In this document: positions 1-64,000 of the stretch, piece by piece
Numbering within the stretch: position 1 is the first letter of the stretch
How the letters are laid out: each line of letters opens with the position of its first letter
Source of the DNA: Vicugna vicugna
Lineage: Eukaryota
Direction of reading: 5' to 3'
Assembly: GCA_013265495.1 (NCBI GenBank)
Contig: MU057776.1
Coordinates: forward strand, 62,001 to 126,000
Length of the DNA: 64,000 nucleotides
Program-made: the position numbers and the translations under genes
The notes under the pieces: generated by a model
The model's database searches: none
What the model was told of the DNA's origin: nothing
The model's input: the letters and a program-made list of their open reading frames with translations, nothing else

Positions 1-385
1 TTCTTGCCCATTTTTTAATTGGAATTTTTGAGTTTTATTTTGGGGCCATAGAAGTTCTTCATACATCCTGGGTATTAATCCCTCATCAGTTGTGTGACTT
101 GCAAATATTTTCTCCCTCCCACTCTGTGGGTTGTCTTTACACTCTCTTGATGGTGTCCTTTGATGCACAAAAGTCTTTGCTTTTGATGAAGTCAAATTTT
201 TTTTGTTCCTTTTGCTGCTCATGCTTTTGGCGTCATATCTAAGAATTCACTGCCAAATCCAAGATCATGAAGATTTCCTGCTACGCTTCTTCTTGACTTT
301 TATAGTTTTAGCTCTTAAGCTGAGGTCTTAGTTTCATTTTGAGTTAGTTTTTGTATGTGGCGTGAGCTAGGAATCCAGCTCCATC
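1..385 (-). mobile_element. Old LINE-1 ORF2 fragment, antisense
   Basis: T-rich text typical of antisense L1 ORF2 (ttgcaaatattttctccc, gatgcacaaaag, gctcatgcttttggcgtcatatctaagaa, tttgagttagtttttgtatgtgg). Boundaries approximate. Confidence 0.8.
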
Positions 386-1553
386 CAGGCACTGTTTTAA
401 GTGCTGTAGACGATTTTTACTGGTATCCCCTCCCTTTCAGCTCACAATCCTAGGAAGTCCGGATGAAGCAGATGAAGACACGTGGGCCCAGGGAGGTCAG
501 GAGCTTGTCTGGGGTCACACAGTGGCCAGCGCATTGCAGAACCAGGAGTTAGGCTATGCACTGGACCCCCAGACCCCCAGACTGGGAAGCTTCTGGAGAC
601 CAGGTCATGGATGAGAGGTGGAGAGTGAAGGGAGGCTGTCTTAGGCAGGCGGGTGCCTCTGTGGGGTGACATTTGAACACAGGTGGGAGGGAGGGGTGTA
701 TGGCATCCACCTTCTGTGCGCACACACAAGAGCTGCGCTGTGGGTCTTGTCCCGGGAGAGGAGGAGGCTCACAGGTGGGCGTGCCAGGCGGGGTGGTCCT
801 GCCGGCAACAGGCCCAGAGTAATCTACGCGCAGGGGTGGGGCTTTGGCCTCCTGGAGCACAAGGTCTGGGACAAAGGCCCCTCACTTGTCTGTGACAGGG
901 GCCACCCTGAGAGGGGCTCCCAAGTGCAGCAGCAACGCCCCAGCTGCTTCCCTGAGTCTAGTCCCCACCCACGGCCTCAGCAGCCAGGGGAGAGCCCTGC
1001 CCTGCAAGACAGCAGGGACCATCAGCCCTCCCCACCCCCACCCGCACCCCACCCCCGGAAAGAAGAGCTGAGTGCAGCTGCGTCTCAGCTGCCACCTGGC
1101 TCCTGCTAGCCCTCCTGTCTTCCTGGCCCTGAGCCTCCTGCAGAGGTGGGTGGGGACCCTCTTATCCATCTGATGAGGCAGTAAGGTGGGGGCTGTCCCC
1201 TGAAGCTGAAGGAGAACCCCACCCATGACCCTTCACTAAGCCTCGCCCACAGGTGGCCCCAGGAGCAAGACCCCCCTCAGGCAGAGACCAGCAGGACTTG
1301 GGGGGCCAGCAGGGATCGGGCTGCCTGCCCTCCTCATAGGCGGTGCTGTGGCCAAGGTCTGGACGTCCTAGGCTGGTGGGAGGCCACCCACCAGCTGCCA
1401 GCAAGACAAAACTTAGTTCAGCCTTGAGGGGACTTCAGTGTTCTTAGCAGCCCAAGTTCTGGAGGAAGCTGGGCACAGGGCGGGCACCCAGCAACCCCTG
1501 ATCTCCAAAGGTAGCAAAGGTCGGCGGCTGATAAGCCCCATAAAACTTTACGG

Positions 1554-1918
1554 GCCCTGTCCTTCCAAGGCGGGGCTGCTTTTCTCAAGGTCCTGCTGGC
1601 AGCCTTCCTGGCTAGACAGAGGCCTGGTTTCCGGGCTGTCTGAGGAGAACGCTTGAGCTAATCATTGATGAGATTACGATACAAGACTTTCTTTGTCTTA
1701 TTCTCTTTAACTGTGGCAAAATATACAAAATGTAAAATTGACCGTCTTAACCATGTCTAGGTTCACAGTTCAGGGACACTAAGCTCACTCACGTGGTTGA
1801 GCAGCCATCACACCATCACCTCCAGGACTCGTCCGACTTCCCAGACTGACACCCTGTCCCCAGTGAACACTCACTCCCCTCTCCCCGAGCCCCTGGCCCC
1901 GGGATCTGCTTCCTGACT
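1554..1918 (+). repeat. Dispersed direct duplicate of 62562-63121 (upstream flank of the IFITM1-like gene); right half derives from an old L1 3' end
   Basis: gccctgtccttccaaggcggggctgct...gagctaat...aaaattgaccgtctt aligns to 62562-62756. 1794-1873 is identical to 63005-63084 (80 bp, checked base by base). Confidence 0.92.
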
Positions 1919-2449
1919 TGAGCCATGCTGGTCCCTGGAGTACACTAACAGTTGCGAGGACTGGTAGGGTTGGAACCATGACATCCTGGGAGAAGTCTTT
2001 GGTGATGGAATTTAGGCTGGACACAGGACCCAAAGTCCCCTACAGCTGAGGGTGGCACCTTGAATAAGCTCTGGCCCAGAGAGTAAGTGAAGTGATACGT
2101 GCAAATCCTGGCCCTGACCTTGGAGGGAAGGGGGCAATCCCCTAGCCCCGGCTTTTCCCTCTTCCACGGCTGGTGGTGACCTGGTCACCCAGGCCAACTA
2201 CGGGATGGGGAGCAGCCCCAACGGTGGGAGCTGGGTCCCTGACCCCTCCGAGCCGCCCTGCGAGCCCTGCCACTGCTCAGGCCCAGACTGTCTGGTTTAA
2301 GCCACAGCAGGGTCCATCACAGCCACTGGGCTGACTGCCCAGTCCCACAGGGCTGTGGGGATCACGTGCACAGACAGCCAGGCTCGCCCAGCACTTGTGT
2401 GTGCACCAAATGACAGCTGCTTACAAGATTCCCTCTCAGAGTCCCAAAC

Positions 2450-3150
2450 TGAAATTAATGTTTTTAAAACACCTTTCATGAGACAGAACTTACATTCCAT
2501 CAAATCCACCCAACCCACCCATTTAAAGCGTGTGATTTGATGCTCCTTTGTGCAAGCTTAGCCCTGTTTGCATCACGATTCTGGAGCATTCCATTGCTCC
2601 AAAAAGAAGCCCCTTCTGTTAGCAGTCACCCCACTCCCCTTCCTCCCGGGCTCCAGCCCTCTGGTCCACCTTCTCTCTGTGGACATGTCTTCTGGACGGA
2701 ACTGAACAGTATTTGTCCCTGTGGGTCTGACTTCTTTCACTGAGCATAGTTTTCAGGGTTCATCCATATTGTAAACGTATCAGTGCTTCGTGCCTTTTTG
2801 TGGCTGAATAATATTTCAGCCATTGCACCATGTGGATAAACCACATTTTGTTTACCCACTCATGCACTGACATTTGGGTTGTTTGGGGCTCCTCTGAACA
2901 ATACTGCTGTGCATATTTGTGTAGAAGTTTTTGTGTGGATGTCACGTCTCCATTTCCCTTGAGCAGATAGAAAGCTCAGAGCTAAGTACTGGGTCATGTG
3001 GTAGCACCATGTTTACCATTTTGAGGGGCTGCCAGGCTGGTTCCCAAAGTGGCTGCGCCATGTTCCATTCCCACCAACACTTGTTATTGTCCATTGGTTT
3101 TATTTGTTACAGACATCCTACAGGGTGTGACGTGGTATTACACTGTGGGT
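2450..3150 (-). mobile_element. Old L1 (L1M-type) 3' end, antisense
   Basis: cccatttaaagcgtg, ttcatccatattgta, tggctgaataatatt, tttaccattttgagg, cattcccaccaaca resemble antisense L1M 3' UTR. Boundaries approximate. Confidence 0.75.
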
Positions 3151-3338
3151 TTTTTCAGTTGAAAGGCAGCTGATTTACAAGGTTGTGCTGGTTTCTGGTG
3201 TGCAGCACAGCAATTCGGTTATATATATATATCCATATATATACTTTTTCAGATTCTTCTTCATTATAGGTTATTAGAAGATATGAATATAGTTCCCTGT
3301 GCTGTATAGTAGGTCCTTGTTGCTTATCTATATGTCTT
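3151..3338 (-). mobile_element. Lineage-specific L1 3' UTR fragment, antisense
   Basis: Reverse complement of the L1 tail seen at 12060-12225 and 43500-43660 (aatatagttccctgtgctgtatagtaggtccttgttg). Confidence 0.8.
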
Positions 3339-3463
3339 TTTGGATAAAAGTGGATTTATTTAGAGAGATGTACATGGAGGGGGGTGTGGTGGTTCAAGTA
3401 AAGGTAGACACACACTCCATAGACAGAGTGCAGGCCGTCTCAGAAGGCAAGAGAGAGAGCGCC
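3339..3463 (-). mobile_element. Short tailed retrocopy of an ERV LTR R region
   Basis: Matches the R segment of the LTRs at 36936-37577 and 37882-38500 (gatttatttagagaga...cacactccatagacagagtg...gaaggcaagagagagagc). Short T tail at the left end. Flanking imperfect repeats tctatatgtctt (3327-3338) and tctgtatgtttt (3464-3475). Confidence 0.75.
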
Positions 3464-4359
3464 TCTGTATGTTTTCTTTTTCAAGTAGCCTTTATTTTTT
3501 TAGAGCAGTTTTAGGTGTACGGAAACATCTCCCGCAAGTACAGAGAGCTTCCACACCCCCACCCTCCGAGGTTCCCCTGCTGCTGACACCATGCGTTAGC
3601 GTGGTGCATTTGTGACAGTCGAGGAACCAGTGTTGGTACATTAGTATTAGCTAAATCCGTAGTTTACATTAGGGTTCTCTCTTGGTGTCATCCCTTCTGT
3701 GCATTTGGACAGGTGCGTAATGTCCCGTGTCCAGCATTACGGAATCACACAGAGCAGCTTCACTGCTGTAAAACGCCCTATGCGCCTCCTGGTCAACCCT
3801 CCCTCCCCCAGCCCTGGTACCATGGGTCTGTTTGCTGCCTGCCCTTTCCAGAGTGCCATGGGGCTGGAGTCACACAGGACGTAGCCTTGTCAGACTGACT
3901 TCATCCGCTGAGCAGTGTGCATTTAAGGTTCTTTGGTGTCTTTTCATGGCTTGATGGCCCGTTTCCTCTTCTCGCTGATCATCACTGTACGGAAGCACCA
4001 GAGTTTGCTTGTCCATTCACCTACTGAAGAACAAGAACATCTATCACCGAATTTTAGCAGTTATGACTAAAGCTGCCACAGACAGCCATGCCCAGGGTTT
4101 CATGTGCACACAAGTTTCAGCTCATTTGGGTCAATGTCTAAGAGTGCAGTTGCTGGATTGCCTGGTAAGCCTACATCAGCTTTGTTAGAAACCTCCAAGC
4201 TGTCTTTCACAATGGCTGTACCATTTTACATTCCTTCCGGCAGCGAAGGAGGTCCTGTTGCTCCATATCCTTGTCTGCATATGGTGCTGTCTGTGTTCTG
4301 GGTCCTAGGCATTCCAATAGGTGTGTAGTGGTGTCCTGCTGTTTTAACCTGCATTTCCC

Positions 4360-4594
4360 AGTTTGAGATTTGCAAATGTTAGCCACTGTATATAAAAATA
4401 TGTTTTAAAACCCAAGTTTCTTCTGTATAGCACAGGGAACTATATTCAATGTGTTGTAATAACATTTAATGAAAAAGAATATGAAAACAAATAAATGTAT
4501 GTATATGCATGACTGAGACATTGTGCTGTCCACCTAAAGTTGACCCATTGTCACTGACTGTACTTCAATTTAAAAAATAATAATAAATTTCTAA
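4360..4594 (+). mobile_element. 5'-truncated younger L1 3' end nested in old L1, with TSD
   Basis: gagatttgcaaa...tatagcacagggaactatattcaa...A-rich tail. Flanked by aacctgcatttccc (4346-4359) and aactttgcatttccc (4595-4609). Confidence 0.85.
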
Positions 4595-7588
4595 AACTTT
4601 GCATTTCCCTAGTGGCATATGATGCTGAACATCTTGCCACATGACATTTGTCATCTGAATATCTTTTTTGGTGAGGTATCCAGATCTTCTGACCATTTTT
4701 TAAGCAGGTCATTTTTTTGTTATTGTCGAGTCTAGAAAGCTTTTTATGTATTTCAAATAACAGCTTTTAATCAAATATGTCTTTTGCAAAATTTTCTTCC
4801 AGTCCGTGTCTTGTCTTTTCATTCTCTGAACAGTGTCTTTTGCAGACTAGAAGTTTTTCATTTTAATTGAGTCAAATGTATCCATTTTTTCATGGATCAT
4901 TATTTTGGCATTGTATCTAAAACATCATTGCCAAAACCAAGGTCACCTAGATTTTCCTCTAAAAGTTGTATTATTTTGCACGTAACTATGTTGTATCTAT
5001 GATCCATTTCAAGTTAATTTTATGAGAGGTGTAAAGTCTGTGTCTAGGTTGATTTTTCCCACGTGGAAGTCCAATTGTTTCAGTACCACTTGTGGAGAAA
5101 GGCTCTCCTTTCTCTACTGTATTGCCTTTGCTCCTGTGTCAAAGTTGTGTTGACTATGCTTGTGTGGGTCTGCATCTGGACTCTCTGTTTTGTTGCACTG
5201 TTGAGTGCGGCTAGTCTTCTGCCAGCACCACCCTGTCCTGATCACTGGAGTTTACAGAAAGTCTCAAAACCAGGTAGTGTCAGTCCCCAATTTTGTTCTT
5301 GCTCATTGTCATGTTGGCTATTCTGGGTCTGTTGCCTCTCCATGAAAACTTCGGTATCCATTTGTAAATACCCACAAAATAACTTGCCTGGATTTTGACT
5401 GGGGTTGCACTGAATCTATACACCAATCTGAGAAGAACTGGCATCTTAATAATATTGGGTCTTTCTATCTGTAGAATGTGGAACATTTCTCTCTTGATTT
5501 AGATCCTTGATTTCTCTCATCAGAGCACCACAGTTTTCCTCATGTGGATCTTGCACACACTTTGCTGAATCTGTACCTATATATTTCACTTTTTAGAGCT
5601 AATATAAATGACATATGCTTTAATTGAAAATGCCAGTTGTTCACGGCTGGCATACAGGAAAGCAGGCAGCTTTTGCACATGAACCTTGTGTCCTGCAACC
5701 TTGCTGTAATTGCTTATTAGTTCCAGGAGTTTTTGTTCTTTGGAATTTTCTACATAGACAATTACGTGTGGGGAAAAAAGAGCTTATCTTTCACTTCCCA
5801 GTCTGCACACGTCTGTTACCTTTCTGAGTCTTATTGCATAATGAAGACTCCTCTGTGGAATGTGAAGGGTGGAAGAGAGGATCCCTGCGCTGCTCCTGAG
5901 CTGGGAGGGGCAGCTTCTGGCTTCTCACCTCAAGCGCGATGCTAGCAGTAGGCTTTTAGGCAGCTGTTGTTTCTTAACTAAAAGACTCCCCTCTGCTCCT
6001 GTTTGCTGAGAGCTTTCACTATGAATGGGCGTGGGGTTTGCAAATGCTTTTTAAAAGTTTATTGATATGATGATGTGATTTCTCTTCCTTGGCCTATTAA
6101 TAGCTGGGTTGCACTCAGCTGATTTTTAACATTAAACCAGCCTTGCACGCCTGGGGTAAAGCTCACATGGTTGTGTTGTATAATTCATGTTAGACATGCT
6201 GGACTCAACTTGCTAAAATTTTGTTGAAGAGTTTTGCATCTACCCATGAGAGAAACTGGCGTATTATTTTCCTTTCTTATAATATCTTCACCTAGTTTTG
6301 GTATTAAGGAAACATGGCTTCATAGTATGAGTTAGGAAGTGTTCCCTCTGCTTCGGTATTTGGAAGAGATTGTAGAGAACCATCATCGTTTCTTTAAATG
6401 TCTAGTAGAATTCACCAGTGAGCCCGTCTGGGCCTGATGCTTCCTGCTTTGGAAGGTTGTCAGTCAGTGATTCAGTGTCTTTAATGGACGCAGACATGTT
6501 CACAGTATCTACCTGTGTGAGTTTTGGTAGACCGTGTGTTCCAAGGAGCCGATCCATTTCACCTAAGCTGTCACCTTCGTGGGCATGGGGCTGTTCGCAG
6601 TACCCCATCATCATCCTCTCCATGTTCGCGGGATCTGCAGTAATGGCCCCTGTGTAATCTACCTTATCTGCCTTTCGCTTGGTTAGCCTGGCCAGAGGCT
6701 TTTGAATATTATTGCTCTTTTCAAATAACTAGTCTTTCATTCTTTGATTTTCTCTCTTAACTTCCTGCTTTTGGTTTCATTGATTCCTGCTCTAATTTTT
6801 ATTATTCGTTTTTTCTGCTTGCTTTGGATCTCATTCACCTTTCTTTTTCTAGTTTCTTAAGGTAGAAGCTTTCATCACTGATTTTAAATCATTCTTCTTT
6901 TCTAATCTATGCATTCAATGCTATAAATACCCCTCTAAGCATGGCTTTAGATGGATCCCTTCAATATCGGTAAGTTGTATCTTTACTTTCACTTAGTTAA
7001 AATATTTTAAAAATTTCCCTTGAGACTTCCTTTTGACCACTGTGTTATGTAGAAGTGTATTTTTAAATCTCCAAACATTTTGGAATTTTTAAGTTATCTT
7101 TCTGTGATTGTTAATTCCACTGTGGTCTGAGAACAGATATTATATGATTTCTGTTCTTTTAAATTTGTTAAGATGAGTTTCAGGGTCCAGAATGTGGCCG
7201 TTCTTGGTGAATGTTATGTATGCACTTGGGAGGAATTCTTAGGATTTGTTCTTTTAACAGTTTTCGCATACACCATACAGCAGTGTTAGCTGTAGTCATC
7301 CTGCAGCGTGTTACATCTCTCATCTTCATTTATCTTATAACTGGAAGCTTATGCCTTTTGATCACCTTTATCAAACTGTTTTTGTTTTGATTACTGTTAG
7401 CATGGTATATCTTTCTTCATTCCTTTACTTTTAATGTAATTGTGTCTTTATATTTAATGTGGGTTTCTTGTGGATCACGTTTTTTATCCACTCTGATAAT
7501 CTCTCTCTTTTAATTGGTATATTTAGATCATTTACATTTAAAGTGGTTATTGATATAGCTGGATTAATGTTTACCGTATTTATAACTA

Positions 7589-7706
7589 TTTTCTATTTGA
7601 AGCCTTTTTCTTTCTTTCTTTCTTTCTTTCTTTTTTTTTTTTTTTTTTAATTTTTTTCTATTTGAAGCCTTTTTCTTTCTTTTTTTTTTTTTTTTTTTTT
7701 TTTTTT
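7589..7706. repeat. Duplicated ttttctatttgaagcctttttctttct unit with (CTTT)n/poly-T tracts
   Basis: Unit occurs at 7589 and 7654, each followed by T runs. Confidence 0.85.
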
Positions 7707-8459
7707 GTCCTCCACTCTTTTTCCACCTTCTCTGGTTTTGAGTACTTTATATGATTTTCAAATTTCTCTTATTCTCTTAACATATCAATTATATGTCTTT
7801 TTTTAAATGCTTTAGTGGTTTCCCTAGAGTTTACAATCTACTTTTACAATCAATCTAAATCCATTCTCAAATAACACTCCAGAACTTCGTAGGCAGCACA
7901 AAAGCCCTATGACCAGCATATCCCCAGTCTTCCTCCATCTCACACACACTGTCACCACTCATTTCCTACCCACAAGCTACAATCACCTGATACTGATTTC
8001 ATTATTTTGAGCAAACTGATAGATCAGCTAAGCATACTGGAAACACAGACTTTATTTTACCTTCATTTATTCTTTCATTAATGTTCTTCATTATTTATGT
8101 AGATCTGAATTTTGACCTGTATCATTTTCCTTCTCTCTGAAGAACTTCTCTTTACAATTCTTTCAGGGCTGCTCTACCAGTGAGAAACACCCTCAGTTTT
8201 TGTTTGTGTGAGGAAGTCTTTATTTCTTTCATGTCTGATGTATAATTTCGCTGGGTAAAGAACTCTTTCAACCGTTTGAATATTTCCTCCCACTCTCTTG
8301 CTTGCATGGTTTCTGAGAAGTCTGCTGTAACCCTGTCCTTGCTCCTCTGTTGGTAAGGCCAGGGTATTTTTCTCTCTGAGTGAGACTGGAAGGCTAACGA
8401 GGGCTAGGGTTGAATACTGTCCTTTCCCCAGGTAGGCTGGGCTCTGTTAAGATCCATAC

Positions 8460-8590
8460 TGGATACCAGCAGGGAAGACCGTGTGAAGACCCTGGAAGAA
8501 GACAGTGACCTACACATCAGAGAGAAAGGCCTTAGAAGAAATCAGCCCTGCTGACACTTTGATCTCAAACTTGTGGTCACCAGAACTTCT
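8460..8590 (+). mobile_element. MaLR (MLT1-like) LTR fragment
   Basis: gaagaccgtgtgaagac...aggccttagaagaaatcagccctgctgacactttgatctcaaactt resembles the MLT1 core. Confidence 0.7.
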
Positions 8591-8859
8591 GACAGCCAAC
8601 AAATCAAACATCCGCTTCCAAAATCCCAGGGTGCAAGAGTATAAAAGGAGAAGAATTGCTGCAGTGAAAAACCTCATTCAGAGAAAAGGGGAATGAGCGC
8701 CACCCAGGATGCCCGGCAGCTCCTGCAGGATGGGGGCAGCGAGGGCTCTCCTGCTAGACTAGCGGATCTGGGGGTCAAGCCAGCCTTGCACTACTGGAGC
8801 CAGGCCGTTTAGTCACGGCTTGTCAGTCTTCTTACGTGTTAGGGAGTTCTGCTTGCTAG

Positions 8860-9240
8860 TGGGTCACTGAGGGTTTTCGTGTCTGTGTTTATCAGGGGTG
8901 TTGGTCTTCAGCTTTCCTGGCACGTGTCTGTAATGCCCTGCTTTGGGTGTCAGGGCCATAGGGCCTCACAGAACAAGGCGAGAAGGTTTCCCTCCATTTA
9001 TACCTCTTGCAAGAGTTTGTGAAGGACTAACAGTAACTCTTCTTTAAATGTTCAGTAGCATCACCACGGATGCTATCTTGGCTTGGGCTCTTCTTTGTGA
9101 GAAGTTTTTGATTATTAATTCAGTCTCTTTACTTGCTATGGATCTAGTCAGACTTTAAATGTTCTTTTGAGTCAGTGTCAGTAGTTTATGTCTTCTTAGG
9201 AATTTGTCCGCTTCATCTAAACCATCTATTTTGTTGGTAT
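8860..9240 (-). mobile_element. Antisense L1 ORF2 fragment
   Basis: tcttctttaaatgttcagtagcatcacc, tttttgattattaattcagtctctttactt; homologous to 6250-6560. Confidence 0.7.
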
Positions 9241-10284
9241 ACAGGGAGTGGGTCAGCTATAGGTCCATTTTTGCCCTCCCCTTACCCGCTCCTCCAGAGA
9301 AAGAGGTCATGGACCCTTCAGTGGTTCTTTCTCTGAGGTCAAGATATAAATAGGGTGCTCAGAACAGGGAAAGAAGGACTCTATTCAGGGCACACCAAGT
9401 GCTCAAGAACTAGGCTTTTCAAACCCCAAAGGCGGAGGGGGTGATGTTGAGGGCATGGTCAAGAGGACTCCAGGGAGATCTCATTAGCAGCTGCCATGAG
9501 GACAACACTTGAGAGTGAGGAAGAAAGGATTAAAGATTTTCGTGAAACTTTGTTGGGTAATGAAATCCGGTGGGAGGGACTTTGAGGAAATTCACAATGC
9601 AGTGTAAATCATTGTTAACAATTTAAAAGTCATATCTTTTGAAGTGGTCCTGCGGAGAAGCTAAGCCCTGTGGGTGACACAGCCCAGAGCAGATTGGCAA
9701 TGTGCATGCTGGCTCCCCTCCCCTCCCTGCTCTCATTTTCTTTTTCTCATCAGTTCACTAACCTCTCCTCTCCCTGCTCTCTTGGCCTCTCCTTCCCTCT
9801 GCTCCCAACCCCACCCACCCATCAGGTCCAGGCAAAGGAGCTTGGAAATGCTGGCTCCAGGGCTGCTCTCAGCAGGTGCTGAGAGTTTGTGAGGGCAGAG
9901 TCCACTCAAGGAGGGTCCATATTAGGAGATGGGCTGACCTTAGCACCCCCACTCCATGACCTCAGGACCCTTCCCAGGCTGGTTGTGGCAGAATGCACCA
10001 GACACACGCCTCAGCCCCACGTTACCGGGGCCCCAGTGTTATCTCTGACCTGCACCCTTGGTTCCTTCGACAAAAGGAAAAGACCATTTTGAGGAAAAGT
10101 TCATGGTCAGCAGGGCTAAGAGCTGAGGATAAGTGAAGTGGAATCAGAACTGAAGTGGTTTAGAAATTGGAACAGTCTTGGTGACCCCAGAAAATGTAGC
10201 TTCATAGTGAGGGGGTTACCCACAGGACCTGAGTGGTGATGATAATTAATGCCCAGAAGGCGCTAGGCACATGTGTTACAGCCC

Positions 10285-10435
10285 TCGACACTGAGGTTCT
10301 GTTATCATGCCATTCTACAGATGAGGAAATGGAGACACAGACAGGTTAAGTAACTTGTCCAAGGTCACCCAGCTATTGGGTGGTGGGGCCAAGATTTGAT
10401 CCCAGACAGCCTGGCTTAGAAGATTGTGCTCTTCA
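10285..10435 (-). mobile_element. MIR SINE
   Basis: cattctacagatgaggaaatggagacacag...aagtaacttgtccaaggtcac is the reverse-complement MIR core. Confidence 0.85.
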
Positions 10436-11254
10436 GTCTAAAACAACAATGAAAGGGAGAGAGGGTTCAGTTGTAGAGAGCTTGCTTTCAAGAATTTATA
10501 CTGTGGAGAGAGAAAAGTGAATGTGCATTTAGGAGAAAAACAGCAGTGGCCTGTGTGGGAATCAGTGTTGCATCTTGGGGCTCAATGAAGGGCTCAGTGA
10601 GGGGCGCGCTGGGTCTTCAGCAGTGGGGCTGTGGCTCAGGGGCCCCACGATGCCCACCGAGCTGCGCAGGGCCAGATTCTGTCCGCAGCCCAGCTCTGAA
10701 ACATCTGCATTTGTTGTCTAAGCTGTTGCTTTGCCTGGGAAAGCTCTCTGCAGAATCACAGCATGTCAGAGGAGCTGGGACCCCACACGGTGTTCACAGA
10801 AGTTGCCCCCTGGCAGCTGAAGCCAGGCTCTGCTCGGGGCTTGTCTCCAGGACCCTAACCCCAAGGAGACCTTGTCCGCTCTTCTGCTTTGTTGGGTGCT
10901 GCCCACACCACAATTGGGGTGAAGATCTCGTCCCTACTCTAGGCCTGGCCCGAGGTGGGGGGGTGCTGCTTCAACCCATGGGGCAGGCTTGCTGCCTCAT
11001 CCTCTCAGGGCTCTATGGGGACAAATGAGACTTGTTCATGTTTTTAAAAAGCACAAAGTATCCCTCCCACCAGGATGTGTGCTGGCGTGTCTCCTCCAGG
11101 CTTTCCCCTCACCCATCCTGCTCTGCACCCAGGAGGCTGCCTGCATGGGGGGCAGTCAGCAGGAGAGAGTAAGGAGGCTACCTTGGGGTAGATGTGAGTG
11201 TGGATGAAACCACCTGAGCCCTCCTCAGGGAGTGATGAGGTCTGTTTGCATTAA

Positions 11255-12230
11255 ATAGAAAGAGAACTCATAGGTAGTACAACTCAGTAACAAAAAAACA
11301 AGCAACCGTATCAAAATAAAGGCAGAAGACCTAAACAGACATTACTCCCATGAACACCTCCAGAGGGCCAGTGGGCACGTGAAAAGATGCTCAACATCGC
11401 TAATTATCAGAGAAATGTAAATCAAATCTACAATGAGGTATCCCCTCACACATGCCAGAATAGCCACCATTAAAAAGTCCACAAACGATAAATGCTGGAG
11501 AGGCTGTGGAGAAAAGGGGACCCTCCTACACTGTTGGTGGGAATGTAGTTTGGTGCAGCCAGTATGGAAAATAGAATGGAGATTCCTTACAAAACTCAAA
11601 ATAGACTTGCCATATGACCCAGCAATCCCACTCCCGGGCAGGTATCCAGAGAAAACTCTAATTCAAACAGATGCATCACCCCAGTGTTCATAGCAGCACT
11701 ATTTACAATAACCAAGACATGGAAATAGCCTAAATGTCCATCAACAGATGACTGGATAAAGAAGTTGTGATATATTTATACAATGGAATACTACTCAGCC
11801 ATAAAAAAGAATAAAATAATGACATTTGCAGCAACATGGATGAACCTAGAGATTATCATATTAAGCGAAGTGAGACAGAGAAAGACAAATATATGATATC
11901 AATTATATGTAGAATCTAAAAATTGGTACAAATGAACTAATTTACAAAACAGAAACAGACTCACAGACATAGAAAACAAACTTATGATTACCAAAGGGGA
12001 AAGAGGCAGGGATAAATTAGGAATTGGGGGCTTGCAGATACTAACTACTATATATAAAATACATAAACAAGGTCCTATATAGCACAGGGAACTATATTCA
12101 ATAGTTTGTAATAAACTATAATAAAAAGAATATGAAAAAGAATATATATATATAAATGTATAACTGAATCACTCTGCTGTACACCAGAAACTAACACAAC
12201 ATTGTAAATCAACTACTTCAATAAAACACA
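11255..12230 (+). mobile_element. 5'-truncated L1 (ORF2 C-terminus plus 3' UTR)
   Basis: ORF 11433-11693 ([15 protein letters not shown]...[19 protein letters not shown]...LPYDPAIPL) is the L1 ORF2 Cys-rich end. Ends acttcaataaaa. Confidence 0.92.
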
Positions 12231-12475
12231 AAACTCTTAGGTAGAATGGGCACCTCCATGGACCTCTTGCTCCTGGGGAAGGGCCAGCAGAACAGAGGCT
12301 CCCTGAACTCTGGGTTCCCTCCCCAAGTGCAGCTCTCAAGGCTCCTGATGGAAGCAGAACCAAACACAGGGATGACATACGGAGCCAGAAAGGCAGTGAC
12401 TGTCCCAGAGCCCCTGTTCTTGCAGACACACTCTCACAGAAGTGCTCACTCACACAAGTTCTCTCAGAGAGATAC

Positions 12476-13147
12476 TGTGTTTATCTCCCGTGGCTGCTAA
12501 GCTAGTTACTATAAACTTGATGGCTTAAAACAACACACACTTATTCTCTTACAGTTCTGGAGGTCGGAAGTCCAAAATCAGTTTCACTGGGCTGAGAGCC
12601 AGGTGTTGCTCTCCCTCCGGAGGCTCCAGGGGAGACCGCCTTCCCTCTCCAGCTGCATCTCCAGCTTCTGGAGCTGGGTTCCTTGCACTCCTTGGCTCAT
12701 GGCCCCTCCCTCTATCTTCAAAACCAGTAGCCAACGTCTTGCCCCAGTGTCACACTGCCCTCTTCTTCTGTGCCAAATCTCCCTCTGTCTCTATCCTATG
12801 ACACTTGTGATGATATTAAATAATAACAATCCAAGATAATCTCCCCATCTTAAGATCCTCAATTTTTTTCATAAATTTTTATTGAAATATAGTCAGTTTA
12901 CAATGTTGTATCATTTTCTGGTGTACAGCACAATACTTCAGTCATATAGGAACATACATATTCTTTCTCACCGTAAGTTACTACAAGATGTTGAGTGTAC
13001 TTCCCTGTGCTCTACAGTATGAGCTTGTTGTTTAAGACCCTCAATTTAATCACATCTGCAAACGCCTTTGTGGTGTATAAAGGAGCATTCACAGGTTCCA
13101 GGGACTAGGACCCGATATTATCAGGGACTGCTATTTACCCCACCACA
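12476..13147 (-). mobile_element. MaLR (MLT1-like) solo LTR, interrupted by an L1 fragment
   Basis: tggcttaaaacaaca...ttacagttctggaggtcggaagtccaaaatca...ttaatcacatctgcaaa...ccaccaca; TG...CA ends. Confidence 0.85.
12866..13031 (-). mobile_element. Short antisense L1 3' end with 16-bp TSD
   Basis: Flanked by ttaagatcctcaattt (12850-12865) and ttaagaccctcaattt (13032-13047). Body is the reverse complement of the L1 tail. Confidence 0.88.
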
Positions 13148-13881
13148 AACACATCCGCACAAACACAGTATTAAGGTGGTCACACATGCAGACGCAGACA
13201 TACACACGCCCCACATTTCACATGGGCACTGTCAATAGAAGCCCACATTCATGGGGTCACACGGAGCCACTTGTCAGTCACACATACTCCTCAGGTCCAA
13301 ACCTCTTCCCATCAGCCTGCTCCAGCCAGGTTTGGGAAACCACAGAACTCTTCCCGGTCCCATTATTTCTTGATTCCTAGGTGACAGCTTTCCTTTCCCT
13401 GATAACACCATGCAAATCCTTCCTTTGTTCTCAGTGTTCCCTCTACCTAGGAGACCCTCCCTCATCCTTGTCTTCAGAAGTTAATCTGTCTTGAGGCCTT
13501 AAACTTTAAGGTCTTGTTCTGAGTCAGCCACCTCCTCCATGCAGCCCACCTTGTTCTGCAGTTACCTGCTCACAGCCATGCCTTGCTGCCACACCCCACT
13601 GGTTTTCAGAGAACATGAACTGGATAAAGGAACAGTAGAAAATCAAAGGTCACTAAGCAGAGCTCTTAAAGGCTGGTGGTATGCAGGTGCCACAGTGTCT
13701 GAGTTTGGGAGCTTGGTGACTGCCGAACATCTCAGTGTTGCCTGAACTAGAACACCTGGGTCTGGGGGCATGGACGGGACTAGACAATCTCCCTAGGACT
13801 TGACTCCAGTTAGCCTGGGCAGGGGTCACTTCTCTGATCCCCACCTCTGTTCCTGAGTGCTAGACTTAGGGGCCAGTCTTT

Positions 13882-13910
13882 GTGGACCAGCCAGAGGCCT
13901 CCTGCTCCAG
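13882..13910 (+). other. NLRP6: NLRP6 exon 1, 3' part (ancestral coding segment, now starting with GTG)
   Basis: GTGGACCAGCCAGAGGCCTCCTGCTCCAG|gtaagt reads (V)DQPEASCS, versus recalled human N-terminus MDQPEAPCSS. Consensus donor; in frame with the exon-2 acceptor ccgcag|C at 14707. Confidence 0.8.
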
Positions 13911-14707
13911 GTAAGTGCTGGCTTTCAGAGCAGTCACTTGGGAATTAGCTGGTCTCAGCCCTCTGGGTCCTCTGCCTCACCCTACTGACTCCCTGGGACT
14001 TCACTCCCCACCCCCTTAGACACAACCCTCCCCCGCTGACCCCAGGCTCAGGATTCTAGGGACTCTATCCCCCAGAGGGCATCTGTAGCTGTCTGTCTCC
14101 CACCAGGGGCTCAGTCTCAGTGGCTGGTACAAGGCCCCCAGGCTGGGCCCCACCAAAGGGTGTAGTGAGCACGGGTGTCCTGGGGAATTCAAGAACACAA
14201 CTTGAGCCAGAGGGGGAACTGTGGCCCCCTGCTGAGGCCAGCTCTGCTCCAGGCTGCTAGGGAGAAGAATGGAGGGAAGGGAGGGAGACACAGGAGAGGG
14301 GAGAGCACAGGCCTTTGTAGACATCTCATCTGGGGCGTTTGACCTGGACCCGTGGAAGGTACCAGCGGGAAGGGAGGTGCGTAGCAGGAAGGCGCTCCCT
14401 GGGGCTTGGTTCAGCGGCAGCCAGCGCCTGCCGGAGAGTAATCCCACTTCACCACCAGGCCGCGACACAGTCGGCGGCAAAGCGATGGAACGCCTCGGAG
14501 CAAATCTCCTGGTCGGAGTCCTGGGAGGGGAGGACGACCGTTCCCCTAGAGCGCTACCAAGCTTGGCCTGGAGCCACCAGGCGCGTTGCGAGCGCGTCTA
14601 AGACCCTGCGGATCTTGGGCGCCCGGCGTAGGGGTCGGGGGCGGCAGGGAGGGACAAGGGTCACTGGGGCGCAGCACAGGTGCTAACGCCGTGCGCTCGC
14701 CCGCAGC

Positions 14708-17700
14708 ATGGAGCCCGACGCTGTCGCTGGCGCTGCCCGCGAGCTGCTCCTGGCTGCTCTCGAAGACCTGAGCCAGCAGCAGCTGAAGCGCTTCCGCCAC
14801 AAGTTGCGGGACGCGCCGCTGGACGGCCGCAGCATTCCCTGGGGGCGGCTGGAGAATGCGAACGCCATGGACCTTGCGGAGGAGCTGATCAACTTCTACG
14901 GACCAGAGCCCGCGCTGGACGTTGCCCGAAAGACCTTGAAGAGGGCGGACGTGCGCAACGTGGCGGCGAGGCTCAAGGAGCAGCGGCTGCAGAGTGAGCG
15001 CGGGGGTGGGGGTGGGGATTTCCCTGAGTCCCTGCCCCTCCTTTCTCCTGCCTGTGCAGAGTCCTGGCCAAAGGCCCCCTTCCTTCTGCTTCCCCAGAAA
15101 AGCAGTGGCGCGCCTCCGGCCTGGGCACATTTCACCCACAAATTCGCGGGTCTTGGGGCCGGAATCGTGAGGCCCCAAGTGAGGCCCCGTCCCCTGATTG
15201 CGCCCCGCCCCACACCGCACACTTGGTGAGGGGGTCTCACCTTAGTTCTCCCTTCCAGGACTCGGCCCCAGCTCCTCCGCGCTGCTCTCCGTGTCTGGTA
15301 GGTCGTTCTAGGTGGGAGGGGGAAGTCCCGAGCTGTCCTGGGGCCGTGAGCACTGGGCTTGGCTCACGAGTGCCCTCGACGCCTCTCGGAGGTTCCAAAC
15401 AGCTGGTCCCAGGGAGAAGCGGGTGTGCGAAGGCCGGCGGGAGTGAGAGTCGGGGTGGGGGGAGGCGATGGTGCAACAGGGGAAACTGAGGCCTGAGCCC
15501 GGTGGGGAGGGCAACGGGCCCCCGAGGGTCGGCCGGCACAGCCCGTCTCATCCTCGGCCCGCGGTTCTCCTCTCCTCTATCCCTCCCCTCCCCTCCCTAC
15601 CCCCAGAGTACAAGAAGAAATACCGAGAGCACGTGCTGCGGCAGCACGCCAAGGTGAAGGAGAGGAACGCCCGCTCCGTGAAGATCACCAAGCGCTTCAC
15701 CAAGCTGCTCATCGCGCCCGAGAGCGCTGTCCCGGAGCACCCGGCTCAGGAGCCTGCGGAGGAGCCGGAGCGGGAACGCGCCCGACGTTCGGACACGCAC
15801 ACCTTCAATCGCCTGTTCCGACGCGACGAGGAGGGCCAGAGACCGCTGACCGTGGTGCTGCAGGGCCCGGCGGGCATCGGCAAAACCATGGCGGCCAAGA
15901 AAATTCTGTACGACTGGGCGGCGGGCAAGCTGTACCACGGCCAGGTGGACTTCGCCTTCTTCATGCCTTGCCGCGAGCTACTGGAGCGACCGGGCACGTG
16001 CAGCCTGGCCGACCTCATCCTAGACCAGTGCCCCGATCGCAGCGCGCCGGTGAGGCAGATGCTAGCGCAGTCCGAGAGGCTGCTCTTCATTCTGGATGGC
16101 GTGGATGAACTGCCGGCGTTGGGGTCTGCCGAGACCGCGCCCTGCATAGACCCCTTTGAAGTCGGGAGCGCCGCAGGGGTGCTGGGCGGCCTGCTGAGCA
16201 AGGTGCTGCTGCCTGAGGCCCGCCTGCTGGTGACCACGCGCGGCGCCGCCCCCGGGAAGCTGCAGGGCCGTCTGTGCTCACCGCAGTGCGCCGAGGTGCG
16301 CGGCTTCTCCGACAAGGACAAGAAGAAGTACTTCTACAAGTTCTTCCAGGATGAGTGGAGGGCGGAGCGTGCCTACCGCTTCGTGAAGGAGAACGAGACC
16401 CTGTTCTCGCTGTGCTTCGTGCCCTTCGTGTGCTGGATCGTGTGCACCGTGCTGCGCCAGCAGCTCGAGCTCGGCCAGGACCTGTCGCGCACCTCCAAAA
16501 CCACCACGTCCGTGTACCTGCTTTTCATCTCCAGCGTCCTGAGATCCGCGCCTGCTGCGGACGGGCGCCGGGTGCAGGACGAGCTGCGCAAGCTGTCCCG
16601 CCTGGCCCGTGAAGGCGTCCTCCGGCGCAGGGCGCAGTTTTCCGAGAAGGACCTGGAACGACTGGAGCTTCGTGGCTCCAAAGTCCAGACGCTGTTTCTC
16701 AGCAGGAAGGAGCTGCCAGGAGTGCTGGAGACCGAGGTCACCTACCAGTTCATGGACCAGAGCTTCCAGGAGTTCTTTGCCGCGCTGTCCTACCTGCTGG
16801 AGGACGAAGGGGCCCCCAGGGCACCCCTTGGCGGCGTAGGGGCACTTCTGCGGGGGGACGCAGAGCTGCGCTGCCACCTCGCACTCACTATTCGCTTTCT
16901 CTTCGGACTGCTGAGCGCGGAGAGGATGCAGGACATCGAGCGCCACTTTGGCTGCACAGTTTCAGAGCGGGTGAAGCAGGATGTCCTGAGGTGGGTGCAG
17001 GACCAGGGTCAGGACTGCCCTAGGAGGGTGACAGAGGGGACGGAGAAGACCCAAGTGCTCCAGGGCGCTGAGGAGCCAGAGGAGGAGGAGGGCGAGGAGC
17101 TCAACTACCCGCTGGAGCTACTGTACTGCCTCTATGAGACCCAGGAGGATGCCTTCGTGTGCCAGGCCCTGCGTGGCCTCCCAGAGCTGGCCCTGGAGCG
17201 AGTGCACCTGAGTCGAATGGATCTGGCCGTCCTGAGCTACTGCATTCGGTGCTGCCCAGCGGGACAGGCACTGCGGCTGGTTAGCTGCAGGCTGGCCGCT
17301 GCACAGGAAAAGAAAAAGAAGAGCCTAATGAAGCGGCTCCAGGGCAGCCTGGGTGGGAGCTCGTGAGTCTCCAGGGCAGGGCTGCCCTCTTTTGCAGGTC
17401 TTCTGTGTGGGTCATGCATGTCAGTGCATGCTTATCACCTGAGTGTCCATCTGGGCCTGGGGAGTGTGTCCAGACCTGATGCCTGTTCCACCTGAGGAGA
17501 GGCACGACTTCAGGACTGGTTCTCCCCACCCCCGTGCAAGGCCGCCTCCTGGTGTCCATCTTCTTCCCCAGGTGTCCTCACCATACTCACCCCCAGCATC
17601 CATATCCAAGGCAAACCTCCCAGCACCAAAACGTGGCTCTGACCCAGCACTCCCCTCTGCCGCGATGTTTTCTCATAAGAAGTGCTAGAATACACCATGC

Positions 17701-20462
17701 CTGCTGTGCCCTGAGCCTTTGCACCTGCTGTTCCCTCCATCCAGAGCACTCTGTTCACTGCCTGTCCTCAAAGTCTCTCCAGGTTCCCCCAACTGGCTGG
17801 AGACCATTTTGGCCTCAGAAGTGCCCCACTGACTACGGCATGCCGTGACATCTGCCCATGCCTGCCTCCTCCACCAGCCCTTCAGGTCCTCCAAGGCAAA
17901 GCCTGTGCCATTTTTCTGTGCACTTAATTCCAGCCCAGCACTGGACATGGGTGCTCAGCAACTGCTGGGAGAACACATGTCAGGACACTGACAGGGGCTG
18001 GGCTGACGAGGCCCATTGCAGGTGCAAGGACAGGCCCATGCTGGGTATGCAGGTGACATGCCCCACGGGACTCACACAGACAGCTTCAGTGAGGAGACAC
18101 ATGCGTGGGGGCACAGATGAGTGGTTTCACTCTGGGCTTGGGATGAAGGGGGAGGAGGGGTCCTGGCCCATCTTGGGGTGAGGGCAGAAGCAGCTGCAAC
18201 ACCTCAGGACCACAGGAAGGAGGTCTTGGTAGGAGTGAGGGGTTAGAAGGGGCCAGGAGGCTTCACCTTCTTTTCTCTCTTAGTAGCTCTCAAGCCACCA
18301 TAAGAAAACCCTTGGGCTCTCCACTGCGTCCACTCTGCGAGGCCATGATGGACCAACAGTGTGGTCTAAATAGCCTGACGTGAGTGACCACGCCCATCCC
18401 CTTCCCTGGAAGGCACAGAGGTGTGGCCCTGTCTGGGGGCAGCCGAGGGAACAGGCTGAGAATCTGTGTCCTCTGGTGTCCTGTGCCGGGGTGGACAGGC
18501 TCTGCCCACACGGGACAGAGGAGGGAAGGGGGAACTCCATCACAGCTCAGGTGCTGGTTAGGATGGAGGATTTGGCTCCAGTCTGAGTGGGGTACAGCTA
18601 AGCACTCTGAGGGAGGGATGAAGCTGGCCAGAATGTATTTTCCTCCCGAGGAAGGCTGCCAGTGTTCCTGGATATTGCCGGGAGGTCCCTCTGGACTCTT
18701 AGAAGCAGTTGTGGAAGGTGCTCAGGCACAGGCTCTGGGCCAGTCTGCCTGACTCTCATCCTCTCCCGGGAAATGGAGCCCAGAAGCTCCCACCGCAGAA
18801 GGTGGATGTGAGAGTCAGTGAGGCAGTCACCTTTCCAATTGCTGTCAGCTACCATCAAGTACGGAAAGCAAGCAAGATGGCAGGAGCGCGTACTGATGGG
18901 CACGGCCAAAGAGGTAGTCACGTGTCGATGCTGACACGGTGATGCAGCTTGACAGAGACACGCAGGGAGCCAAGACGGAGCTCACGTGGGCCGTCAACTC
19001 TACCGCTAAACTACATGCATAACGATGTTCACCACAGCATTACTTATAACAGCAAGAAAGCAGAAACGACACAACTACCCGCTGTCAGGGACGGGCTGAC
19101 TAAGCTCTGCCCACCTGTCCCCAAGCGGTGGTCACAGGGAGTCCAGGGAGTCAGACAGCGCGAGGGTAAGGGCTCTTATCAGCTCGTCCAAAAGCTCGTG
19201 GAGACTGTACAGAGGGAAACTGGGAGGTGCCGTCCAGCCAGTGCACACATGGTCATGGCTCCCCAGGGACAGTCATGGTGACAAAGGGCGGGAGAAGCTC
19301 TGTGGAGCCCAGGGAGACAGGTGTGGAGCCAAACCATCTGCGTACTGTACCTCGGCCCCCAGGGAGAGGCATTTGCCCAGCTGGGGAGTAGCCAAGAGGC
19401 AAACAGACTCCTGTACTTCTTGACCACAGGCTGTCCCACTGCAAACTCCCCGACTTGGTCTGCAGAGACCTCTCTGAGGCCCTGAGGGAGGCCCCTGCCC
19501 TGACGGAGCTGGGCCTTGTTTGCAACAGCCTCAGCGAGGCCGGCTTGCGTGTGCTGAGTGAGGGCCTGGCCTGGCCCCAGTGCCGGGTGCAGACGCTCAG
19601 GTGAGGCTCGGCCTGGAAGGGACCAAGGGAGGGACGGCGGCTCCTACAGCCGCTCCTGAAGTCAGCCCTCCCTCTAGGGTGCAGCAGCCCGGCCTCCAGG
19701 AAGCACTCCAGTACGTGGTGGGCGTGCTCCAGCATAGCCCAGCACTGACCACCCTGGATCTCAGTGGCTGCCAGCTGTCGGGACCCATGGTGACCTACTT
19801 GTGTGCTGCCCTGCAGTACCCAGGATGCCGCCTGCAGACCCTCAGGTAGAAGGAGGGGTGGGAAGGGTGCTGGGAACAGACTCTCAACCCTGGGCTGGGG
19901 TGGGCACCAGGGGCTTCCCCTGGACCCTAAAGAGGCGCCCCTCCCAGGACCCTCCTGAGTGACCTCACTGAAACCCAGCCCCTGGAGCCTCACCCTCCAA
20001 ACCCCTGGCCCCAGCCCTTGGCCTTGACCACTCTGCCACACCAAATATCCATCTTTTGTCTGGTGCCCTTGGCCACAGTCTGGGCCAGTGATCCCAACAC
20101 TCTTTCACTCCCCTGGAGGCTCTGGCCCCTAGTCCCTGCCCGCTACCCCCATCTTCTGACAATCCCCCGGACTGGCCACCTCTTGTCACTGTGTGCCATT
20201 GGCATGACCCAGGTCAACAGCTCCATCACTACCCCCACACCTGCTCCCCTGTCACTGCCTCCCCAGAGCCCTGGCCTCCTCCCCCAGCCAACCCCGACTT
20301 CTGTCCTCTGCCCGTGGCCATAGCCTCACCTCCGTGGACCTGAGCGAGCAGTCACTGCAAGCACTGCGAGCCCTGGGGACAGCAAAGCCAGGACTGGTCA
20401 TCACACACCCAATGTTGGACAGCCACCCCGAGCCTCCCAAAGGATTCAACAGTACCCTCTGA
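14708..20462 (+). CDS. NLRP6: NLR family pyrin domain-containing 6. Coding exons 14708-14993, 15259-15297, 15607-17362, 18284(or 18287)-18379, 19430-19600, 19678-19845, 20324-20462; 884 aa
   Basis: PYD (ARELLLAALEDLSQQQLKRFRHKL), NACHT Walker A GPAGIGKT and Walker B LLFILDGVDE, KDKKK basic patch, 171- and 168-nt LRR exons. All junctions GT-AG; 2655 nt total, in frame to TGA 20460-20462. Syntenic with PGGHG/IFITM5. Confidence 0.97.
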
Positions 20463-21151
20463 GGCCCTGAAGGCCAGGCTTGCGGAGGACTCTGTCAGCC
20501 CCATGGAGTAGTCCTCCCCAGTCCGGGGGCGAGAGGATGCTGCTCTCTGCTCTGAGCAGAGGGTCCTGGACAGGCAGACGGGAGACCCAGACAGACATGG
20601 CCCCTCACCTGGCCCTGGACAGGCCCAAGACATGCCCCTTCCCCCACACCCTGGGGACAGGTTATGTCTCTGTCCTCCACACCCAGGGGACTCCCCCACC
20701 AAGCTCCCACTGCTGCTCCACCTACCTTCCTCTCCTGGGACCCTCCAGTCATCCCCACTATAGGCGCCCCCAGCAACAAGAGGGATGGCTGAGCACTCCC
20801 AGCAGCTGGGCACCTACCATGGCAGGGCCTATACCTGGTGATCTCAGCACTGAGTGACCCCTTCACGACCCTTTCCCCGTGCACAGGATGGGCTCCCACA
20901 GCCCCACAGTGCTGCTCCCAGCCACAGGGGATTGAGCAGGGCTGCCCTGGGCTGAAAGTAGGCAGGCCACTGTCCCTCAGGATTTGGGTCCTGGCATCAG
21001 GAGTGAAGCCATCCCTGGGGCTGTGTGGCCGAGTACAGAGGTGTCCACACTCTGTCTGAGGCCTTCAGGACAGAGACCACAGGAGTAGAGATGGAGCAGT
21101 GGTCCTTAGCTCAGGATGTGGGTTGTGATGGCATTGGTGGTGGGCCATCAC

Positions 21152-21157
21152 AATAAA
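21152..21157 (+). terminator. Probable NLRP6 polyadenylation signal
   Basis: AATAAA about 690 nt after the stop, followed by a GU/U-rich tract (ttttgttggttgttg). Confidence 0.8.
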
Positions 21158-21737
21158 TTCTTTGGATTCACTTTTGTTGGTTGTTGCACTTGGCCAGGCA
21201 CCTAACAGGTGCTCATAGTCTTTCCTTTGGGACCCGATCCATCTGAGTGGGGTGGAGTTTTAGCCCCATTTCACGGACGAAGAAACTGAGGCTCAGGAGA
21301 ACAGCCTGACTGCGGGAAGCTCTGAAGTGAGGCTTGGCCTCGATGGCAAGGCCAGCAGTGGACAGCTCCTGCGTCCTCAAGTCTCCTCTGCTCAGTACAG
21401 CTGCACTCGGCCAGCTTCTGAGATCTCAGTCCAGGTGGGAGGGAACCCTGGGGGTCAGCCCCTACATGTCCCAAAATTCCCTTCCATCATCCATTTTCAA
21501 ATGCACAAAACAGACGAAAAATCCCTGCCCACCTGGAGCTGGCATCTGGGCAGCTGACAGCTGCTGTGGAGGCGGGGAAAGCAGGGCAAGAGGGGGAGAG
21601 TGGAGCCAGGGGCTCCCTGTCCCGGGTGAAGAGCTGGGGGAAACCTAGCTGAGACTGAAAGAGAGTGGGGAGCAAGCCCCAAGGGCGTCTTGGAGGAAGG
21701 GCAATGGAATAGCAAGGGTGAAGGCCGAGAAGGGGCC

Positions 21738-22020
21738 TGTCTCAGTCAGCTCAGTTGCTATAACAGAGTACATAGACCCGGTGGCTTGTCAGCAACAGAA
21801 GTTTATTCTCACAGTTCTGGGGGCTGGGAAGTCCAAGGTCAAGCTGCCATTCACTTTGGCTCCTGGTTGCAGAAGCAGCTCTGGCTGTGTCCTTCCCTGC
21901 ATGACCCTAACCCACTCTTGCCGCTCTTGACCTAGCTGTGTCCCGAGGGCCCACCTCCGAGTACTGTCACGCTGGGGATTCAAATTCCCGGGTGGACTTT
22001 GGGGGACATATCCACCCATA
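21738..22020 (-). mobile_element. Degraded MLT1-like LTR
   Basis: ttgctataacagagtacatagac...caacagaagtttattctcacagttctgggggctgggaagtccaaggtcaag. Confidence 0.7.
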
Positions 22021-22759
22021 ACGGAGAGCAAGCTTGGGCAGGCACAGAAGCAGCAAGGAAGCTGGATGGCAGGGGTGGGTGGGGTCGGGAGGGGCTGCGT
22101 GCAGGGCCCTGCCAGCGAGGGGCACCACTGCAGCTTCTGAGCAGAGCCTAACCGCTCTCCGGGTGGCTGCAGCTCTGCTGACAAGGGTTGTAGGGGCAGG
22201 AGCAGGCATTCATCCAGGAGGACAGCCTGGTCTTACAGGTGGCAGCGCATGCAGCTGGTGAGAGCCTCACACCCGGGAAGGCGGGGCCCACAGGACTCGA
22301 GGATGGATGTGGGTGTGGGGACAGAGGGGGCTGTGCAGCTGGACAGGTGAAGTCACCATCACCTGGGCTAGGGAGGCCACGGGAAGAGCAGTTTAGGGGA
22401 TGGGTTAAATCTGAGTGCCTCTGGCTGGGGCACTGTGTGGTCAGAGTACAGTCATTTGGGTCAGGCCAGGGTTACACAAAGCTGAGATAGCCCAGGGCCT
22501 GTGACCTCCAGGGGGTGGGGTGGGGGGGCAAGTAGGGAGACGGAGCGTGAGAGGAGAGGCTGGGGAGAGCCGGAAAGTGAGACTGGGACTAAGGCAGGAA
22601 GGGTGAGGACAGCCAGTGTCACCCTTGGGGGAGGGGGGAAGCTCAGGGAAAGAGGCAAGAGCCCGAGACAGGAGAGGGGCCACCTCAGCTGAAGGCCCCG
22701 GTTCCTCTCAGATCCACCCTTGGAGAAATCTCAGGTCAAAGTTCCAGCAGGCTCCTGGC

Positions 22760-23001
22760 ACAAGTTCCCGCGAGTCCGACCTGCGCACTGGTCCGCTGGT
22801 CGGGCAGAAGGGACGGTGGAGGCTGCGCAGCCCGCCAGGCCCCGCCCCGGAGGTGGGGATCACCGTCCCACCCGCCCTGCGCCGCCCTGGGGCGGGGACC
22901 AAGCGGCCTTCCGGGAGACTCAACCCCGCGGCAACTTCTCTCTACGGTCCCAGAGGGGCGGCACCGACCCAGCTGGAGCCAAGGTACACGGCAGGCCTGC
23001 G
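22760..23001 (+). promoter_or_regulatory. PGGHG CpG-rich promoter and probable non-coding exon 1
   Basis: CpG-dense, with GC boxes (ccccgcccc, ggggcgggg). Donor-like gcg|gtgagc at 23001/23002; acceptor ctttccag at 23423 precedes the ATG exon. Confidence 0.6.
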
Positions 23002-23448
23002 GTGAGCCCCAGAGCCCTGCCTGCCATCGGCAGCCTGCCTCCCCGAGCTCCTGCACACAACCTACCCGGGCCCAGCCTGGCCGAGGCCTCCTCGCTTCCC
23101 GGCCAGCAAGACCCATTCGTGGTTGTGGGGCTTGGAGAGAGCTGGAAGGGTTAGGATTGAGGTCCTAAAGTGGGAGTCTGTGGTCTCAGTTGGGTCCCTG
23201 GAGATCAATATTGGGGGGGGGTGTTGAGCACCCCTGAAGATTCAGGGTGTTTCCTGGGGTGGCTTAAGAGTGGGAAGTCTGGAAAATCAGGGCTTCCCAG
23301 GTGGGCCTGCAGCCCCCCCACCATCTGTGGGGGCGTCAGCCAAGTTCCAAGGCAGGTCTTAGGGTTTACAGTCAGGAGAGGAAGTCCCTGCCATTGAGAG
23401 GCCTCTGACTCCCCCCTTTCCAGGCCACTCCACTGTGCAAGCCTTTCC

Positions 23449-28254
<4,806 letters not shown>

Positions 28255-29243
28255 GAAGCAGGGGCAGCAGGTTCTGCTCCAACAGTTTCCTGGGAGGATT
28301 TTTGGACGACATGAGACACCTGCCCCAGAGCCCACAAGGCCCCCTCCAGCCCCACAGAGTCCCTCCTCCGGCCCTGACCTGCCCCTGCCCCCAGACGGCC
28401 AGGGCTCTTGGCTAACCCTAACCCTTCTGGCCACTCCCTCTGGAGGTGCCCCCAGCCGGCTGCGCCCCTGTCCTCGACGCCCTCCTGGCCTGCCACCCAC
28501 TTCCACCCTCCACCTGGCAACCAGACTCACAGGTTCCAGGGAAAGTCTGGATTCTTTGGCCTAAGTTCAAGACGCTGCCTCTAGCCTGGGCGCCCCTCCC
28601 CCAGCCTAAACCCCTGCAGCCACGTCTGCTCCTGCCCCTCCGGGCTGACGCCTGCACCTGCCCTCCCTTGGCGCCCCTTCCCTAGACGCCACAGGGTGAG
28701 GCGGGGGGTGACCAACAGTTCTGCAGAGAAGACAGAGGCAGGTGCAGGCAGATGTGGACGGCAGGGAGGAGGGGTGTCGGGGAAGACGCAGTCTCCTGTG
28801 GGCTCACTCAGGACCCTGAGTCGCAGCTTTGCCGCCAAGGGCCTTCTGTGTCACGCAGCAGCAGCAGGCGTGGCTGGGTCCAGGTGCCCTGGGCTGTTGT
28901 GGGGCCTCAGTGTCCTCCGTCCTGGCTCCTCTTGCCTCTGGGCCCCTTCGGTCGAGTGGCTGCCTCTGTCACATGCCTGCCCTCAGCCAGCAAGGGACGG
29001 AGTGGGACACCCAGCAGGATCCTGCATTTCCCTCTGACCGGCCAGAAGGGCTTGGGCCAGCTGTGTGTGAGTTCAAGGCCACGACCTGTGCAGGCTGCCC
29101 TCAGCGAGGCTCTGCCCACCCTCCCCCCGGGGCCTTCGCACATCAGACTTGCGCTCTCTGGGGTCTCCCGAGGATGAGGTCAGGTGGCGCCTGCCCTGAA
29201 ATCTTGGTGAAGGCCGTCACGAGGCACCAGATCTGCCTGAGGA

Positions 29244-29249
29244 ATTAAA
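29244..29249 (+). terminator. Possible PGGHG polyadenylation signal
   Basis: ATTAAA about 1 kb after the stop, followed by tttgtctgctgtg. Confidence 0.55.
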
Positions 29250-30748
29250 GTTCAGTGCTGGGCAAGCTTTGTCTGCTGTGAGGCGCTGCTGGGCTCCCTC
29301 CTGAAAGGGAGGATTTGAACCGGAGGCAGTTTCCCTTCCTCTCGGGCCAGAACCACAGAACCTTGCCCATGTAGAGACGTCACATCTGCGTTTCCACCCT
29401 CCTTCATCCTGGCTGTTCTCAGAGAGTTAGCCCCGGGTCTCCAAGAAGCAGCCACCAGGCAGACAAGCTGGAGGGACCAAGCCCCACAATGGAGAGGGTG
29501 AGGAGGGTGGGCGGAGGCCCGGCCTCACAGGGCTGCCTCCGTGCCACTGCAGGGACTGTGGCCTCCAGGCAGCTCACTGGCCAATGTGCAGGCTAGTGTC
29601 CTCGGAATAGTGCCTGTGCCCTGCTGGGGCGCCCATGGGCTCTCCCTTAGCCTCCAGCAGTGCAGCAGAGGCCCAGATGGGTCTGTTAAAGCCAAGCGCG
29701 GTGGCCAGTGACCGTCCCCTTGGAGCGAACGCTCACCTTGCAGTCCTGGAGCCACATGTGTGCAGAGGCATCGGGTGGGGGTGGTGTGTGGCCCTTCACC
29801 CCTGGGACCGATGTGACCTGATACTTGCTGTGTGGGTGCCGTGTATATGCGTCCACCTGCACGTGAAGTGGGGCAGCCCTCTGAGGGGCCTGACAGGGTG
29901 ACAGTGTGTAGCCCATGGCAGCCAACTGCTTAAACTTGATCAGGGTCCCACGACCTGCCCAGGAGATAGCCTGAGGCAGGAAGGGTTGCTGGTGACCTTC
30001 CCCTGCGTCTGATTTGACTGCATATTCTCTGTCCTCAGCACCTGGGCACAGGCTGGATAATCTCTGCTCCCTTCACCAAACACGGGCACTGGCAGACCAC
30101 CATGCTTGGAGACACGTACCCGGCCATGCACAGGCTGACCCCTGCACCCAGACTCTGTCCAGCATGAGCTGGTACCTTCCTGGGTCAAACCTGGAGCTTA
30201 GTGTTGGAACACTGTCTCCTTCCTGGTCCAAGCACTGGCCTTGTCCCTGGCTCAACCTGGGACTGGCGCCAGCATGGGCCAGTGCCATCTCCACCCTAGG
30301 CCCCTGCCAGCACAACCTCTGCCTTGGGCTGGCTCGAGCAGCACCAAGCAGCCGGGACCCATCTCTGAGGGCACACTGTTGGCTGTCAGAGAAGGGGGGC
30401 TACTCAGGGGGCTCCAATTACATCAGCTAGACAGAGACCCACACCCCCAGCCCAGGCAGGGTGGGCAGGCAAAGGGGGCTCCCTGGGGAGGGAAGGGACC
30501 ATGGGTGGAGTGCTCAAAGCCCTGCACCACCCTGTGGTTAAGGTCCCTGCAATTAGCCTGCCCTGTCATTGGCCTCAGCCCCAGCCACACAGGGTGTGCG
30601 CGTGTGTTTAGCAATGCCCCCTCTGCCAGACTGCTGGGCCTGGGGTGGGGGGTGCACAAGGAAGATGAATTGATATGAGGACATGCACCTCGCACCCAGG
30701 ACACTCAGAAAATGTCCTCACCCCCAAATTTCTCCCTCTCTGCACAGT

Positions 30749-30773
30749 TGTGTGTGTGTGTGTGTGTGTGTGT
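30749..30773. repeat. (TG)12 microsatellite
   Basis: Direct reading. Confidence 0.95.
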
Positions 30774-31341
30774 AGGATATATGCCCTCACGGATGACAGT
30801 GGGACTCTGTCCAGCCCCAATGATCCAGGAAGGAGGGGTCCCACTGCCAGGATGGAGATTTACCAGAATTAAACGGATGCAGGGGTCATGAGGACAGAGT
30901 GACCCAAAGAAGGCCAGCACAGGCCCACCCAGACAGGAACACACAGGACAAGGACAAGTCCCTCGCCAGCCAGGACTCCTGCTTAACATGCACGCACGTG
31001 CACTGACTTGGGGATGGGCACACACATTCTGGAAGACAGGCCACTAAACATTCTGGAAGGCGGCAGGCCCCTAAACCACAGCACTACAGAGATCAAAAGC
31101 TTGAGTTTCCAAACTTCATTCTAAAATACTCAGGCACCTCCACCCAGAAGCCACAGGACCAGCTGAGTAAAGGGAATAGTCAGGGCACGGCCAAGCTGCA
31201 GGACAGGACGTCCCACCATCCATGCTGGGGGCAGTCCAGGGGGATTCGGCTGCGGTGGTCCCTAGGAAGCTCCCTCAGGAAGACACTCCCCCCACCGAGC
31301 CAGGAATGGGTCCCAGAAGGCACTTTCTAGAGCCAGGCACT

Positions 31342-31347
31342 TTTAAT
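31342..31347 (-). terminator. Probable IFITM5 polyadenylation signal
   Basis: tttaat on + is ATTAAA on -, about 245 nt past the stop. Confidence 0.65.
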
Positions 31348-31591
31348 TGTGAAGCCAAAGCTAAGCCTGGTGAGTGCGGAGGGAGGGAACTAGGGAGCAT
31401 CAAGGTCAGAGCAAGACCCCTTGGGTCCAAAAGGAGGGTCTTCAAGGTCAGTGTTAGGTGCCCAGAGTGGGGCTGGTGGTGAGCCTTAAGCCTGTAGGAG
31501 AGCTGGGGTTCCAGGGGATTAGGGTGGAGCGCCTGGGGCAGTGCTCTGGGGCCAGGGTCCCTGGGTCAGGACGGGGACAGGGCCCAGCCTG

Positions 31592-32804
<1,213 letters not shown>

Positions 32805-33846
32805 CTAAATATAACGACAAATGACAGCCCGGAGCCGAGTGGTCATCCCCGCCCGTCCCTGCCCATCTCCACCCGCCCCACCGCCCCGCCTGCGCCAGCC
32901 CCACTGCCTTCACCATCCCGCGGAGAGCCCTCCCGCCCCCGAAGAGAACCCCTGGTCCCCGCAGAAAAACACTACCCTCAGAGAGGCTGGGGGTGCGGTG
33001 CAGAGCCCCAGAGCCCCTCCTGTCAGGGTGGTCCAGCCCAGGGAGCCCCCATCCAAGGCTGCCAAGGCGGGGCAAGCAGGGGCCAGGGAGGCCTGCCAGA
33101 GCCCCCCTTCACGTCCCCATCCACGGCTGCTGGCGGCAGCAGGCAGTGGCGGCAGTCTGCCCACCAGAGCCCCCCACCCCTGCCCCATGGCCAAAAGGAG
33201 GTGGAGGTCACCAGCTTGGGGCCGGGTGGGTGCGACCCTGCCTTGCTCAGGGAAGGGCTGGAGCCCCCAGGCTTGGGCTAGGCGGAGCTCCTCAGGACCA
33301 GGGCTGCTGAACACACTGCCCCTCTATCCCCAGAACTGCCCGCAGCACCTTCTGGTCGCAGTGCCCAGCCCTGGGGATACAAAAGTTGCTGCTGGCATGC
33401 CAGTGGGAGGAGCCGGGCCACAGCCTGGTGGAGAGGGACAGAGCTAGGGAGAAACCAGTAGGGAAGAGAGGAAGCCGGGGTGAAGCCTGTTAAGGGTCAG
33501 TGGGAGGAGCCCCGGCAGACCCCAGTCATGAGCTCTGCAGGGTGTGCCCTGCGCCTGCCCCTCCCTCCAGGGCAGGCAGCTGCCGCTTCTCAGGCTCCTT
33601 GGCTGGTTACCCCCCTCCCCCACCCAGGACTGCTAGGGGGATGAGCGTACAGCTGCGCTCGGGCCTCACCTCCCTCTGGGGGCCCAGCAGCCTCCTGGCT
33701 ATAAATGGGGCTGTGCGCCCATGACTCACATTTATGTCGAAGGGCCAGACTTCACTCCGGAGCCCCAGACTCACACACCCAAGTGGCTGCTCCACGGAAG
33801 GGAGCTCTAACTCCTCAACAGGAGACCTCAGGCCCCCAGACCTCCC

Positions 33847-34145
33847 GTCTTACTCAGCTGGGGAGCTGTAACAGAGTACCACAGGCCAGTGCTCGCAAGT
33901 AATAGGAATTCGTTTCTTAGGCTTCTGGAGGCTGGAGGCTGGAGGTCGGAGGTCACGGTGCCCGCTGGACGGGTTCTGGTGAGGCCTCTTCCTGGTTGCA
34001 GATGGCCGACTTCTCACTGTTCCTCCCTGGGGTCCTGGGATCCACTCTTGTGACCTAATTGCCTTCCAGTGGTCTGCCTGCTGACACCATCTCATTAGGG
34101 TTTTTTTCAACATACAAACTTGGGGGAACACGTCAGCCCACTGCA
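33847..34145 (-). mobile_element. Degraded MLT1-like LTR
   Basis: ttctggaggctggagg...ttctggtgaggcctcttcctggttgcagatggccgacttctcactgt...tcaacatacaaacttgggggaacac. Confidence 0.75.
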
Positions 34146-35044
34146 CATCCTCTGCACAGTCTCTCCCAGCAAAGGTGGTGGTGGATCCACCCATCCAATG
34201 GCTCAGGCCAAAAGCATTAGTTCCCCCTGCCCCTCCCACCACTCACTCTGAATCCATGTGGTCCCACCTTCCAGAGCGCGCAGAGTCTCACCACCCACAC
34301 TGTGACTTCTGAGCCTCAGCCACCCTGGCCGCCTCCTGGATTAGAGCAGCCCCCTGCTGGGCATTCTCAATACTACAGCCAGAGTGATCCCCGTGCAACA
34401 GAAAACAGGTGGTGCCTCCCACCCCTCTAGGGCCCCACCTCAGTCCGGTGACAGCCAAAGTCATCGGGATGGCTAACGAGGGCCTGCAGGGTTGCTCCAG
34501 GCCACGCTCCTGGACTCTGAGAAGGAGACTCGGCAGTAGGACTTTAAGAGGAGGCTCTCCCTGTCAAGTGCTGAGGTGGGGAAGGAACGGGATGGGAGCA
34601 GAAACGCTGAGCTGCACTGAGGCCCAGCAAATGCCTGAGCTGAGCCCTCAGGAGCTCTGGAGCTTGGAGGACCCTCCAGAGACATCTAGAGCAGCGCAAG
34701 TCATCCATGTTGGTCACACATTGCCCCTCAAAGGAGATATGACCTTAAGTGACACCATTTTCTTCAGCAGATCCAGTCCCCAAGACAGCTGCCCACTCTC
34801 CCAGCAGCTGGGAGAGTGAGTCCTTCCTTCCTGAAGGTGGGTGTGAATGCGCAGCCTGCCCCTTAAGCTGCCCCCGTGAGCCTCCTTGAGAAGGTTTGTG
34901 AGCAGCCCCTCGAGGAGGTTCCTCTTCCTAAGTGAGTGGGACGGTCTGGCTTCTGCTACTGCAGCCGGTCCCAGGGCCAAGCTGACTCTCAGCAACTCTC
35001 CTCCAGGGTCCAGTCTGCATACTCCTCACCCTCAGCCACCATCC

Positions 35045-35850
35045 TGTTCCACTGATCTTCATGTCCGTTTTTGTGTCGATACCATACTGTTTTGATCACT
35101 GTGGCTTTGTACTATAGTCTGAAGTCAGGGAGCCTGAGTCCCCAGCTCCATTCTTCTTTGTCAAGAGTGTTTTGGCTTTATGGGGTCTTTTGTGATTTCC
35201 ATACAAATTTAACAATTTTTTGTTCTAGTTCTGCACGAAATGTCACGGCAATTTGATAGGAATTACGTTGAAACTGTATACTGCCTTGGGTAGTATGGCC
35301 ATTTTAACAGTATTGATTATTCCAGTCCAAGAACACAGTATATCCTGCAGTCTGTTTGTCACATCTTCAGTTTCTTTCATCAGTGTCTTAGTTTTCAGAG
35401 TACAGGTCATTTGCCTCCTTAGGTAGGTTTATTCCTGGGTGTTTTTTGAAGTCATTACTTTACCTTTGGTCCCAGTGCACATGAGATTTTGTGTATGACC
35501 TTTCAAAGTGAAGTCTCTGTTTCCCCAGACCTGTGGAGCTACTGCAGTTAAGTCCCAGTGGCCATCACAGTCAGATGCTCTGGGGGCTCCTCTTCCTGGT
35601 GACCAGCCCCTGGGCTGGAGAGCCTGTGTGGGGCTCAGAACCCTCACTCTTGTGGAAGAACCACCACAATATACTTATTCTCCAGCAGCGGGTCACCCAC
35701 CCAGGAGGTATGGGGTTTGATTACATTACAAGTGCGCCCCCCTCCACTCTCCCATTTCGGTTCTTTCTTTATGTCTTTAGATGTAGAAGCTCTTTGTTTT
35801 TGGTAGGTTCTACTCTTTTATCAATTGTTGTTCAGCAGTTAGTTGATGGA
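35045..35850 (-). mobile_element. Antisense L1: ORF2 piece (about 35045-35445) fused directly to a 5' UTR piece (about 35450-35850)
   Basis: Left part is the reverse complement of ORF2 text at 41840-42240. Right part aligns with the L1 5' segment at 41300-41700. Confidence 0.75.
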
Positions 35851-36935
35851 ACTTTTTATAAGGAGTCTCAGATTGAACTTTAAAAGGCCTCCCAAGGCCA
35901 GGAAAGTCACACCAAGGACTTGCCATCAGATTCTGCCTGCAATCCCTACAGATTTGGGTGGATTCCACTCTTCTCAAAGTCCCCAAAATATATTGAGATT
36001 TCTGCACCTGCCAGGAGGTGACCTTCCTTATTCACCTGGTAAAGCTGCTTGGAACCCAGTAAACAAGGTATCAGGTTGTTTTTCCAAGAAGCTTCAGGCT
36101 CCATAATGTTCACCTTTGTTCTTTAAAGCTGTCTGGTCATACCTGATTTTATGCATATTCTCAAATATGACATTTCAAAGCCAGGTTAATATAACTTATG
36201 CTTCCAATTGTGTCTTGTTATAGGGAGAAGAGATTCTCATTGAACTTCCAAAAATAACTATATTGCCAGGAAGGTAAGAACACTCACTAGGAGTTTCCAA
36301 ACTCTGGAGGGATCAGGTGGAGAGAAAAGATAAATGACTCAATTCTGCTTGCAAAGGTATAATTTATCAAATTGCTGTAAGTCATGGTAACCTTAAGGAG
36401 AAAGTCTTCCTTAGATCTGAAAAACAAACATTAAAAACCAATATTTCAGACAAAAAGTCGTAACAGTTGCCCTTCATCCCTGTGTACTAATTCTTCTGGA
36501 TCTTGACCTTCTGTTACCAGGTTTATGTAGCCATCAGGTTCCCCATCAAAATTCTGTCATGTCTTCCCCAGTTCAGTGGCAGTTGTCTGAAAGTGATCAG
36601 AAATGTTTCACCTTGGTATTTTGTCCTTTGCTTTCCCTTTCTATTTTAACTTCTTTTTAGAACAAAATTACTTTTTCCTTTGACAAAATGCATTTCCATT
36701 CTTTATACCTTCTTTTTCCTTGCATGCAAAGATGTCTTCCTCATTAATTTTAGTAGTTTTAATTACCTATTTTAATTACAATCCTTAACCTTTAAAAAAA
36801 AACCCTTAATTTCTAGTGAAAATCAAGAAGTAAGCAATTATGAACTCTTTTACATTAGCACTCTGTAGATCAGCAAACTTACTATTTATAATTTCAAAAG
36901 ACATGTGCTTTCTTATAGAATATGCCTCAGTGTGG

Positions 36936-37577
36936 TGATGCAGGAAAACGGATGTGGGGCGTGAGGAGGGCCAAGTCCCAGGTCTCAGCTGAGCCCCTGG
37001 TATGTGCCCCACCAAGTGTGGGTCCTTGGCTTCACACAGGAAAGGATTCGAGTGTGAGCCACCATTGAGTAAAGGTAGATTTATTTAGAGAGACACACAC
37101 TGCATAGAGTGTAAGGCAAGAGAAAGGGAAGGAAAGAGGTGTGGGAATTGGGTGCTCAGGTTAAAGTAAAAGTAGGTGCACACTCCGTAGACAGAGTGCT
37201 GGCATCTCCGAAGGGGAGAGAGAGCACTAGGTGCCACTAGGCGTGGTGGTGTCACTTTTTATGGGCTCAGTAGCTTCACACGCCCACAGGTGGGATCAAC
37301 CCAACTGCCCAGGGGAAAGGGCTGGGGTTCCCAGGGACTGGGCCACTGCCCATGCTTTGGCCTTTTGCGGTTGGTTAGCCTTGGGGCTGTCATGGCGCCT
37401 GCGGGCATGTTATTCGATCACGCTGTTACAATGAGTGTATAATGAAGCTCAAGGTCTACTAGAAGTTAAACCTCTTAATCCTCAAGGCCAAGGAGGAGGT
37501 GAATCCCCTACCATTTTGGTGTTAAATTGCTGTCATTCCTTGAGTGGCTGTGCCCTGCCCCCTTCCATCCTGTCTCA
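36936..37577 (-). mobile_element. ERV1-class solo LTR (family A), 642 bp, perfect 4-bp TSD
   Basis: On the minus strand TGAGACAGG...CTGCATCA; GTGG at 36932-36935 and 37578-37581; CATAAAAA at 37256-37263 and AATAAA near 37080. Confidence 0.92.
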
Positions 37578-37881
37578 GTGGCACCAAATATACTTACTAA
37601 TATCTTTCATAATAACTTTCTGTAGTTAATCTTCCAGTATTTTATTTGGAAATGACCTAGACATTCAATAAATTTTCATCATTTAACTTAAGTTAAGAAG
37701 ATTCTTAAGTTTCAAGTTACCAAAAATCTGGAGAAATTACTTTTAACTAGACATATCATAAAACAATTATTCTTAAAATGTTCACCTGAAGGCTTACTCC
37801 ATTTCTATCTCTTTAATTCACTTATTACCAATAATTATGTTTAGATTATCCATGAAAACTTCATGAGACACTAGACCAAGA

Positions 37882-38500
37882 TGATGTAGGAAAATGGATG
37901 TGGGGTGTAAGAAGGGCTGTGTCCCAGGCTTCGGTTGGGCCCCCGGGACGTGCCCCGCCAAGTGTGGGTCCTTGGCCTCGCGCAGGAAAGAATTCAAGAG
38001 GGAGCCACGGTTGAGTAAGGGTAGATTTATTCACAGAGATACCATGAAAGGCAAGGGACAGGCCAGGAGGTGTGGGGGTTGGGTGCTCAGATTACTAGTA
38101 GGTGCACACTCCACAGACAGGGTGCGGGCCGTCTCTGAAGAGGGGGGCGGCGGCCATAAGGCACCGTGCTGCTAGTTTTTATGGGCTTGGTGGCTAATGC
38201 TAATAAGTGGAAGGACCAGTGCAAGTAGCCTGAGGAAGGGGCTGGGATTCCCAGGAAGTTGGCCATTTCCCACTCTTGACCTTTTGTGGCTGACCTCCGG
38301 ACTGCCATGGCACCTGTGGGCATGTTATTCCCCATGTTAATATATTACAATGGGCGTATAATGACGCTCTAGATCTGCTAGAAGTTAAATCTCCCACCAT
38401 CCTGAGCCTCAAGGCCTGCTGGGGGTTGAACCTTTCCCCATTTTGGTGTTAATTGCTGTGGCATTCCCTGAATGGCTGTGCCCTATTCCCTCCTGTCTCA
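37882..38500 (-). mobile_element. ERV1-class solo LTR (family A), second copy
   Basis: Colinear with 36936-37577 with the same termini (tgatgtagg...tgtctca). No intact TSD. Confidence 0.88.
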
Positions 38501-39309
38501 GTCGGCCATCATCCCAAACTACTTTTCTTGCTGACAAATTTTGTAACAGAGATAACATAAACTTACTTGACTTTTAGTAAACTTGGGTACAATAACAGTA
38601 TTATATTTAATGTTGGTAACTCTAAAGACATGTCTGTATTAATTAAACCAAACTTAAACTAACTTTAAAACTGAATATTAATCTAATACTGGATATTTCC
38701 TGGATCTCATAAACCTGAAATTTATCTGGGTTAGTTTCTATCCTATTTCTGAGAATTAACATAAGCACTTAACTTTTTGTGAACAAAGTAAATAGAGCTA
38801 ATTTTACAATTACTTTTAGCAATACCATCTGGACATAGAAACATATTTGTAATGTACATACCTTCACATAGACTCATAGTTTTCATTTTAAAATTTAGTG
38901 ATGAATTAAGTATTAAATATAAAAAAATATAATTTATAAAAATATAAAATTAAAAAATAATAGTTGGAAAAAACTAAGTCTATTTGCTTGAGTTTCTAAA
39001 AAGGCCTCTTCCCTCTTTTTCCTTTAGTCTCAGGAACTGAAGATGGTCTAGACAAGAGTTGTCTGACCTGTCAGAGCACCTACATCCAAAGGCCCGGGGA
39101 GAGAAACGCAAGCTTCTTCTAGAAGGAATTTTGTTCCCTTAGGGTCAGAACTGTGAAAGATGTTCTGTCAAGCCAGCTTTCTCTAACTGCTTACACAACA
39201 AACAGTTTTGGAATGTCAAAAAAGCCCCACTGTGGCCATTTCAGGGTGAGGATTTTGTATTTCCCAATTAAGTAAGTACTTCACGTATAGTCCCATACGT
39301 ACATAAACC

Positions 39310-39909
39310 TGTTACCGGGAAAAGGGCCGTAAAAATTACCTCGGTTCTTAGTCACCCAAAAAAAACAGAATTTTTAATGAGAGGCAGAAAGCGTGATATG
39401 AGCAAGATTTTTACTAGTAAAGTAAAGAAGTAGCAAAGACAGCGCCCTCCTGAGAACTGGGAGCGGGCCAGCCCACGACCGGGAAAGTGGGGCCTCTCCT
39501 TTGATTTCCTATCTTCTACCCTGGCTTAGGGGCGTTTCTTGTGATTGATTGACGGATCAGCAGCTCAGGTTCTTTGAGTGATCGAGCTGATTGACAGCTC
39601 AGGTTCCTTGTGCTCTGGCACACCCATCCCCTTTGGGGCAGGTTCTTCACCAGAGAAACCTATGGGAGGGGGCTCAAACTGTAATGTTAATTTCATTTTA
39701 ATGAGCATTGGATCAAGTTACGCCAGGTCCTCCTCCCGCACACCTGCAGTGTTTTGATTTTAGCTGGCTGCTTTTGCTGGCCCTCCTTCAGAGAAAGTAA
39801 GTTTCTGGAGTCCCTAATCCTGAGTGCAGATGTACTGTTGTTTTCTGGGTTATTCCCTTCCCCTTCCACTCCCCCTGCCCAGTGCTCGTCTCTATCTAAC
39901 TGCCTAACA
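39310..39909 (-). mobile_element. Solo LTR of another family
   Basis: TGTTA...TAACA termini with flanks aacc/agcc (4-bp TSD, 1 mismatch). Strand inferred. Confidence 0.7.
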
Positions 39910-40091
39910 AGCCCAGCTGGCATGTTAGTTGGAGATGATTTGGCACCTCTTTTTCTTCTGTTCTGAAGGCTTTGTTTCCCCTTTCAGGGTCATCTGAGGT
40001 AAAATTACTACCAAAAACTGTGTGGGAAAAGGCTCTTGTCGTGAGTGGCACACGTACGGCAGCTTGATTGCTCTGCATGTGGAATTGACAT

Positions 40092-40558
40092 TGTCGGCTG
40101 AAATAAACGCACCACCTAAAAGCTGAGAGTTATGCTTTATCCGGTGGACAATTCTGAAGACTCAGCCCAGGGTGACAGCCGCTCAGATGGCTCCGAGGGA
40201 CGGCTCCAAAGAGGCAGGGGAGGAGCTTTACAACAAGGACCAGGCAGTCAGATCATTAAAAGACTACTTGTTAACTGAAGACCAGACATCTCAAGTTAAA
40301 GAATTTAGTGGTTTTCTCCGTATGGGAAGAAGCAAGTATTTGGGCTCACTGAATTCATTCCTTCGACAAGCACCTGGCTGCCTAGGGCCAGTGTCCTGTC
40401 CTTGCTTGTTCTGAGTCTCCTCTGAGTGCACCACTGTGAGCGGCTGCAGAGGCCAGGCTGCAGGCTGGTCTTCACTGGGGGGTGGGGCAGCCACTGATGA
40501 CATGATGGCTTCAGCATTCCTTGTTTACTGATGTGGTTTGCAGTACTTTTTGTTCACA
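40092..40558 (-). mobile_element. MER41-like LTR (family B)
   Basis: tgtcggctgaaataaacgcaccacctaaaagctgagagttatgctttat is the reverse complement of the LTR end seen near 44010-44062 and 59140-59184. Confidence 0.7.
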
Positions 40559-40674
40559 TCAAGAGATTTCCGAAGCAAAAGTCTTTGGTATTTGGGCAGC
40601 TGGTGACCGTTGGTCCTGGAGCCCCTATTTGGAAGTCTGAAATAAAAGGGCAGTGTTTCAGTTAAAAAGAAAGC

Positions 40675-41755
40675 TTGTGGAGGGCTGGTGTGCTGTCTGT
40701 GAGCTTGATTCCTGTAGGTGTCACTCCAGGGTCCTTTAGCTCCATTTTATGTATCTTGGCTGCTCTCTCTGGTCGTCTAAAACCAGAGCTCTGGATAGTC
40801 AGTCCTTCTGTGTGCATCTTCGGTCTGGCTGTGTTCGTGGGTTCCTTCCACAGGCTTTGGGATTGTTGTTTTCTTATTCCTGGTATCTGCCCCCTGGTGG
40901 ATGGGGCTGGACTAGAGGCTTGTGCAGGTTTCCTGGCAAGAGGGGCTGGTGCCTGCCCACGGCCAGGTGGAGCTTGGTCCAGGACCTCTGGTGGGTAGGG
41001 CCGTGTCTAGAGGCCTTTGTGGCTCAGGAAGTCTGCTGACGGGTGGGGCTGTGTTCTCACCCACTATGTTGTTTGGCCTGAGGCTTCCCAGCCCTTAAGC
41101 CCACAGACTGTTGGGTGGGGCTCGGTCTTGGTGGTAATGATCCAATCAAGATGTCAGCCTCCAGTCCAGGAAAGCTTATGTAGATGAACCCTCCTGGAAT
41201 GTCCACCACCAGCCTCTATGTCCCCTGAGTGAGCGCAGCCATCCCCTCCGTCCCCAGAGGATCTTCCAAAACCAGCAGGTGGGCCTGTCCCAGGTTCCCA
41301 TGAAATCGCTGCCTCTGCCCTTGGGCGTCGCACACTCAGGGTTCTGTGCACACTTCCCAAGAGAATGAAGTTGCTGTTTCCCCACTCCCGTGGGGCTCCT
41401 GGAGTTAAGTCCTGCCGGCCTTCAAAACCAGCTGTCCTGGGGTCTCCTCTTCCTCCCAATGCCAGAACCCCGGGCTGGGGAGACTGGTGTGGGGCTCAGA
41501 ACTCACTCCTGTGGGAGCACCTCTGTGACTTACTTATTCTTCAGCTTGTGAGTCACCCACCCTGGGACTCAAGCACGCCCCTCCTACCATCCTGCTGTGG
41601 TTCCTTCTTTATGTTTCTAGTTGAAGAAGATCTTTATTGCTAGGTTCCAGTTCTTTTTTCTTTCTCTTGATGGTTGTTTAGCAGTCAGTTGTGGTTTTGT
41701 TTAGTCGTGATAAGAGGCAAGCTGGTGGTCCTAATATTCTGCCATCTTGATTGGA
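40675..41755 (-). mobile_element. Antisense L1 5' UTR region
   Basis: Ends in ttctgccatcttg (CAAGATGGC on the minus strand, typical of L1 5' ends); homologous to 35450-35850. Confidence 0.65.
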
Positions 41756-41756
41756 A

Positions 41757-43680
41757 ATTGCATTTCTTTATACAATCAATGAAATATCAGAAAAGGAAAG
41801 TAAAGACACAATCCCTTATTTGAAAGTGCATCCAAAACAATAAAATACTTAGGAATAAATCTGACCAAGGAAGTAAAGACTTACACACAGAGAACTACAA
41901 AACATTGACTAAGAAAATTAAATATGACGTAAAGAAGTGGAAAGATATCCCATGTTCTTGGGTTGGAAGAATTAGTATTGTTTAAAATGGCAAAACAACC
42001 CAAAGCAATCTACAGATGTAATGTGATCCCTATCAAATTATTCAGGACATTTTTCACAGAACCAGAACAAATAATCCTAAAATTTATATGAAATCACTAA
42101 AGACCCAGAATTGTCAAAGTAATATTGAAGAGAAAGAACAAAGCTGGAGGAATAATCCTCCCAGACTTCAGACAATACTACAGAGCTACAGTAATCAAAA
42201 GAGTGTGGTATTGGCACAAAAACAGACACACAGATCAATGGAACAGATCAGAGAGCCCAGAGACAAACCCTCACGCCCACAGTCAACTAATCTTTGACAA
42301 AGAAGACAAGAAGATACAGTGCAGAAAAGACAGTCTCTTCAGCAAATGGCGTTGGGAAAGCTGGACAGCCACTTGTAAATCAATGAAGTGAGAACGCTCC
42401 CTCACGCCATACACAAAAATAAACTCAAAATGGCTTGAAGACTTAAACGTAAGACAAGACACTGTAAACCTCCCAGAAGAAAGCACAGCAAAACATTCTC
42501 TGACACAGATCTCAGCAGTGTTCTCCTCGGGCCATCTACCCAGGCAATAGAAATAAAAGCAAGAATAAACAGATAGGACCCAATTAAGCTTATAAGCTTT
42601 TGCACAGCAAAGGAAACTAAAAACAAAACGAAAAGACAGCCTACGGAATGGGAGAACGTATTTTCGTACGACGCAACTGACAAGGGCTCAATTTCCAGAA
42701 CATACAAACAGATCATACAACTTAATAACCAAAAAACAAACAAGCCAATCCAAAAATGGGCAGAAGACCTAAACAAGCAATTCCCCAGTGAAGACATACA
42801 AATGGCCAACAGGCTCATGAAAAAATGCTCAGTGTTGCTAATCATTAGAGTAATGCAAATCCAAACTACAATGCGGTACCACCTCACACCAGTCAGGATG
42901 CCCATCATTCCAAAGCCCGTGAATGATAAATGCTGGAGAGGCCGTGAGAAAAGGGAACCTGCTGCACTGTTGTGGGAATGCAGTTTGGTGCGGCTGTTAT
43001 GGAAAACAGTGTGGAGATTCCTCAACAGACTGAAAATAGACTTACCCTATGACCCAGCAATCCCACTCCTGGGCATATATCCAGAGGGAACCATAATTCA
43101 AAAAGACACGTGCACCCCAATATTCACAGCAGCACTATTTACCATAGCCAAGACATGGAAACAGCCTAAATGTCCATCGACAGATGACTGGATAAAGAAG
43201 ATGTGAATATCTTTATGCAATGGAATACTACTCAGCCATAAAAACGAATGAAAGAGTGCCATCTGCAGCAACAAGGATGGACCTGGAGATCGTCATTCTA
43301 AGAGAAGTAAGCCAGAAAGAGAAAGAAAAATACCATATGATATCACTTATATGTGGAATCTTTAAAAAGAAAAAAAGGCAAATGAACTTATTTGCAAAAC
43401 AGAAACAGACTCACAGACACAGAAAGCAAACTTGTGGTTATGGGGGGAGGGGGAGTTAGAGATTTGCAAAGACTAACTGATATATGTAGAATAGATTAAC
43501 AACAAGATCACCCTGTACAGCACAGGGAACCATATTCAATATCTTGTAGTAACTCATGGTGGAAAAGAATATGAAAATGAATGTACGTGTGTTCATGTGT
43601 GGCTGAAGCACTGTGCTGGACACCAGAAATTGACACAACATTGTAAACTGATTGTACTTCAATAGTAATAATAAAGAAAG
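41757..43680 (+). mobile_element. L1 3' ~1.9 kb (frameshifted ORF2 plus 3' UTR and A-rich tail)
   Basis: ORF2 peptides [59 protein letters not shown]. Confidence 0.95.
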
Positions 43681-43699
43681 ACAGCATGCCCTGCAGCGC

Positions 43700-44062
43700 T
43701 CCTGGCGGAGCCCCTGAGGGTCTCAGGGCGGAGGAGAGCAGGACAGTGGCCCTAGGTAGTTAAGGTGCAGAGCAAAGGAAGGATTTCAGTGAGCCAGACT
43801 CGTGCATGTCTCACACGTAGGAAAGTTCTAAATTCATTAACTTGAGGTACCTTGTTTTTCTTTAATTAACAGCAATCTTTAAATATTCCACCTACTTAGT
43901 TTTTGTTGGAAAAACTCTTATATATCCTGGCTCCTCCCCTAACTCTTCAGAACAGCCAGTCAGAGCTATCTAAGAGGCTGTCTCCCAAGGTTAAGTCCTC
44001 AGAAAATCCACAGAATAAAAATAATTCTCAACTTTTAGGTTGTGCATTTCTTTCAGTGGACA
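43700..44062 (+). mobile_element. MER41-like LTR (family B), 3' part
   Basis: ccctgagggtctcagggcgg...cagaataaaaataattctcaacttttaggttgtgcatttctttcagtggaca; colinear with 58840-59184. Confidence 0.75.
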
Positions 44063-44584
44063 CATCAGTAAAACAGAAGTGCAATAACGAATTATCTATT
44101 CAAAGACTGTAAGAAAGCTAGTGAAAGGAAAGCAGGATAAATAAAAATTGAATCAAAGTGTAAGACATCACACTTTTTCAAATTAAATTCATTGGTTGCT
44201 AGCATTGTTTTAAAACAAAAACCTTTCTTTTATTCTTATAAGAAGCAAACTTTGAGATAACTTTGAGAAGTTTACCTTATAAGAAGATAAACTTTGAGAT
44301 AGAAAAGGACGAATTTTATAACAATGAAACCAAAAGATTGTCATGCATCTCATTAATGCCAGACAGCATAAATCTGGAGGCAAAGCACCTTCAGTGGGAT
44401 ATTTCACAGCGGGGGAAAAATGCACACGCAGCATATTCGATTCAAACTACAAACTTTTGAAAAAAGCCAGATTGAAAAACCAGTGCGCGAACCATTATAC
44501 CTTCTCTACAGAAAGTCAATGAGACGAACTGCATCAAACGCCGCATCGGAGATCTTGTGAGAAACAGAGTCAGATAGCGACTGT

Positions 44585-45837
44585 GCGGAAAGAAGGGGGA
44601 GAGCCCATCCACCTGGAATTCTATTTCTAGTGACTTATTCCTTGGGGTAAAGGGGAAGTAGACTTCCTAAACAAAAACGGCATTCCTTTGTCAGCAGATG
44701 GACCGGTAAGAAATGCTACAAAAAGTTTTTCTGGCAAGACATAAACGTATGCAGGTTAGAAACCTTGATCCTCATTAGGAAAGAAAGTGAATCAGTGAAG
44801 GAGTAACGGCAGGAAAATAGAATATTCTATTTCTCATTGTTAACTGAATGAGAAATAAGAACCACTGTTTGGTGACAGTGATTGTGGTGATTGTGAGTTC
44901 GGTTATGACAGCTCCAGGAAGGGAGATGAACGAGGCAATGTTGTCAGGCCCTGGCGGGGGGCCTGGGGACACGCCAGGGTCCCTGCACCACTTGTGAAGC
45001 AGCACGGTGCTATCTGAAGGGGCACACAGTCGGTTAAAATGCGTTCAGGCGATTTTGGCAAGAATGGTAAAGTAAGCCTCCCCTCCTCTCTGAACCCTTT
45101 CTAGCGGAAAGAAGGGAGAGAGCCCATCCACCTGGAATTCTATTTCTAGTGACTTATTCCTTGAGGTAAAGGGGAAATAGACTTCCTAAACAAAAACAGG
45201 GCATTCCTTTGTCAGCAGATGGACCCGGTAAGAAATGCTACAAAAAGTTTTTTCTGGCAAGACATAAACTTATGCAGGTTAGAAACCTTGATCCTCATTA
45301 GGAAAGAAAGTGAATCAGTGAAGGAGTAACGGCAGGAAAATAGAATATTCTATTTCTCATTGTTAACTGAATGAGAAATAAGAACCACTGTTTGGTGACA
45401 GTGATTGTGGTGATTGTGAGTTCGGTTATGACAGCTCCAGGAAGGGAGATGAACGAGGCAATGTTGTCAGGCCCTGGCGGGGGGCCTGGGGACACGCCAG
45501 GGTCCCTGCACCACTTGTGAAGCAGCACGGTGCTATCTGAAGGGGCACANNNNNNNNNNNNNNCCTCTCTGAATCTGTCATAAGAGCAACAAGTACCCCG
45601 GCAAAACTTGTTAGAATAAAACTTTTCAGAACTCTGGAAATTAGCAAACTCCTCGCACTAATCTGGGTGTGATTTAATCAAGACAAGAAAATGAGGTAAA
45701 GTAAGCCTCCCCTCCTCTCTGAACCCTTTCTGTCATAAGAGCAACAAGTACCCCGGCAAAACTTGTTAGAATAAAACTTTTCAGAACTCTGGAAATTAGC
45801 AAACTCCTCGCACTAATCTGGGTGTGATTTAATCAAG
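44585..45837 (+). repeat. Near-identical tandem duplications around a 14-N gap (probable assembly artefact)
   Basis: 44585-45026 is repeated at 45104-45549; about 45575-45680 is repeated at about 45730-45837; a linker recurs at 45066 and 45695; Ns at 45550-45563. Confidence 0.9.
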
Positions 45838-47462
45838 AAAATGCCTGCATCTTTGTCAACACAGCAAGGCTGTGGTGTGTCTATGCATCTCCCACTTGCC
45901 CTCTGTTGACTTGAAACCATCAGTCTGGGGCCGCCGGGGCGGGGCGGGGCTCCAGGCTCCTCCTCTGTCGCCCTGCCCTGGGAGAAACCACACACAGAGA
46001 GCTCCTCTGATCTCTCCGCTGGGAGCCTGCAGAGCACAAACAACTTTTCCCTATCGACATTCGTTGAGAAACAGAGCAATGGTTAAACACTGTGGCTCTT
46101 GAGGCGGTAGAGAGTATTCGGGGCAAACAAGAAGCTAACCAGAAAGCTCACAGGGAGACGCTGGGGCTGAGATGTCGTAGGGGGCTTTGAAGACACAATT
46201 TTTATACGGACAAAGGTCTCGAATCGACATTTCTCCCAAGGACACATACAAGTGGCAAGTGGTCAACAAACACATGAAAAGACGTTAAACACCACCAGTC
46301 ACTAAGAAATGGAAATCAAACCCGCAATGAGATTCCACTTCACACCCAGGAGGATAGGACAGCTGTCACCCCAAACCCAGAAAATGACCAGTGTTGGCAA
46401 GGAGGCAGCGTACTGAGACAAGAGACAGCTGGACGGTCCTCCAGGACACGCCGAGGGAGAGGAGGCTGGCACGCAAGGCCACGCGTTGTACGCTTCCTTT
46501 TACACGGCTTATGCGGAATAGGAACCTCCACAGAAACAGAAAGCATATCAGTGGTTTTCGGGAGATGAGAGGGAAGGGCGGTGTTTACTGGGCACCGGAT
46601 GTTTTTCTGGGGTCACGAAACGTGTTGAAACTAGAGAAGAGTGGAAGTTGTACAACATTGTGTGTTCACCAAATGCCCCTGAACTGTACAGTTTCTTTTT
46701 TCATTCCTACATTTTTTTCTCTTTCCACCTCCTCTGATTAATCAAAATACTGTCTTCATCTCCCTTTTCTTGTTCCCTCATTCCCTCTGCTTCTTTTCAC
46801 ATTCATCCCTTTAAAAAGTATTTATTGATAAGTATGCTTCCAGTCAAATTCACCTGCAGCTGGCCTCCAGGCATGCTTTCTTACTGCATAGCCTTCACCC
46901 TCGAGCACCGCCCTGGCTCTGTGACCCCCACCTTCCCGTTCACCCATCATGTGTGCACACGACCACCCCAAGTGGCATCACCCACACCCTAACTCAATTG
47001 TGTGTCTCTTGACCAGCCCCCTGCACCAACCCCGACACCAAAAATCCTTCCCTGTTCTCCCAACCTCGCTCCTCTGGTCTCCTCAGGCAACTCTCCAAAG
47101 CCGGGACCCCTAGACAGCAGCGCCACGTCCCTGCCTCTCTCAGGGCTCGGTGTCACAGAAACCATTGTCCCAGTGCGGGGCTCACTCCCCCTGCCCTGCC
47201 TCCCCCACGGCTGAGGCTGAGGAAAGGGAGGAGGGGAGGAAGCTAACTGCACACTCTTTACCTCGATTTAGAAACAGCAAGGAAAAATAAGAGGTTAGAC
47301 TTCTCCCTGGGCTTCTAGAAGCCAGGCACACACGTAGGGCGGTGTCCACACTCAGGAGAGCCAGAGGGACCCTATACACAGCCCTCCTCCCCCGTGCCTT
47401 CACCCACCCTGACCCTACCCGGCCTCGGAGCCGACTTCTCTGCCTGAGGAATGCGGCAGCCA

Positions 47463-48941
47463 TGCTACTGACAAAGACTGGTTCCGGAAGTTTAAGAAAC
47501 ATTAGCTGGCCACAGATATCATCAGGAACGTACGTGCCACCGAGGTAGCAGAATGACTGGGGTTCATCCCACAGCAGCTCCAGTTCTGCTTAGCAAAAGT
47601 GGCCCCGCAAGCACTCGCGTTCCACGCCGGGCTCCACGCCAGCGAGCCAGGCTTCTTACCCATTGGAAGTCTGAGAAGAGGTTGAGATCGTTTCAGCCCC
47701 AAGACCTCTAATCATTCGCTTGACCGGACAAAACTGCCTTGTGTGCGGTGCTACTTTGGGGAAAGGACAGACAGTAGCCGTGAGAGAGCAGGAGACTAGC
47801 GGAAGGGCTTCCCCGACGCGAAGGCTGTTTGCCGACCCGTTCTGACTGAAAGTCCTTGCAGCTTGTTTTCTCTTTTCTCTGACAAACCCCCATCTCTGCT
47901 CGCTGCACTCTCCCCGCACTCCCTGTACGCTCTTCTCCCAGAACAGCCGCTCCTCTAGCCCAGCAGCGATGCTCCAGGAAGGTGCTCATGGCTGACAGCC
48001 TCGGAAGGATGAGCAGACCCTCTGGAGTTTCCCTGTGGTGCCCGGTGGCCTCATCAAGATGAGGAAGAGGGCAGCGCCCAGAAGACGCCCTGATGGCTGT
48101 TGCCTTTCTGTTCCAGCCGGGTTTTCTATAAAACCTCAGGACACCAGCCCCAGGATGGATTTGAGACAGGAAGGAAGGGGTCAGGGCAGGGCGTTCAAGG
48201 ACTGACGCAGCAGTTAGCACCAAAGCTATGGAAGGGTCCGCTCCCGGCAGACCTTGGGGCCCAGGGTGATGGAGATTCGACTCCTTACGGACCTGGAGCT
48301 TCATTATACACTCACTGCAGTGTATCAGCATGGTAAACGGCCCTCCCACGGGGGCCAGGGCAGTTTCGAAGCTGACTATAAAGGCTCAAAAAGTGGGTGA
48401 TGGCCCAATTCCTGGGAATCCCAGCCCCTCCCTCAGAGTGGTTGGATTAATCCTCCCACTTGTCAGCCTAAGAAGGTACCAGCCCCTAAAAGCTAGCAAC
48501 CCCTACATCTCATGGCCACTCTCCCTTCTGAGGGAGCCAGGCCACAGTCTGTCTGAAGAGTGTGCATCTACCGAGCACCCAACCCCCACACCTCGTGGCC
48601 TTTCTCTTGCTTCTGAAACAGCCTGCACTCCGAAGTCCGCATCCCCCTAAATAAATCTGCCTTCACTCAACTGTGGCTCCCTCTTGAATTCTTTCCTGCG
48701 TGAAGCCAAGGACCCACACTCAGCGGGGCACGTCCCAGGGGCTCAGCCGAGACCTGGGACACGGTGCCCCTCTTGCCCACATTCGTTTTTCCTGTGTCAG
48801 CTTCGCAGCCTCTGAGGCACGAGCCTGCTGTGACCCCCTTTGCAGGCAAAGCAGTAAAGCTGTTCTCTTCTAACTCTGCCCAGGCTCTGCCTCCGAGTCT
48901 CAACTTGGCCGTAGGGTACAGAGGCCAGTTTTCCAGCAACA
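47463..48941 (+). mobile_element. Older ERV LTR split by a nested family-A LTR
   Basis: TATA-like tataaaa at 48127 before the insert; U5-like cagtaaagctgttctc...gtacagaggccagttttccagcaaca after it. 5' limit uncertain. Confidence 0.5.
48162..48799 (+). mobile_element. ERV1-class solo LTR (family A), + orientation
   Basis: TGAGACAGG...CCTGTGTCA; AATAAA 48650-48655; flanks gatt/gctt (4-bp TSD, 1 mismatch); reverse-complement homologue of 36936-37577. Confidence 0.88.
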
Positions 48942-51439
48942 GCAGTGACAGTAACAGGAAAGGAGAACCAGTCCCCTCTGGGGAAGGGCGAATCTGGGTT
49001 CCTGAGTTGTCACACTGTTTTAAAAGCCCAGTTTTTATCCGAAGAAGTATGAGAGGTGCAAATAAACAAGAAACTATGGCCCACACACAGGAAAAGAACG
49101 GAGTCAATAGAAGTTGTGCCTGAGGAAGCCCAGACGTTGTAATTACTAGAAAAATACTCTAAATCAGCCAACAGAGTCTGTTCAAAGAACTAAAGGAAAC
49201 CGTACCAACCAACAGAGAAGTGCACGAGCATGTGTCTCACCAAGTAGAAACCCCTGAAAAGGACCAAGCAGAAGCCCCAGAGCAGAGAGCGCCGCGAAGA
49301 GAAGGAAGAAGGAAGGAGGGAGGGAAGGCACGAGGAGGAACAGGAACTGGCCGCGCTGAGGCTGTCCAATTCCTGGCCTCACACTTGCTGTTTGCTTCTA
49401 GAACGGTCAGTAAATCTGACTGACAGGACACTGTCCCCAGCCCCAGGCCCACTGTTACAATTAGAGCTAGAGCTGGAGTTGCTGGTTTTCCTGTTTGTTT
49501 ACCTCACTCTGGCAACTGGAACTGACAATCGTGTTTGGATTCTGAGTCATTCCCCTGCAACGGGGGTCACTAGACAACAACCTCAGGAGAGTGACCAGAC
49601 CTTCCGAAGCCCCTCCTGGGGCCTAATGAGTCTGATCACATAGAGAAGGTCACGGGCTGATGACACTCCAGACCCCCGGACGGTCCCACGATGCTGGACA
49701 GACTCGCCAAGATTCGGGAGGGAGCTTCACCAGAGACTCCTGTTGACTGCCGCCCCCGCTCACTCTCCAGTTTGTCCACTATGCAATCACTAAGCCCCAC
49801 CCCGAGACGGCTCACAGCTCTGAAGACGCCAGCCTGCCGTGAGTCCCCTCTGCCCAGCAAAGTGACACAGCTGCCTCTTTTCTCCCAAGCTCCAAGACCT
49901 TGTCTCTGGGCTACCTGGCTCGTCAGGGACAGGGGCCGGACTTTCAGCAACAGGCAGAGGCAGGCAGGCAGGCAGAGACACCGAGGGACTCAGCGAAGGA
50001 GGTGCCAGTGGACTTCAGACCACTCCCCTGAGGAAAGCCCTGAAGCAGCCAGCAAGAAGCTAGCAAAGAGTCACCCCCAGCGACAGCGCGTCTCCAAAAA
50101 GCATCTGACACGCAAATAATGGGTGTCCCAGGACGGGAGGGGGGACGGGAGGGGGTCGGAAGTGCTCGCTGAAGAAGTAAGGGCCGAGAACCACCCAAGT
50201 GTGGTCAAAAGTTTAATGCACGCACCCCAGAAGGTCAACAACTCCCCGAAGGGTAGACGCAGAGACCCAGCCTGGACGCTGGCCCCCGCGCTCATCACCG
50301 AAAGACCCCTATTTTGGGAGGAAACCCAGAGGCCAAGGATGGAGGTTCTTCCAGGACCTTCCAGGACCAAGTGACATCACGGTCACCCCTCAGTGCCCGG
50401 CGGTTCTAAGCCCCACACACTGGCGGCGTCACACCCATGGGAAGCACAGGCGGTCCGTGCAGTGCTTTCTTCAGGGCTTCTGATGATAAGGCTGGCCGGT
50501 AGGTTTCTGTCCTCAGCAGGCAGGGAAGCGAATGCCCCCGGGCTCACAGGCAGTCCCTGCTACCTCTCACAGGTCTGGGGAGCTGCGCCCCGGTGAGATA
50601 AATTCTTCTGCAGACTCGGCTCTGCTACAGCACGAAGGTGATCTGCTTCCCTTCCCCAGACCTCTTCCCAAGAGCCAGCCTCCACCTGTTAGAGCTTTTG
50701 GCCTTGAAGGGACATAAGTCTCCAAGGAAAAACTGCAGTCACTCAAACTCAGGATGGATATTTAGGGCACCTGATCTCAGAACAAAGATGACATTTGGAT
50801 CCAGGTAGACTTCACTGCATCCTGAGCTTTCCCAAACCTAAAGCTAAGCCCCAATTATGAGGTTTTCTCTGGCCAGCTGGCTACTGTCGAAACTGGATCC
50901 CAAATTCGTCTCTCACGGCCCAGCCCCTAGGTGCTTCATTACCAAGGAGCAAATGCCCTCGCTAGGGTTTTGCCCAGGGCAAACCCACCAGCCTTCTCAC
51001 CGGTAGTCGTATGCCTTTGGGTAGCCCGTGACCTGGGGATGCTTATGGAAGCAGCGAGGTTTTCTTACCTCTAATGGGGAAAAGATTAAAAATGGCTCAT
51101 GTGTCCAACATCTACGAGTACTCTCGCCAGCTGCCTTGGCCGTTATCAAGGTCCCTGCATTCCGAGCTTGACTCCCTAGAGGCTGCTGGGCTGGGGACGT
51201 TCCCTCTACCCCTCTGGAGTTTTTGTAGCTGGACTAATAATAGAATTAATAGAAGAGACAAATTTTAACTCATGAGCACTGGAGTCTCACAGAAATGAGA
51301 TCTAAGAAGTGGCCAAGGCAGGAAGCTTTTATACTTATTAGACAAACAGTAAATTTGTGAGGGACTCACAGGACAAAGAAACTTAGGTTTTGGGTGCTTA
51401 ATTAGTGAAGAATCTAAACAGAGTTTGGGCTTCTGACAA

Positions 51440-51620
51440 TACTGTACAGCACAGGGAAATGTAGTCAAGATCTTGTAGTAGCTCACGGTGAAAAAGAATA
51501 CGAAAATGAATATATGCATATTCACATACGGCTGGAAAACTGTGCTGCACACCAGAAACTGACACAACATTGTAGACTGACAGTAAGTCAGTTAAAAGCA
51601 AACAAACAAAGAAACAAACA
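51440..51620 (+). mobile_element. Short L1 3' end with (AAAC)n tail
   Basis: ctgtacagcacagggaaat...gacacaacattgtagactgac matches 43510-43660. Confidence 0.85.
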
Positions 51621-51789
51621 ATGTCCTACTTGCAGATGCAGGGAGGGCACCTTTCACATGAGGACTTTACTCCCTGCTTGGAACAGAGAAGAGGGTCAGC
51701 GCCCCTCTTGCAACAGCTGTGTCTGAGGCAACTTTAATTCACGATGTTCAGTATGCCACTGGGTGGCCTGCCCAGGGCCCCACCAGGGC

Positions 51790-52770
51790 TAAAGGAAAAC
51801 ACCTTGCTGGTGTTTCCACCAGAAGAGCTGTTCTCCAAGGAAAACAGTAGCTGAGCCTCTGTCGTGGTCCCAAAGGATGTTCCTCTGGATACCAACGTGG
51901 AGAAGTTGACTGAAGATGCCCGACATGTGCCCCTGGGAAAGGAAAAGCAATATCAGAAACCTGACAGCTGTTGGCTCAGTGGAGAAAGAGAAACTCTGGT
52001 TTGGGCCAAACGACAGCCTGGTCTTCCCAGAAGTCCTGCAGTTCCTACTCCTGACCTGTGTCCGTGCACTGAGCCGCTGGTCCATGAGAAGATGACAACC
52101 TTCGTGAACCAGTATCAGTGGGAAATGCTAATAAGTCTGAAAAGAGCCCCTGCCTCATTTGTCCAAAATGTGACCCAGGTAAGCCTGTTCACACTGTTCC
52201 TCAACATTCTAAACTGTCTAGAACGGGCCATTCAAGGTGTGGCAAGTGGATTTCACACAGCTGCCCCATCTCTCAGATGCAAACATGTTTGCATTGTGGT
52301 CTGTATGTTTTCTCAACGGACTGAATCCCTTGTAGACAGCCCACAGCATCGTACCTTACAACCTGGAGGTTTTGTCTATTGGAAAAGACATCCCCAGAAA
52401 GACTCATCCACCTGTGTGGAGAGGCTGCTGTCAGGTACTGCTGACCAAACATTATGCCACCAAACTCCAGGGACGGGCTCCTGGCATCAGGTGACACGTA
52501 AATAAAGCACCAATCCCCAAGTGGACCTGCCCACCATCCAGGGACCTGAAGGTAAAGATCTCCCAGATGGAAGCAGACGGCATCTGACCAGATACCTTCC
52601 CAAAATGTCCGGGCCAGGCCTGTGCACCCCTTTCTCAGTGTTGCTTCTTACTTTACTCTCTCCCTCTCTTTCATGGAAAAGCAATGTCCTTACCTGCATT
52701 TCCCAATCCCTTGCAAAAAGACTGTTGGATTTGCCATCAGAAACCTTGATCTATCAAAGACAGCCACGAC
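51790..52770 (+). pseudogene. ERV1 (gamma-like) pol integrase and env 5' relic, frameshifted and internally deleted
   Basis: Across frames: CLICPKCDPGKPVH (52151), GPFKVWQVDFTQLP (52225), VVCMFS, LQPGGFVYWKRH...QVLLT, then signal-peptide-like FSVLLLTLLSPSLSW and the env CXXC motif CWICHQKP (52723-52746) followed by TGA. Confidence 0.85.
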
Positions 52771-53518
52771 CACTTAGCTGACCCTGCAAGGAATTTTGCC
52801 GGAATTCCAAGTGCCTCTTTATGTCTAAATTGTTCTGAGGATTTCTCGGAAAGGAGCAGACGCACTGATCTTGGTAACTCAAGTTGTTAACACAGACAGG
52901 GCCCTGGCAGAAATACTGAGCCCTGAGCCATCTGAAAAACAGTCCGGCAGCAACTGAAAAGGAGTCACCGTGTGACCCAGCACGTCCACGCCTAGGTATA
53001 TTCACCAGAGAAACGAAAACGTGTCCACGCAGAGCTGTACACGGCTGTCGTCAACTGTGCTAATAAAACCGCCAGTTACTTCACCAGCAAAGGCGGGCTC
53101 ACTCAGGAATAGCAGAGGAACGGCAATTCTGGACCTGCGAACCGCGCTGGGCCACAGGCGAACCCAGAGACCAAGGGAGGGAACTTGCCTTTACAGGGAG
53201 AAGGGGGAGCTGCAGGAGCCGGGAGCCCAGAGTACGGAGGCTCCCCGTGGGCGGGGCCGCTGCAGGCCTGGATTGGCTGGGCTGTCCTGGGGCGCAGAGG
53301 CATTTCCTTCTTCCTGATTGGTTGTAGGTAGAGGTGCCTTCCTGCAGAGGCATAGGGGACTCTTTTTCTCTTTGCAGTAATTGAGGATGCGTGGCAGGTG
53401 TGAGAGCTCCTCTCACAGGGCTGTCCTGACTCCAACCATAGATGAGTTTCTTTAATTAATTCCAGACCCCATTCCTCGTTCCAATTTAACCCAACCCTGG
53501 GATGGAAAAGCAAGGTCT

Positions 53519-53610
53519 GGGGGAGGGTATAGCTCAGTGGTAGAGTACATGCTTAGCATGCACAAGGTCCTGGGTTCAGTCCCCAGCACCTCCATTGAAA
53601 AAAGAAAACA
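53519..53610 (+). mobile_element. tRNA-Ala-derived SINE (camelid Vic-1 type)
   Basis: ggggagggtatagctcagtggtagagtacatgcttagcatgcacaaggtcctgggttcagtccccagcacctcca plus A-rich tail; A and B boxes; imperfect TSD caaggtct/caagatct. Confidence 0.9.
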
Positions 53611-54019
53611 AACACAAGATCTGTGTTATAAGACAGACTGCAGGGAGGCCGGTGCCTTGGGTGAGTGGTGCGGATGCCTTCGCACCAGCGGGTCTGCAGG
53701 TGCTGCAACTCAGGAGCACAACCCAGCCCCGACTTTGTAAGCAGAGGTCTGTGTTTGGGCAACTCTGATTTGACAGCTGCAGGGTAAAAACGCAGTGTGC
53801 TCTTGTTGCATTTCCTGTCCTGTTTTCTCTCCACAGCAGATCAGAAGCCCCTGTGGATCCACCCATCAAGCCTCCTCAGCACCATAAACAGGACCTCCCC
53901 AGATGCAGACATGGCTCCAGGTTTGCCTCCACTGGGAGGGCTTTTCCCCCGGATCACTGCAAACACGATGAGACGCTGGTGTCCAGCGCTAGGAGAGCTG
54001 TCTTCTCCCACAGCCTCAA

Positions 54020-54495
54020 GAGTGCCAGGTGCAGGCGGTGACACTGGTCACCTTGAAATGTGTCTCTCTGGACTGAGGATTGATTTAGACTGATTCTTCG
54101 TACGACACAGAAGACTCAGGAAGTTTTCTTGTTACCTCCCCATACCTGCCTCAAATAATTTAGATGGAGGACTTGTTAGAGACCAGAGTCCACTCTTTCC
54201 TGCTATTTCTGCTGGCCGGGCAAACACTGGTTCACCAACATTTGCTTTCCCAACTCCATGTCAATATCCTCCCTCCCACTTGAGGTCCCAGACCTCTCCC
54301 CAGCGCCCCCTTGGTCTCAGCTGGAGACAGTGTTTCTGGTGAGGGCGTCACCGTTGTGGCAAGCGACTCAGTTTCCTGGAGCTCTCCCACGTACACATAT
54401 TGTTGAAATTTTTTGTGGTTTTCTCCTGTTAAACTGTCTCATGCCCACTTAATCCGTAGACCAGCCAGAACTTACAAGGGTAGTGGAAGACGCGC
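54020..54495 (+). mobile_element. MER34-like LTR remnant
   Basis: ttttctcctgttaaactgtctc...ccagccagaacttacaagggtag resembles the LTR 3' end also seen at 56600-56690. Limits approximate. Confidence 0.5.
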
Positions 54496-55676
54496 CCCAC
54501 CAGCAGCAAGCCCAGCCAGCGGCACCCAGTGGCACGCACTGCTATGGAAACGACAGGTTGGCCAAGAAGCAAGCTCCACTCGGGGGCTGGGGTTCTCAGC
54601 TTCCTTACGCGGCAGGCTCAGAGGGGCTATCGCTCTGGGGCTCTGAGCACCTCCAAGACGTGGGCGGGAGGTTTTCTTGGGTAGATTACAAGCTTGGGAT
54701 ATTCTGGCCAATAAGGAGCGAACAGCTCAGCAACATCACAAAAGGGGAGCGGAGAATCAGGGAACAAGGACTCAGCTAATAAGAACATAACAGGTACCCA
54801 CACTCTTCACCTTAGATTTACAAGTAGGCCCAGCCCAGCGTTTTCTTCTCAAGACCGTTGGACCTACCACCACCCTGAACCGTTCCCCCAATTGACTTTC
54901 CTTCAAAGCAGTGCCCCGGGCACCCAACTGCCTCCTCTTTCTCTGTATGTAACATTTTTTTCCTTTCTCTCATGAATTTGCGTAGTTTTGGCAATTGGTT
55001 GCTTATTCTGAGTAATAATCTGTTATTCCTCAATAAACCCATTTTGCAGGTAAAATAACAGGCAGTTTTTAAGTCTTGAGAGAGCTGAGTCCTGGCCTGA
55101 GCTGAGCTGACCCCGTCCATCCCTGAGAAGGGGGCATAGGGCCCACAGCCAAGGAGCTGTCCCACCAACACCCAGTTCCTGCGTGAAATGCCAGGGGTGG
55201 CGGGAAGGAGGGAGGCAGCGGAGGTGGGCCGCACAAGCACGCAGGCCCTGGGCCCCGAAGCTGCTGCCAAAGGGCTCCCACCACGGCTGCCTCCTCGGGT
55301 CAGCAGCTCCCAGTGTCCTGCTCGTGGGAGCCCTTGGGAGATCATGGGAGGCTCCCCCGGGGCAGGCAACACGGGCTTCTGGGTGCCCGCCTGCAGCCAG
55401 GCAGGCCCCCAAGCCCGCCTGGAGCTCGGACTCAGAACCGGGACGGCACAGTGCGCGTCAAGGGGAGGGTGTGCAGCTGCGGTGCGGGCTCCGGGGCGCT
55501 GCTCCCTCTGGGGGCTGGGGTGTGGGGGCTGTGAGGGGCTGGCAGGGCCCTGCGTGGGGGCAGGGAGGGCCTGCAGCAGGCTTGGGTCCCCAGACCCCCA
55601 GGCTGGGGAGGAGCCCCCAGGCCCTGACCACACCCCTATATAGGGGTGGGGGCGGCTGGGGCAGGAGTGACTTGAG

Positions 55677-56700
55677 TAGGAAGGGAAGCAGAATTCATCA
55701 CCCCAAAATACGCCTCCTTGTCCTATCGACCATTTGGAGCTGGGTACACCGCGGAGATGCTCTGAAGCTGAGTAAAGGTCGCACTTTGCAAGAGACATTT
55801 ACTGCACAGGGGGAACCTGTTTGTAAGGCTGTCTCCTCTTGTGCCAGGAAGGGGGACGACTCCTTTCTCGAAAGTCTTGTGGCTGGAGGAGGCAGGACTT
55901 GGGGCTGCATGAGGCCGGACCCTTGTTCGTGTGCTGTTCTGGGTCCCCCCGCAACGGGCCTCTCCCCCCAGCGCCATTGGTCTCTGGTGGAGGTGGCACT
56001 TCGGGTGGTGGCCCTGATCCAGGAAAACATGGGGCGAGAGGATGGCCGTGTCCCATGTCGGGTCTGAGCCCCTGGGACGCGCCCCGCCAAGTGAGGGTCC
56101 TTGGCGTCTCGCAGGTAAGAATTCCGGATCGAGCCACGACTGAGACGAAGTGGATTTACTCCTTAGACCGCGTGTGGGGCTGCTCCCGTGGGGAGGGATC
56201 CAGAGGCCGCGAGGCGCGGGGTTGCTAGCTTCTCTGGGCTCGCGAGCTGCTCCTGCTGACAAGTGGGAGGGTTGTTCCAACCACTCCGGGGAAGGGGCAG
56301 GGGTTCCCAGGAACGGGGCCGCTGCCCACTTTTTGACCTTTTATGGTCAGCCTCGGAACTGCCCCGGCCCCTGTGGGAGGGCCCTTCAGCAGGCTCCTAC
56401 TTTACAATGAGCCCACGCGAGGCTCAAGATCAACCGGCACCAAACCTCCCGAAATATTGGTGCTAATGGCTGTGTGGTTCCTTTAATGGCTGTGCCCTGC
56501 CTGCCTCCCTCCTGTCGCAGCTTCAGCCATTTCGGGGAGTTTCTCAGTTTTCCTGGGTGTCTCCCATGCACACAGGATGCAACGCACGTTATTCAACTGA
56601 TATTTACTTTTCCCCAGTTAACCTGTCTTTTCGAAACAGGGGATCTCAGCCAAGTCAGGCCATGGAGGGAGGAAGGAAAATGTTCGGCCACCTCCAGCCT
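55677..56700 (+). mobile_element. MER34-like LTR directly upstream of the IFITM3-like promoter, split by a family-A LTR
   Basis: 5' gcagaattcatcaccccaaaatacgcctcctt; 3' ttttccccagttaacctgtctttt...tctcagccaag...gaaggaaaa. Confidence 0.6.
56015..56519 (-). mobile_element. ERV1-class solo LTR (family A), GC-enriched copy
   Basis: tgatccaggaaaa...ccccgccaagtgagggtccttggc...ctgtgccctgcc...cctgtcgca; colinear with 36936-37577. Confidence 0.85.
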
Positions 56701-56837
56701 CTGGGACAGGAAGCGCCCTCTGAGCCCCCGGCCCCCCTCCCGCCCACCCCTGTGTGACCTGACACGCAGCGGTTCAGCCCGCCCCCAGTACCAGCCCATT
56801 TCCGTTTCCCAAAACTCCAGGCAAGAGAAATTTTAGA

Positions 56838-56849
56838 GAAATCGAAACT
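56838..56849 (+). promoter_or_regulatory. ISRE of the IFITM3-like gene
   Basis: GAAATCGAAACT fits GAAANNGAAACT, 70 nt upstream of the ATG. A second ISRE-like site on the minus strand lies at 56798-56810 (GGGAAACGGAAAT). Confidence 0.85.
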
Positions 56850-56919
56850 ACTGGGGAGAGGGTGGGTCCCCCCGAGCACCGTGCCGCCGTCCCAACCGCA
56901 GCTTCTCTCTTCTGGCACC

Positions 56920-57838
56920 ATGAACCGCGTCGCCCAGGCCGCCTTCCCCGGTGCCCACGTGGGCATACCCCCGGCGTATGAGATGCTCAAGGAGGAGCAC
57001 GAGGTGGGGGTGCTGGGGGCTTCCCAGAGCCCGGCCCCCGTGACGACCACTGTGATCAACATCCGCAGTGAGACCTCCGTGCCCGACCACATCGTCTGGT
57101 CCCTGTTCAACACCCTCTTCCTGAACGTGTGCTGCCTGGGCTTCGTGGCATTCGCCTACTCTGTGAAGGTGGGAGGGTGCCTGGGGGAAGGAGCGTGAGC
57201 CCGGCGAGGCCCCTGCCCAGACGGCACGTGGGCTGTGGGAGGCCTTGTGCATATAGTTCTGTGTGTGCGTGCGTGTGTGTGCGTGTGGGCGAGCGCACGC
57301 CCAGGCGTGCAGGTCGTGATGAGGTTGCAGGGGTGCGTGGGGATGACCAGCGTCAGCCTTTTGCCCCGTGGTGGGGCGGGCGGCCAGTAGGAGGCCAGAG
57401 CAGAGGGACGGTGAGCCCTGGGGCCTCCTGGACAGGCTGAGAGTCTGTGAGGAGGGAGATCCAGGCCCCAGGAGGGGAGGGAGGGCCCGCTGGGCACGGT
57501 CGTGCTCAGGCTATGGGGAGACGGGCAGGGGTGGGTCCCCAATGGGTGAATGGACACCGGGGGACCAGCAGGGAGGACCTGAGTCTTGGCACCTGGCCTT
57601 CACCCGGCCCGGCCCCAGGTCCCCCTCACCATCTCTCCTCCCCCAGTCCAGGGACCGGAAGATGGTGGGCGACATCCTTGGGGCCCAGAGCTACGCCTCC
57701 ACCGCCAAGTGCCTGAACGTCTGCGCCCTGGTGCTGGGCATCCTTCTGACCATCGTGTTCATCATTATTTTTGCCACTGGCTCCCTGATGATTTTCCAGG
57801 CGATTTCACAGATTGTAAAGGAGTATGGAGGCTACTAG
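56920..57838 (+). CDS. IFITM3: IFITM3-like antiviral protein. Exons 56920-57168 and 57647-57838; 146 aa
   Basis: [29 protein letters not shown] with PPxY and Y20EML motifs; C71/C72/C105, F75/F78, G91xxxG95; [12 protein letters not shown] junction; Kozak accATG. Orthology among IFITM2/3 paralogues cannot be resolved here. Confidence 0.92.
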
Positions 57839-57894
57839 TAGCTGCCCGCGGCCACCCCTTCACAGCAGTTTATACACACCCCCGTCTACAGCTG

Positions 57895-57900
57895 AATAAA
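57895..57900 (+). terminator. IFITM3-like polyadenylation signal
   Basis: AATAAA 56 nt after the stop, GU-rich downstream. Confidence 0.85.
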
Positions 57901-58839
57901 AGCCGGCGTTCCTGTGTGAGGCTGCTGTGTTCTCACCTGGGGAGGGCGCCCTGCTGAGAGCTCCCGCCTGCCCCTGAGACAGCCCAGCCCCCCTCTCCCT
58001 CCTGCTCTGCTGCCCAGGGGCCTGAGCCCCGGCCCCAGACAGGTCCTCTGGGGGCGGGCTGTGCTCGGTCCAACTCCCTTGCCTGTCGAGAAAAGAAAAA
58101 CGAGAGAGAGAGAGAGAAAGGCCGCAGAAGCCTGCCAAAGAGAGAAAAGAGAGAAAAGGCTCTTTTGGGGAGCTTTAGGATCTGCAACTGGGAGGCACAC
58201 ATTCGAGTAGCAAGTCAAATGTGCTCCGAGGGAAGTCAACACGGTGGGGGTTACAAAGACAAAGACATTCCTGAGAAGTTACAGGGCTGTTTCAGAGCTG
58301 GGACTGGGGCCAGCAGGCTTTGAGGCTCACGTCGCAGCTGACTGGTTGCTAACGTGAGGTTTGCAGGGAGTGAAGAAAGTGAGTCCCCGGTGGTCCCAGG
58401 GTGTGAGGGTGGGTGTCAGCTCCACGTCCCGTGGGCTCTGGGGCTGTCTGAGACCCTACCATGGGGCTGCATTTGGTGGTCCGTAGCCCTCAACCCGGGG
58501 TCCCCATCAGTGGGAGGGCTGCAGGAGCCCTTGGTCCACCTGTGGAGGGACGGCCCCGGCGGTCCCTGCTTTTCAGGCGGAGGAGACCCCCCTGCCCTGG
58601 AAATCAGCCCCCCGTCCGGTTTTGCCGTGGCCTCCAGACTTGTGGGCACAGGAGTGGCCCCGGGGCAGACCCTGCCCACAACCAGCTGGGCAGGTGCGGT
58701 GTGAGCTGGGGTGGCCATCGCCTGCCCCTTCCTCCCCGCCACCTGACCCCAGCTGTGGGCCCTCCTGTGAGTGGAAAATATCACCTGCCGTGTCCGTGAG
58801 CAAAGGATGTTGCAGCCACCAAGTCCTCAGCCACGGCAG

Positions 58840-59184
58840 CCACCCGGGACCCTGAGCCCTGAGGGTCTCAGGCGGGGAGAGCCCAGGACACTGGCCCTAG
58901 GAGCTCAGCTGCACCTCAAAGGAAGGATTCCAAGGAGCCCAGGCTCTGGCGTCTTCCCAGACACAGAGACACCTGAAATTCCTTACCCTGAGATAGCTGG
59001 TCTTATTAACAGTACTCTTTTGATGTGCCGACCGCCTGGGGTCTTACCAAGCTCCTGTGTATCCTGGCTCCTCCCCGCTCTCGGGGCAGCCCTTCAGAGC
59101 CATCTGCCTCCCGGCTTGAAGTCCTCAGAGAGCCCACCAGATAAAACATAATTTTAACTCTCAGGCCGTGCAGTTCTTCAGTCC
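58840..59184 (+). mobile_element. MER41-like LTR (family B) between the two IFITM genes
   Basis: Colinear with 43700-44062 (ccctgagggtctcaggcgg...ataaaacataattttaactctcagg...ttcagtc). Confidence 0.72.
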
Positions 59185-59772
59185 GTGAGCCCCAGCCCTC
59201 ACCCGCACCCCTTTTCTGTTCCCGGCAGCAGAACCTGAGTCCAGGAAATGGGGTGTTGGCGTCCCAGGGCGGGCCATGGAGAAGCCCCCTCCCCCGGGCG
59301 ATCTGACTCCTGTCAGCAGGCGTGGGGACAGAGCCCGGGAAGGTTGGCCCTGGAGGAGGGACGGCAAGCCGACCTGGCGCTCTGGGTTGGGAAGGACCGA
59401 CCCCAAGGGGGGAAGGGGCCAACAGCCAGCAAAGCATTGGAGTCTGGAGCAGGCGCTGCCCAGCGGCACGGACCCTGCTGGGGTGGGCTGGGCAGATGGA
59501 ATCTTCCGGACCAGCAGTGCCTGGCAAGGGAGCCGGCGGTGCGCGGCCAGAAGCAGCCCTCTGTCCCCCCAGGAGCACAGGTGTCCTGTTCCGCCCTCGT
59601 GCCCCCTCAGCAGGAGTCGTGAGGTGCGGCTTCCTCCAGGCAAAGCAGAAGAGCATTCTCTCCCCAGGGCTATTCGGAAAGTGTCCAGAAATGCCTCTGA
59701 CGCTGCTGCCGCCCACCTGTGCGCCCGGTCCTGGCTCTGTGTCCTCCTGGCCCACCATCCCAACCCCTCCAT

Positions 59773-59908
59773 GCCCTCCTCTCCCCCTCCGCGCCCTCCT
59801 CCGCCGCCTCCTTGCCCTCCTCTCCCCCTCCGCGCCCTCCTCCGCCGCCTCCTTGCCCTCCTCTCCCCCTCCGCGCCCTCCTCCCCCACCTCCGCGCCCT
59901 CCTCCTCC
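59773..59908. repeat. C-rich 41-bp minisatellite, about 3 copies
   Basis: Unit gccctcctctccccctccgcgccctcctccgccgcctcctt starts at 59773, 59814 and 59855. Confidence 0.92.
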
Positions 59909-61117
59909 CACTTCACTGTTCTCCCAGCTCTGGGCCCTCCAACGTTCAGTGCTCCCAGCTCGCCCATTTCTCTCAGCCCCGCATAGATCGTCCACCTCAC
60001 CAGGCAGCGCTCACCTGCAGGTGACACAGGACACTGTAACTGCCCACGTCAGAACAGAGCTGGTGGTGTGGCTCCAAGGGTTAGAGCTGCTCAGGACCCA
60101 GCGGTCAGCACCCAGGACCTTGGAACGGACCTACAGTTCCCCTGCGCGAGGCCTGGGACCTCACCTGCTTATTTTGGAAAGCTCCAGATCCCTAGTTCTT
60201 TGCTAGCTGCCAAGAGAGGGGGTCTTCCCCTGGCAGGAGCCTAATCCTGAGTCAGTGGAGCGCAGGTGGGGTTGGGCTCAATGCCCATCGCCCTTCTGGA
60301 CGGCTGCCCAGCAGGGGAATGTGGGACCCGCCTAGTCTGCCCTGTTGGGGCTGGGGTCAGGGTCATGCGTTCTGGCCCCCAGCCCCACCTTGGAGAAAGT
60401 CCTTTTGGACCTAGAGGGGCAGGTCTGCCAGCCTCCCCTCCTCCAGGACCCACCTTCCCTGGGCTGAGCCTCCCGTGATGAAGTGGGACCCGAGAGAGAG
60501 TGGGCAGCCTCTTCTGAGACACCGTCCACCAGTGAGGACCCCAAGCAGCGTGGCCTCGGAGTTAGGCCACTGCGGGGGGTGGGCGCCCTTCCCTCCTGGG
60601 TGCCTGGACTCAAGGGAACCCAGCGTGAAGAGCTGAGACTTCAGCGAGAGCCAACAGGACTTGGCCTCAGCTGACTGAGCGTGCCCAGGGGCAGGTGGAG
60701 AAGGGGTCACCTTCTCGACACAAGGCGAGGCTGCCTGGGCTCCTCCTGCCTCCCCAGGGTGACGCCCAGCACACTCGGGGTAGCGTGCAGGGCACGGTGG
60801 TCTGTGGCAGGGTGCCCCTTCCCCACCCACCAACTCCCTCTGGGGCCTCAGAGATGGGAGCACAGGTCTGGGGCCTTTCTCCCGCATTGGGCTGAGGACG
60901 GTCCCCACCTCTCTGGGTGCAGCCCAGGCTCTGGCAAAGGTTCACACCCAACACCCCAGGGTCCCCAGTTTCTGGGAGACCCTTCCCGGGACACCGAGCA
61001 GTCGCTCAGCCAGCAGGGCCAGGCGGGTTTGGTGGGAGGAAGTGGTCTTTCCTCTGGGGGTTTCTGTTCATCCAGGTGAATCACCGGCTCTGCTATCTGC
61101 TTCTGCAGTCAGGCCAC

Positions 61118-61326
61118 TGGGGACTCCCAGCCGTGCCCCCTCCCCAGGGACTTCACTGCACCCTCACATCTGGGGACTCCCAGCCGTGCCCCCTCCCCAG
61201 GGACTTCACTGCACCCTCACATCTGGGGACTCCCAGCCGTGCCCCCTCCCCAGGGACTTCACTGCACCCTCACATCTGGGGACTCCCAGCTGTGCCCCCT
61301 TCCCAGGGACTTCACTGCACCCTCAC
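61118..61326. repeat. 53-bp minisatellite, about 4 copies
   Basis: Unit tggggactcccagccgtgccccctccccagggacttcactgcaccctcacatc starts at 61118, 61171, 61224 and 61277. Confidence 0.96.
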
Positions 61327-61338
61327 GTACAAGTGCAC

Positions 61339-61344
61339 TTTATT
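61339..61344 (-). terminator. IFITM1-like polyadenylation signal
   Basis: tttatt on + is AATAAA on -; preceded by the same cagcagtttatacacac 3' UTR motif as the IFITM3-like gene. Confidence 0.85.
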
Positions 61345-61474
61345 CGATTCAGTTGTCATCAGGTGTGTGTATAAACTGCTGTGTAAAGGGGTGTGGGGAG
61401 AGCAGGCTCCCAGCCCCAGGGGCAGGGACAGCAGTGGATGGTGGAAGACCTGGGCTGCCTTCCATTGGTAGCTC

Positions 61475-62326
61475 TTAGTAGCCTCTATTCTTCTTCATAA
61501 ACTCTGACGTGATATGGTTGGCCATAGGGTATAAAAATACCAGAAGAACGATGACTCCAATGGTCCCGAGGATGCCCAGCACCAGGGCACAGACGTTCAG
61601 GCACTTGGCAGTGGCGGCATGGCTCTGGGCCCCAAGGATGTCGCCCACCATCTTCCGGTCCCTGGACTGGGGGAGAGATGGTGAGGGGGACCTGGGGCCG
61701 GGCCGGGTGAAGGCCAGGTGCCAAGACTCAGGTCCTCCCTGCTGTCCCCCGGTGTCCTTTCACCCACTGGGGACCCACCCCTGCCCGTCCCCCCACAGCC
61801 TGAGCACGACCGTGCCCAGCGGGCCCTCCCTCCCCTCCTGGGGCCTGGATCTCCCTCCTCACAGACTCTCAGCCTGTCCAGGAGGCCCCAGGGCTCACCG
61901 TCCCTCTGCTCTGGCCTCCTACTGGCCGCCCGCCCCACCACGGGGCAAAAGGCTGACGCTGGTCATCCCCACGCACCCCTGCAACCTCATCACGACCTGC
62001 ACGCCTGGGCGTGCGCTCGCCCACACGCACACACACGCACGCACACACAGAACTATATGCACAAGGCCTCCCACAGCCCACGTGCCGTCTGGGCAGGGGC
62101 CTCGCCGGGCTCACGCTCCTTCCCCCAGGCACCCTCCCACCTTCACAGAGTAGGCGAATGCCACGAAGCCCAGGCAGCACACGTTCAGGAAGAGGGTGTT
62201 GAACAGGGACCAGACGATGTGGTCGGGCACGGAGGTCTCCGTGGGGATCTGGATCATGGTGGACATCACGGGGGCTGGGTTCTGGGGAACCCCCAGCACC
62301 CCGACCTCATGCTCCTCCTTGTACAT
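61475..62326 (-). CDS. IFITM1: IFITM1-like protein. Exons 62326-62141 and 61666-61475; 125 aa
   Basis: Short N-terminus [12 protein letters not shown] lacking YEML; CD225 domain; exon 2 [63 protein letters not shown]. Length and RGY end resemble IFITM1. Confidence 0.92.
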
Positions 62327-62453
62327 GTTGGCGTTGGGGAAAGCAGATGCTGCTCGCAGAGGGAACGAAGGAGACGGTGTTTCTCGAGGCTGAGTTGGAG
62401 CAGTTGTGCTCTCTGGCCAGCCTAGTGCAGAGTGGGCCCTCCCCTTCTGGTTT

Positions 62454-62484
62454 GGTTTCTATTTCTCGGTAGTTTCTATTTCCT
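62454..62484 (-). promoter_or_regulatory. Tandem ISREs of the IFITM1-like gene
   Basis: Minus strand AGGAAATAGAAACT (62484-62471) and GAGAAATAGAAACC (62467-62454). Confidence 0.9.
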
Positions 62485-62756
62485 GTTGTTTCTGAACTGC
62501 TGAATTGTCTGGAAAATAGGAGGGTTGGACAACTAACTGGGTGCCTGGTAGGATTTTATGAGCCCTGTCCTTCCAAGGCGGGGCTGCTTTCCTCGAGGTC
62601 CCGCTGGCAGCCTTCCTGGCTAGATGGAGGCCTGGTTTCCAGGCTGTCTGGGGAGAACACTTGAGCTAATTACCCATGAGATTATGATACAGGACTTTCT
62701 TTTTCTTATTTTCTTTAATTTGGGTAAAATATATACAACATAAAATTTACCGTCTT

Positions 62757-62945
62757 TTTTTTATTTGAGTAAAGGTAGATTTGTTTGGAGAAATACCCAG
62801 TGCGCAGCGGGCAGGCTGTTTCAGGAGGCGAGAGAAAGGCCACGAGTTGCTGCAGTTGGGAGCCCAGGTTAGAGTAAAAGTAGATGCACACTCCACAGAC
62901 AGAGTGCGGGCCGTCTCTGAAGAGGAGGGGGCAGAAAGGGCCGCC
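62757..62945 (-). mobile_element. Poly(A)-tailed retrocopy of an LTR R region with TSD
   Basis: T tract, then gagtaaaggtagattt...cacactccacagacagagtgcgggccgtctctgaagagg as in family-A LTRs. AAAATTTACC at 62742-62751 and 62946-62955. Absent from the paralogous site at 1734-1750. Confidence 0.88.
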
Positions 62946-64000
62946 AAAATTTACCACCCTAATCCCACCTCGGTGCAGAGCTCGGGACACTAAACTCACT
63001 CACATGGTTGAGCAGCCATCACACCATCACCTCCAGGACTCGTCCGACTTCCCAGACTGACACCCTGTCCCCAGTGAACACTCAGCCTCCAGCCCCTGGC
63101 CCCGGGATCGGCTTCCTGACTCTGTGACTGTGACTCCCCCAGGGGCCTCACCGCACAGGAGTGGAATCAGAGCGTTTGTCCTCCTGTGTCTTCTTATGTC
63201 ACCAAGTGTAACGTCCTCAGGGTTCGTCCACATTGTAGCATGAACTGAAGGACGAATGACATACACTTGTCTTATTTTAACGACCAGTAGAAGCCTCTTC
63301 TCTGGCCGCTTTGCCAGGCTTCCCGGTGGCTTCCGTTCCCAGCGGTGGTGTGTCTGTGCAGCAGGCTTTCCGGGGAGGAGCCTCCTGTCTGGGGGGAGAA
63401 AGGAACTGTGGGCCTGGGGTGCGGGGGCTTGGTCTGCTCTTTAGGGGCCAGAGCAGCAAACTGGGAGTGCTGAGGGCACAGGCGGCAGAAGTGTCTGAGA
63501 GCAGGAGCTGCGTCAGAGGCCCGTCCCTTGGCATCAGCGATGCCTGCCTTGGGTGCGTGGCACAGAGACCCCCGGATGAACTCTCGCCCAGCAGGGACGG
63601 GGAGGCAGGCTAGAAGCTGGCCCGGGAGCTCGGGGTCGTCCCGAGCTAGGCGCCTCCTCTCCTCCTGCCCGCTGCCCGGAGAGAGGGATTTCTGTCCTTC
63701 CTGGACCTCCAGGCCCTGTGTCCACATCCACGCAGCACAAAGCGAGAGGCAGGCCAAGAGCCGAGGGTGTGCTGACTTGGTTCTGTTCTCCACCGGGAGC
63801 ATCATGGTTCCTGTGGGCTCATGCAGCCGGCTTCCTCTTCCCTCCCATTGGCCGAGGCTGTTTCCCACGGTCACCGCCTGGGAAGTCAAGGTTTAGAGGA
63901 AGGCACGTGACTAACCCACCCAAAGTGGGTGCTGTGGGTGAGGGAGGAGGGCAGAACGGGTCTTGGGGTGACATCTGGCAGGGCCCACCACCCCGGGGCT

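Follow-up and report, generated by a model that had tools for sequence, protein, structure and literature searches.

Probable gene conversion between inverted IFITM3-like and IFITM1-like genes in a South American camelid

Two inverted IFITM genes and their setting

The window analysed here, a 64,000-nucleotide stretch of contig MU057776.1 from the South American camelid Vicugna vicugna, carries two neighbouring, intact and inverted IFITM genes, one IFITM3-like (gene A, 146 aa) and the other IFITM1-like (gene B, 125 aa). Both have two coding exons, a single intron at the conserved junction and an intact frame, the two-exon structure described for the family (PMC4631062), and the CD225 domain (PF04505) scores above its curated cut-off in all four exons. 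Gene A, on the forward strand, consists of coding exon 1 at 56920..57168, which encodes a long N-terminus with PPAY and YEML motifs (residues 17-23) and matches CD225 positions 3-30, a phase 0 intron with GT..AG borders (57169..57646) and coding exon 2 including the stop codon (57647..57838), with an AATAAA at 57895; its protein is identical to V. pacos XP_072826800.1 (P0121). Gene B, on the reverse strand, has coding exon 1 at 62141..62326, encoding a short N-terminus without an endocytic motif and a core with T65, L68, V70 and C71 as in A, an intron at 61667..62140, and coding exon 2 at 61475..61666, a mosaic whose start resembles A, whose middle is nearest paralogue D and whose end of the protein tail resembles paralogue C. 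Its protein equals V. pacos XP_072826802.1 (P0149) save for residue 93. Intron length is 478 nt in A (57169-57646) and 474 nt in B (62140-61667), exactly as an earlier note on this DNA had stated.

The cysteines C71, C72 and C105 are found in the translations of both genes. The N-termini of IFITM proteins set their localisation. An N-terminal YxxPhi signal at residues 20-23 is carried by IFITM3-like proteins and not by IFITM1-like ones (PMC11801718), and A and B divide along this line, with YEML at 20-23 in A and a start downstream of that position in B. A's tail, furthermore, clusters with artiodactyl IFITM3-like tails (support 96/99 in a tree without human rows).

The surroundings correspond to the canonical position of the IFITM cluster. 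A further CD225 gene lies at about 31.7-32.8 kb, a GH65 fragment scoring below the cut-off at 25.2-25.9 kb, and PYRIN and NACHT domains at 14.7-17.4 kb on the same flank; judged by domains and order, the flanking genes are probably IFITM5 and ATHL1/PGGHG. Two ISRE-like motifs upstream of A (56798..56848) and two upstream of B (62455..62484, reverse strand) are matches to the ISRE consensus, and interferon induction and virus restriction are putative properties of both genes. Upstream of A, a forward-strand segment (55080..55666) recurs at 98.5-99.3% identity ahead of the C-type and D genes that lie outside the window, but not ahead of B.

An identical core between diverged ends

Positions 57070..57512 on the forward strand, comprising 99 nt of exon and 344 nt of intron on what is inferred to be the donor side, are the reverse complement of 62239-61797, the candidate acceptor arm (61797..62239, reverse strand), at 443/443 bases, with the identity breaking off immediately at both ends. 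The 443 bp identity claimed in the earlier note is thereby borne out as read from one gapped assembly, on which alone the intron part depends. The tract has a sharp left edge: A and B differ at 135/261 aligned bases of the proximal promoter and 5' UTR and at 17/87 bases of the 5' part of exon 1, and then at 0/99 of the exon 1 core and 0/344 of the 5' part of the intron. Differences return in the 3' part of the intron (4/130 plus 2 indels), vanish in the first 45 bases of exon 2 (0/45), and rise again in its next stretch (14/78) and its tail (31/69). Tails and promoters are scarcely alignable, in keeping with the earlier description of diverged N-termini, tails, UTRs and promoters, and the high identity said to continue into exon 2 is complete in those 45 bases only. 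The near-identical extension at 57513..57691 (forward strand; 4 substitutions and 2 indels against B) is near-identical to paralogue D too and may represent an older or separate conversion layer.

Chance is a poor explanation for such a run. When the 29 differences were permuted over the 761 alignable columns, a run of at least 443 arose in 0/100000 shuffles, the longest being 305, and permutation inside the intron only (6 differences) gave a run of 344 in 281/100000 shuffles. A Sawyer-type test on the 192 polymorphic columns of A, B, D and a further gene, F, found a run of 83 shared states, attained in 0/20000 shuffles. A word-run search gave 24 rows with at least half of the words, the 14 listed coming from three organisms; the region is thus present in many animals, but identical and near-identical arms are not separable in this way. 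The CD225 core is conserved across all mammals, as recent duplication or purifying selection in the absence of exchange would have it, but selection on protein cannot maintain identity at every synonymous site and across 344 bases of intron, and A and B are separate genes in camels with the promoter divergence given above (135/261). This explanation, to which we assign practically no weight, is ruled out by the differences among segments together with the camelid core comparison described below.

Assembly quality and a second module

The assembly is interrupted by runs of N whose flanks are duplicated (44585-45026 vs 45104-45549, 98%), and 32 kb away, beyond the window, a second near-allelic module of A tail, spacer and B tail begins at an N gap. 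Its spacer differs from that of the window module by only 4 substitutions in 3541 bases, and it is chimeric, one arm joining a C-type start to the A tail and the other a C-type start to the B tail; the module is probably a mis-join of the A/B module. No database protein matching the chimeric genes E and F was present among the camelid cluster members listed or among the further protein matches listed. RefSeq alpaca and camels have a C-type second exon that was not recovered from this assembly, either in a protein search (13 matches) or in a DNA search with B exon 2 and its 3' UTR (8 matches). For the intron, the earlier note's warning of a consensus artefact was apt, given the apparent mis-join a short way outside the window.

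The gaps, the second module and the missing exon are what one would expect if the assembler had collapsed or polished two similar arms to one consensus. We nevertheless consider such homogenisation unlikely. Residue 93 distinguishes RefSeq alpaca B from window B, so the former represents a separate haplotype, and it too bears the A-type exon-1 core, echoing the coding part of the tract only. Within the tract, the second module keeps arm-specific variants (at the counterparts of 57113 and 57206), and immediately past the tract six differences are retained. The resolved part of the arms differs at 4/175 bases plus 2 indels, against 17/87 upstream, so that homogenisation of the arms themselves would hold even if the zero count is inflated. 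Codon 93 itself reads ATC in A, B and E; F, D and a retrocopy of A have GTC, and RefSeq B has Val, which may be a polymorphism common to the paralogues if E and F are allelic copies.

Polarity of the exchange among camelids

The comparison with camels and outgroups was made on protein sequences only. At this level the exon-1 core (residues 51-83) is non-reciprocally changed: alpaca A and camel A differ at 0/33 residues and alpaca B and camel B at 4/33, so that A and B are indistinguishable in alpaca (0/33) and distinct in camel (4/33). The camel orthologue of B has S65, M68, W70 and F71 where window B and RefSeq alpaca B have T65, L68, V70 and C71 as in A, and this camel-type B is on record in all three Camelus species (P0150, P0182). 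The N-terminal residues 22-50 of alpaca B and camel B, by comparison, differ at only 1/29 positions. The retrocopy of A provides a control: it differs from A at 4/99 bases of the core, where B differs at none (0/99), and at 7/87 of the 5' part of exon 1, where B differs at 17/87. It already carries L68, V70 and C71, and A's core state is therefore old.

Trees built on core and on termini conflict. With the termini, the B sequences (three rows) are recovered as a clade (100/100), and a topology placing alpaca B next to A and C is rejected (p-AU 5e-5); in the core tree, alpaca B joins A and C (support 96/93), although with 66 columns the test is weak and the topology with all B together is not rejected at 0.05 (p-AU 0.058).

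We conclude that gene conversion from A to B, covering the exon-1 core and most of the intron and postdating the split between South American camelids and camels, is the probable origin of the tract, in agreement with the conversion with distinct termini put forward in the earlier note. The direction and the placement on the Lamini branch are suggested by parsimony on proteins. The tract would be younger than about 1.5-4 Myr under assumed rates, which were used because no absolute camelid mutation rate was found in the literature.

The polarity could also run the other way, in that ancestral camelid B already possessed an A-type core, repeatedly converted with A, and camel B was later converted by D-like and C-like donors. 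M68, W70 and F71 of camel B do match D and S65 matches C, and in a superseded dromedary model (P0171) the start of B is joined to the core and tail of A, which raises the prospect that the A-type core in B may extend beyond South American camelids. Two donors would be needed, however, and retention in camel B is simpler given that IFITMs of pig, hippo and ruminants usually carry M68 and W70, with W70 in 5/6 outgroup IFITM1-like rows. We judge this reversed history quite improbable; were it true, the tract would still be a product of conversion, but South American camelids would have gained no cysteine.

Under A-to-B conversion, A and B would be old paralogues of the immunity-related IFITM cluster, and the exon-1 core of A, together with the greater part of A's intron, would have been copied into B by a non-allelic event after the South American camelid-camel split, recently enough to leave zero differences. 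Such conversion would begin in the long shared core and end where the diverged termini no longer pair, so that the localisation-setting N-termini and the tails would remain distinct. It would have altered four residues of B (S65T, M68L, W70V and F71C) within and beside the amphipathic helix, and would have given B the C71-C72 palmitoylation pair that camel B is without.

A spacer that crossover would invert

Between the arms lies a spacer of 4284 bp (57513..61796), the distance of about 4.3 kb estimated previously, which holds both second exons, both 3' ends and tandem repeats of a 41-mer (59766-59909) and a 53-mer (61117-61326). High-identity inverted repeats flanking a short segment are likewise the arrangement of HsInv0124, a 7.7 kb polymorphic inversion between human IFITM2 and IFITM3 with a frequency of 0.39 in a CEU sample, as described in the consulted parts of the reports (PMC6748972, PMC3961182), and crossover between the camelid arms would invert the spacer. 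Of the earlier proposal of inversion and exon swapping, the geometry is correct, but the 5'-to-3' end links of A and B in the window agree with those of RefSeq alpaca and camels, and the reciprocal A-start/B-tail protein was absent among the 120 matches listed of 533 and among the 120 listed of 1223. We therefore see very little likelihood that crossovers have flipped the spacer, homogenised the arms as a by-product and yielded exon-swapped genes. The human inversion is a precedent, and databases hold two chimeras, P0171 and P0151 (B exon 1 + C exon 2). Yet P0171, the only record joining a B start to an A tail, has been replaced under the same accession by a non-chimeric version, and the human repeats are, in the available account, kilobases long.

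Exchange across the cluster

The earlier picture of two exchanging genes proved too small. Parts of B resemble two other paralogues, D and C, and exchange therefore appears to be cluster-wide; at least four gene types seem to take part, and the present tract would be one event within an exchange that includes D and C. D could not be polarised because no camel orthologue of it appeared among the protein matches listed. A more tentative extension, which we think doubtful, is that three kinds of start (promoter plus N-terminus) can be joined to three kinds of tail across a core that conversion keeps identical, with the pairing varying among animals; in that case the second module and the chimeras in camel database records would be real haplotypes, and differences in IFITM localisation and palmitoylation would segregate.

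Relation to known IFITM systems and functional implications

Conversion, chimeras and repeat-mediated inversion at IFITM clusters have been published for other mammals, and gene conversion is an established process in the family. In the portions consulted, Zhang et al. (2012) used GENECONV to detect conversion in species with lineage-specific IFITM duplicates, including dog, cow and horse (PMC3499546). The camelid case shares with theirs conversion among mammalian immunity-related IFITMs; the main text of that paper does not contain the words alpaca or camel, and the text consulted includes no mapping of intron tracts. Primate paralogues, according to the parts available, are closer within than between species (concerted evolution), and two monkeys carry chimeras with an IFITM3 start and an IFITM1 tail (PMC10415907). 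The camelid tract, by contrast, is internal and leaves both termini in place, and its donor and acceptor can be polarised through the sister tribe and the retrocopy. Human IFITM2 and IFITM3 form an interlocus conversion hotspot in which inverted paralogues exchange variants, about 10% of SNPs being attributed to conversion in the section seen (PMC4467073). The human partners are two genes with long N-termini and kilobase repeats around IFITM1, whereas in the camelid an IFITM3-like gene is paired with an IFITM1-like one over 443 bp of identity, and the inversion is on record for the human pair. Among the literature matches listed, from a collection that mostly excludes subscription journals, no title or abstract dealt with camelid IFITM evolution.

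These observations have practical consequences for camelid genomics. Camelid IFITM gene models are unreliable, as a core without differences easily gives rise to chimeric assemblies and prevents short reads from being placed, and conclusions on orthology or selection drawn from this core will mislead.

In this camelid, conversion appears to have changed residues at a lipid-attachment site of B. Codon 70 and C71 are among the residues converted, and both were studied by Benfield et al. in relation to palmitoylation at C71, C72 and C105 (PMC6907390). As given in the consulted part of that paper, W70 and C71A each reduced palmitoylation and restriction in bat IFITM3; in human IFITM3, six residues at codon 70, including W and V, restricted equally and C71A was reported to be without effect, and the effect is therefore background-dependent. 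By extension from the bat work, S65T, M68L, W70V and F71C may have a functional effect on B. The camelid genes would offer a polarised natural example in which codon 70 and C71, both of established functional importance, moved by conversion from an endosomal-type into a surface-type IFITM, and the predicted effect on B's palmitoylation motif could be tested by setting the camel version of the gene against that of alpaca.

Genes A and B and the identical tract

Two intact two-exon genes lie tail-to-tail in the window: gene A, IFITM3-like, on the plus strand (ATG 56920, intron 57169-57646, stop 57838; 146 aa), and gene B, IFITM1-like, on the minus strand (ATG 62326, intron 62140-61667, stop 61475; 125 aa), with CD225 matches above the Pfam cut-off in 4/4 exons. 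The A protein matches Vicugna pacos IFITM3-like XP_072826800.1 at every residue and is 3 residues off the camel protein, and the B protein equals V. pacos IFITM1-like XP_072826802.1 save at residue 93 (A numbering throughout), Ile in the window and Val in RefSeq; these matches place the window in a South American camelid. A is preceded by an NLRP-type gene with PYRIN and NACHT domains, by a GH65 fragment and by another CD225 gene, an order that fits an NLRP6-PGGHG-IFITM5 neighbourhood, these names being putative. The N-terminal endocytic motif of IFITMs (PMC11801718) is present as YEML at residues 20-23 of A and absent from B. The B codon that corresponds to residue 99 (61630-61632) encodes His, as in D, a further IFITM paralogue. 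Tyr99 is conserved in A, in the paralogue C and among the outgroups, and camel B also has Tyr.

The difference-free inverted identity of 443 bp reported in the earlier note is borne out in this one assembly: the reverse complement of 62239-61797 matches 57070-57512 at 443/443 bases, with differences flanking both sides. Segment-wise alignment shows that A/B divergence changes stepwise along the gene, and the N-termini, C-terminal tails and promoters are diverged, as had been claimed. Differences number 135/261 in the proximal promoter, 17/87 in the 5' portion of exon 1 common to both genes, 0/443 in the tract of this assembly, 4/130 plus two indels in the remaining intron, and 0/45, 14/78 and 31/69 in the start, next part and tail of exon 2. 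A run as long as the tract arose in 0/100000 shuffles of the A/B differences over the whole block; for the intron alone, its 344-base share of the tract was reached in 281/100000 shuffles.

Polarity and age of the probable conversion

The camel B orthologue was identified via its N-terminal stretch, 1/29 residues off alpaca B. Its core reads S65 M68 W70 F71, whereas T65 L68 V70 C71 is found in A of both alpaca and camel and in B of alpaca and of the window. Over the exon-1 core, A and B differ at 0/33 residues in alpaca and 4/33 in camel; across tribes, A differs at 0/33 and B at 4/33. In trees of 22 artiodactyl proteins, from which the long-branched D row was excluded, the termini place the three B rows together (100/100), while the core places alpaca B with A and C (96/93). 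Imposing the core grouping on the termini is rejected (p-AU 5e-5); keeping B together on the core, with its 66 columns, falls just short of rejection (p-AU 0.058).

A processed copy of A, on the minus strand of contig C9280 (about 5174900-5175510, L028), provides a time reference for the transfer. This retrocopy has a poly(A), is 92% identical and frameshifted, and probably corresponds to the low-quality V. pacos model P0227. In the 5' part of exon 1 it differs from A at 7/87 bases, against 17/87 for B, and must therefore postdate the separation of A and B; its core has 4/99 differences from A, against 0/99 for B, which indicates that the B core was overwritten after the retrocopy arose. Because L68 V70 C71 already occur in the retrocopy, the state seen in A is old. 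With respect to polarity, the chief alternative has camel B itself converted by C and by D, the latter encoding 114 aa with a short tail, a 657 nt intron with insertions and an M68 W70 F71 core (contig C808 160892-161893, minus strand; L025:4892-5893). The earlier proposal of gene conversion with a homogenised core is supported by the different camel B core, the unchanged A core and the retrocopy. Recent A-to-B conversion is the most likely explanation and a probable one; if either polarity, or an accompanying inversion, is allowed for, conversion is very likely.

If rates of 1.1-2.2e-9 per site per year are assumed, zero differences put the 95% upper limit of the age at about 1.5-4 Myr, well after the split of Camelini (camels) and Lamini (South American camelids) at about 16.3 Ma (PMC12337305).

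Proposed mechanism, possible functional effect and precedents

When one gene is broken, the other, 4.3 kb away, would serve as repair template by way of the long common core, and tracts would stop where the termini are too diverged, so that promoters, N-termini and tails could stay distinct with or without selection. A crossover between the arms would flip the spacer and so exchange the second exons of the two genes. For the inversion and exon swap envisaged earlier the geometry is right, but the start-tail links in the window are those of RefSeq alpaca and camel. The reciprocal product (A start, B tail) was not found among the protein matches listed. B start with A core and tail is recorded solely in a dromedary model since replaced (P0171, XP_031303925.1), version 2 being non-chimeric, and B exon 1 with C exon 2 only as a Bactrian isoform (P0151, XP_045379002.1). 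The probability is low that present-day animals carry different combinations of starts and tails through shuffling within the cluster.

Judged from the residues, conversion would have altered B where the amphipathic helix (59-68) ends and also at positions 70-71. According to PMC6907390, W70 and C71A each lowered palmitoylation and restriction in bat IFITM3, whereas codon 70 had no influence on restriction in human IFITM3; by this analogy a functional effect in camelid B is plausible.

The camelid case is the same kind of process as that described for immunity-related IFITM genes of dog, cow and horse (PMC3499546), for primates with concerted evolution and IFITM3/1 chimeras (PMC10415907), and for the human IFITM2/IFITM3 conversion hotspot (PMC4467073); a polymorphic inversion lies between human IFITM2 and IFITM3 (PMC6748972, PMC3961182). 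The process is already known for IFITM genes, and the camelid case is well polarised. A literature search whose coverage leaves out most subscription journals showed no study of camelid IFITM evolution among the titles and abstracts listed.

Exchange across the cluster

RefSeq alpaca has four IFITM gene types (A, B, C, D) on a single chromosome, and alpaca B is a mosaic of paralogue tracts. Its exon 2 at 57692-57769 (A coordinates) differs at 4/78 from D versus 14/78 from A (run test p 0.0003), its final ten residues are those of C, where camel B differs, and the 3' intron is near-identical among A, B and D. Upstream, 55080-55666 (about 590 bp) is a second concerted tract, which A shares with D and the C-type gene at 98.5-99.3% identity and which B lacks; it is perhaps a shared regulatory element. 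The proximal promoters of those three genes are diverged despite it. Between this segment and the proximal promoter, A has 1037 bp (55667-56703) absent from the C-type gene. Within it, about 56011-56520 belongs to a dispersed repeat family, LTR-like in length and pattern, that has many copies of 70-76% identity in the genome. Three more copies of the family, 68-80% alike, lie between IFITM5 and A (36936-38502, 48162-48803).

IFITM3-like and IFITM1-like proteins of pig, cow, hippo, musk deer, goat and buffalo differ at 0-3/33 in the exon-1 core and 20-24/29-30 in the tail; the pattern therefore holds for artiodactyls in general. Residue 94 of D is Phe in the assembly and Ser in RefSeq alpaca; no camel orthologue of D was among the matches listed in the protein database search.

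Second module copy and reliability of the assembly

The A-tail/spacer/B-tail module recurs, core to core, 32 kb beyond the first (contig C808 151122-156371, the window covering C808 62001-126000; plus strand L024:5122-5977, minus strand L024:9520 to L025:371). The copies differ by 11 substitutions in 5075 aligned bases (4/3541 in the spacer), a divergence of 0.1-0.2% that resembles that of two alleles, and each tandem repeat is one unit shorter in the second. A 760-base N gap marks the beginning of this module. Its two genes are E, with a C start and an A tail, and F, with a C start and a B tail; their 5' regions are mirror images at 99.75%. Neither has a database protein among the matches listed, and protein and DNA searches of the whole assembly did not recover the C-type second exon that RefSeq alpaca and the camels have. 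Probably the second haplotype was mis-joined here by way of the identical core; a real recombinant haplotype is possible, and the 267 bases preceding the gap, 91.8% identical to F upstream at roughly the mirror position, make a real second C-type start plausible. Under either reading the assembly is unreliable here.

The zero intron difference, read from one assembly with a suspected mis-join nearby, might accordingly be an assembly artefact. Yet the A-type coding core recurs in RefSeq B, which is another haplotype; E and F preserve variants within the tract that are specific to one arm; and A and B still agree at about 97% in the resolved sequence adjoining it.

At 44585-45841, 98% direct duplications flank a 14-base N gap (45550-45563), likely a gap artefact. 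Two inverted copies of a 1.9 kb repeat (95%; 41758-43634 and L022:2034-3938) flank the A/B pair and are a possible further substrate for rearrangement, and a 651 bp direct repeat (99.7%) lies at contig positions 145546-146196 (L023:9546 to L024:196) and 158395-159045 (L025:2395-3045).

Follow-up and report, generated by a model that had tools for sequence, protein, structure and literature searches.

R-only LTR retrocopies in the Vicugna vicugna genome, probably made by LINE-1 from short RNAs that start and end within one LTR

The window, i.e. the whole stretch of 64,000 nt analysed here (Vicugna vicugna, GenBank assembly GCA_013265495.1, contig MU057776.1, positions 62,001 to 126,000), contains near its right end an IFITM-type first exon on the minus strand (62141-62332; Pfam CD225, E = 8e-10) and, upstream of it on the same strand, two tandem ISRE cores with the sequence GAAATAGAAAC (62456-62485). 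Upstream of these ISREs, at a distance of 272 bp and in the orientation of the IFITM-like gene, lies a short element that is made up of the R region of an endogenous retrovirus (ERV) long terminal repeat (LTR) and an A-rich tail, flanked by a target site duplication (TSD). A second IFITM-type first exon is located at 56977-57168 on the plus strand (Pfam CD225, E about 8e-10), and a sequence near 32549 on the minus strand, identified by a motif alone, is presumably another. The segments 61544-62321 and 57769-56988 form an inverted duplicate of 95% identity, and a run of 14 N at 45550-45563 marks either an assembly gap or a withheld stretch. The window further holds LTRs of the same family and a probable second R-only copy (Table 1).

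Table 1. Positions in the window of the R-only copy, its target site and other members of the LTR family
Feature	Position	Strand	Description
R-only retrocopy body	62766..62945	-	Cap site to poly(A) site; direct reading and BLAST
A-rich tail, 9 nt	62757..62765	-	AATAAAAAA on the minus strand; T-rich run on the plus strand
TSD copy, tail side	62742..62756		AAAATTTACCGTCTT
TSD copy, side of the element's 5' end	62946..62960		AAAATTTACCACCCT; 12/15 identical
Empty target	1734..1748		AAAATTGACCGTCTT; in paralogous segment 1547-1918, where both insertion flanks align
Full LTR, U3-R-U5	36934..37577	-	CATAAAAA at 37256-37263; reference 158-821, 79%
Full LTR	37879..38500	-	CATAAAAA at 38176-38183; reference 158-822, 76%
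5'-truncated LTR	48267..48802	+	Reference 262-822, 73%
Probable second R-only copy, internally deleted	3342..3465	-	Read by eye and BLAST

Direct reading of the minus strand delimits an R body of 180 nt that opens with GGCGGCCC and closes with CTACCTTTACTCA, and thus extends from the cap site to the CA located 15 nt past AATAAA, a poly(A) signal whose present state in this copy is AACAAA. BLAST searches within the window and against a natural reference LTR found neither U3 nor U5 in the copy; positions 62765-62933 align to reference positions 521-689, which is the R part only. The TSD is a direct repeat of 15 bp, and each of its three mismatches is a transition. Both flanks of the insertion align to a segment elsewhere in the window, the left one with 87% identity over 202 nt and the right one with 85% identity over 185 nt, and they overlap there in the uninterrupted target. 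An old repeat, of which the genome holds at least 241 candidate copies with 72-76% identity, makes up part of this segment (about 1696-1918). As the next-best genome matches of the flanks are merely 72-76% identical, and as 150 nt are common to both flank segments of the window and absent from the other copies of the old repeat, the segment is a true paralogue and not just another repeat copy. On the strand of the element, the target reads TT/AAGACGG. The original prediction had described a match confined to the R part of the LTRs, an A tail, a TSD of about 15 bp with mismatches, an uninterrupted target in the paralogous segment and a position about 270 bp upstream of IFITM1-like ISREs, all of which our analysis reproduced; the TATA-like boxes of the two full LTRs likewise lie where it had placed them.

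The reference LTR used as a ruler throughout is L028, a natural full LTR that spans ruler positions 158-817, with the TATA-like box CATAAAAA at 480-487, GGCC at 509, AATAAA at 669-674, the CA at which tails start at 686-687, and U5 at 688-817. Its R region contains an internal near-repeat, CACGCCTCGTGGCC..., at about 497-525 and 603-627, and at about 565-590 a look-alike of R's own 3' end, ATCTACTTTTACTCT; in one further locus, L093, the stretch between the internal near-repeats has apparently been lost. The two full LTRs in the window lie on the same strand with an AT-rich spacer of 301 bp between them, in which one word resembles the internal region of L018 and L058, two long poly(A) copies from other parts of the genome. 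We considered the two as the LTR pair of one young provirus and rejected this assignment on the basis of their mutual identity of just 71%. The probable second R-only copy opens with GAGGCGCTCTCTC, closes with AAATAAATCCACTTTTATCC at the position of the poly(A) site and continues with AAAAAG; its TSD, AAAAAGA(AAA)CATA as read by eye, is imperfect.

Copies of the R-only type recur in the genome, for which the window's own 2.03-Gb assembly was searched. A DNA search with the element yielded 2013 first-look candidates; scores were computed for 40 of these, and 30 were classified by their flanks. These 30 comprised 12 complete LTRs, 7 copies with U3-R followed by poly(A), 10 R-only copies with poly(A), the window copy included, and 1 copy with R-U5 but without U3 (L006). 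Among the 40 scored candidates, the closest matches of the window copy were 83-84% identical, with no markedly nearer LTR, and its nearest relative in an alignment of R sequences differed by p = 0.156. Exhaustive pattern counts that allowed at most one mismatch in 23 nt found the R end followed by A7 at 345 places, 1202 R/U5 junctions and 1400 R ends with any downstream sequence, while the reversed-pattern controls gave 0 matches. This genome-wide recurrence, set against controls of zero, excludes chance as the origin of the window copy.

The 5' ends of the poly(A) copies are concentrated at one point. In a detailed sample consisting of the first 70 of 100 exact poly(A) places listed in contig order, 47 copies open at one GGCC/GCC motif, which lies about 22 nt past CATAAAAA in the LTRs; this count includes L039, which starts 14 nt further upstream, and several copies with weak TSDs (e.g., L036, L057, L076). 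Truncation within R was seen in 12 copies and truncation within U3 in 6, and another 5 carry a full U3 together with internal ERV sequence ending in CTCTGAGGGGGG. Motif starts made up 16/30 of one batch and 31/40 of the other, in samples that are conditioned on a well-preserved R end of 16-23 nt and represent the earliest loci in contig order instead of a random draw. A second sample, the first 40 exact R ends irrespective of what follows (24 of the earlier loci, the window's own LTR and 15 new loci), contained 31 LTRs, 2 copies with U3-R-poly(A), 2 with R-U5 but no U3, 2 poly(A) copies truncated within R, and just 3 R-only copies that begin at the transcription start site (TSS). There is thus roughly one R-only copy per 5-8 LTRs, an abundance that would rival the most prolific cellular retrocopy families. 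By our own estimate, about 230 R-only copies fall under the strict pattern (345 x 47/70); their true number is probably several-fold higher, and, as judged from these patterns, hundreds of them appear to be scattered through the genome. The LTRs themselves are represented by 1202 R/U5 junctions as compared to 74 PPT/U3 junctions (at most one mismatch), which suggests that about 95% of the family are solo LTRs, and a primer binding site (PBS) downstream of the LTR was missing from all 40 R/U5 junctions inspected as well as from 12 further LTR loci.

The copies carry the hallmarks of LINE-1 (L1) processed retrocopies. In the window copy and at all 70 sampled loci, the poly(A) tail is attached directly at the transcript cleavage site; the tails have a median length of 13 nt and range from 7 to 42 nt. 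A TSD with a score of at least 9 was assigned at 47 of the 70 loci (median 15 bp), with mismatches at 32 of 670 positions, a figure that is biased low by the way TSDs are picked. L1 retrocopies typically have TSDs of about 7-20 bp, and the 15-bp TSD of the window copy is accompanied by the empty paralogous site. The inferred nick sites resemble the L1 endonuclease target TT/AAAA, which in the window copy is TT/AAGA: among the 47 TSD-bearing copies, T is the base at -2 in 35 and at -1 in 28, and A is the base at +1 to +4 in 40, 40, 35 and 36 of them, where the A at +1 is partly forced by leftward extension of the TSD through As and the enrichment of T is not. Inserts of 136-184 nt account for 39 of these 47 copies, with 4 shorter and 4 longer. 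Extension from the TSS to the poly(A) site (47/70) occurs together with a series of 5' truncations (12/70 within R), as is expected of processed retrocopies. For genome-wide hits, the original prediction named termini that peak sharply at the TSS and at the poly(A) position, together with A tails, TSDs of 8-20 bp and TT/AAAA-like targets, and all of these were found. Two other known layouts do not describe the window copy. A solo LTR would have a full U3-R-U5 body, TG...CA ends and a short integration TSD, and U3 and U5 are missing here; a HERV-W-type pseudogene would read R-U5...internal...U3-R-A(n), and R stands alone here. Related loci of the same family, however, do display U3-R-A(n) and R-U5-PBS forms.

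Relative to CATAAAAA, the preferred 5' end is located 22 nt past this box and 28-29 nt from its start, which is the usual spacing between a TATA box and the start of transcription. The same 5' end is shown by two copies, L006 and L104, that derive from templates without an upstream U3, and the start therefore represents the cap site of an RNA and not a stop of the reverse transcriptase. In sense orientation, L006 (G000:C5843, about 1500-2215) is composed of R, U5, the word TGGTGCCCAACGTGGGGC, a leader of about 400 nt and an A-rich tail. The word TGGTGCCCAACGTGGGGC resembles a PBS for tRNA-Lys1,2 with one mismatch, a CpG transition, and is thus a putative PBS. The tail of L006 is associated with no obvious AATAAA.

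L104 (extended as L141/L143) is bounded by the TSD AAATGACTAYRCCATCTGCCT, whose copies are identical at 19/21 positions, and contains R from approximately the cap site, followed by all of U5, a non-ERV stretch of about 360 nt and A9. A query with 290 nt of this non-ERV flank returned exactly one further match in the genome, with 87% identity, at L144 (G000:C3916). There, the flank directly follows a complete LTR (ruler 158-810) that has host-like DNA on both sides, and neither a polypurine tract nor a PBS was found at this locus. The homology between L143 and L144 begins at the cap site and stops at the point of tail addition, with 11/151 mismatches in R, 19/133 in U5 and 29/349 in the flank. 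It follows from this match that the solo LTR at L144 fired from its own start, that transcription read through the poly(A) site of the LTR into host DNA and that L1 copied the resulting RNA. On sequence grounds, the source of L104 is hence an LTR other than the 5' LTR of a provirus, and this one case directly supports the part of the original prediction in which solo LTRs act as transcription units whose RNAs, begun at their own TSS, are templates for L1. Given that the flank divergence of about 8% is around half of the mean pairwise distance in the family (16.5%), we infer that this event took place well after the burst of LTR amplification. At the position of the poly(A) signal, the source LTR has AGTAAA (L144, about 1262-1285) and the retrocopy L143 has AATAAA. 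Another copy with R-U5 but without U3, L120, has an A8 run 80 nt past U5 and no convincing TSD.

We propose that the R-only copies arose as follows. Briefly, the transcription start of an LTR would fire and give rise to a capped Pol II RNA, which would be cleaved and polyadenylated at the poly(A) site of the same LTR, so that an RNA of about 180 nt consisting of R alone is released. Target-primed reverse transcription by L1 would then turn this short RNA into a processed retrocopy. It is very likely, in our assessment, that L1 copied short Pol II RNAs that were initiated and polyadenylated within one LTR, and with the same high likelihood the element in the window is a DNA copy of such an RNA. 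The short R RNA itself, as well as the identity of the LTRs that made it, is deduced from the structure of the copies. Any LTR of the family, be it a solo, 3' or 5' LTR, could yield the RNA; solo LTRs would be the likeliest sources because the family now consists almost wholly of them, whereby the type of the source LTR is unreadable from an R-only copy. Each R-only copy would be dead on arrival as it carries no U3 promoter, and the class would have grown by repeated sampling of LTR transcripts and not by self-propagation.

An alternative hypothesis is that L1 inserted full-length R-U5...U3-R-A(n) copies, which later recombined between their two R regions and left R-A(n) between the original TSDs. 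The end product of such recombination would be indistinguishable from a direct R-only insertion, L1-made HERV-W copies are often full length, and the high proportion of solo LTRs indicates that recombination between repeats is efficient in this family. The constancy of the 5' end is by itself a weak argument against this scenario, since L1 products are bimodal in length. However, the scenario requires that 47 of 58 beyond-R copies were once full length and that almost every one of these recombined across only about 179 bp, whereas we infer that approximately 40% should have stayed unrecombined if the rate scaled with repeat length. Full-length pseudogenes that had escaped recombination were not encountered: all 8 poly(A) copies with a full U3 break off 111-787 nt before the 3' LTR without reaching an upstream U5 or R, and the 40 R/U5 junctions included no R-U5-PBS copy that lacks U3. 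In addition, L104 and L144 demonstrate that RNAs initiated at a non-proviral LTR did serve as templates for L1. We therefore consider recombination scars improbable as the general origin of the R-only copies.

The long poly(A) copies are heterogeneous in themselves. A TSD is present at the internal 5' end in three of them (L002, L004 and L053); for L035, L037 and L058, a TSD at the 5' end of the internal sequence was sought and none was convincing, and none was found for L018 or L058. In L040 (G000:C2085), which is 5' truncated, 227 nt of leader directly adjoin the 312 nt that precede the 3' LTR, so that it derives from a subgenomic RNA that was spliced or else from an element with an internal deletion. 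L018 and L058 start at an identical internal point, GTTAAGTTAAAT, and L004 starts 10 nt further in; L004 and L002 have about 385 nt of extra internal sequence as compared to L018 and L058. The internal region of L018, L058 and L004 is AT-rich and looks non-coding.

The original prediction also called these copies a SINE-like family. The term is apt for their size, tail and copy number, but not for their mechanism. SINEs have a head derived from tRNA, 7SL or 5S RNA and an internal Pol III promoter, whereas the ends of the R-only copies are set by a TATA box and an AATAAA signal, and a search of 62600-63100 against Rfam gave no match to a small-RNA family at E up to 1. A true self-propagating lineage, in which master copies use neighbouring promoters, would account for the high copy number and for the observation that the nearest neighbour is another R-only copy for 35 of 55 R-only copies, with the LTRs split 27 to 26, a comparison of low power in a star-like family. 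Yet R has no promoter, and a foreign 5' extension was present in 0 of 70 copies. In an alignment of the last 150 nt of R from 55 R-only copies, 53 LTRs and 17 U3-R-poly(A) copies, mean distances were practically equal within R-only copies (0.164), within LTRs (0.165) and between the two (0.165), and these equal distances provide no dates because a copy inherits the accumulated changes of its source. The tree required 35 changes of label between R-only copies and LTRs as compared to 36.3 +/- 2.8 after shuffling, a test with little power since the family is star-like and the distances from the two halves of the alignment correlate at only -0.008, which leaves no power to resolve sublineages. At this low power, the R-only copies show no evident lineage of their own and no class-diagnostic difference from the LTRs. 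Size and copy number of the SINE-like description are thus retained, while the lack of a promoter, of a small-RNA family match and, at the low power just described, of an evident lineage of their own speaks against the remainder, and we regard self-propagation as even less probable than recombination.

Slightly less probable again is the idea that the templates were long ERV mRNAs on which reverse transcription by L1 preferentially halted, or was cut short, where U3 meets R in the 3' LTR. Truncation at the 5' end is indeed common among the poly(A) copies (12 copies within R and 6 within U3 of 70), but these other truncation points are scattered, and 47 of 70 ends at one spot do not constitute a truncation series. 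Moreover, the preferred end coincides with the cap site that is set independently by the U3-less copies L006 and L104, and it lies 22-29 nt from the TATA-like box. That the R region instead goes back to an already existing poly(A) retroposon which the LTR captured, so that the R-only copies would be the older family, has no specific support and is scarcely credible in view of ends that match the TATA-defined start and AATAAA-defined end of the LTR, equal divergence in both classes, an unbroken series of poly(A) copies that are truncated in U3 or contain internal sequence, and one read-through copy with a traced source LTR.

L1-mediated copying of short RNAs within single LTRs, the reading we prefer, has partial parallels in known systems. 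SINE-R consists of env and U3-R from the 3' end of a long HERV-K RNA, and SVA is a composite with propagating subfamilies. They share with the copies described here the spread of LTR-derived sequence by L1, a poly(A) tail as well as TSDs; unlike them, each R-only copy would correspond to the whole RNA transcribed from a minimal LTR unit, and the copies form no apparent lineage of their own. Retrocopies of miRNAs, snoRNAs and U6 arise when L1 acts in trans on short non-coding Pol II/III RNAs, and as in our case the way in which the parent RNA was produced can be read from their ends. The parent here, however, would be a multicopy promoter/terminator unit of an LTR, with copies in the hundreds.

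Processed pseudogenes of HERV-W are described, in the covered text of two accounts, as ERV transcripts mobilized by L1, with an R-U5 5' end, a U3-R 3' end, a poly(A) tail, a TT/AAAA site and TSDs of 5-15 bp (PMC5016936, PMC5537654). The review among them names HERV-W as the sole HERV group mobilized by L1, and the parts covered describe no R-only class (PMC5016936, PMC5537654). The likeness to what is known of HERV-W lies in the L1 machinery and in ends at R boundaries, and comparable forms occur here in L002, L004, L006, L035 and others. The difference is that R alone dominates (47/70), that the RNA would never have left the LTR, and that the host is not a primate. The proposed template has a counterpart in human HML-2 solo LTRs, where, according to the covered part of a direct long-read RNA study, 29 of 194 reads initiate and terminate within one LTR (PMC13238051). 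This is the RNA species we postulate, with start and polyadenylation inside one solo LTR, but it was reported there as RNA in human cells and not as retrocopies, and for a separate ERV family. The covered portion of a survey of camelid transposable elements makes no mention of such copies (PMC8605555), and our search of the full-text literature found no description of R-only LTR retrocopies. Retrocopies of ERVs made by L1 are known; what appears to be new is the dominance of the minimal LTR transcript, and the copies are not a new kind of element.

More tentatively, and with slightly less confidence than doubt, we suggest that R-retrocopies of LTRs are an overlooked class of L1-dependent retroposons and that an RNA of about 180 nt is an unusually good template for L1. 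Under that suggestion, and with equal reserve, any ERV with a poly(A) signal in R might turn every one of its LTRs into a minimal promoter-terminator unit. If so, the copies would be fossils of TSS and poly(A) sites at base resolution that lie hidden as 'LTR fragments', and an ERV family of a non-primate would have been mobilized en masse by L1.

The proposed origin would widen the range of trans-templates of L1 to the shortest possible retroviral transcript and would imply germ-line activity, as promoter-terminator units, of LTRs that lie outside proviruses. Sequence alone would also suffice to map, for extinct retroviruses, the cap site, the poly(A) site and the boundaries of R. Many annotated 'LTR fragments' may be retrocopies, with insertion dates and mechanisms unlike those of LTR integrations, and the dating and copy counts of ERVs would be affected as a consequence.
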